The translations under genes were made by a program, and so were the position numbers. Positions 1 through 26,854 of a stretch of 26,854 bases of DNA are shown one piece after another. The stretch lies in assembly GCA_039208735.1 (NCBI GenBank), contig JBCCQY010000125.1, positions 1-26,854 on the forward strand, given 5' to 3'. Position 1 is the stretch's first letter; the number at the start of each line of letters is the position of its first letter. The notes under the pieces were generated by a model. The model was not told the DNA's origin, did not search any database, and saw only the letters and a program-made list of their open reading frames with translations. Origin of the DNA: Myxococcota bacterium (lineage in GTDB: Bacteria > Myxococcota_A > UBA796 > GCA-2862545).

Positions 1-462
1 ACTCGTTTCTTCGTTGGTCGGACCATCAGTCGGGCTGCGAAGCAGCTTCACCACTTATTGAGAGCTGGAGGAGCGTGTTTCAAAGTTAACGAGAGATGCC
101 GGAATCCGTGGCCAAGCCGCCGGTCCGACGTCTGCCACACCTTGAACGCAAAATCGGCGCAAGACCCAGCGCGGGCATTCACAGCTCGTGATTGGGTAAC
201 TACGCCGGGGAGACTCGACGTTGGATCATCACGCCGAGCCACGTCGCCGGGCCCGCACTCGGTCCTCTAGGCTCTGTGGACCCTGGGGGTACACGACGTT
301 TGCACTTTCTCAAACCTCACCAAGCCGACGTCTTCGTCCCTGGGTACGAAGCACATCGCCTTTTGACCATGACTTCCACCCTCCTCATGAACAACCAGAG
401 CGAGGATTCTTGATCCCAACCCTAGCCTTCTCCCTCACTCTTATGGCTTGTCAGGGGGGCGC

Positions 463-885
463 ATGAGTCGCGTTTCAACGTGTGTTGGTTGCGACAAGAA
501 GATCGTCCATGCGGGGACGCGTGGGCCATTGCCGAGCCGATGTACAGAATGCGAACGCAAGCGTCGTTCCAGCGTTGCGAAAGCGCGCCGAGCATCGGGA
601 AACGAGTCGACCGATGACGAAAAGCGGCGCGCCCGTGCTCGTAAGCGAGAGTATGACGTTCAACATCGGCCACTACAAATCGCGCTTCGCTGGGCCCAAA
701 ACCAGGGCCTCGAGCCTAGGGACGTCACGGTCGGTACGTTGAGGAAACGACACGGGGTGCTGTTTTTAGGATGGCGACGCCGCGTTGGGGAGGCCTATCG
801 AATGGCTCCCCGGGGTGAACGCGCAGAAGCCGCTTGGATGATGTGGTGTACCCTCATTTGGAAGAACGCATTGGGGCATGGTTAG
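463..885 (+). CDS. Unknown-family zinc-ribbon-like protein, paralog 1 (140 aa)
   Basis: CVGC-x7-GTRGPLPSRCTEC, Arg/Lys-rich linker, HRPLQIALRWA and VGEAYRMAPRGERAEAAW; these motifs recur in neighbouring ORFs. ATG at 463 follows CAGGGGGGCGC and is preferred over the track start at 448. Confidence 0.75.
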   Translation: MSRVSTCVGCDKKIVHAGTRGPLPSRCTECERKRRSSVAKARRASGNESTDDEKRRARARKREYDVQHRPLQIALRWAQNQGLEPRDVTVGTLRKRHGVLFLGWRRRVGEAYRMAPRGERAEAAWMMWCTLIWKNALGHG

Positions 886-1044
886 CCTTAAACCAAGTAC
901 CTGTCGTGAAGGGTGGCGAGCGCCTGACAAGCGAATTTGTACACCGTACTTCCGACGATCTGATGGAATTGGTTCGGCATCTAGATACGTCCACGACAAG
1001 AATCGAAGCCGGTTCAAATGCCCAAAATTTTGATCGAGAGACCT

Positions 1045-2343
1045 ATGGGAGAGCTTTCCGAGTGGATTCGACGTCTGCGCGATCAACCTTCAGACGAAGA
1101 TTGGAAGGTGTACGCCGACTGGCTGCAAGAACGAAGTGATCCCTGGTGGGATGTCGTGGCGGCGGGCATCGAAGGCCGAACAATCGCAGACTCGTTTCAA
1201 GAACAAGAAGCGCGACTCTTTCGTATTGGGAAGTTGGCGCCAGCGCTTTCCTCCAGTGTCAGCTGGGGGCGTACCGGCGTGTTTGCCCAGTTCCTTCCCA
1301 ATCGCGAACTCACGAGCGGACAAGATCGAGGAAGCTCCACCGAGTTTCGGATGCTGCATCTTGAATGGTTCTTGGACTCTTTCGAGTTCATGCGGTTCTT
1401 GCCTCAGGCCACGAGTGACCTGTTCTGTCCGAACTACACGCCGTCCACGCTTGCGTTCCTTCAGGGGCTCGAACTCCATGGACTGGCCCTTCACTCTCAC
1501 AGCCGGGATCCTTTGGATCTAACCTCCATCGAGAGTGTGGGACCCCTCGACACACTCGCGCTGCTGCTACCCGTCACAAGCCTCGAGCCCCTCACCACGT
1601 TGCCCCACCTTCGTCGGTTGGACTTGGGAACACTCGATTCTGAGATATCGCTGGCCCCCCTTTCGCAATCCAGTATCTACTCGCTGCGCCTGACCATTCC
1701 CCAAATGGATGACGAGTCGCACACCCATGACTTTGGCGCGTTGGTGGAGTGGCTTGAGCCTGTCGAGCGGCTCCCCTTGCGACGACTATCGCTGACGCAT
1801 CGGGGCACGGTCGACCTATCGTTGCTGCCCGCCTTTCACGCGCATTCAGACCTCCAAGAACTCACGCTTCACTACGATGGGCTTGAGATGCTTCCCATCT
1901 TCCCAAAGCTCAAGCGTTTGGTACTTCGGGGGGTCGAGTCCACCGACCTGCAGTTCTTGCGCCATTTGCCCCACCTCGAGAGCCTTGACATTCGTGAAAG
2001 CAAGGAGCTTGCTTCGGTCGATGGCCTTGAGTACACGCCGAGACTTCGAACGTTGCATATCGAAGGGGCACGTCGGCTCCACAAGCTTGGAGCATTGCGA
2101 CATGTGCCCCGACTCGAACGACTTGAACTTCGAGACTGCCCTGCCATCGAGACGCTCGAAGATCTCTCGGTACTTCATCGACTTCGGGCGCTCGTGGTTC
2201 ACCATTGCGGTCGAGGACTTGCGATTACTCCCGTCCTCCAGTTGAACAACCTCGGAGAGGTGTCACTGGTCGGATGTCGAGGTGTGCCAAAGATTCTTGA
2301 TACGATGGATTTCAGGCGGCATGTTCCGGCTTCTCATCGGTAG
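1045..2343 (+). CDS. Leucine-rich repeat protein with N-terminal TIGR02996-like repeat-companion domain
   Basis: N-terminal LRDQPSDEDWKVYADWLQERSDP resembles the TIGR02996 pattern (PDDD..RLVYADWLxExGDP). The C-terminal part has many LxxLxxLxL repeats (LPHLRRLDL, LPHLESLDI, TPRLRTLHI, VPRLERLEL). ATG 1045 follows GAGAG; 1018 is an alternative start. Confidence 0.88.
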   Translation: MGELSEWIRRLRDQPSDEDWKVYADWLQERSDPWWDVVAAGIEGRTIADSFQEQEARLFRIGKLAPALSSSVSWGRTGVFAQFLPNRELTSGQDRGSSTEFRMLHLEWFLDSFEFMRFLPQATSDLFCPNYTPSTLAFLQGLELHGLALHSHSRDPLDLTSIESVGPLDTLALLLPVTSLEPLTTLPHLRRLDLGTLDSEISLAPLSQSSIYSLRLTIPQMDDESHTHDFGALVEWLEPVERLPLRRLSLTHRGTVDLSLLPAFHAHSDLQELTLHYDGLEMLPIFPKLKRLVLRGVESTDLQFLRHLPHLESLDIRESKELASVDGLEYTPRLRTLHIEGARRLHKLGALRHVPRLERLELRDCPAIETLEDLSVLHRLRALVVHHCGRGLAITPVLQLNNLGEVSLVGCRGVPKILDTMDFRRHVPASHR

Positions 2344-2525
2344 GTGCGCCTTCCCGGCCATCTAGGCCATGCTCCATGAGGGGGCGACCACGATCCATCC
2401 TGCAGCATTCAGGGTTTGCCCAAGAACCTCGTGGATAGCGATATCTTTCCTAATGTGGCAAACTTACGCGCCACGGGTCCCCAAAGGTTCTTTATGCTCG
2501 ACGTGACTGTCTCGGGAGGCTCGAC

Positions 2526-2987
2526 ATGGTTCGCTGGGGCAAATGCTCCATTTGTGGGGCCAACATCGTCGCTCACGGAGCGCGCGGGCCCATTCCAAAT
2601 CGATGCGAGGATTGTCGGAAGGCGATTCGCAGGCGCCGTGCGGCTCGCGTTCGGCAGGGCGAACGGGTGGTGAACCAACGGCTTCACAGGCAGCTTGCGG
2701 ACGAGTCCCTAGCCGTCCGATTCCGTCCGCTGCTGCTTGCGTTTCAGTGGTCGGTAAGCCAGGGGCAAACCGAAGAGGCTCCTACGCTGGCCGAACTCCT
2801 CGACCAGCACGACCCTGATTTCTTGCAGAGCGCCCTGGTTGCGGTCTCCGTTGCTCACCATTCGGCACCGCGCGGCGAGAAGTGTAAAGCGGGATGGGCC
2901 GCCTGGTTGGCATTCCAGTCAGCCACCCTCCGAGCCGTAGGCAAGGGGCAGACCGTGGATGGTGAGGGAGAGCTCTTCGAGGGCTGA
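2526..2987 (+). CDS. Unknown-family zinc-ribbon-like protein, paralog 2 (153 aa)
   Basis: CSIC-x7-GARGPIPNRCEDC, FRPLLLAFQWS, VSVAHHSAPRGEKCKAGW; GGGAGG ribosome-binding site 6 nt before the ATG. Confidence 0.8.
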   Translation: MVRWGKCSICGANIVAHGARGPIPNRCEDCRKAIRRRRAARVRQGERVVNQRLHRQLADESLAVRFRPLLLAFQWSVSQGQTEEAPTLAELLDQHDPDFLQSALVAVSVAHHSAPRGEKCKAGWAAWLAFQSATLRAVGKGQTVDGEGELFEG

Positions 2988-3422
2988 GCCCAGATAGCAT
3001 CTGAGGGAGTTCGCAAGGCACGTCCATCCGGCCTTTCTTCGCTGGCCCCGCGGTGCGTTTCGGTAGGCCTTTGCCACGCTTAGGCGGATGTCGCTGTCCA
3101 ATGCGGGCCAGCGGCGCCGGAGGCAGTTTCGCAAGGCCCCTGCGTCCCCTTCGAGGTACCCGTGCGCACTGGCCCAGTGAAGCGCGTCACGAAAGGGACG
3201 CCCAATGGCATCGTCCCGCTTTTTCTGCTGGGCGCGTTTCTGCTGCTGTGTGCGTTGACGTCTTGCCTCTTGGCCTTCGGGGGTGCGGGCGGTGCGTGCC
3301 AGCTCGCGACGATGCTTCAATCGGCACGGGCTACAGCGGAGAGGCAACGGACCACGTGATCCAGCTTCAAAGCTCTCGTTACAATCCGTACATTGTGCAG
3401 TACGAGCGTTCCCGGATGCCAT
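2919..3422 (-). CDS. Unknown-family zinc-ribbon-like protein, paralog 3 (167 aa)
   Basis: CTDC-x6-GSRGPLPLRCSPC, GRPFRDALHWA, VAKAYRNAPRGQRRKAGW; leader CAGGGGGGCCC-ATG. Confidence 0.8.
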   Translation of the reverse strand: MASGNARTAQCTDCNESFEAGSRGPLPLRCSPCRLKHRRELARTARTPEGQEARRQRTQQQKRAQQKKRDDAIGRPFRDALHWASAHGYLEGDAGALRNCLRRRWPALDSDIRLSVAKAYRNAPRGQRRKAGWTCLANSLRCYLGSALEELSLTIHGLPLAYGSEGG

Positions 3423-3530
3423 GGGCCCCCCTGGTCGCTTCCGGGGCGACCTCTAGACGCCAGAACGAGCCCCTGAAGGGCGTGCTTTCTCAAGTAGCTC
3501 AGTTTTGGGCCTACCCAGGTGTTGCCAAAC

Positions 3531-3935
3531 TCAGGTTGTCGGGAGTTCGTCGCCCCATTCGGCAACCAGAACGGTCCATCCCGCTTGACAACGCTGACCT
3601 TGTGGGCTGTCTTGGTAGGCCTTGACCACCACTCGTCGAACCCGCATGAAGCCTGGGGTCCTCCGCAAGTCCGCGACTCGAAGTTTGTGTTTTAGGAACT
3701 TGCGGGTGAGCGCCCAGTCGAGCACGTACTGCAGCGGTCGGGTCTCCTGGTCGTACTGGCGTTGTGACGCCGGGTCTCGCCCCTGCGGACGTGCGGGCAC
3801 TTGACGCGACTTGTGGCGGTCGCGGCACTTCTCACACCGCTTTGGCAAGGGGCCCCGACGGCCTTTGGCCTTGAAGAGATTCCTACATTCTTGGCAGAAG
3901 GCATGGCGCCCTGATTCGCCGGATTGGGCGCTCAC
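3531..3935 (-). CDS. Unknown-family zinc-ribbon-like protein, paralog 4 (134 aa)
   Basis: CQEC-x7-GRRGPLPKRCEKC, TRPLQYVLDWA, VVKAYQDSPQGQRCQAGW. The in-frame GTG at 3935 follows GGAGA; the track's extension to 4220 has no counterpart in the other paralogs. Confidence 0.75.
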   Translation of the reverse strand: MSAQSGESGRHAFCQECRNLFKAKGRRGPLPKRCEKCRDRHKSRQVPARPQGRDPASQRQYDQETRPLQYVLDWALTRKFLKHKLRVADLRRTPGFMRVRRVVVKAYQDSPQGQRCQAGWTVLVAEWGDELPTT

Positions 3936-4125
3936 GGTTTCTCCAACTGCGGTTCTTGACCTTCGGACATGGCAACACCAATGGTGAGACTCTGGCCGGC
4001 CTGTGCGGCGCTTTCGCAGGGCGGAGAACGACCTCGTTCCTGCTGCATCGTGGAAGCACCATGCTACGAACTTCCCGTGGAGGGCTCCATACGAGAAAAC
4101 CGGTTCGTCGGAACTTCTGACGGGG

Positions 4126-4610
4126 TCAGGTTGGTAGAGGCAGCAAAGTTGTGGCTCCGCTACCGTTCGATCCATGATCGAGTTTTGGTCGTTCACACCC
4201 GAGTGAAGATCGCAGCTCATCCTTCACGGTGCGCTGGATCAAATTCACAAGAGAAGTGTCGCTGTGAATTCGTCGCCGTAGACGTCTGTATGTTTGCCAT
4301 GTCGCGGCCGATGCCGTCGAGGGAGAGGCATGCGGGAATCCGCGTACTGAAGCACGGTAAGGACCGGCTTATTTAGGTCATCCCAGCGAGATTTTCGCTT
4401 CGCCTCCTGTTCCCCTCGGGTGAGCGGCTTCTTCGACCGTCGGCGGGCGGCCTGTTTACGACGTGCCACTTTGCGGCAAAGTTCGCAGAGGCTGGGGATA
4501 GGACCGCGTTTCCCCGGTGCTTGAAAATGGTAGCCGCAGACCTCGCAATGGCCGACTCGGGCGTCGGGTGGCAACCCGATGCACTGCGGACAGTCCTGTG
4601 CTCGGGTCAC
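4126..4610 (-). pseudogene. Unknown-family zinc-ribbon-like protein, paralog 5, apparently frameshifted
   Basis: ORF 4245-4610 (GTG after GGGGGG) has an extra CPQC, then CEVC-x7-GKRGPIPSLCELC and NKPVLTVLQYA, and then loses similarity. The -1 frame from about 4330 reads ...YRRLRRRIHSDTSLVNLIQRTVKDELRSSLGCERPK..., loosely like the paralog C-termini, and stops at 4126-4128. Confidence 0.6.
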
Positions 4611-5244
4611 AACCACCCCCCGATAGGGAGGAACCGCTGCCCGGTGGAGCCGACCGGCACGATGCCGTACGGGAAGGGGGCTGCGTCGACCACGGATCGG
4701 CGTCCACCACCGGCCCTTGGTGAGCCTAGGGCGATTTGATACCCATATGCTTTTTGAAAAGCCGACATTTGGAAGCTCCGCGCCCAGGCTGGCACGAGGT
4801 TGAGCATCCTGTCGTCTGCTATGGAAGGTCTCCGAAGCGGGTTGAGAGCGGCAAACTACGTGCCGAGCCTGGGCGAGTGGGGGGTCAAAGGAGGCGAACT
4901 ACATGGGTCAGCGTGGTCGACACCTCACGCAAGGGCGCGTGATTGGCGGTGCCCATGGTGGCCACGAGGCCGCTGCAGCCAGGCAACAGGGGCGGAGTGA
5001 TCGAAGCGGTTCGTTGCAACACCGCTTCTGCGAGGTCTCAAGAGGATCCAAGGATCGGGGCAAAGAGTGGATCTCACACAATCAAAATCCGTAGAAAACC
5101 TATAGGAAATTCGGCTTATTCGAGGGTGCGGCATGACCGTGACTCCTTGGCGTAGGCAGGTGCAACGAGAATGGACGGGCTGGCCCGAGGGGTGAAGCAT
5201 TCTTAGGCTACCCATCGCGTTGTGAGTGGGTGAGCCGGCTACTC

Positions 5245-5270
5245 GGGATCGTCGGAAGTTCCGACATCCC
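5245..5270. repeat. Inverted repeat GGGAT(C)GTCGGAA-G-TTCCGACATCCC
   Basis: 12-bp arms with one bulged C around a 1-nt spacer, read directly. A related 17-mer, CGTCGGAA-C-TTCTGACG, lies at 4106-4122. Function unknown. Confidence 0.6.
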
Positions 5271-5612
5271 AGTTGGCATTGAGTGAGCGAGGACGGCACA
5301 CTTGTCTCGGCTTGCCGCAATCTGAGTTTCCCGTCACGGTCCGTCACGGTCGCCGTCATCCAGCGACGAATGGCGCGGGCCAGATCGATAAGTTTCAAAG
5401 ATACTTATTGCGGGCTGATGAGTTCCGACGGAAGTCGAGATCCGTCGAGTTTCCGTTCAGATGCTTCCAAGTCCGAAATTCGAATTGTTTTCCGAATTCG
5501 GTTGGGATTTGAGGGATGTGGCTCCATCGACGAGATGCTCAAAGCTTTCGCGGCTCGGCGTTTGGTTTGAGTTCCTCAGCGCGGTGGGAACCTGGATCGG
5601 CTTGCTCGACGG

Positions 5613-6434
5613 CTAGCGGCGTGGAATCGCGCGCTCAAGCAGAGCTCGCATACGCCCGTGGGTCGAGGGGTCGGTCATCGAAACCAGCGCATTGTGGTCG
5701 AACCCCTGAAGTTCGGCCCATTCTGCATTTGGGAAGGCTCGACCCAAGGCCTGTCCTTGTGCAAAAGGCACGACCTGGTCTGTGGTCGAATGCACCACGA
5801 ACGTTGGGGTTTGGATGTTCGGTGCGAGCGCGACGCTGTCGAACTCATCCCACAGCAACCAGCGGACGGGGTACCGCGTCGCCTTGTCCTGAACAACGTC
5901 GGACAATCTCGAGAACGAGGAATCGACCACCAAGGCGCCAGGCGACCGCTTTCCGGCCACGTGAACCGCCAGGGCCCCACCCAACGAGTGCCCAAACACG
6001 GCAATGCGGTGCTCGGGGATGGCGAGCGTCTCATGGGCGTAGGCATAGGCACCCAGGGCGTCGGAACGAAGCCCGTCCGCGGTTGGGGCCCCATCCGAGC
6101 CGGGGTAGCCCCTCCACGTGATGGCGAGCACCGCCCATCCCTGTCTCGTGAGCCGTCGATGGAGTTCGCCCGAACTCGATAAGGAGCCACCATTGCTGTG
6201 GAAGAACAGGATGAGGCGGTCGTGCTCGCGTCCCGACAGCCAGCCTTTGAGCCGGGTGCCATCCGCGGCGGGCACGTCGACGGGGACAGCCCCGACCGCG
6301 GCCGCCCAGGCGGGATTGAGAGGCGGTTGACCGGCTCCCGGAAACACCAACGAGCGCTGGACGAGCGTGAGCACCACGCCCGCAAGCAACCAGCCCAGCG
6401 GAAGGACGACGCATAGGAGTTTCAACACCTTCAA
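5613..6434 (-). CDS. Membrane-anchored alpha/beta hydrolase (ABHD12/13, YfhR/Bem46-like)
   Basis: N-terminal hydrophobic helix then QRSLVFPG, WRGYPGSDGAPT, nucleophile elbow GHSLG, Asp in STTDQVVP and His in FDHN. The exact start codon is uncertain by a few codons. Confidence 0.9.
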   Translation of the reverse strand: MKVLKLLCVVLPLGWLLAGVVLTLVQRSLVFPGAGQPPLNPAWAAAVGAVPVDVPAADGTRLKGWLSGREHDRLILFFHSNGGSLSSSGELHRRLTRQGWAVLAITWRGYPGSDGAPTADGLRSDALGAYAYAHETLAIPEHRIAVFGHSLGGALAVHVAGKRSPGALVVDSSFSRLSDVVQDKATRYPVRWLLWDEFDSVALAPNIQTPTFVVHSTTDQVVPFAQGQALGRAFPNAEWAELQGFDHNALVSMTDPSTHGRMRALLERAIPRR

Positions 6435-6490
6435 CAGATCACGTGGTCAGATGATGCAGGACCACGCGTCCCGGCGTGGGCCTACCAGGA

Positions 6491-9400
6491 CTATGCGGGC
6501 GGCTCGGACCTTGACGTCTCGAGTGTGTGGACGAGTCCTCGCAGCTCCCCGCCCGATCCCATCGGCAACGCTTCCATCAGTGTCCGCGCCTGCATGAGCG
6601 CATCCTCCGCGGAGGTCGCATCTTGCTTTGCCAATGATGCGAGCCCCCATCGGCACAAGGCACACCCGAGCGTGGTCGTCTGTCCAAGCGCATGCAACGC
6701 ATCAACCGCTTGCCGCGCGAGCCGCACCGCGCCTTCGGGGTCGGTTGGGATCAAGGCCTGAGCTAGACACGATTGGAGTTCGGCGGACTGCCTCGCGGCT
6801 CGACCGGACTCCACGAGGGCGAGGGCTTGGCGGAGGTGGGCCTCGGCCGTCGCATGGTCTCCGCGGGCCAGCGCGACGCGTCCCAGTGCGCCGCGTGCGA
6901 TGCCCTCATGGACGGCACGGCCCATCTGCTGGAATCCCTCAAGGGCTTGTTGAAATGCGGCTTCGGCTTCGTTCCATCGACCAAGCTGAAGTGCGGTTTC
7001 GCCAAGGTTGTAGCGCGCCCCTTCGGCCTGGGCGCGTTCCCGAAGGGCGACAAAGCCCGATCGCGCAAGCTCGAACCAACGCCGCGCGGCGTCCATATCA
7101 CCGAGGTAGCCCGCAATGGTGCCCAGTCGGTTTGCCTGGGTGGCACTTGATGAGCGGTTGCCCTTGCGACGACTTCGCTTGAGGATTCCCTCATGGAGCG
7201 TTCGGGCTTCCGTAAAGCGCCCTTGTTCGAGCCGGATGAGGCCGAGCATGTCGTCGGGGTCTGTGGAGTCGAACGGCACTTCGGCGAGATGATACGCCGT
7301 GCGATGCCGTTCGAGGAACGCTTCGGCTTCCGCGAGACGGCCTTCCACACGGCAGATTCCGGCCAGATTGTAGTGGATCCGAGACTCGAGCCAGGGGGCT
7401 TGCGCGAGTCGAGCCAGTGACGCCGCCTCTTGGAGTTCGGCCCACGCACCATCGAGGTCCCCACGCCGAAAGGCTACCCATCCGGTGGCGGAACGCAGAT
7501 GGGCTTCTGCGAGCGCATTGGGGACGCGTTCGAGCAGGGCTTCGGCCCGGGCTAATCGCGGTGCGAGCTGTCCCCGAGGGGCGGCGTCCACGGTGTGGCG
7601 AATCCACTCCCCAAGGGCAATCCCCTCGATGTCGGGGTCATGCGCATCGCGGCTCACGCTGATCGCTGCCTGGGCGGCTTCGTCGAGCGGGGAGCCGCTG
7701 GTGGACAGGAGGCTCCGCATTCGTGCGAGCGCAAACCGAGACCGCAGCGTGTCATCGAGGTCATCGAGGCCCTTGGTGCGCCGAAGCAACGAGCGACCTT
7801 GCGATGCCAGCCCGCGCATGGACAGTACGGGAGCGAGCCACAGCAGAATTCGAACGCGAAGGTCGACCGAGAGATCAGGCGCTTCGAGCACCGCGAGGGC
7901 ACTAGGGACCTCGTGGGCGAGTGCAGCGACGCGGCGGGGGGAGGGGCCCCAGAACGGGGGCGTCGATGCGGACAGGGTAGCCAGGTAGCTTCGATGGGCT
8001 TCACCGACCGAACGCCGCAAGGCTTCGACGTCGTCGTGCAAGACCTCGGCCACGAACTCAGAGATCCCGAGAAAAGGGGTGAGACGGCCGTCGGCCGTCC
8101 GACGCAGTACCGCGAAGTCGACGAGACGTTGGAGCGAGTCGAGCGCCGGACCCTCGACCAAGCCAGCGGTGACCATCTCGGCCGCATCAGCTGAAAAGGT
8201 CCCCGGAAGCAGCGAAAGGGCAGCAAGACGTTGCTGGTCAGCGATGGACAGCGCAGTCCAGGTGCGCCCGATCGCTTGACGCAGGCCATCGGACTCGTCG
8301 CGCAGGACGTCGAGGGGGCGGTCGAGGCGGGCCACGAGGCCGTTGATGCCGAGCAGGCGCAGGCGGCCCGCCGCGAGGTCGAGAGCCAGGGGGTTCCGAT
8401 CCACCTCTTCGACGATCTGCGGGATGCGTTCGTCTTCTGCGTCGAGGGGTACGCCCGCCGCAGCCGCTCGGGTGACGAACAGTCCGATGGCCGCGGACGG
8501 CTCGAGCCGGTCGATCGTGACGATGCGTTCCAGAGCAAGGCCCGTCGGACGCCGCGAGGTCACGAGCACTCGAGCCCCTGGTGCAGCGCCGAAGAGTTCG
8601 TAAAGCACCTGCGCGACCGCGTCGATGGCGCCCTCGGCGTGGTCGAGGACGAGCAACAGATCGTCGCCATCTCGCAGGGCGGCATGCAGTCGCTCAGAAG
8701 GGCCCTCGGGGGAGGCGTCCACCCCGATCGCACGGGCGAGGGAGGCTGCGACCGTCGTTGGGGATCGGCCGAAGACTTCGAGATTGGCGTAGCAAGCCCG
8801 ACCGGGCCATGCTTGGGCGACGGCTCGGGCGACGGTGCTCTTTCCCGCTCCTGCCGGACCGTGGAGCGTCACGAGGGCTTCCGAGCGCTCCAGGTGGTCG
8901 AGAACGCTGCGAATCACTCGGTCGCGACCGACCACTGGACCGTCGGGGGGTGGGCAGGGGGTGCCGGAGGACGCCGTGCGCGCCTCGACGACGAGCGCCA
9001 AGCCGCGGCCCCGAATCGTGCGGAGATAGCGGGGTGAACCTCCTTCCTCGATTTTGGCCCGTAGGCGGTACACGAGCTTGTCGACGACCCTTCGTTGCTG
9101 CGCATCGTGGATGCCCCACACCTCCCGCAACAGATCGATCGTCGGCAGGGGACGACCCTCACGTGCGTACAGGAGTTCGAGTAGGCGACCTTCATGGTCG
9201 GTAAGGGTCAACGATGCCGCGCCTTCGCGCTCCACGATGAGCCGGTCGAGGTCCACGGTGTTCGAGCCCAGCCGGATTCGGCGAGACGAGGGGGCGGTCT
9301 CAAGCGGTACGAACCGGTAGCCAACCCCCCGAACCCCGACCAAATGAAATGGCCGGGAAGGGACACGCTCAATCTTCGCGCGAAGCCGTTTCATGGCATC

Positions 9401-9604
9401 GTCAACGGCGCGCGAGCGCACCGTGCTTGCGTAGCCGAGCACCTCGGTGAGCAAGACCTCGCGAGACACGTCTTCGTGGGGGTGCGCGGCGAGGTAGCCG
9501 AGGAGCGCACACTCCTGGGGGGTCAACTCGCGAGCTTCTCCATCGGAACGTTCCAGGCGGCCGAATTCGAGGTCCAGCCGTCCGATGGCGAGATCGAGAA
9601 TCAC
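6491..9604 (-). CDS. STAND-class ATPase/TPR transcriptional regulator with two tandem OmpR/PhoB-type winged-helix domains
   Basis: Two Trans_reg_C-like units (LTPQECALLGYL...VDDAMKRLRAKIE...VRGVGYRF; LTDHEGRLLELL...VDKLVYRLRAKIE...IRGRGL), Walker A GPAGAGKS, Walker B LVLDHAE, VTSR, NPLALDLAA, then TPR-like helices. GTG 9604 chosen as start; the track start is 9658. Confidence 0.88.
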   Translation of the reverse strand: MILDLAIGRLDLEFGRLERSDGEARELTPQECALLGYLAAHPHEDVSREVLLTEVLGYASTVRSRAVDDAMKRLRAKIERVPSRPFHLVGVRGVGYRFVPLETAPSSRRIRLGSNTVDLDRLIVEREGAASLTLTDHEGRLLELLYAREGRPLPTIDLLREVWGIHDAQQRRVVDKLVYRLRAKIEEGGSPRYLRTIRGRGLALVVEARTASSGTPCPPPDGPVVGRDRVIRSVLDHLERSEALVTLHGPAGAGKSTVARAVAQAWPGRACYANLEVFGRSPTTVAASLARAIGVDASPEGPSERLHAALRDGDDLLLVLDHAEGAIDAVAQVLYELFGAAPGARVLVTSRRPTGLALERIVTIDRLEPSAAIGLFVTRAAAAGVPLDAEDERIPQIVEEVDRNPLALDLAAGRLRLLGINGLVARLDRPLDVLRDESDGLRQAIGRTWTALSIADQQRLAALSLLPGTFSADAAEMVTAGLVEGPALDSLQRLVDFAVLRRTADGRLTPFLGISEFVAEVLHDDVEALRRSVGEAHRSYLATLSASTPPFWGPSPRRVAALAHEVPSALAVLEAPDLSVDLRVRILLWLAPVLSMRGLASQGRSLLRRTKGLDDLDDTLRSRFALARMRSLLSTSGSPLDEAAQAAISVSRDAHDPDIEGIALGEWIRHTVDAAPRGQLAPRLARAEALLERVPNALAEAHLRSATGWVAFRRGDLDGAWAELQEAASLARLAQAPWLESRIHYNLAGICRVEGRLAEAEAFLERHRTAYHLAEVPFDSTDPDDMLGLIRLEQGRFTEARTLHEGILKRSRRKGNRSSSATQANRLGTIAGYLGDMDAARRWFELARSGFVALRERAQAEGARYNLGETALQLGRWNEAEAAFQQALEGFQQMGRAVHEGIARGALGRVALARGDHATAEAHLRQALALVESGRAARQSAELQSCLAQALIPTDPEGAVRLARQAVDALHALGQTTTLGCALCRWGLASLAKQDATSAEDALMQARTLMEALPMGSGGELRGLVHTLETSRSEPPA

Positions 9605-9713
9605 GATACCGTTTAGCCCACCCGGACCAAGGAAGACGACTGCCACACGCCGGGACACTGCGGAGAGGTGGGTCTGCGTACGTCAGGAGCACCCCCAAAT
9701 CGGAGGTCCCCCC

Positions 9714-10679
9714 ATGCGCACGACCCTTGCTTCCCTTGTCCTCTTCCTTGTCACCGCCTGCGGCGCCTCGAATGACGGCAACCCAACCGATGGAGGCGAG
9801 TCGGACCTTATCGCGCCGTCCATCGTGGCCACCAGTCCCGCGACCGACGATCGAGGGGTTGAGCCCACGGCTGTGGTGACCATCACCTTCAGCGAGCCCA
9901 TGGATCCGAAGGTCACCGAAGACAACCTCGACCTGACGGACTTCCCCGCCGCCTCGCTCTCCTGGAGCGATGACCAGACAACCTTGACCATCACGCCCGA
10001 CGAACCGTTCGAGGTGGTCGTGACTGACCCCGTGTCCGATGCCCCGCCCGCAAACCATCGCGTGATTGTGGGGGCGGATGCCGCTGACCTCGCAGGGAAT
10101 CCTCTGGGCCAGGTGACCGAGGTGGACTTCACTGTCATTCGTGAGTTCTCTGTCGTCTTTTTCGCAATTGATGCGATGACGCGCACCATCACGCCGCAGC
10201 TCGTCGAGTTCGAGATCGACCAGCCGCTCGTGGTTGGCGACAATGCGTCGGATGAGGGGTACCGGACCGCAATCACCTACGGTCTTGCGCTCCCTGACGA
10301 TGCAGACCCTATCCTTGCCGCGACCTTTCACGGGACCCAGCTACCCGACGATCGTCAGGGCGATGCGTATGCCGAACTCGGATCGCTGACGCTCGATCAC
10401 GTCACGTTCGGCGAGCTTCTTGGTGAAAACAACATCAATGCCGCGTTCAACTCGAGCCAGGTTGCCCACTCGAGTTTGTCGGATGTGATCACCGACGAAC
10501 TCGTAGAGGATTTCGAGGTGGACGTGACAGACCAAGTCCAAGACGACGTCACCAACGGACGCTCGGAGTCGCAGTACCTCCTCTACTTCGATGGCTTTAC
10601 CGATCTGATGGGGGATTCCGACCGGGCCGTGTTCGAACGGGGCGGATTTGAGCTCGAGGTTCGCTACAACGCTCCTTGA
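9714..10679 (+). CDS. Lipoprotein with bacterial Ig-like (Big_5/SbsA-type) domain
   Basis: GGAGG then ATG 9714; lipobox LVTAC; APSIVATSPA...VTITFSEPMDP...DLAGNPL is the Big_5 pattern; the acidic C-terminal domain is of unknown function. Confidence 0.88.
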   Translation: MRTTLASLVLFLVTACGASNDGNPTDGGESDLIAPSIVATSPATDDRGVEPTAVVTITFSEPMDPKVTEDNLDLTDFPAASLSWSDDQTTLTITPDEPFEVVVTDPVSDAPPANHRVIVGADAADLAGNPLGQVTEVDFTVIREFSVVFFAIDAMTRTITPQLVEFEIDQPLVVGDNASDEGYRTAITYGLALPDDADPILAATFHGTQLPDDRQGDAYAELGSLTLDHVTFGELLGENNINAAFNSSQVAHSSLSDVITDELVEDFEVDVTDQVQDDVTNGRSESQYLLYFDGFTDLMGDSDRAVFERGGFELEVRYNAP

Positions 10680-10715
10680 TGCGGTGTCGTTGTCGACGAT
10701 GGTATAGGTGCGCCC

Positions 10716-11507
10716 ATGGACATTCGCGATCACCACCAGCGGGCCATCGACCGATTGGTCGACGCTTATCGTGATGACCCCGCATTTCGCGCGGTGATCA
10801 TCGGCGGATCGGTCGCGAAGGGGTTCGCCCGTGAGGATTCCGACGTCGACTTCCTCATCGTGGCCACCGACGATGCGTTCGAGCAACGGCGGGCCCAACG
10901 CAACTTCTTCATCAACCGACAGGACCTCTGCGACTATGCGGGTGGCTACGTCGACGGCAAGGTCATCAACCTGGCCTTCCTGCATGAGGTGGCTCTCAAG
11001 GGCAACGAACCGTCGCGTGCGGCGTTCGAGGGAGCCTTTGCGGCCTACTCCCATATTCCCGGCCTCGACGAGCTTCTCGCGCGCATTCCCGTCTACCCGG
11101 AGTCGGGGCACGAAGCGCGCATTCGAGCGTTCTACAGCATGGCGTTCATTCAGGACTGGCTCATCCACGAAGCGGAGCGCCACGGCAACCGCTACACCGT
11201 GCTCCGGGCGGCCAGTCAGCTCGCCCTGTTCACCGGAAGGTTGTTCCTGGCCCACAACCGCAGGCTGTTTCCGTACCACAAGTGGTTGCCCAAGACGCTT
11301 GAGCGGGTGTCCGACAAACCCGATGATCTGATGGCCCGGTTTTACGCCCTCGTGGAGGAGCCGAGCGGGAAACATGCAGAGGCTCTCTTTGGATGCGTTC
11401 GAGATTTTCGGGATTGGGGCGTGTCCGACCTGGATGCCTACACCTGGTTCATGACGGACGTGGAGTGGAGCTGGAGGTCGGACCGCACCCCGATCGAAGA
11501 TTGGTGA
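10716..11507 (+). CDS. Pol-beta superfamily nucleotidyltransferase domain protein
   Basis: IIGGSVAKGFAREDSDVDFLIV matches the hG[GS]...DxD signature; helical C-terminal region containing FPYHKWL. Confidence 0.88.
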   Translation: MDIRDHHQRAIDRLVDAYRDDPAFRAVIIGGSVAKGFAREDSDVDFLIVATDDAFEQRRAQRNFFINRQDLCDYAGGYVDGKVINLAFLHEVALKGNEPSRAAFEGAFAAYSHIPGLDELLARIPVYPESGHEARIRAFYSMAFIQDWLIHEAERHGNRYTVLRAASQLALFTGRLFLAHNRRLFPYHKWLPKTLERVSDKPDDLMARFYALVEEPSGKHAEALFGCVRDFRDWGVSDLDAYTWFMTDVEWSWRSDRTPIEDW

Positions 11508-11508
11508 T

Positions 11509-11808
11509 TTAGGCGTTCCATCGAGCGTAGTGCGGGAAATCGACTGAGGTGCAGAGTCTGATCATTCGGTGCCAAATCGCGGCGACCTCTGGGATGTCAC
11601 CGGGTGTTTGGTCTAGATTGGGCCGCCAATCAAAGATCTCGACAAACGTCACTCCCTCATCGGTCTGTTGCCGGTAGATGCGCGGGGGGGCAGTGTCGAG
11701 CAGGTCGTGACGCCGTAAGACGGCCTCATGCTCCGGGAAGAGTTCGACGAACGCTTCCTCATTGGCGGGATCCAAGCGGTAGGTTGCAAACACGGTGAGG
11801 TTCGTCAT
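11509..11808 (-). CDS. Small hypothetical protein, probable dimeric alpha-beta barrel (ABM-like) fold (99 aa)
   Basis: ATG 11808 follows AGGGA; VFATYRLDPANEEAFVELFPEH...TFVEIFDW...PEVAAIW pattern resembles ABM-like barrels. Confidence 0.7.
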   Translation of the reverse strand: MTNLTVFATYRLDPANEEAFVELFPEHEAVLRRHDLLDTAPPRIYRQQTDEGVTFVEIFDWRPNLDQTPGDIPEVAAIWHRMIRLCTSVDFPHYARWNA

Positions 11809-11873
11809 TGTGTCCCTGTGGCAAGGTTTGTCTGATGGAAACCGTAGCTTACAACCCTGATGAGCACCGCTGG

Positions 11874-12686
11874 TCAACGATTCCGGTCAAACACCAACGA
11901 CACCGACAATGCCAGATCGTTCGGGTCGCCACGCACCACCTCATCACCATCGTCGTACGTCTGTAGCGGCGTCCAAAGTACGGCCGTCTCGAGAAAGAGG
12001 GGGCCAGAAATTGCCGTGCGAGCCCCGAGGTGCAGTCGTCCTTCCTGGCGAACGCGATAGCGTCGTTTGGCCTCCGCATCTGCCGACCAGATCGACCATT
12101 CCCAGTGGGCCGCAGAGAACAGCTCAAACCCTGGTGAAGCGCGCATGGCCAGTTCGGCGTAGCGCGGGAGCAGCAGGTCGAACCGCCATCGCCCACTGCG
12201 CCAGAAACCGCCGACCACGGGAAGCGGCGCGACTCCGAACCCCTGATGCGTGTAAAGGAGGGCGGCCGACAACCCACCTCGGGGGCCGGCGGTCCACGTG
12301 AAGCCCGCGCGCAAGTTGGGGTAGAGGGAACCGACGCCACCGAGGGTTCGGTCGGCCCAAACCACTCGAGCATCGAAGTCCAGCGCGACGCGAGGCGAGA
12401 TTCGAGTGGACCAGGGCACGCCTACCTCGACGCGGTAGAGGTCCTGCAAACCCTGGGCTCCCATGATTCGATCCTGGCGAACCTGGCCGATGAACGCTCC
12501 CGTTGTGCTCGTTCCGATAGTGAACGGGACGGCGGGAGATGCCGCCAAAGTGCGACGCGTGACGCTGCCCGAAGGGCGCTCATCGATCCGAGCCACCTCC
12601 TGGAACGGGAACGGCGTAAGGGTCAGTGGATCCGGAATCGGCGCCGATGCTTCCACGGTTGCCGCCAAAAAAAGAGGGATGAGCAT
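11874..12686 (-). CDS. Outer-membrane beta-barrel protein (DUF6268-like)
   Basis: GGAGG then ATG 12686; short signal peptide; amphipathic strands; PLPVVGGFWRSGRWRFDLLLPRYAEL motif. The family name is recalled from motif resemblance only. Confidence 0.72.
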   Translation of the reverse strand: MLIPLFLAATVEASAPIPDPLTLTPFPFQEVARIDERPSGSVTRRTLAASPAVPFTIGTSTTGAFIGQVRQDRIMGAQGLQDLYRVEVGVPWSTRISPRVALDFDARVVWADRTLGGVGSLYPNLRAGFTWTAGPRGGLSAALLYTHQGFGVAPLPVVGGFWRSGRWRFDLLLPRYAELAMRASPGFELFSAAHWEWSIWSADAEAKRRYRVRQEGRLHLGARTAISGPLFLETAVLWTPLQTYDDGDEVVRGDPNDLALSVSLVFDRNR

Positions 12687-12700
12687 GGGAACCTCCGTCA

Positions 12701-12756
12701 GATTGACGATGTCAATCATGGGTGAGGGATATCTCTATGATTGACGATGTCAATCA
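12701..12756. promoter_or_regulatory. Two identical palindromic operator-like sites, GATTGAC-GAT-GTCAATC(A)
   Basis: The exact 18-mer GATTGACGATGTCAATCA occurs at 12701-12718 and 12739-12756 (38-bp period), immediately upstream of the RBS of the beta-barrel gene. Each copy is a 7-3-7 inverted repeat. Confidence 0.85.
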
Positions 12757-13125
12757 AAAGGCCGAGATTCATGAAAGATTAGGTTTAACGTTTATTTCGC
12801 GGCGGCGGACTTCGTCGCTACGTTGGAGGCTTAGTCATTCCACCCGATCGAGTTCAGGAACCTCGTCTTCCACGCGTGGGGTCTCGTCTCATTGTATGGA
12901 GTGTTCATTCATTGCGCAGGCCCGCTCCAGAGGCTGGCCATTACCGGTGGGTGAGCCAGAGGCCCTCTCCATCGACACACCGAAGGGGGCCGATTCGTTC
13001 AGCAGGGCTGGGCCAGCGAAATTCGTGATGTCATTCTGGACGTTGACGGCGCACTGGGAGGCGTTCTTCCCTAACGCTGGGCCTCGCTATGGTACCGTCT
13101 GCGGCAATAATCGCGGAGGGACGTC

Positions 13126-15534
13126 ATGGTCGTTTTGCTCATCGCCGCAGAGTTCATATCCACGGCCTACGGGCAATGTGCGGCGACAGTAAACCGGGAC
13201 TTGAACTGCAATGGGGTTGCCGAGGCGGATGAGTTGCCCGTCGACCTGGCGGATCCGGAATGCGCGTCGAACCTGGATTCACAGAACGTTCCCTTCCAGA
13301 ATCGAGACCACTACTATGATTACGCGTCGTACGGCTGTGCGATTCTGCTGGAGGAAGCTCAATACGATCCCGACGGCGACGGTTTCGGTTCAGGGTTGAT
13401 CGTCCTTCCGCCCAATAGCCCTTCGCCCACCCAGATCTTCCTCTTGGAGTGTGACCTCTGCCCTCAGACGGCCAATCCGCTGCAGCAAGATCTCGATTGT
13501 GACGCCGTCGGCGATGAGTGCGACAACTGCCCCGCGATCCCCAATGTCGGCCAAGTCGATCTCGATGCCGATGGTCTGGGTGATGAATGCGATTCCTGCC
13601 CTTTCCTGCAGCAAGCATCCGATGCGGATGACGACGGCGATGCCGTGGGCGATGAGTGCGACAACTGCCTTGGGGTTGCCAACCCAGACCAACAGGACCT
13701 CGATGCCGATGGTCGAGGAGACGCCTGCGACATGTGCCCCGAGGTCTTCGAGGAAAGCCCAAGCGATCGTGATGGCGATGGGATCGGTGATGCCTGCGAC
13801 CTTTGCCCCGGCACCGACAACCCCGACCAGCTCGACACCGATGGGGATTCGTGGGGAGATGCTTGCGACAACTGCCCAATGGTGGCCGATCCGACGCTTC
13901 TCGACTCGGACGACGACGGCATCGGCAATGTGTGTGACTCCTGCCCCTTCCAAGGCGACCCCAAGGACCTCGACACCGATGCAGACTTGGTGGGCGATGC
14001 CTGTGATGTCTGTCCGGAAGTCGCCGACGACCAGGCCGACCTCGATCTCGACGGGGTCGGTGATGCTTGTGACAACTGTCCCCTCGCTCAGAACCCCGAT
14101 CAGGCGGACGTTGATTCAGACGGTCTGGGTGACCTTTGCGACAATTGCGCGTGGATTCGCAATGCGGGCCAGCAAGACACGGATGGGGATGGCATTGGGG
14201 ATGCCTGCGTACCCGTGGCGTTGCCGGCCGCACCGTCTCCAGCGGGGTGTGGTTGCACGGCAAGTCCAAATCCCCTGGGCTTCGGCGGAGTGGGGTTGCT
14301 CCTCTTGAGTGGTCTGATCGGACTGCGACGACGTCGCATGGTCGCGATGGGACTCGTCTTCGGTGGGATGGCCCTGATGCCGTCGATGGCCCAGGCCCAA
14401 TGCGCGGCCACGGCGACCCGAGACGTGAACTGCAACGGCATCGATGCGGCCAATGAAGCGAGCGTCGACTTGCAAGATCCGGTGTGTGCCGCGAACAGCA
14501 CCCTGACCTCGGTGGATGACTACTTCGACTACGGGTCGTGGGGGTGTGCGTTTCCTGTCGATGATCCCGACCAGGATGGCTTTGGTGAGGGCATCTTGCT
14601 GCTCCCTGGGGGTGGGGTGGTCCTGTTCGAGTGCGACACCTGTCCCGGCCTCGCAAACCCAGATCACCTCGACGAGGACTGCGATGGGGTGGGCGATAGC
14701 TGCGACAATTGCGTGTTGACCCCCAACGCAAACCAGCTGGACCAAGATGGTGACCTAATTGGAGATGAGTGCGACGAGTGCGTGTTCGACGCGGGACCCC
14801 AGGGAGATTCCGACAACGACGGCGTTGGGGATGGGTGTGACAACTGCCCGTTGGTGCCCAATCCGCTGGCCTCCGACACGGACGGCGACCGCATTGGGGA
14901 TGCTTGCGACAATTGCATCGTCACCTTCAACCCTGATCAAGGCGATCTCGATGAAGATGGCATGGGCGACGTATGCGACCTGTGCCCCGCCCTCGAAGAC
15001 ACCATTCAAGTCGACACGGACGTCGACGGCGTTGGCGATGCATGCGATGTATGCCCGGACGCGCTCGACGATCAAGCCAATTCGGATGCCGACGTGCTTG
15101 GCGATGCTTGCGATAACTGTGCGTTTGTATCGAATGCCGACCAGGCCGACCGTGATGGCGATGGAGTCGGGGACGCCTGCGACGTGTGCCCCGACCAAAC
15201 CGACCTGCAGGTCGATGCTGAGGGCGATGGCATCGGGGACCCCTGTGACAACTGCCCAACCGTGGTGAATCCTGACCAAGCGGACGTCGATGGCGATGGT
15301 ATCGGTGACCTCTGTGACAACTGTCTGGTCGTTCCAAACCCCAGTCAGGCCGACCTGGAGGGCGATGGCATCGGCGATGCGTGTGTTTTGGTTCCGCAAG
15401 CGCCTGTGGTGACGGTCAGCGGTTGCTCGAGCACAGGAATGCTGCCGATGGGAGGGCTTACTTGCCTGGGCCTCGTGGCATTCCTGCGTCGACGGAAGGT
15501 GGCCCTCGGTTTGACGGGTCACCCCACCAAGTAG
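13126..15534 (+). CDS. Thrombospondin type 3 repeat surface protein made of two complete tandem modules, each ending in a MYXO-CTERM-like signal
   Basis: GGAGG RBS; signal peptide ending AYG|QCAAT; 11 DxDxDxxGDxC repeats; GCGC-TM-RRRR; second signal ending AQA|QCAAT; 11 more repeats; GCSS-TM-RRRK. Confidence 0.93.
14245..14397 (+). other. Internal MYXO-CTERM-like anchor fused to a second signal peptide
   Basis: Reads [51 protein letters not shown] in frame, with no stop codon and no obvious RBS before ATG 14338. Confidence 0.8.
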
Positions 15535-16022
15535 TCAGCGAGGTAGACCGCCGCGAAGCGCCAGTTGCGTTCGACGGTGCGCGTCGACACGTCCAGCACC
15601 TCCGCGATGTCCTCGTGGGTCATGCCGCCAAAGATGCGCATGAGCGCAACCTCGGAGGCCCGTACATTGATGGATTGGAGCGCGTCGAGCGCCCGGTCGA
15701 CGTTCATCGCATCGAGGACGACGTCGGGGTTTCCGGGCAGGCCACTTAATGTGACCCGCTGCAGGTCTCCGCCCCGCTTTAGGGCGCCGATGTGCCTTGC
15801 TCGGTCGACCAAGAGTTGGCGCATCGCACGAGCTGCCGTGGCCATGAAGTGAGCTTGAGACTTGTATTTCGATGAGGAGCGCGCGAGCTTCAGCCAGGCC
15901 TCGTGGATGAGCACCGTCGGTTGCAGCGTGGCGTGGCCGAACCCGTGGCGCGCGTAGATCCGCGTAGCCATCTCGTGGAGCTGGGCGTAAATCGCTTCGT
16001 TGAGGGGGGCGGGTTCGGGCAT
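15519..16022 (-). CDS. ECF sigma-70 factor, TIGR02999-type (Ser/Thr kinase-associated)
   Basis: [36 protein letters not shown]...KRGG, region 4 [22 protein letters not shown]. The start may be at 16022, 16031 or 16034. Confidence 0.93.
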
Positions 16023-16045
16023 GGGGCTCACCAAGCTCCGCCCCT

Positions 16046-19000
16046 CTATCGCGGCTTGTCGCCCGAAGCGTCGCGCTGAAGCCGCTGCGCAACCCTTTGG
16101 AGCTTCACGATGACTTCCGCATGGGACTCAAGGGCCATGCCTGCGATGGTTCGGCGCGCGTCGTCCATGGCCATGTGAGCTCGCTCTGAGGCACCTCTTT
16201 GGGCTTCGAAGAGGGCCCGGTCGCAGAGCAGCAACGCCAACTCGTAGCGGTCTTGGGCCTCGCGAACGATTCGTTCGGCCTCGTCGAGTTCGGCACGCCC
16301 TGCCTCCGCGTTGTCGAGGCACCGGGCGCGCAACGCCATCAGTCGTCCGAGGGGGATGGGGTCGTTCAACGCGCGGGCGGTATCCAACCCGCTGTCGTAG
16401 ATTGCACGGGCTTCCTCGACGTTGCCACGGGCATCGCATAGCTCGCCCAGGTAGGCGTGGATCCAAGGTTTCTTGGCATGACGGGTATCGACGAGGGAGG
16501 TCTCGAAAGCGTCCCTTAGGAACGGTTCGGCTTCGTCGAGTCGCCCGTCCATCACCAGCAGGTGCCCGAGTTCGGTGCGAGCATTCTGCAAGGAAAGCAT
16601 GTGTTGCCGAGCCTCGGCGAGTTCCACGGCCCGGCGAAGCTGGGGCTCGGCCTCCGCCCGTTGGCCCCTGCGGTGCAGCACGTAGCCGAGAAAGGCCACC
16701 AGATGCACCTCGTTATCGAGACCCCCGACTTCAGCGGCGAGCCGGAGCGCGCCACGGATGCGTTCGATGGCTACGGGGTAGTCCCCTTGGGATTCGGCGA
16801 CGGTGGCCAATCCGATGGTCCAGTTCGCGACGGACATGGCATCGTCATTGTCGTGCGCGTGCTGAACTGCGGATTCGTAGCACTGCCGAGCCTCGGAGAG
16901 CCTTCGTTGGCGGAAGCGAAGGTTGCCCAGCATGCCGTACAGGTAGGACAGAAACCGTGGGCGTCCCCCCGTCTTCGACAGCGCAACGGCCTCACTGAAA
17001 CGCTGCTCCGCTTGTTCATGCTGACCTCTTGCCAACGCCAGGCGGGCCAGGCGGAGGACGGGAACGAGCACCACGTGGGCCCGTCCATCGCGGCGCGCGG
17101 CTTCCTCGGACTCGGTAAACAGCCGCTCCACTTCGTCCCAACGTCCTTGATCGGCCGCGTGTTCTCCGAGGTAGCCGAGGTTGGAGGACAACTCATCGTG
17201 GAGTCCCGCGGTTCGAGCCAGTTCGATCGCCTCGAGGTGCGCTTGCGCGGCGACACCCGCCGACTCGATGCGGTTGAGGAGTCGGCCCTTCTCGCGAAGG
17301 AGGGGCGCTCGAAGATGCGGTTGTTGTATGACGGGTAGGATCTCGTCGAGAAGCTCGATTCCGGAACGCGCCGGACCACGCATGTAGAAGATGTCGCTTG
17401 CGCGGACGCCGGTTCCCGAGGCGATGGAGGTCTCACCTCGCCGTGCGGCCCGACGCGCAGCCGCGATGAGGTTTTCATGTTCGAGATTAAACGCGCGTTC
17501 GGAGCGCTCCGACGTCGCGAAGGTGTGGAACCAGGTGCCGTGGCGCCGTTCGGCCTTCGTGGGATCCGCGAGTTGCGCGGCAGCAAAGGCCTGAACGCTC
17601 ACCAGCATTCGCAACCGTCCTTCCTCATGGCGCAGCAGTCCTTTGCTGATGAGTTCGGCGAGGACGTCCTCGACCCAGCCCGTGGTTGCGCCGAGGTCCA
17701 CGACACCTTGGGCCGCCTCAACGGTGAACCCATCTTCGAACACCGAAAGCTGAGCGAGCACCGAGCGCTGGAGCGGCGTGAGGAGTTCCCAGCTCCACTG
17801 CAACGTGGCCCACAAGGTGCGGTGACGTTCGGGAAGGTCGTTCGCCGCGGTCCGCAGTACGTCAAAGCGTCGGCTCATCCGGTCGAGCAACGCGCGAGGT
17901 GACAACAGGCGGCTTCGCGCGGCGGCAAGCTCGATGGCGAGCGGCAGCCGATCCAGGAGATGGACGAGCTTGACGAGGTGGGCGCGGTGTTCGTCTGGCG
18001 AGAACCGATGGTTGACCTCGCGAGCTCGTTCCGCGAAGAGCTGGAGTGCCTCGCTCTCCGGGAGCAGATCCAGCGGGCAATGCTGCTCGCCGTAAAGCTG
18101 CAAAGGCGTTCGACTCGTCACGAGCACGCGCAGCGTAGGGACGAGGTCAAGCCAGTGCCCAACCGTCTCGGCTGCATGGTCGACGATCTGCTCGAAGTTG
18201 TCCAAGATGAGGAGCATCGGACCCAGCGATCGAAGGGCTTCGACCACCTGCGCATCCGGATCCCGACCCCGGGGAACGCCCAACGCATCGGCCGTCGCCG
18301 AGCGGATGCCTTCTGCCGAGTGGGTGTCCGCGAGTGGCACCAGACGGACACCGCCTGCCCACTCGCCATGAAGCTGTCGACCGAGTTCGATGGCGAGCCG
18401 GGTCTTGCCGAGGCCTCCAATGCCCAGGAGCGTGACGAGTCGGTGGCTGCGCAGCCGTGTGGCAACGTCGGTCAGCGCCCCACGGCGGCCGATGAAACGA
18501 TTTCTTGGGGTGGGCAACGTCAGCGGGTTGGGGTTCGGCGACGATGGGATGGGCTCCTCGCCGATGAGCACGCCGTTGGGGGCTTCCCAACGGGTTCGCA
18601 GGGCTACACAGCTCGACGGTCGATCGTCGGGTCGTAGCCGAAGACCCGCATCGATCGCCGCTCGCCAACGCAGGGGCAGGGACTCAGGGAGTTGAGGCCG
18701 TCGCCCTTCGAGGATGGCGGTCAGCGTTTCCCCGTTGTCGGCGCCCTCGAACGCTCCGCGACCCGTCACCATGCGGTACAGCAGGCAGCTGACGGCCCAG
18801 ATATCGACGCGATGATCCACAGCCCGGACCTGGCGAATCTGCTCAGGGGCCATGTAGGCAAGGGTGCCGACCCAGGCTCCGGTTTGGGTGAGCCGCGCGT
18901 TGGGGCTCCGACCATCGATGGCCTGCGCAATGCCAAAGTCCGCGATTTTAGGCACGTACCGCGTCCCCTCACGGGCTAACAGCACGTTGCTGGGCTTGAT

Positions 19001-19606
19001 GTCCCGGTGGATCAACCCTGCATCGTGAATCGCCTGCACCCCCGCGAAGATTCCCAACGCGATGGCGTCGATTTGACTCTCCGAGAGTGCATGCTCCCGC
19101 AAGAATGCAGAGAGGTCGGGGCCGTCGACGAGTTCGGTGAGCAGCGCAAGACGGCCGTCGACTTCGAGGAGTTCTTGCACCGTCACCACGTTCCGGTGTC
19201 GTACATCGTCTTGGAAGGCTCGCTCACGGCGCATCCGTTCGCGAGAGACGGGCCCGTTGAGTTCGAGGACCTTCAGCGCGTGGGGCTGCCAAAGTTCGGT
19301 ATCGAAGACTTTCCAGACCGAGGAGGTGCCGCCGCGACCCAGCAACGCCTGCACTTCATAGCGGCCTTGCACTCGGGTTCCGAGTTCGAGCTCCACCGCC
19401 TGAAGTCCCGTGGAGGCTGCGACGGCACGGTCCAAGGCGTTCTCGATCGTGCTGATCGAGGTCTCATCCAACAATCGAGACACGAACTTGCGTAGCTCGG
19501 CGTCGCCTTTACACGCTTCGTCGAGGGCGCGGGCCCGGGACGCCCCTTCGAGGTCGGCGATGGCCATGAAGACCGAGTAGGCTCGCTGATAGTCTTGTCC
19601 TTCCAT
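16046..19606 (-). CDS. Hanks-type Ser/Thr kinase fused to STAND ATPase and TPR domains
   Basis: GGGAGG then ATG 19606; N-terminal RARALDEACKGDAELRKFVSRLL; kinase motifs GRGGTSSV, ALK, HRDIKPSN, DFG, APE; Walker A GIGGLGKT, LILDNFE, VTSR, LPLAIELAA; TPR-like C-terminus. Confidence 0.94.
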   Translation of the reverse strand: MEGQDYQRAYSVFMAIADLEGASRARALDEACKGDAELRKFVSRLLDETSISTIENALDRAVAASTGLQAVELELGTRVQGRYEVQALLGRGGTSSVWKVFDTELWQPHALKVLELNGPVSRERMRRERAFQDDVRHRNVVTVQELLEVDGRLALLTELVDGPDLSAFLREHALSESQIDAIALGIFAGVQAIHDAGLIHRDIKPSNVLLAREGTRYVPKIADFGIAQAIDGRSPNARLTQTGAWVGTLAYMAPEQIRQVRAVDHRVDIWAVSCLLYRMVTGRGAFEGADNGETLTAILEGRRPQLPESLPLRWRAAIDAGLRLRPDDRPSSCVALRTRWEAPNGVLIGEEPIPSSPNPNPLTLPTPRNRFIGRRGALTDVATRLRSHRLVTLLGIGGLGKTRLAIELGRQLHGEWAGGVRLVPLADTHSAEGIRSATADALGVPRGRDPDAQVVEALRSLGPMLLILDNFEQIVDHAAETVGHWLDLVPTLRVLVTSRTPLQLYGEQHCPLDLLPESEALQLFAERAREVNHRFSPDEHRAHLVKLVHLLDRLPLAIELAAARSRLLSPRALLDRMSRRFDVLRTAANDLPERHRTLWATLQWSWELLTPLQRSVLAQLSVFEDGFTVEAAQGVVDLGATTGWVEDVLAELISKGLLRHEEGRLRMLVSVQAFAAAQLADPTKAERRHGTWFHTFATSERSERAFNLEHENLIAAARRAARRGETSIASGTGVRASDIFYMRGPARSGIELLDEILPVIQQPHLRAPLLREKGRLLNRIESAGVAAQAHLEAIELARTAGLHDELSSNLGYLGEHAADQGRWDEVERLFTESEEAARRDGRAHVVLVPVLRLARLALARGQHEQAEQRFSEAVALSKTGGRPRFLSYLYGMLGNLRFRQRRLSEARQCYESAVQHAHDNDDAMSVANWTIGLATVAESQGDYPVAIERIRGALRLAAEVGGLDNEVHLVAFLGYVLHRRGQRAEAEPQLRRAVELAEARQHMLSLQNARTELGHLLVMDGRLDEAEPFLRDAFETSLVDTRHAKKPWIHAYLGELCDARGNVEEARAIYDSGLDTARALNDPIPLGRLMALRARCLDNAEAGRAELDEAERIVREAQDRYELALLLCDRALFEAQRGASERAHMAMDDARRTIAGMALESHAEVIVKLQRVAQRLQRDASGDKPR

Positions 19607-19678
19607 GGTGCGCCCCTCCCTAAGTTCGGAGCACAATCCTTGAAACGGAGGAGCGCCAAAGCTGGGGCACCTTTTTAG

Positions 19679-20187
19679 TTAGTTGGAGGTGTGCGTAACG
19701 TAAAGGGGAATCGTCGCCGGCGACGCCTCATTGGCCGACGCGTAGAGCGCTCCGGCTCCTCCGGTGGTCAATCCCCAGCCCGACTTGCCAAACGTGATTT
19801 CGAATTCCAGTCGGAAGCCGAGGAAGTCCGTTTGGCCGCTACCCGCAAGATTCGTGTGGGGCTCCGTTGCCGGGTGTTGTCGGAACGGTAGGGTCAGCAT
19901 CAACCGGTTGTTCTTGGGGGTGGAAAATCCCACCTGGGCGTACCCAAGGATCGCCGGCCCGATGTCCCCGTTGGTGAAGCCCGCGAATCCCGCCTGGGCG
20001 GCGATCCAAAACCGATTCAAGCCCACGCCATATCCGAGGAGCGTCCAGTTTTGGGTGAGGCCGTACTCCCGTACAGTTCGACGGCGAGGTCGAGATAGGT
20101 TTCGTTGGGAAGCTCCCCCGAGTCACCAGAGTCCGAAAAGAAGCTGGCGCCTGGCAAGGCTCGCCCTCCCAGAAAACGGGTTTCCAT
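19679..20187 (-). pseudogene. Frameshifted remnant of a probable outer-membrane beta-barrel gene
   Basis: One frame reads ...NETYLDLAVELYG and the -1 frame continues EYGLTQNWTLLGYGVGLNRFWIAAQAG...; adding one G at 20068-20070 joins them as LYGEYGLTQNWT. There is no signal peptide and the product is short for a barrel. Confidence 0.6.
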
Positions 20188-20295
20188 CGCAGGGTTGCAT
20201 CTGCGCAATGAACTCCGAATCCCTGGGCACTTTTGGACAGAATGCTCCCGATACGACGGCCACGTCGCTGCGGCGGCAGAATCCCTGGAGGTTCC

Positions 20296-20853
20296 ATGTC
20301 TCAGATGCGCATTCTCTGTGTCGGCCTGTTGCTCACCGCCTGTGCCGGCGACCGCGAAATCTCGGTCACTCGGGTGTTCCCATTTTCGGCTGACGTCGTT
20401 TACGAGACCGCCATGGCGCGTTTTGGCGACGCCCATCGCATCAGTCCCCACATGTTCAACGTGCGCTACCTCGATGGTGCTGAGGCGCCTGCGGTCGGGG
20501 TTCAGCGTGAAGTCTGGACCACCGAAGATGGCGACTCCTTCATGCACGAAGAGCTGCTGACGGTCGATCCGGAGAATCGGTACATCCAGATCGCCATCAT
20601 CTATGCCGAAAAGGTTCCCGTCAACACGGATGAGAGCGTGGTTGAAAGTACGGTCACGCCCATCGACGAGGAGACCAGTAGCTGGACGACGAACATGCTT
20701 TTGCGCACCCGGCCAGCCTTCCTGGGCACCTTTGCGGAGGGCGGGGTTCAGTCCGACATCGAGGACATGTTGATTGGGCTCGAACACCACATCTTGACGG
20801 GCGAGGACATTACGCCCGAGCGTTTCGAGCAGATCGAGGCTGACTACCGCTGA
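20296..20853 (+). CDS. SRPBCC (START/polyketide cyclase-like) domain lipoprotein
   Basis: GGAGG then ATG 20296 (alternative 20305); lipobox LLTAC; ISVTRVFPFSADVVYE...VGVQREV...HEELLTVDPENR and C-terminal helix DMLIGLEHHILTG. Confidence 0.82.
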   Translation: MSQMRILCVGLLLTACAGDREISVTRVFPFSADVVYETAMARFGDAHRISPHMFNVRYLDGAEAPAVGVQREVWTTEDGDSFMHEELLTVDPENRYIQIAIIYAEKVPVNTDESVVESTVTPIDEETSSWTTNMLLRTRPAFLGTFAEGGVQSDIEDMLIGLEHHILTGEDITPERFEQIEADYR

Positions 20854-22361
20854 CGGCGGCGGCGGCGGAGGAGCCACGCCATGCCAAAGCCGAGACCAAG
20901 CCAGCGGGTCGGTCCCGTCGAACAACCCCGGTCCTCGCCCCATCGATCGGCCACCCCCCAAATCTCGAGGTCTCGGGAAGGATTGGGGGCAAACCCCAGC
21001 CTCGGCATGGTGTCGATGCAGGAGAGATCGAGTTCCGCACTCGGATTCGCAAGGAACTGAGTGTAGATCGATGCGGGGCACTCGCCCTGGTTGAAGGTGA
21101 CGTGGAACGCTTCGGGCACGGCCACAAAGGTCTGGTGATCTGCGTTGAGCCACTTGGCCCGATCCCGAGCTCGATCGAGCGGCATGGTGGGATCGAAGCC
21201 ACCGTGCATCACCAACATGGGCACGTCGGTGAGGGGAGGGGCTCGATGGTCCGGTCCGGGCTCGGTGCTGGGCCAGTCGGCAGCGAGTTCACCAAAGGAC
21301 AAGGTGACTTCCGTGGTCGCAATCGACTGGTCGACGGTGGCCCGAAGCTCCGACTGAGGAGGGGTCGGGCCCCAGAGGTCTGTGTAGGCGATGTGCCGTT
21401 GGAGGACGGGGGCGTGGGTGGGGTCTTCTTGGTCCCCTTCCTCGGGAAAGAGGGCGTCAAAGAGGTGGATGAACGCACGAACATCACGCCGTTTGCAGCG
21501 ACCGAGGCGATGCCAGACCACGGGAAGCTGATCGGCGGTGGATTCCGCCCCCAACAAGAAGACTCCGCCCAAGAGTCGGCCGAGCCGGGCATCGATCCCA
21601 ATGCGCGGACAGCGGCCTTCCAGCTCGGAAAACACCGTTTCCGCAAACTGGGCTGGGTCGGATCCAAGGTGGGTCGCACAGCTCGGGTCTTCGGTGCATC
21701 GGGCGGCGTACGCACGGGCCACCTCGTCAACGCCACGGTCGAACTCGAGAAACGTCCAGTCGGGTGGCACGACCCCATCGAGAATGACCGCGTCGGCCAC
21801 GTCCGGCTGAATCGCGATCATGCGATCGACCAGGAATGTGCCGTACGAAACGCCCCACAGCACGACAGGTCCGGCCTCTCGGAGGTCGTTCACCACCGCA
21901 ATGACATCGAGGGCCGTCTGCGTCGTTGTGAGTGTTGCAAGGCGCTCGTCGCCCTCTAGGCGTGCGGCACAGCGGGCCCACTCGTCGGGGTCAAGGGCCC
22001 GTCCCTCGGGACTGTCGGGGGCTTCTTCCTCTGCGCACCCCAGTCGCTCGCTAAACCCAACGCCTCGCACGTCGAGGCTCATCAGCGCGTAATCCGGGGC
22101 GATTTGTTCCGAGAAACCTTCCAAGTTCTGAAGGGCGGCCAGGCCACTGTCGCCCGGACCGCCCGTGATGTGCCAGATCTGACCGGTGGCGCCTGCTGCC
22201 GCTGGCTCGTAGCGCTTAACGGCAAGCGCGATGCGGGGACCATCAGGACGGTCGTGGTCTTGAGGAACCGACAGCGTTCGACACACGCCCACCGGATCCC
22301 CATCAGGACAGGCTCCCCATGGGGCAGCCGCCAAGACTGGAGCAATGAGGAAAGTCAGCAT
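20844..22361 (-). CDS. Secreted alpha/beta hydrolase, TAP-like peptidase family S33, with MYXO-CTERM-like tail
   Basis: Signal peptide; CRTLSVPQDH, GGPGDSG, DVRGVGFS, GVSYG, Asp in GGFDPTMP, His in AFHVT; C-terminus RGCSTGPTRWLGLGFGMAWLLRRRRRQR. Confidence 0.9.
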   Translation of the reverse strand: MLTFLIAPVLAAAPWGACPDGDPVGVCRTLSVPQDHDRPDGPRIALAVKRYEPAAAGATGQIWHITGGPGDSGLAALQNLEGFSEQIAPDYALMSLDVRGVGFSERLGCAEEEAPDSPEGRALDPDEWARCAARLEGDERLATLTTTQTALDVIAVVNDLREAGPVVLWGVSYGTFLVDRMIAIQPDVADAVILDGVVPPDWTFLEFDRGVDEVARAYAARCTEDPSCATHLGSDPAQFAETVFSELEGRCPRIGIDARLGRLLGGVFLLGAESTADQLPVVWHRLGRCKRRDVRAFIHLFDALFPEEGDQEDPTHAPVLQRHIAYTDLWGPTPPQSELRATVDQSIATTEVTLSFGELAADWPSTEPGPDHRAPPLTDVPMLVMHGGFDPTMPLDRARDRAKWLNADHQTFVAVPEAFHVTFNQGECPASIYTQFLANPSAELDLSCIDTMPRLGFAPNPSRDLEIWGVADRWGEDRGCSTGPTRWLGLGFGMAWLLRRRRRQR

Positions 22362-22408
22362 GCGCTAGGGACACCGAGGGGCAGGAGAAGCGGACCGTTT
22401 GGGGACGA

Positions 22409-23479
22409 CTAAGGAACCGAGTACGTACGCAATTGTTCGGCGGCCAATCGAATCTGGGGATCTCCCGACGTGCTGGCCGCTCCCGGCTCATAAGGCACAG
22501 CGCGGTCGACGGGAATGCCGCGCCCCTCGTACAAGGCGCCGTCCGCGGCTCGGTACCGATCGCCCGAGTAGGTGAAGTGAAAGCCGCGTTTGGGTAGGTT
22601 TGCAAAATAGAGGTCCGAGAGGTGTCCGCTGGTCGGTTCTCCCCACACCTCTACGCGAGAGCGCTCTCGCAACGCGAGGACCATGGTCTCGCCTGCGCTG
22701 AAGGTCCCGGGGCTCGTGAGCACGATGACCGGTCCCTCGAACGCACCGGGCTCGCTTGCCTCAAGCCACTGGTCTTCAAAGTCGGTAAGGTCGTCGTGCT
22801 CAGGACCGTTTCGTTGGGCGGTCGACCACGCGATCTGTCGCTCCCCTTCGATGCGGCGCGCGATGTCGAGTCCGACCGCATCCCAACCTCCTCCATTGAA
22901 TCGGACGTCCAACAGCCAACCTCGTGCGTCGCAAGCACGCAGCGTTTCGGTGGTGATCTGGTCGAGCAGAGCCTCGGCCCTTTGACGGTCACTGCGTTCG
23001 GAGCCCGAGCCCCCAAGGTCATCGAGCCAGCGAATGCCGAGGTAGGCAACTTGATCGAGGCAGGCCCACGTCCATGCGCCCTCTCCCCCGGACCCAAACG
23101 TGCCCACGTCGGCTTGCGTTCGCACCCACGCCCTCACAGCGGCTTCCTCGCCGTAGTGAGGCCACGGCTCTCGCCAGCCACGGGCATCTCGGTCTGGTGA
23201 TGACAACTGGATGTGCCCATCGTCGAGCGACTGGGCCATGCCCAGGAGCACGTCGAATAGGTCATCGTCAGAGGTGGAGGGGGTGACCTCGGCGCATGCC
23301 TGTCTTCCCAACGCAATCCAATCCTGATCGCCGAGCCGTGGATCGAACACCGCATACGATCGATCCAAGACACTCCAGAACTGGTCCACCACGCGATGAG
23401 GACGGGTCGTGTCTTCGCACACGACAGGGGTCGCACAGCCTGCGCAAAGGAACGGAAGGAGAACGCTGGACCATCGCAT
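22409..23479 (-). CDS. Peptidase family S41 lipoprotein
   Basis: GAGG then ATG 23479; lipobox CAGC; FWSVLDRSYAVF, LDDGHI, LDVRFNGGG, TFSAGE, VWGEPTSG, YEGRGIPVD. Confidence 0.92.
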   Translation of the reverse strand: MRWSSVLLPFLCAGCATPVVCEDTTRPHRVVDQFWSVLDRSYAVFDPRLGDQDWIALGRQACAEVTPSTSDDDLFDVLLGMAQSLDDGHIQLSSPDRDARGWREPWPHYGEEAAVRAWVRTQADVGTFGSGGEGAWTWACLDQVAYLGIRWLDDLGGSGSERSDRQRAEALLDQITTETLRACDARGWLLDVRFNGGGWDAVGLDIARRIEGERQIAWSTAQRNGPEHDDLTDFEDQWLEASEPGAFEGPVIVLTSPGTFSAGETMVLALRERSRVEVWGEPTSGHLSDLYFANLPKRGFHFTYSGDRYRAADGALYEGRGIPVDRAVPYEPGAASTSGDPQIRLAAEQLRTYSVP

Positions 23480-23602
23480 GTTGGACCTCGCTGGAAGTAC
23501 TCGCCGGGGTGATTGAGGCTGGATGCTGCTGACCGCGGTGGGACCCTTGTGGCGACCGGGCACCGAGGCGACCCCGGGATCCTGAGAAGCACCTCGCAAG
23601 GG

Positions 23603-24397
23603 CTATCGTTTCCAATCGTCGAGCTGTTCGGAAAGCGGTCGGCAGGCTTCCTCCGAGAGGGCGACGGCGACCGAGAAGTCATAGGGCACACATTCAAGTT
23701 TGGGATTGGATGCAAACTTGGGTGAGCAAGGCGGGGCATCGAAGTACCGGCCGCATACGGGGGCCAGGAAGATGCCATACCGGCCAGGAGGGGCGTCGGG
23801 GATGAACACCGTCGGGCCACGGATGCCCAACGCCAAGGGAAGGTTGCCATCTTTCGGGTTCAGGTAGTCACCTTCAATGCAGCGCCCATCCGCCGTCAGC
23901 TTGTAGACTGCGGATTCCCAAACCGGAACCTCGATGTCGGTCGGGCAGTTGAAACGAGCCGCCGAATCGTCCGTAAGGTCGGTTGGTCTAGCGGTTCCTC
24001 CAAGCCTAGGATCGACGGCCAAGCACAGGCCTCCGCCAGGATGCGAGAAGCGAATGAAGTCAACGTCCGCGACGTAGACCAACGGTAACGGCTCGATCGG
24101 ACATTCAAAGTCCTCTGTTCCGATCGAAACAGGAATCTCCCACCCCATTCCGCCTGACCATACGAGTCCTTCGAACGCGTTGCCAAGCCCAACCCCATCG
24201 AACTGTTCTGGCCATTGATTGGGTTGGTCTGGAAAATCTCCAGCTTGCATCTCGTCCGCAACCTGGAAGAACGTGAACTCCGGTGGCGTGAACGGCGGCG
24301 CAACACAGCTTGTTGCCAGTATCCAGAGGAAAGCAACGGATCCTTGCTCCGCTGGCCGCAAACGGGTCGACGGCTTGATCAAGTGTTGTAGGACCAT
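23603..24397 (-). CDS. Hypothetical Cys/Pro-rich protein, possible lipoprotein
   Basis: Long ORF filling the gap, co-oriented with the peptidases; hydrophobic stretch ending LATSC; several Cys. No family recognised and the start is uncertain. Confidence 0.6.
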   Translation of the reverse strand: MVLQHLIKPSTRLRPAEQGSVAFLWILATSCVAPPFTPPEFTFFQVADEMQAGDFPDQPNQWPEQFDGVGLGNAFEGLVWSGGMGWEIPVSIGTEDFECPIEPLPLVYVADVDFIRFSHPGGGLCLAVDPRLGGTARPTDLTDDSAARFNCPTDIEVPVWESAVYKLTADGRCIEGDYLNPKDGNLPLALGIRGPTVFIPDAPPGRYGIFLAPVCGRYFDAPPCSPKFASNPKLECVPYDFSVAVALSEEACRPLSEQLDDWKR

Positions 24398-24514
24398 TGG
24401 TTTGACGTAAGCCTCATCGAGCCTCCATTTCTTCGTCCATCATGGCACACAATCGACATCGTATGGCTTGTGCGTAGGGGACCCCCTTAGAGTGGCTGCG
24501 CAAGGAGGATCCAG

Positions 24515-24993
24515 ATGGGGTTTGGTTGGGATGGTGGGTGGCGGCCGTGGCGTTGGCGCAATCCTGGTCGATTGCTCCGCTCCACCACACCGAAGATGGA
24601 ACCATGGTGCAACCGGAGTTCGTCCCGGTGACCGAGCTGATGACGTCGCCAACCTTTGGTGTGGTGATACTTTGGTCTGACCCGAAAAGCCGTGCCTTTC
24701 TGAGAGCGTTTGGTTCCCAGTGCTCGGATCATTGCGTTCAAGGAGCGAAGGTTGTAGAGAGCCCTCAGCCTCCACTCGACGCGGAAACCAGCCAGGCGAT
24801 GCCATTGGACCGGGTCACGTGCCATGCCCAACTCGCGGTCCAGCCCGATGGCCGGGTGGGGGCGGTGCGGGTGGACAGGTGCCAAGAGCGTTTGGCTCAA
24901 TTGGCCTACCGCACATTGAAGAACTGGGACTTCAAGCCCACGGGCCACGATGATGTGGTGATTACCAAAGCAGCCGTGACGTTCCTTCGCTAA
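24515..24993 (+). CDS. Secreted protein with TonB C-terminal-like domain; 5' end apparently frameshifted
   Basis: C-terminus CHAQLAVQPDGRVGAVRVDRC...AYRTLKNWDFKP...VTF is TonB-C-like. The strong AAGGAGG-ATG at 24515 is one base out of frame; the in-frame alternative is TTG 24526. Confidence 0.72.
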
Positions 24994-25002
24994 ACGCGGT
25001 GT

Positions 25003-25767
25003 TCAGGGAGTGACGGTCACGACGATGGCGGGCATGGAGAAGCGCAGCATGCCGTCCTTAAGAAAGGGGCGGAGCGCGGGCTCGGCGGCTTTTACGAGGG
25101 CAACGAATTGGTCGTCGTCGAGCAGGCCTCCAAGCGTCCAAGCACACGCCCGTTCGGCTTCAATCAGGGCCTCAATCGATGGAAACCGTACTTCGCCGTC
25201 CAATTGAACCACATCGGCGGGAATCGAAACGTCGTTGGCGATGGCCTGCCACTGGGCTTCGGTGCCGAGTGCGAACGGAGCCCGGAACGACTCGGCGATG
25301 GTCGGGCCGAACAGGCGGTGCAGCACTTCGGTGAGCACGGCATACGCTGGGGACCGTTCGACGGCGGCGCACGTGGCTGCCACCACCCGGCCGCCAGGGC
25401 GGGTGACGCGACGCAGTTCCGCAAGGGCCCGACCCGGGTCGTCCACAAACATCAGACCGAACTGGCTCACCGATCGATCGAAGGAGCCATCTTCAAAGGA
25501 CAGGGCCGTGGCGTCGCCTTCAACCCAGCGCACGCCCGGCACCGCGCGACGAGCGACGTCAAGCATCTCGGGTTGCGCATCGAGGCCCACCACGAGGCTC
25601 GGGTCACCGGCTCGGGCCACGACCGCACGGGTCAACGCTCCCGTGCCACACGCAACGTCGAGGCAGCGCTGCCCGGGCGCGATGTCCGCGACAGCCGCGA
25701 TGCGTTCGCCCCAAAGCCCGAAGAGCGCGGGCACAAACCGTTCCTCGTAGATGTCAGCGGGATTCAT
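25003..25767 (-). CDS. Class I SAM-dependent methyltransferase (UbiE-like)
   Basis: GAGGAG RBS; YEERFVPALF, LDVACGTG, GDATALSFEDGSFD, SQFGLMFVDD, RVTRPGG. Confidence 0.93.
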   Translation of the reverse strand: MNPADIYEERFVPALFGLWGERIAAVADIAPGQRCLDVACGTGALTRAVVARAGDPSLVVGLDAQPEMLDVARRAVPGVRWVEGDATALSFEDGSFDRSVSQFGLMFVDDPGRALAELRRVTRPGGRVVAATCAAVERSPAYAVLTEVLHRLFGPTIAESFRAPFALGTEAQWQAIANDVSIPADVVQLDGEVRFPSIEALIEAERACAWTLGGLLDDDQFVALVKAAEPALRPFLKDGMLRFSMPAIVVTVTP

Positions 25768-25883
25768 GCCTTCTCCTCGTTTCGCCCATTGCGCAATATT
25801 CCACAGTGGTCCGAACGGGGCGCTTCAGCTCCAACAGAACCCTTACGTCTCCGATTTGCCGGTTTTGGCCTTCAAAGCGGGAG

Positions 25884-26836
25884 CTAGGCAGGAGGTTCGT
25901 CGACGAGCGGTTGGCCCGCGTCGAGGAGCGCCGCATACCGTTCAAGCCGCTTCCGATGGACGTCTGGCAGCCGCGTGGCTCGCACTTCGAGGAGTCCGAC
26001 CTCGACGCCGTAGTGTTCCCGGACGACACAATTGACCGGCTGTGCTCCGACCAGGCGCGCGTAGGCAGAAGCGTCGGTGAGCGGCACCCGAAAAACGATG
26101 GGACGGAGACTACCGTGAGCGAGGGCCCACGCACAGGTTGCCCATGCGAGGAATGAGCTAAGCCCTGCCCCGCGAACATGAGGGTCCAAACCAAACCGGC
26201 TGATCTCCCACGGGCGTGACGCCCTCGGTCCACAGTCCGAGGTGGTGGGCTCGGGCGTCCAGCAACGTGCCGCCCGCGTGAGCGCTGCGTCCAGAACGTG
26301 CGTCTGCGGGTTGAACACCACGTAGGATGCGGCATCGAGCCAGGGTTCACGCCCTTCGAGCCAGTCCACGACCGTATCTGCGGTTTGTTGCGCCTGACGG
26401 TCGGCCGCGACGGCAGCCTGCGGAATGAAGGATTCGCGGCCCTCCAATTGGGCGCTCATGGCGGCGACGAGCCCTCGCACCAGCGACATGGGAAGGTCGG
26501 CCGGATCGAACATTTGAACCAGCCATCCAAGCCCGTGGACCTTGTCCTCTCGGCGGACGGCTTCGATGTCCGTTGTGGTGACGTCATCGAGGTCGAGTGG
26601 CGGCGGGCTGGCTCACATCTGCGGCCATGATCACGACGTCGAAGTGAGGGATTTCCGTGGCAGCGAGTTCCGGGGTGAAAGGGCGGGGCTGTCCGACCAC
26701 GGTCGCTGACGGAACATGCGTTCGGGCCCAAGTTTCGAGCGCGACCGTCTTGAGTCGTTGCTCGGCTGCGTCTGTGGCCTTCGGCGCGACTTAGGTAGGT
26801 ACGAAGCCACTGTTCATCGGGAAATGGTTTTCGCAT
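25884..26836 (-). pseudogene. Broken ThiF/E1-like plus GNAT-like (EISRF motif) gene spread over three reading frames
   Basis: Frame 1 gives MRKPFPDEQWLRTYLSRAEG (from 26836). Frame 2 gives ATDAAEQRLKTVALETWARTHVPSATVVGQPRPFTPELAATEIPHFDVVIMAADVS (about 26780-26610). Frame 3 gives PPPLDLDD...MFDPADL...FIPQAAVAA...WEISRFGLDPHVRGAGLSSFL, running to the stop at 25884. The 209-aa ORF 25884-26513 could still be translated. Confidence 0.55.
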
Positions 26837-26854
26837 GCGGGAATCATGGAGCAG

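Follow-up and report, generated by a model that had tools for sequence, protein, structure and literature searches.

An unrecognised family of C4 zinc-finger paralogs and a candidate palindromic operator in a Myxococcota bacterium

Phage HNH and EndoVII proteins carry a C-x2-C...RGP-x-P-x-RC-x2-C module followed by a basic helix, and stand-alone zinc ribbon proteins encoded beside HNH genes may be regulators or specificity subunits, an idea that stands as an untested proposal in the part of the source drawn on here (PMC3592412). The family described below has the same module and basic helix; it differs from the phage proteins in its single finger, in lacking an HNH or EndoVII domain, and in a helical C-terminal domain (C-domain) missing from them, and it was not found in the phage and plasmid collections searched. 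Over the finger, profile matches to HNH/EndoVII-type proteins reach E values of 1e-15 to 1e-4, and HNH or EndoVII domains occur in 18 of 45 scanned hit proteins (a subset of 93 hits, picked mostly by length), with a CcdA family domain in one. A second comparison is with EAD conflict systems. To judge by the portion of PMC7159879 used here, the likeness lies in one family homolog with an EAD-like domain and in lineage-specific paralogs in a myxobacterium-like host, whereas the family's own domain showed no likeness to the one EAD-like set compared with it and no core NTPase or vWA system was seen next to a copy.

The locus lies on a 26,854-nt contig (C125; the whole stretch is called the window), in which an earlier note had reported five paralogs of an unrecognised zinc-ribbon family within about 4.2 kb. 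All five ORFs are present at the reported starts, and each contains C-x2-C-x8/9-RGP-[LI]-P-x-[RL]-C-x2-C; the A[YH]xx[AS]P[RQ]G..A[GA]W block is found in four of the five, as claimed. The family itself is larger than that cluster, with seven paralogs in the genome, five within 463-4610 on both strands and two on other contigs (C37 and C36). The strict finger motif occurs just seven times in 9.4 Mb of six-frame ORFs, at these same genes, and an HMM trained without the two extra copies finds them at E 3e-28 (C37) and 2e-26 (C36), the next-best match having E 0.04. The features are as follows, with their basis in brackets.

463..885, + strand: paralog A, 140 aa, C4 Zn finger, basic helix and four-helix C-domain (motif, HMM)
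948..960, no strand: half-site ACTTCCGACGATC between A and the LRR gene, weak alone (matrix scan)
1018..2343, + strand: protein with TIGR02996-like N-terminus and LRR, between A and B, a candidate link only (profile searches)
2526..2987, + strand: paralog B, 153 aa (motif, HMM, strain contigs)
2919..3422, − strand: paralog C, 167 aa (motif, HMM)
3531..3935, − strand: paralog D, 134 aa, listed as P0004 with a GTG start in the protein collection (motif)
4107..4121, no strand: one-mismatch palindrome GTCGGAACTTCTGAC between E and D (pattern counts)
4245..4610, − strand: paralog E, truncated (motif, C-domain search, strain contigs)
4607..4807, − strand: 66-aa ORF, possibly not a gene (ORF list)
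4851..4864, − strand: sigma-54-type −24/−12 element GGCACG-N4-TTGC (genome-wide pattern count)
5251..5265, no strand: perfect palindrome GTCGGAAGTTCCGAC, candidate operator (pattern counts)
C37, 4651-5091, + strand: extra paralog (strict motif, HMM)
C36, 22009-22569, + strand: extra paralog (strict motif, HMM)

Paralog pairs share 24-43% amino acid identity, and blastn detected no DNA-level repeat among them. Nucleotide identity by codon position is 0.49/0.48/0.31, with third positions near saturation, and different codons are used at 557 of 831 identical-residue pairs. Conservation at the nucleotide rather than the codon level had been raised as a sign of repeat remnants; the low pairwise identity and the near-saturated third positions instead identify the paralogs as genes. 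That the ORFs are decayed remnants or repeats rather than working genes is barely credible, even though six of the seven copies have negative codon scores under the host model, a simple gene caller took only part of B, and copy E is broken. Against decay, the coding frame scores top of six in all seven copies (marginally for E), residues have been kept while third positions drifted, and starts are preceded by RBS-like sequence, in A a GGGGGG 8 nt ahead of the ATG. Among the strain contigs listed (∼94-99% identity), A-D show no frameshift and one 3-nt deletion only; coverage of A is gapless, and its two differences among those listed are both synonymous. Paralogs C and A have a common start context, CAGGGGGG-x-CATG, and B and C overlap by 69 bp at the 3' end of B.

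In paralog E, the Zn finger and basic helix are intact, family sequence stops at 4346, and the C-terminal half is lost in this genome. The gene is intact in strains from two studies, where family sequence continues in frame; the loose end at 4346 is shared by runs X3 and X4. The idea that E resumes in another frame within the window was rejected, the best score (−0.1 bits) being lower than those of shuffled sequences. The sequence comparisons support an old, protein-coding paralog family under protein-level constraint. Of the old local expansion under selection proposed earlier, the age and the constraint stand; the locality does not hold entirely, as two copies lie elsewhere, and one copy is broken. 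In the preferred reading, the family would have grown to seven copies at an early date, chiefly within two low-GC contig ends; family loci sit at the 0.9th and 0.5th GC percentile. A join of the left ends of C37 and C125 was sought and could not be demonstrated.

The family remains unrecognised, as the earlier note had supposed. Pfam, NCBIfam and PADLOC gave no match above cut-off (PADLOC 2.0, 0 matches for 8 family proteins), and matches in PHROG were weak, limited to the finger and none of them fitting. Word-indexed homolog searches returned only self or known members. Searches found just five outside relatives; the family occurs in 3 of 182 genomes of the class and was not found in 301 from another phylum. 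In other genomes each homolog is a lone gene, located on an insert or next to a recombinase. Scans with finger DNA patterns yielded 16 viral, 21 metagenome and 5 genome loci, the C-domain being found in none, and the pattern with 8-residue spacing gave 0 viral loci. Within this genome, the C-domain HMM finds six stand-alone copies only, none fused to a core system component nearby. Literature searches on the palindrome and on lineage expansion showed nothing relevant among the matches listed, and TIGR02147 and TIGR02996 were not found mentioned.

Structure models of the family have pLDDT values of 90 and 94. They predict that a C4 zinc finger leads into a ∼50-residue basic helix, which is followed by a helical domain without a fold match. 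Paired cysteines had suggested a zinc ribbon; the predicted topology of the C4 finger is instead treble-clef-like, with the knuckle supplying two Cys and the helix start the last two, in line with the definition given in the cited part of PMC4999995. The four Cys are invariant across the seven paralogs, in agreement with the model, but the best structural Z is ∼4, and among outside homologs either ligand three or ligand four is not constant. Net charge is +5 to +11 in the linker and +6 to +30 in the whole protein, and the basic helix varies (22-35 residues). Given this charge and a finger common with HNH/EndoVII nucleases, the proteins are likely nucleic-acid binders, as proposed before. In the C-domain only a G is invariant, with W and A near-invariant, and there is no fixed catalytic set. 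The C-domain model is all-helical, unlike a His-Me (HNH/EndoVII) catalytic domain, and has no Pfam match. Foldseek searches of whole models (PDB and viral structures) and of the C-domain (PDB) gave no clear match, including to any nuclease fold, which does not by itself prove a new fold. Nor did a VIA fold search (best Z 4.7 for the whole model, 4.5 for the C-domain); PDB sequences held nothing significant, and the ESM Atlas returned unnamed clusters only (0.90-0.91 for the whole protein, ≤0.82 for the C-domain).

The N-terminal half also aligns at Z ∼4 with finger-plus-long-helix proteins, including ribosomal chains, and copy F weakly matches a DksA-like PHROG (E 0.0015) and TraR (E 0.08). 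Such likenesses would fit global modulators of expression that bind to RNA polymerase or the ribosome, as TraR/DksA or eL34-like finger-plus-helix proteins do. We consider this quite improbable. The matches to the NinG N-terminus, TraR and the DksA-like PHROG cover the finger only and lie far below cut-off (TraR/DksA family HMM, 13.5 bits versus 59.7), and the NinG and TraR/DksA families lack the C-domain. The motif taken for comparison with TraR/DksA is an acidic tip of the DxxDxA type; none was seen in the alignment. The palindrome described next would also be left unexplained.

New here is a 15-bp palindrome, GTCGGAASTTCCGAC, with 4 exact genome copies versus 0.07 expected. Each of the five non-coding copies with at most one mismatch has a family gene within 5 kb, while four of nine near-exact sites fall inside other genes. 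Elsewhere in the order, GTCGGAASTTCCGAC occurs once each in 2 of 153 genomes. It is enriched at two loci of this genome, with a related site in genome G106, and was not found at the C36 locus or at that of the homolog in genome G033. The spacer upstream of the G106 homolog scores 14.6 bits with a matrix built from this genome's sites only, a value reached by 0/176 and 2/400 control windows (mostly coding DNA); the site has three mismatches. Five genes (A, B, C, the C36 copy and the G033 homolog) had no good upstream site in the matrix scan. On C37, an AAA+-HTH regulator has two full sites and a half-site immediately upstream of it, and this contig also holds two TIGR02147 proteins; any of these could be the palindrome binder.

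That assignment belongs to another reading, possible though unlikely, in which the family serves an anti-invader (conflict) system as a sensor or adaptor. Having bound a partner or foreign nucleic acid, its members would signal by way of effectors of the LRR or EAD-coupled kind; the palindromes would be sites of the AAA+-HTH or TIGR02147 regulators on C37, and E-D-C would be transcribed from a sigma-54 promoter. Homolog P0096 of G033 carries a fused EAD-like domain, itself without a Pfam match; in related genomes this domain lies ahead of kinase-, CHAT-, TIR-, trypsin- and metallophosphatase-like domains (names read from sequences), an arrangement that fits the EAD pattern in the cited portion of PMC7159879. 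Deep star-like divergence and the sigma-54-type element at 4864 point the same way. This element is one of 34 in the genome, and 10 of the 11 other non-coding ones lie 10-71 bp ahead of a same-strand gene; the 66-aa ORF, which has no clear homolog, starts 57 bp past it, and its TGA overlaps the GTG of E. A TIGR02996-like LRR gene adjoins family genes at two of three loci in this genome, which bears out part of the suggested LRR co-occurrence; against this, there are 55 TIGR02996-type matches genome-wide, and no LRR neighbour was seen at the G106 or G033 locus in the flanking DNA examined. A conflict role is further weakened by the lack of a PADLOC match, by lone G106 and C36 copies without an effector neighbour, and by the C-domain itself, which gave an hhalign probability of 0.2% against the one EAD-like set built here and has no Pfam EAD match. 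In the C37 AAA+ protein, ERATGV stands in place of the GAFTGA-like loops of other activators, which makes this protein a doubtful sigma-54 activator.

The G106 homolog sits in a 1.1-kb insert absent in all five sister genomes. This insert contains no integrase or transposase and no other DNA-binding gene; a search of 153 other genomes found no homolog of G106's small divergent ORF. Searching this assembly with the G033 serine recombinase revealed no homolog, although a recombinase could lie in an assembly gap, since the assembly is broken at both loci. A cassette, IS or RNA element was considered and rejected for want of regular boundaries or an Rfam match; the terminal repeats or regular recombination sites plus recombinase that mark insertion sequences and integron cassettes are lacking.

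Might the gene be a minimal selfish element? Its finger and helix would find a target like free-standing homing endonucleases, the helical domain would nick or recombine DNA, and the palindrome would be target or end. The finger shared with HNH/EndoVII proteins, the G106 insert, copies in both orientations with E damaged, the missing serine recombinase homolog, and a well-conserved Asp and Tyr are all consistent with this. We nonetheless find it doubtful: an invariant acidic/His catalytic set and a nuclease fold match are absent, Tyr is replaced in B and P0085 and Asp in B, copies have neither DNA-level similarity nor shared terminal repeats, and the palindromes bracket genes in no regular way. 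A bolder version, which we hold to be improbable, makes gene and palindrome a minimal self-spreading islet. Its protein, with a phage-nuclease-type zinc finger attached to a helical domain of new fold, would recognise GTCGGAASTTCCGAC and promote insertion or copying of the islet itself, no known transposase or integrase being needed.

Our preferred reading, held tentatively at a probability of roughly 0.45, is that the family consists of non-catalytic DNA-binding regulators carried on small islets. The seven diverged genes, one now broken, likely arrived on tiny mobile islets, and their products likely bind nearby GTCGGAASTTCCGAC palindromes, controlling their own islet genes. The predicted treble-clef-type finger would position the basic helix ahead of the compact helical domain, and finger and helix together would grip DNA, as is thought for the same finger in phage HNH/EndoVII nucleases. 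The C-domain would be a second contact, to DNA or protein, and differences among paralogs in the basic helix would allow them different targets. The regulator reading is supported by the coding constraint, the confident models, the basic charge, the absence of a fixed catalytic set, the frequency of HNH/EndoVII domains among the hit proteins scanned, the palindrome counts near family genes, the G106 site score, the G106 insert without another DNA-binding gene, and the low-GC loci. It is weakened by the five upstream regions without a good site, by the C37 sites ahead of the AAA+-HTH regulator and the TIGR02147 proteins there, by near-exact sites inside other genes, by the mismatches in the G106 site, and by the one homolog with a degenerate finger and an EAD-like fusion.

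With the family so rare (3/182 class genomes), its general importance is limited unless it turns out to be self-mobile; a self-spreading islet, if true, would account for both the G106 insert and the seven mixed-orientation copies here. What the locus offers is an unnamed family whose confidently predicted helical domain matches no solved fold, a phage-nuclease zinc finger put to use with no nuclease attached, and a gene whose 1-kb insert brings it into core genome regions with no mobility enzyme visible. The concrete candidate operator makes its function testable by one binding experiment.

The window spans contig C125 in full, part of a 9.4-Mb draft genome whose gene content suggests a myxobacterium-like host (an MtsC match of the MYXO-CTERM type exceeds its cut-off). 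All five ORFs of the earlier note, A (from 463, plus strand), B (2526, plus), C (3422, minus), D (3935, minus) and E (4610, minus), are present, and the motifs it listed are common to them as described. They do cluster in the window, but the family is not strictly local: an HMM of the five copies retrieved, in a genome profile search, two further members, F on contig C37 (E 3e-28) and G on contig C36 (E 2e-26), with the next match at 0.04. The earlier note had proposed asking whether conservation lies at the codon or the nucleotide level; among the seven paralogs (24–43% identical), nucleotide identity is lowest at the third codon position (0.49, 0.48 and 0.31 at positions 1, 2 and 3), and codons differ in 557 of 831 identical-residue pairs. 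No DNA-level repeat was found among the copies. The true frame scores highest of six for all seven, and six of the seven score below the host codon model. Contigs from three other sequencing runs (two from separate studies besides the possible source study, one from that study) partly cover A–D at roughly 94–99% identity; the sole indel listed across them is a 3-nt deletion, and both differences listed for A are synonymous, with 106 further differences falling beyond the listing. That these ORFs are not genes is hardly credible.

Copy E is broken in this genome. The C-terminal profile is unmatched in every frame downstream of E. Contigs of two studies (runs X3 and X4) diverge from the window at 4346, and beyond this point their letters extend E in frame as W-A-F-D-N-G-K-L-K-R, which fits the family block (F has WGFDHGHL). 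These contigs are of low depth (2.6, 4.4), yet identical letter for letter. A contig of run X2 returns to the window at 4325, preceded by 135 unlike letters. Because the strain contigs continue E in frame and the window does not, the second half of E has been lost here, by deletion or replacement.

The AlphaFold model (pLDDT 90) predicts a zinc knuckle of two strands, followed by one unbroken helix (residues 27–76) and then by three further helices; modelled alone, the C-domain reaches a pLDDT of 94 and a pTM of 0.81. The predicted ligands come from the knuckle and the helix start, and the predicted finger fits the treble-clef definition in PMC4999995. The earlier note did not recognise the family, and the structure searches it suggested, run with the predicted models, gave no clear fold match. 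The family reuses a known finger with a C-domain of no clear fold match. The finger itself is widespread in other proteins. Finger pattern scans return chiefly multi-finger HNH proteins, and HNH or EndoVII domains occur in 18 of 45 scanned proteins (a subset of 93 matches, picked mostly by length), with a CcdA family domain in one. In the C-domain alignment W, A and G are kept and D, L-R, Y and R mostly kept, and there is no fixed set of catalytic residues; a selfish nicking or recombining protein is an improbable alternative. The family's linkers differ in length and are strongly basic in composition. PMC3592412 describes similar zinc domains both within and next to phage HNH genes; it proposes, as a suggestion without test, that stand-alone zinc proteins are regulators or specificity subunits. 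On a viral contig (L043:2209-3129), the same finger appears fused to a PAPS-reductase-like domain, judging from the sequence.

By the tests run, the protein belongs to none of the HNH/EndoVII, TraR/DksA and PADLOC families. A ligand of RNA polymerase or the ribosome is a distinctly improbable reading.

When 1.84 billion representative proteins were scanned in full with HMMER, 93 matched, six of them the genome's own copies. Four outside matches are full-length (P0009, P0041, P0050 and P0085; E 4e-9 to 7e-4); the others cover mainly finger and helix. A fifth outside member, in genome G033, was first found at E 1e-4; matches of later profiles to G033 and G106, another genome with one homolog, arise partly by construction. 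The family was found in 3/182 genomes of the class, 3/154 of the order and 2/401 sampled from the phylum, and was not found in 301 genomes of another phylum or in the four congeners. The tree places the seven own copies together on one side of a weakly supported branch (74/90), and the tips are long and star-like, a topology that neither shows nor rejects a single origin.

A 15-bp palindrome, GTCGGAASTTCCGAC, clusters near family genes. Four exact copies occur in the genome versus 0.07 expected; 2 of 153 other genomes carry it, once each, within or overlapping long ORFs. Nine sites have at most one mismatch, four inside genes and five non-coding.

Non-coding palindrome sites (at most one mismatch)
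C125 (the window), 4107: palindrome site
C125, 5251: palindrome site
C37, 91: palindrome site
C37, 364: palindrome site
C37, 5150: palindrome site

With a matrix built from these five, the G106 spacer scores 14.6 bits, a value reached by 0/176 and 2/400 control windows, which were mostly coding; this site and window 5247-5263 share 16 of 17 bases. Searches at C36, at G033 and upstream of A, of B and of C gave no comparable site. The fourth exact copy (C104:6197) falls within a prophage region, in a tape-measure-like gene, by chance or as a target site. TCCGAC within each arm fits the MmeI site TCCRAC named in the abstract of PMC10209223, likely a coincidence.

The G106 homolog sits between infA and an acyltransferase-like gene. 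Since these are about 40–100 bp apart in 5/5 sister genomes tested, G106 carries a 1.1-kb insert, which consists of a 56-aa membrane ORF, a 460-bp spacer and the family gene, with no mobility enzyme inside it. The G033 homolog is found in a patch of low GC, where a serine recombinase carrying a ParB-like domain precedes it (L023:1871-4483, minus strand; 871 aa, large type, ParB-like HTH fusion, directly upstream). The homolog has a degenerate finger and is fused to an unnamed domain resembling effector-associated domains (EADs). For the family, a role as conflict-system adaptor is possible, if rather unlikely; our comparison with EAD systems covers part of the EAD domains. The EAD-like domain (L002:847-1143, about 90 residues, without Pfam match) is repeated in family f4, whose genomes have 9-10 copies each (L086-L094), N-terminal to domains read as kinase-, CHAT-, TIR-, trypsin- and phosphatase-like.

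Window 1-5600 and C37 1-5200 are within the lowest 1% of the genome in GC, and both are contig starts; the C36 copy is outside that range. A join of C37 and C125 was looked for and could not be shown. At both low-GC loci a diverged TIGR02996-like LRR gene adjoins a family gene (genome-wide, 55 TIGR02996-type and 18 TIGR02147-type matches). Two TIGR02147 genes lie on C37 as well, together with an AAA+-HTH regulator in which the usual GAFTGA loop is missing. At C37:556-1566 and C2:168594-170847, AAA+ regulators of the sigma-54 type whose GAFTGA loops are altered adjoin TIGR02147 genes, and at L084 an activator likewise stands beside a TIGR02147-like gene. A sigma-54-type element at 4864 (minus strand) is 57 bp ahead of a 66-aa ORF coupled to the start of E; 10 of 11 other non-coding copies stand 10-71 bp before genes.

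Other features of the window:
446-462 and 916-932: 17-nt inverted repeat (82%) flanking A, probably chance among 64 pairs
6491-9658, minus: regulator that combines two winged helices of the OmpR type with a P-loop NTPase and TPRs; the family copy on C36 has a similar protein 1 kb away (C36:23615-26290)
13126-15534, plus: 802-aa ORF that looks like a fusion of two genes, with two blocks of thrombospondin-3 repeats and a MYXO-CTERM-like tail at the end of each; MtsC (MYXO-CTERM) match just above cut-off
15519-19636, minus: Ser/Thr kinase-NTPase-TPR gene, then a TIGR02999-type ECF sigma factor

The best reading, to which we give a probability of about 0.45, is that the family protein would be a basic, non-catalytic DNA-binding regulator, travelling on small islets together with its own operator. 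The analysis establishes the family itself, the clustering of the motif and the G106 insert, and it predicts the fold; DNA binding, the pairing of protein with motif, and regulation are what we infer. The main doubt is that the motif could belong to other DNA-binding proteins on C37. The G106 islet has the motif but none of those proteins, which argues against their owning it, in one case. No paper naming TIGR02147, TIGR02996 or the palindrome was found among openly accessible article texts; the supplements of the EAD papers could list the domain. The family is real, unnamed and testable, yet rare, with DNA binding as its candidate function.

Follow-up and report, generated by a model that had tools for sequence, protein, structure and literature searches.

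One open reading frame holds two complete repeat modules

The window analysed here, a 26,854-nucleotide stretch of Myxococcota DNA, comes from contig C125 of a metagenome bin (labelled G000) of 9.4 Mb that is 92.7% complete with 6.15% contamination. On its forward strand, where all features lie unless stated otherwise, an 802-aa open reading frame (ORF; 13126..15534), also recovered in contigs of sequencing run X1, is predicted to encode a two-unit polyprotein precursor, and is preceded by a Shine-Dalgarno (SD) site at 13115..13120 with a duplex energy of −10.0 kcal/mol against the consensus anti-SD. In line with the preliminary description of this DNA, the ORF consists of two complete modules, in each of which a predicted signal peptide leads into a Cys-rich cap, 11 thrombospondin type 3 (TSP3) repeats and, at the end, a MYXO-CTERM-like tag. 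As expected of a polyprotein, two complete predicted exported units thus lie within a single ORF.

Specifically, module 1 starts with predicted signal peptide 1 (aa 1-16; 13126..13173), which lacks a basic n-region, reaches 2.71 in the Kyte-Doolittle (KD) window and ends at AYG|Q, followed by a Cys/Asp cap domain of no named family (aa 17-108; 13174..13449) and by 11 TSP3 repeats (13450..14208; PF02412), which are predicted to bind Ca. Module 2 comprises a cap domain (aa 425-502; 14398..14631) and a further 11 TSP3 repeats (14632..15384). The motif QCAATxxRDxNCNG was confirmed at aa 17, after AYG, and at aa 425, after AQA, as were the DYxSxGCA segments at aa 65 and aa 468 and the count of 11 repeats per module, with 11 G[DN]xC and 11 C[DE]xC units in each. 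Both modules contain 30 Cys residues and they share 49% identity over 383 columns (E 3e-96). The whole protein matches PF02412 (149 bits, E 2e-44), as tandem Asp/Cys-rich TSP3 repeats should, and the predicted products are TSP3 stalks with 22-23% Asp+Glu.

The cap domain has invariant D-x-N-C-N, Cys and D-x-D-x-D columns in a 33-row alignment, and a structure search of the Atlas returned no match at or above 0.9. For the module 2 cap, AlphaFold gave a best model with a pLDDT of 84.6 from a 32-row alignment (one row with ambiguous bases was omitted), against only 36.6 for a single-sequence model. Foldseek matched this cap model to thrombospondins only, and the sole match at E≤0.001 was thrombospondin-2. 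Additionally, the module 2 repeats match structures of COMP and thrombospondin-1/2 by sequence (E 1.5e-33 to 3e-14). The modules therefore resemble the type 3 repeats of thrombospondin and COMP (PDB 3FBY, 2RHP, 1YO8, 1UX6) in their Asp/Cys-rich Ca-binding repeats, yet they differ from them in being bacterial, in carrying a cap without a named family and membrane tags, and in that the structural match is partial (TM-score 0.33).

Downstream, a convergent gene for an ECF sigma factor (15519..16034, reverse strand; PF07638, 103.6 bits) overlaps the final 16 nt of the ORF. A promoter and terminator scan of 12600-16200 found nothing above chance.

An internal MYXO-CTERM-like tag adjoins a second predicted signal peptide

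Between the two modules lies an internal MYXO-CTERM-like tag (14245..14337), made up of GCGC at aa 374-377, a hydrophobic stretch at aa 384-400 and RRRR at aa 401-404. The RRRR (14326-14337) adjoins an in-frame ATG at 14338 with no stop, spacer or SD, exactly as first described, and this Met opens predicted internal signal peptide 2 (aa 405-424; 14338..14397), which a rule-based prediction ends at AQA|Q. The terminal MYXO-CTERM-like tag (15421..15498) consists of GC at aa 766-767, a hydrophobic stretch and RRRK at aa 788-791.

By curated models, the internal tag scores 19.1 bits with TIGR03901 on aa 373-404, just below the cut-off of 20, and the terminal tag 13.7 bits with TIGR03382 on aa 766-790, below the cut-off of 15.85. 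Haft has pointed out that MYXO-CTERM tags need lineage-specific models (bioRxiv 10.1101/2023.06.07.544157). A lineage profile built from terminal tags only gives 15.8 bits for the internal tag and 26.6 bits for the terminal tag, the latter having itself been in the seed. Apart from its scores, the internal tag carries the Cys-containing signature (GCGC) and an uncharged hydrophobic helix with an Arg cluster (KD window 2.34) of a MYXO-CTERM tag. What it lacks is the C-terminal position, since 398 residues follow it, against 11 after the terminal tag; true tags, according to the accessible text of Haft (bioRxiv 10.1101/2023.06.07.544157), lie close to the C-terminus.

Signal 2 has a moderately hydrophobic, Gly-rich h-region (1.94 in the 11-residue KD window, against 2.71 for signal 1) followed by an A-x-A site, and its AQA|Q adjoins the mature-start motif of stand-alone homologs; the rule behind this prediction is home-made and also gave a positive call for 2 of 6 polytopic membrane proteins. 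In the stand-alone homologs, similar short signals stand directly before the same Cys motif. Because the mature part of these homologs begins at this motif after an N-terminal signal, Q425 is a natural mature start.

The preliminary description had further assigned the RRRR a second role as the n-region of signal 2, an inference that the genome at large weakens. Of 35 N-terminal signals picked in this genome, 22, including the first signal of this gene, have no K/R in residues 1-6, which makes an n-region role of RRRR dispensable. It more likely forms a cytoplasmic loop that fixes the topology by the positive-inside rule. The terminal tail resembles the start of signal 2, a likeness for which no clear alignment of the DNA was obtained.

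Tag-signal junctions recur in unrelated genes of the same genome

Searching the genome with the terminal-only tag profile yielded about 55 terminal and 6 internal tags (C36, C54, C93, C105, C125 and C164), and behind 5 of these 6 internal tags stands a clear signal-peptide-like segment, C164 being degenerate. A rule-based scan with a codon filter, in which a signal peptide was not a search requirement, gave 63 terminal and 14 internal candidates. Eight of these 14, separated from the others by eye, are GC-type tags in otherwise soluble proteins (C2, C20, C26, C36, C93, C105, C116 and C125), and all eight are followed by a predicted signal, five of the signal peptidase I (SPase I) type and three with a lipobox. 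As a control, reading through past the stops of the 63 terminal tags met a signal-peptide-like segment only once. Among the remaining 6 candidates, all polytopic membrane proteins, the signal rule gave 2 false positives.

The units joined in this way are unrelated to one another: they include TSP3 and MopE-like adhesins, beta-helices, an MXAN_2561-like unit with an MXAN_2562-like barrel, and a TraB-like barrel with OmpA. An internal and a terminal tag occur together in C2, C20 and C125. As judged by their predicted families, several units downstream of junctions (MXAN_2562-like and TraB-like outer-membrane barrels and OmpA domains) need export of their own. The corresponding enzymes are also encoded. 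A myxosortase-family gene on C62 reaches 119.1 bits with NF040914 (cut-off 100) and has the EExxxR and HxxxN motifs; it does not reach the thresholds for the subtypes MrtX, MrtP and MrtC. Three SPase I genes and the type II secretion gene GspD score above their cut-offs. The MYXO-CTERM tags together with the myxosortase gene point to a Myxococcota-like organism.

Junctions are retained in relatives and occur beyond the class

The module family is present in 58 of the 61 genomes searched, mostly as single-module genes. Two relatives of the same genus, G001 and G002, have in-frame orthologs of the C2 fusion, in which the sequence has diverged and no ATG is present; the orthologous junctions of all three genomes (G000, G001 and G002) keep the tag, the R cluster, the h-region and A-x-A|Q. 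The C93 fusion likewise has an in-frame ortholog in G001, with the lipobox type kept in both. The closest analogue of the 802-aa ORF is a further, unrelated gene of G002, which likewise has two modules and carries both an internal and a terminal tag; its product (P0006) is among the 3 of 11 database homologs from a protein search that carry a tag-signal junction. P0001 has no entry in the exact protein collection.

Junction profiles extended this picture. One search returned 30 loci, comprising 13 new junctions, 3 training rows, 12 terminal tags only and 2 without a row. The preliminary description had proposed a wider search of Myxococcota for an internal tag followed by a signal peptide, and in a 150-genome sample of the phylum, junction profiles recovered 14 junctions in 28 loci, and these 14 come from six families outside the class. 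Among 1.84 billion representative proteins, 28 hits were obtained, of which 3 were training sequences, 1 was spurious (P0016, which gave no junction row upon re-scoring), 5 were terminal only and 19 were internal junctions; with so short a profile this search is insensitive, and it missed P0005 and P0007, known junction proteins that had been excluded from the profile. The proteins include MYXO chains with 3-4 tags (P0019, P0024 and P0027), a fusion (P0040) whose barrel exceeds the MXAN_2562 cut-off, and four chains of 4-10 PEP-CTERM tags, three of them labelled Planctomycetales by their source. Because the junctions found by profile (A1/A2) were selected for a second signal, they document spread and not enrichment, and junctions from kin do not count as independent cases.

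Proposed processing of the precursor

The feature is real and is a variant of a known sorting system. The ORF probably encodes a polyprotein that SPase I and myxosortase would cut into two lipid-anchored, Ca-binding surface proteins. That the junction forms a hairpin precursor for SPase I and the MYXO-CTERM enzyme is, as a prediction from sequence, well supported by recurrence in unrelated genes, by retention in orthologs and by the presence of the enzyme genes. We propose the following order of events. Sec would export module 1, and SPase I would cut at AYG|Q. The tag helix (aa 384-400) would then halt transfer and leave RRRR in the cytoplasm, whereupon aa 405-424 would re-enter the membrane as an internal signal and export of module 2 would resume. 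SPase I would cut at AQA|Q, creating the same Q-C-A-A-T start as in module 1, and the terminal tag would stop transfer of module 2. Following the model for TraA, the tag cysteines (C375/C377 and C767) would be lipidated, myxosortase would cut behind C377 and behind C767, and both products would travel to the surface by the type II system as two lipid-anchored chains of about 360 and about 340 residues.

By analogy with the description of the MtsC family, the most likely role of these products would be that of acidic, Ca-loaded stalks in adhesion or in the matrix, and from their common precursor we infer a 1:1 stoichiometry. Against this processing scheme stand the scores of both tags, slightly under the curated cut-offs, the weak h-region of signal 2, and the ATG at the junction, which fits an ancestral separate gene.

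On balance, the wider pattern seems to represent a reusable bacterial polyprotein linker of about 50 residues, in which a normally C-terminal sorting tag runs through its Arg tail into a new Sec or lipoprotein signal, and with which housekeeping signal peptidases and sortase-like enzymes would split a chain into 2-10 separately sorted envelope proteins. Such a linker would have arisen in both the MYXO-CTERM/myxosortase and the PEP-CTERM/exosortase systems, and would make up about one eighth of the MYXO-CTERM tags found here. The present locus is one ordinary-looking member of the class, from an uncultured organism. If the predicted cuts are real, many long envelope genes that pass as single would encode at least two proteins with differing destinations (surface, lipoprotein or outer-membrane barrel), and the fusions would pair partners, such as MXAN_2561-like with MXAN_2562-like units or adhesins with TraB-like barrels.

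Origin of the two-module gene and alternative explanations

Divergent modules with intact signals had been taken at first as a sign of selection, but their divergence does not show selection on this junction: two-module orthologs are absent among the listed matches and fetched loci of 60 relatives, and the junction is bridged only in run X1, the possible source of this DNA. A quick tree, with 20 unresolved inner branches out of 47, unites module 1 with the modules of C93 and G001 (SH-aLRT 92) and makes module 2 their sister (90). Since the modules are by this topology old paralogs, the age of the join cannot be read from how far they have diverged.

It is conceivable, if unlikely, that this gene is a young and possibly neutral fusion, formed when tandem old paralogs lost the intervening stop, spacer and SD. 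Module 1 resembles the C93 and G001 modules more than it does module 2 (61% versus 44%), the closest single-module relative in G001 ends in a terminal tag and stop of its own and lies among different neighbours, and the paralogs on C38 are separate ORFs. A tandem pair in G011 is split by RRRR, TGA and a 48-nt spacer with an SD before an in-frame ATG, and Met405 stands exactly where a former start would be expected. On the other hand, if only the stop had been lost, a spacer and an SD should still be present, and there is neither; junctions of this type elsewhere are conserved between species; and strain-like contigs of runs X2 and X3, which do not bridge the join, show no disruptive change in the 24 listed codons. 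Specifically, the 24 codon changes classed among the variant positions listed comprise 12 silent and 12 missense changes and no stop, and 7 of the 8 changes in the module 1 core of X2 are silent. A young fusion may also be compatible with processing, since each unit would have contributed signals of its own and the join need not have been selected for.

Rather improbable is a hairpin that stays uncut at AQA, with module 2 tethered by helix 405-424 and the terminal tag, which would give a two-armed protein or one split by myxosortase alone. The weak h-region of signal 2 would suit it. However, A-x-A is invariant in all nine SPase I-type junctions aligned, which were partly chosen by that very rule, and other junctions carry a lipobox, so that the signal is of one cleavable type or the other. 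Moreover, outer-membrane barrels reach the outer membrane only after release from the inner membrane, and the barrels downstream of some junctions must leave it.

We consider it quite improbable that module 2 arises mainly from in-frame internal initiation at the ATG at 14338, which would make the ORF two overlapping genes plus a read-through form. In its favour, the Met directly follows RRRR, and aa 405-424 form a complete signal of the lineage type even without RRRR. Yet the SD energy of Met405 is −3.0 kcal/mol, against −10.0 at the first start. Among 35 heuristically picked N-terminal starts in the genome, the median is −7.3, with 27 at or below −4, so strong SDs are usual here, whereas 187 internal Met codons have a median of −2.1, with 32 at or below −4. 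The Met405 SD is thus at background level, and internal initiation is unsupported at this ORF. Moreover, because no stop follows module 1, ribosomes starting at 13126 must read through regardless. Of the other junctions, 16 of 17 could be scored for start codons (L079 gave no row): an in-frame start codon near the R cluster is absent in 5 and present in 11, and 5 of these 11 have an SD energy at or below −4. The C93 junction and its G001 ortholog combine a strong SD (−11.9 and −9.5) with an in-frame GTG, and at this pair internal initiation is plausible.

As for the assembly, contigs of X1 cover 12900-13301 and 13320-15800 with 0 differences, the latter at a depth of about 8. Runs X2-X4 contain strain-like fragments that cover parts of both modules and tag 1 as far as 14326, and to this point the tag is intact in a strain-like X3 contig. 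The runs listed for this region include no RNA run, which carries no information on expression. The call for read support across the junction is hence answered in part: the X1 contig from 13320 to 15800 spans it, but no contig of X2-X4 bridges 14326-14400. A metagenome scan with the junction region returned 17 loci, 15 of them matching the TSP3 repeats only and 2 a short cap stretch, with the junction in none. An artefact by which the assembly dropped a stop or fused two paralogs is barely credible, since, although the genome is a bin with the completeness and contamination given above and no independent run bridges the junction, the separately assembled X1 contig agrees throughout, the halves share only 49% of residues, which is too little for repeat collapse, and the layout recurs widely.

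Relation to known sorting systems and polyproteins

Polyproteins are usually regarded as viral or eukaryotic, and MYXO-CTERM and PEP-CTERM as strictly terminal. Chains cut by signal peptidase include Bradyrhizobium FbcH and viral envelope precursors, and internal signal peptides can split one chain. We know of no system in which one modular tag-plus-signal linker recurs in many exported proteins of unrelated kinds. In a literature search whose scope excluded most subscription journals, no description of a bacterial tag-signal polyprotein was found, and the polyproteins with internal signals that were found are viral or ER cases only. The terms 'internal' and 'polyprotein' do not occur in the accessible part of the 2006 PEP-CTERM paper, nor do 'internal', 'fusion' and 'polyprotein' in that of the Haft preprint (10.1101/2023.06.07.544157).

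The closest precedent is MXAN_5598 of Myxococcus xanthus, whose internal MYXO-CTERM was called 'atypical' and rare and was read as a two-gene fusion, and for which Guo, Haft and Wall (mBio 2025) proposed processing and surface anchoring of the N-terminal part (PMC11980579). It shares with the present ORF a sorting tag in mid-ORF, and its adhesin-tag-barrel layout is that of C54, C26 and C164 in this genome. The accessible account of MXAN_5598 names no second signal peptide or polyprotein (PMC11980579), and the present ORF differs from it in being built of two paralogous TSP3 modules that each carry a tag. Non-terminal LPXTG and PGF-CTERM tags (refs 45 and 46 of PMC11980579) likewise indicate that sorting tags can act away from the C-terminus.

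With the MYXO-CTERM/myxosortase pathway of TraA and MrtX, the junction shares GCGC, an uncharged helix and an Arg cluster, and the genome shares myxosortase-family and type II secretion genes. MrtX cleavage of MYXO-CTERM depends on the Cys and takes place even with a C-terminal FLAG tag, and also in E. coli; the type II system brings its substrates to the surface, and their lipidation is the authors' model (PMC11980579). Because MrtX works in E. coli (PMC11980579), the polyprotein claim is directly testable, and the ORF or its 50-residue junction would provide a compact substrate for learning whether myxosortase tolerates a second helix behind the tag, and which of the two cuts comes first.

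If our reading is true, annotation would miss or mislabel such genes, and the 802-aa ORF would become MtsC by score alone. MtsC is a TSP3-repeat MYXO-CTERM cohesion protein, on which our literature search found nothing, and the ORF resembles it in its predicted secreted TSP3 repeats and MYXO-CTERM tag. With the MtsC model NF047638, the full ORF scores 352 against a cut-off of 350. Identity with MtsC was rejected, as the halves, at 187.7 and 185.3, each lie well under the cut-off and their best stretches fall in the repeat part of the model. The full-length score thus passes through doubled repeats, and the ORF is not an MtsC ortholog.

Internal tags and fused genes outside the window

At the lipobox-type junction on contig C93 of the source genome (L065:1489-1677) and in its ortholog from the same-genus relative G001 (L028:5471-5653), an in-frame GTG preceded by a strong Shine–Dalgarno (SD) sequence is common to both orthologs, with SD energies of -11.9 and -9.5 kcal/mol. 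Judged from its sequence, this GTG may be a second start within the fused gene.

Internal tags are also found in fusions to outer-membrane barrels. On C116, an MXAN_2561-like tagged protein is fused to an MXAN_2562-like outer-membrane barrel (L071:390-3374), and the same fusion is conserved in L080, L081, L084, L088, L097 and P0040, with 26-69% identity across genera and reaching another family. In the adhesin/TraB-like barrel fusion of C164, the junction (L069:1875-2003, minus strand) has a single hydrophobic stretch and a single Arg, followed by an A-x-A-like site, and it is possibly a collapsed junction. In the C54 gene (L067, C54:25268-22935), the unit 5' of the internal tag comprises only ~40-70 residues, counted from a plausible Met; a relative, P0032, has an equally short first unit, followed by a TraB-like barrel with OmpA.

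Four larger TSP3 paralogs lie in tandem on C38 (L070, C38:37086-46549) as separate ORFs whose frames differ, and two of them are similar to the halves that make up the fused gene of C2.

The PEP-CTERM proteins P0018, P0020, P0022 and P0037 carry 4-10 tags per chain, with predicted signal peptides directly after the internal tags. By these sequence features, the exosortase system appears to follow the same linker logic as the MYXO-CTERM junctions.

Genes surrounding the main ORF

Past the terminal RRRK, the main ORF tail (window 15487-15534) is like the start of signal 2, the predicted internal signal peptide, and shares its final 16 nt with a convergent ECF sigma gene. This gene and an adjoining Ser/Thr kinase (1196 aa, carrying AAA and TPR domains) occupy window 15519-19636 (minus strand). 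An alpha/beta hydrolase (window 20844-22364, minus strand) ends in a MYXO-CTERM tag of its own, which scores 23.6 bits with the terminal-tag lineage profile; the hydrolase adjoins an S41 peptidase (window 22409-23599). The minus strand also encodes a 1055-aa winged-helix/AAA/TPR regulator (window 6491-9658) and, transcribed divergently, an exported protein of 281 aa (window 11874-12719), which has no Pfam match and looks like a beta-barrel.
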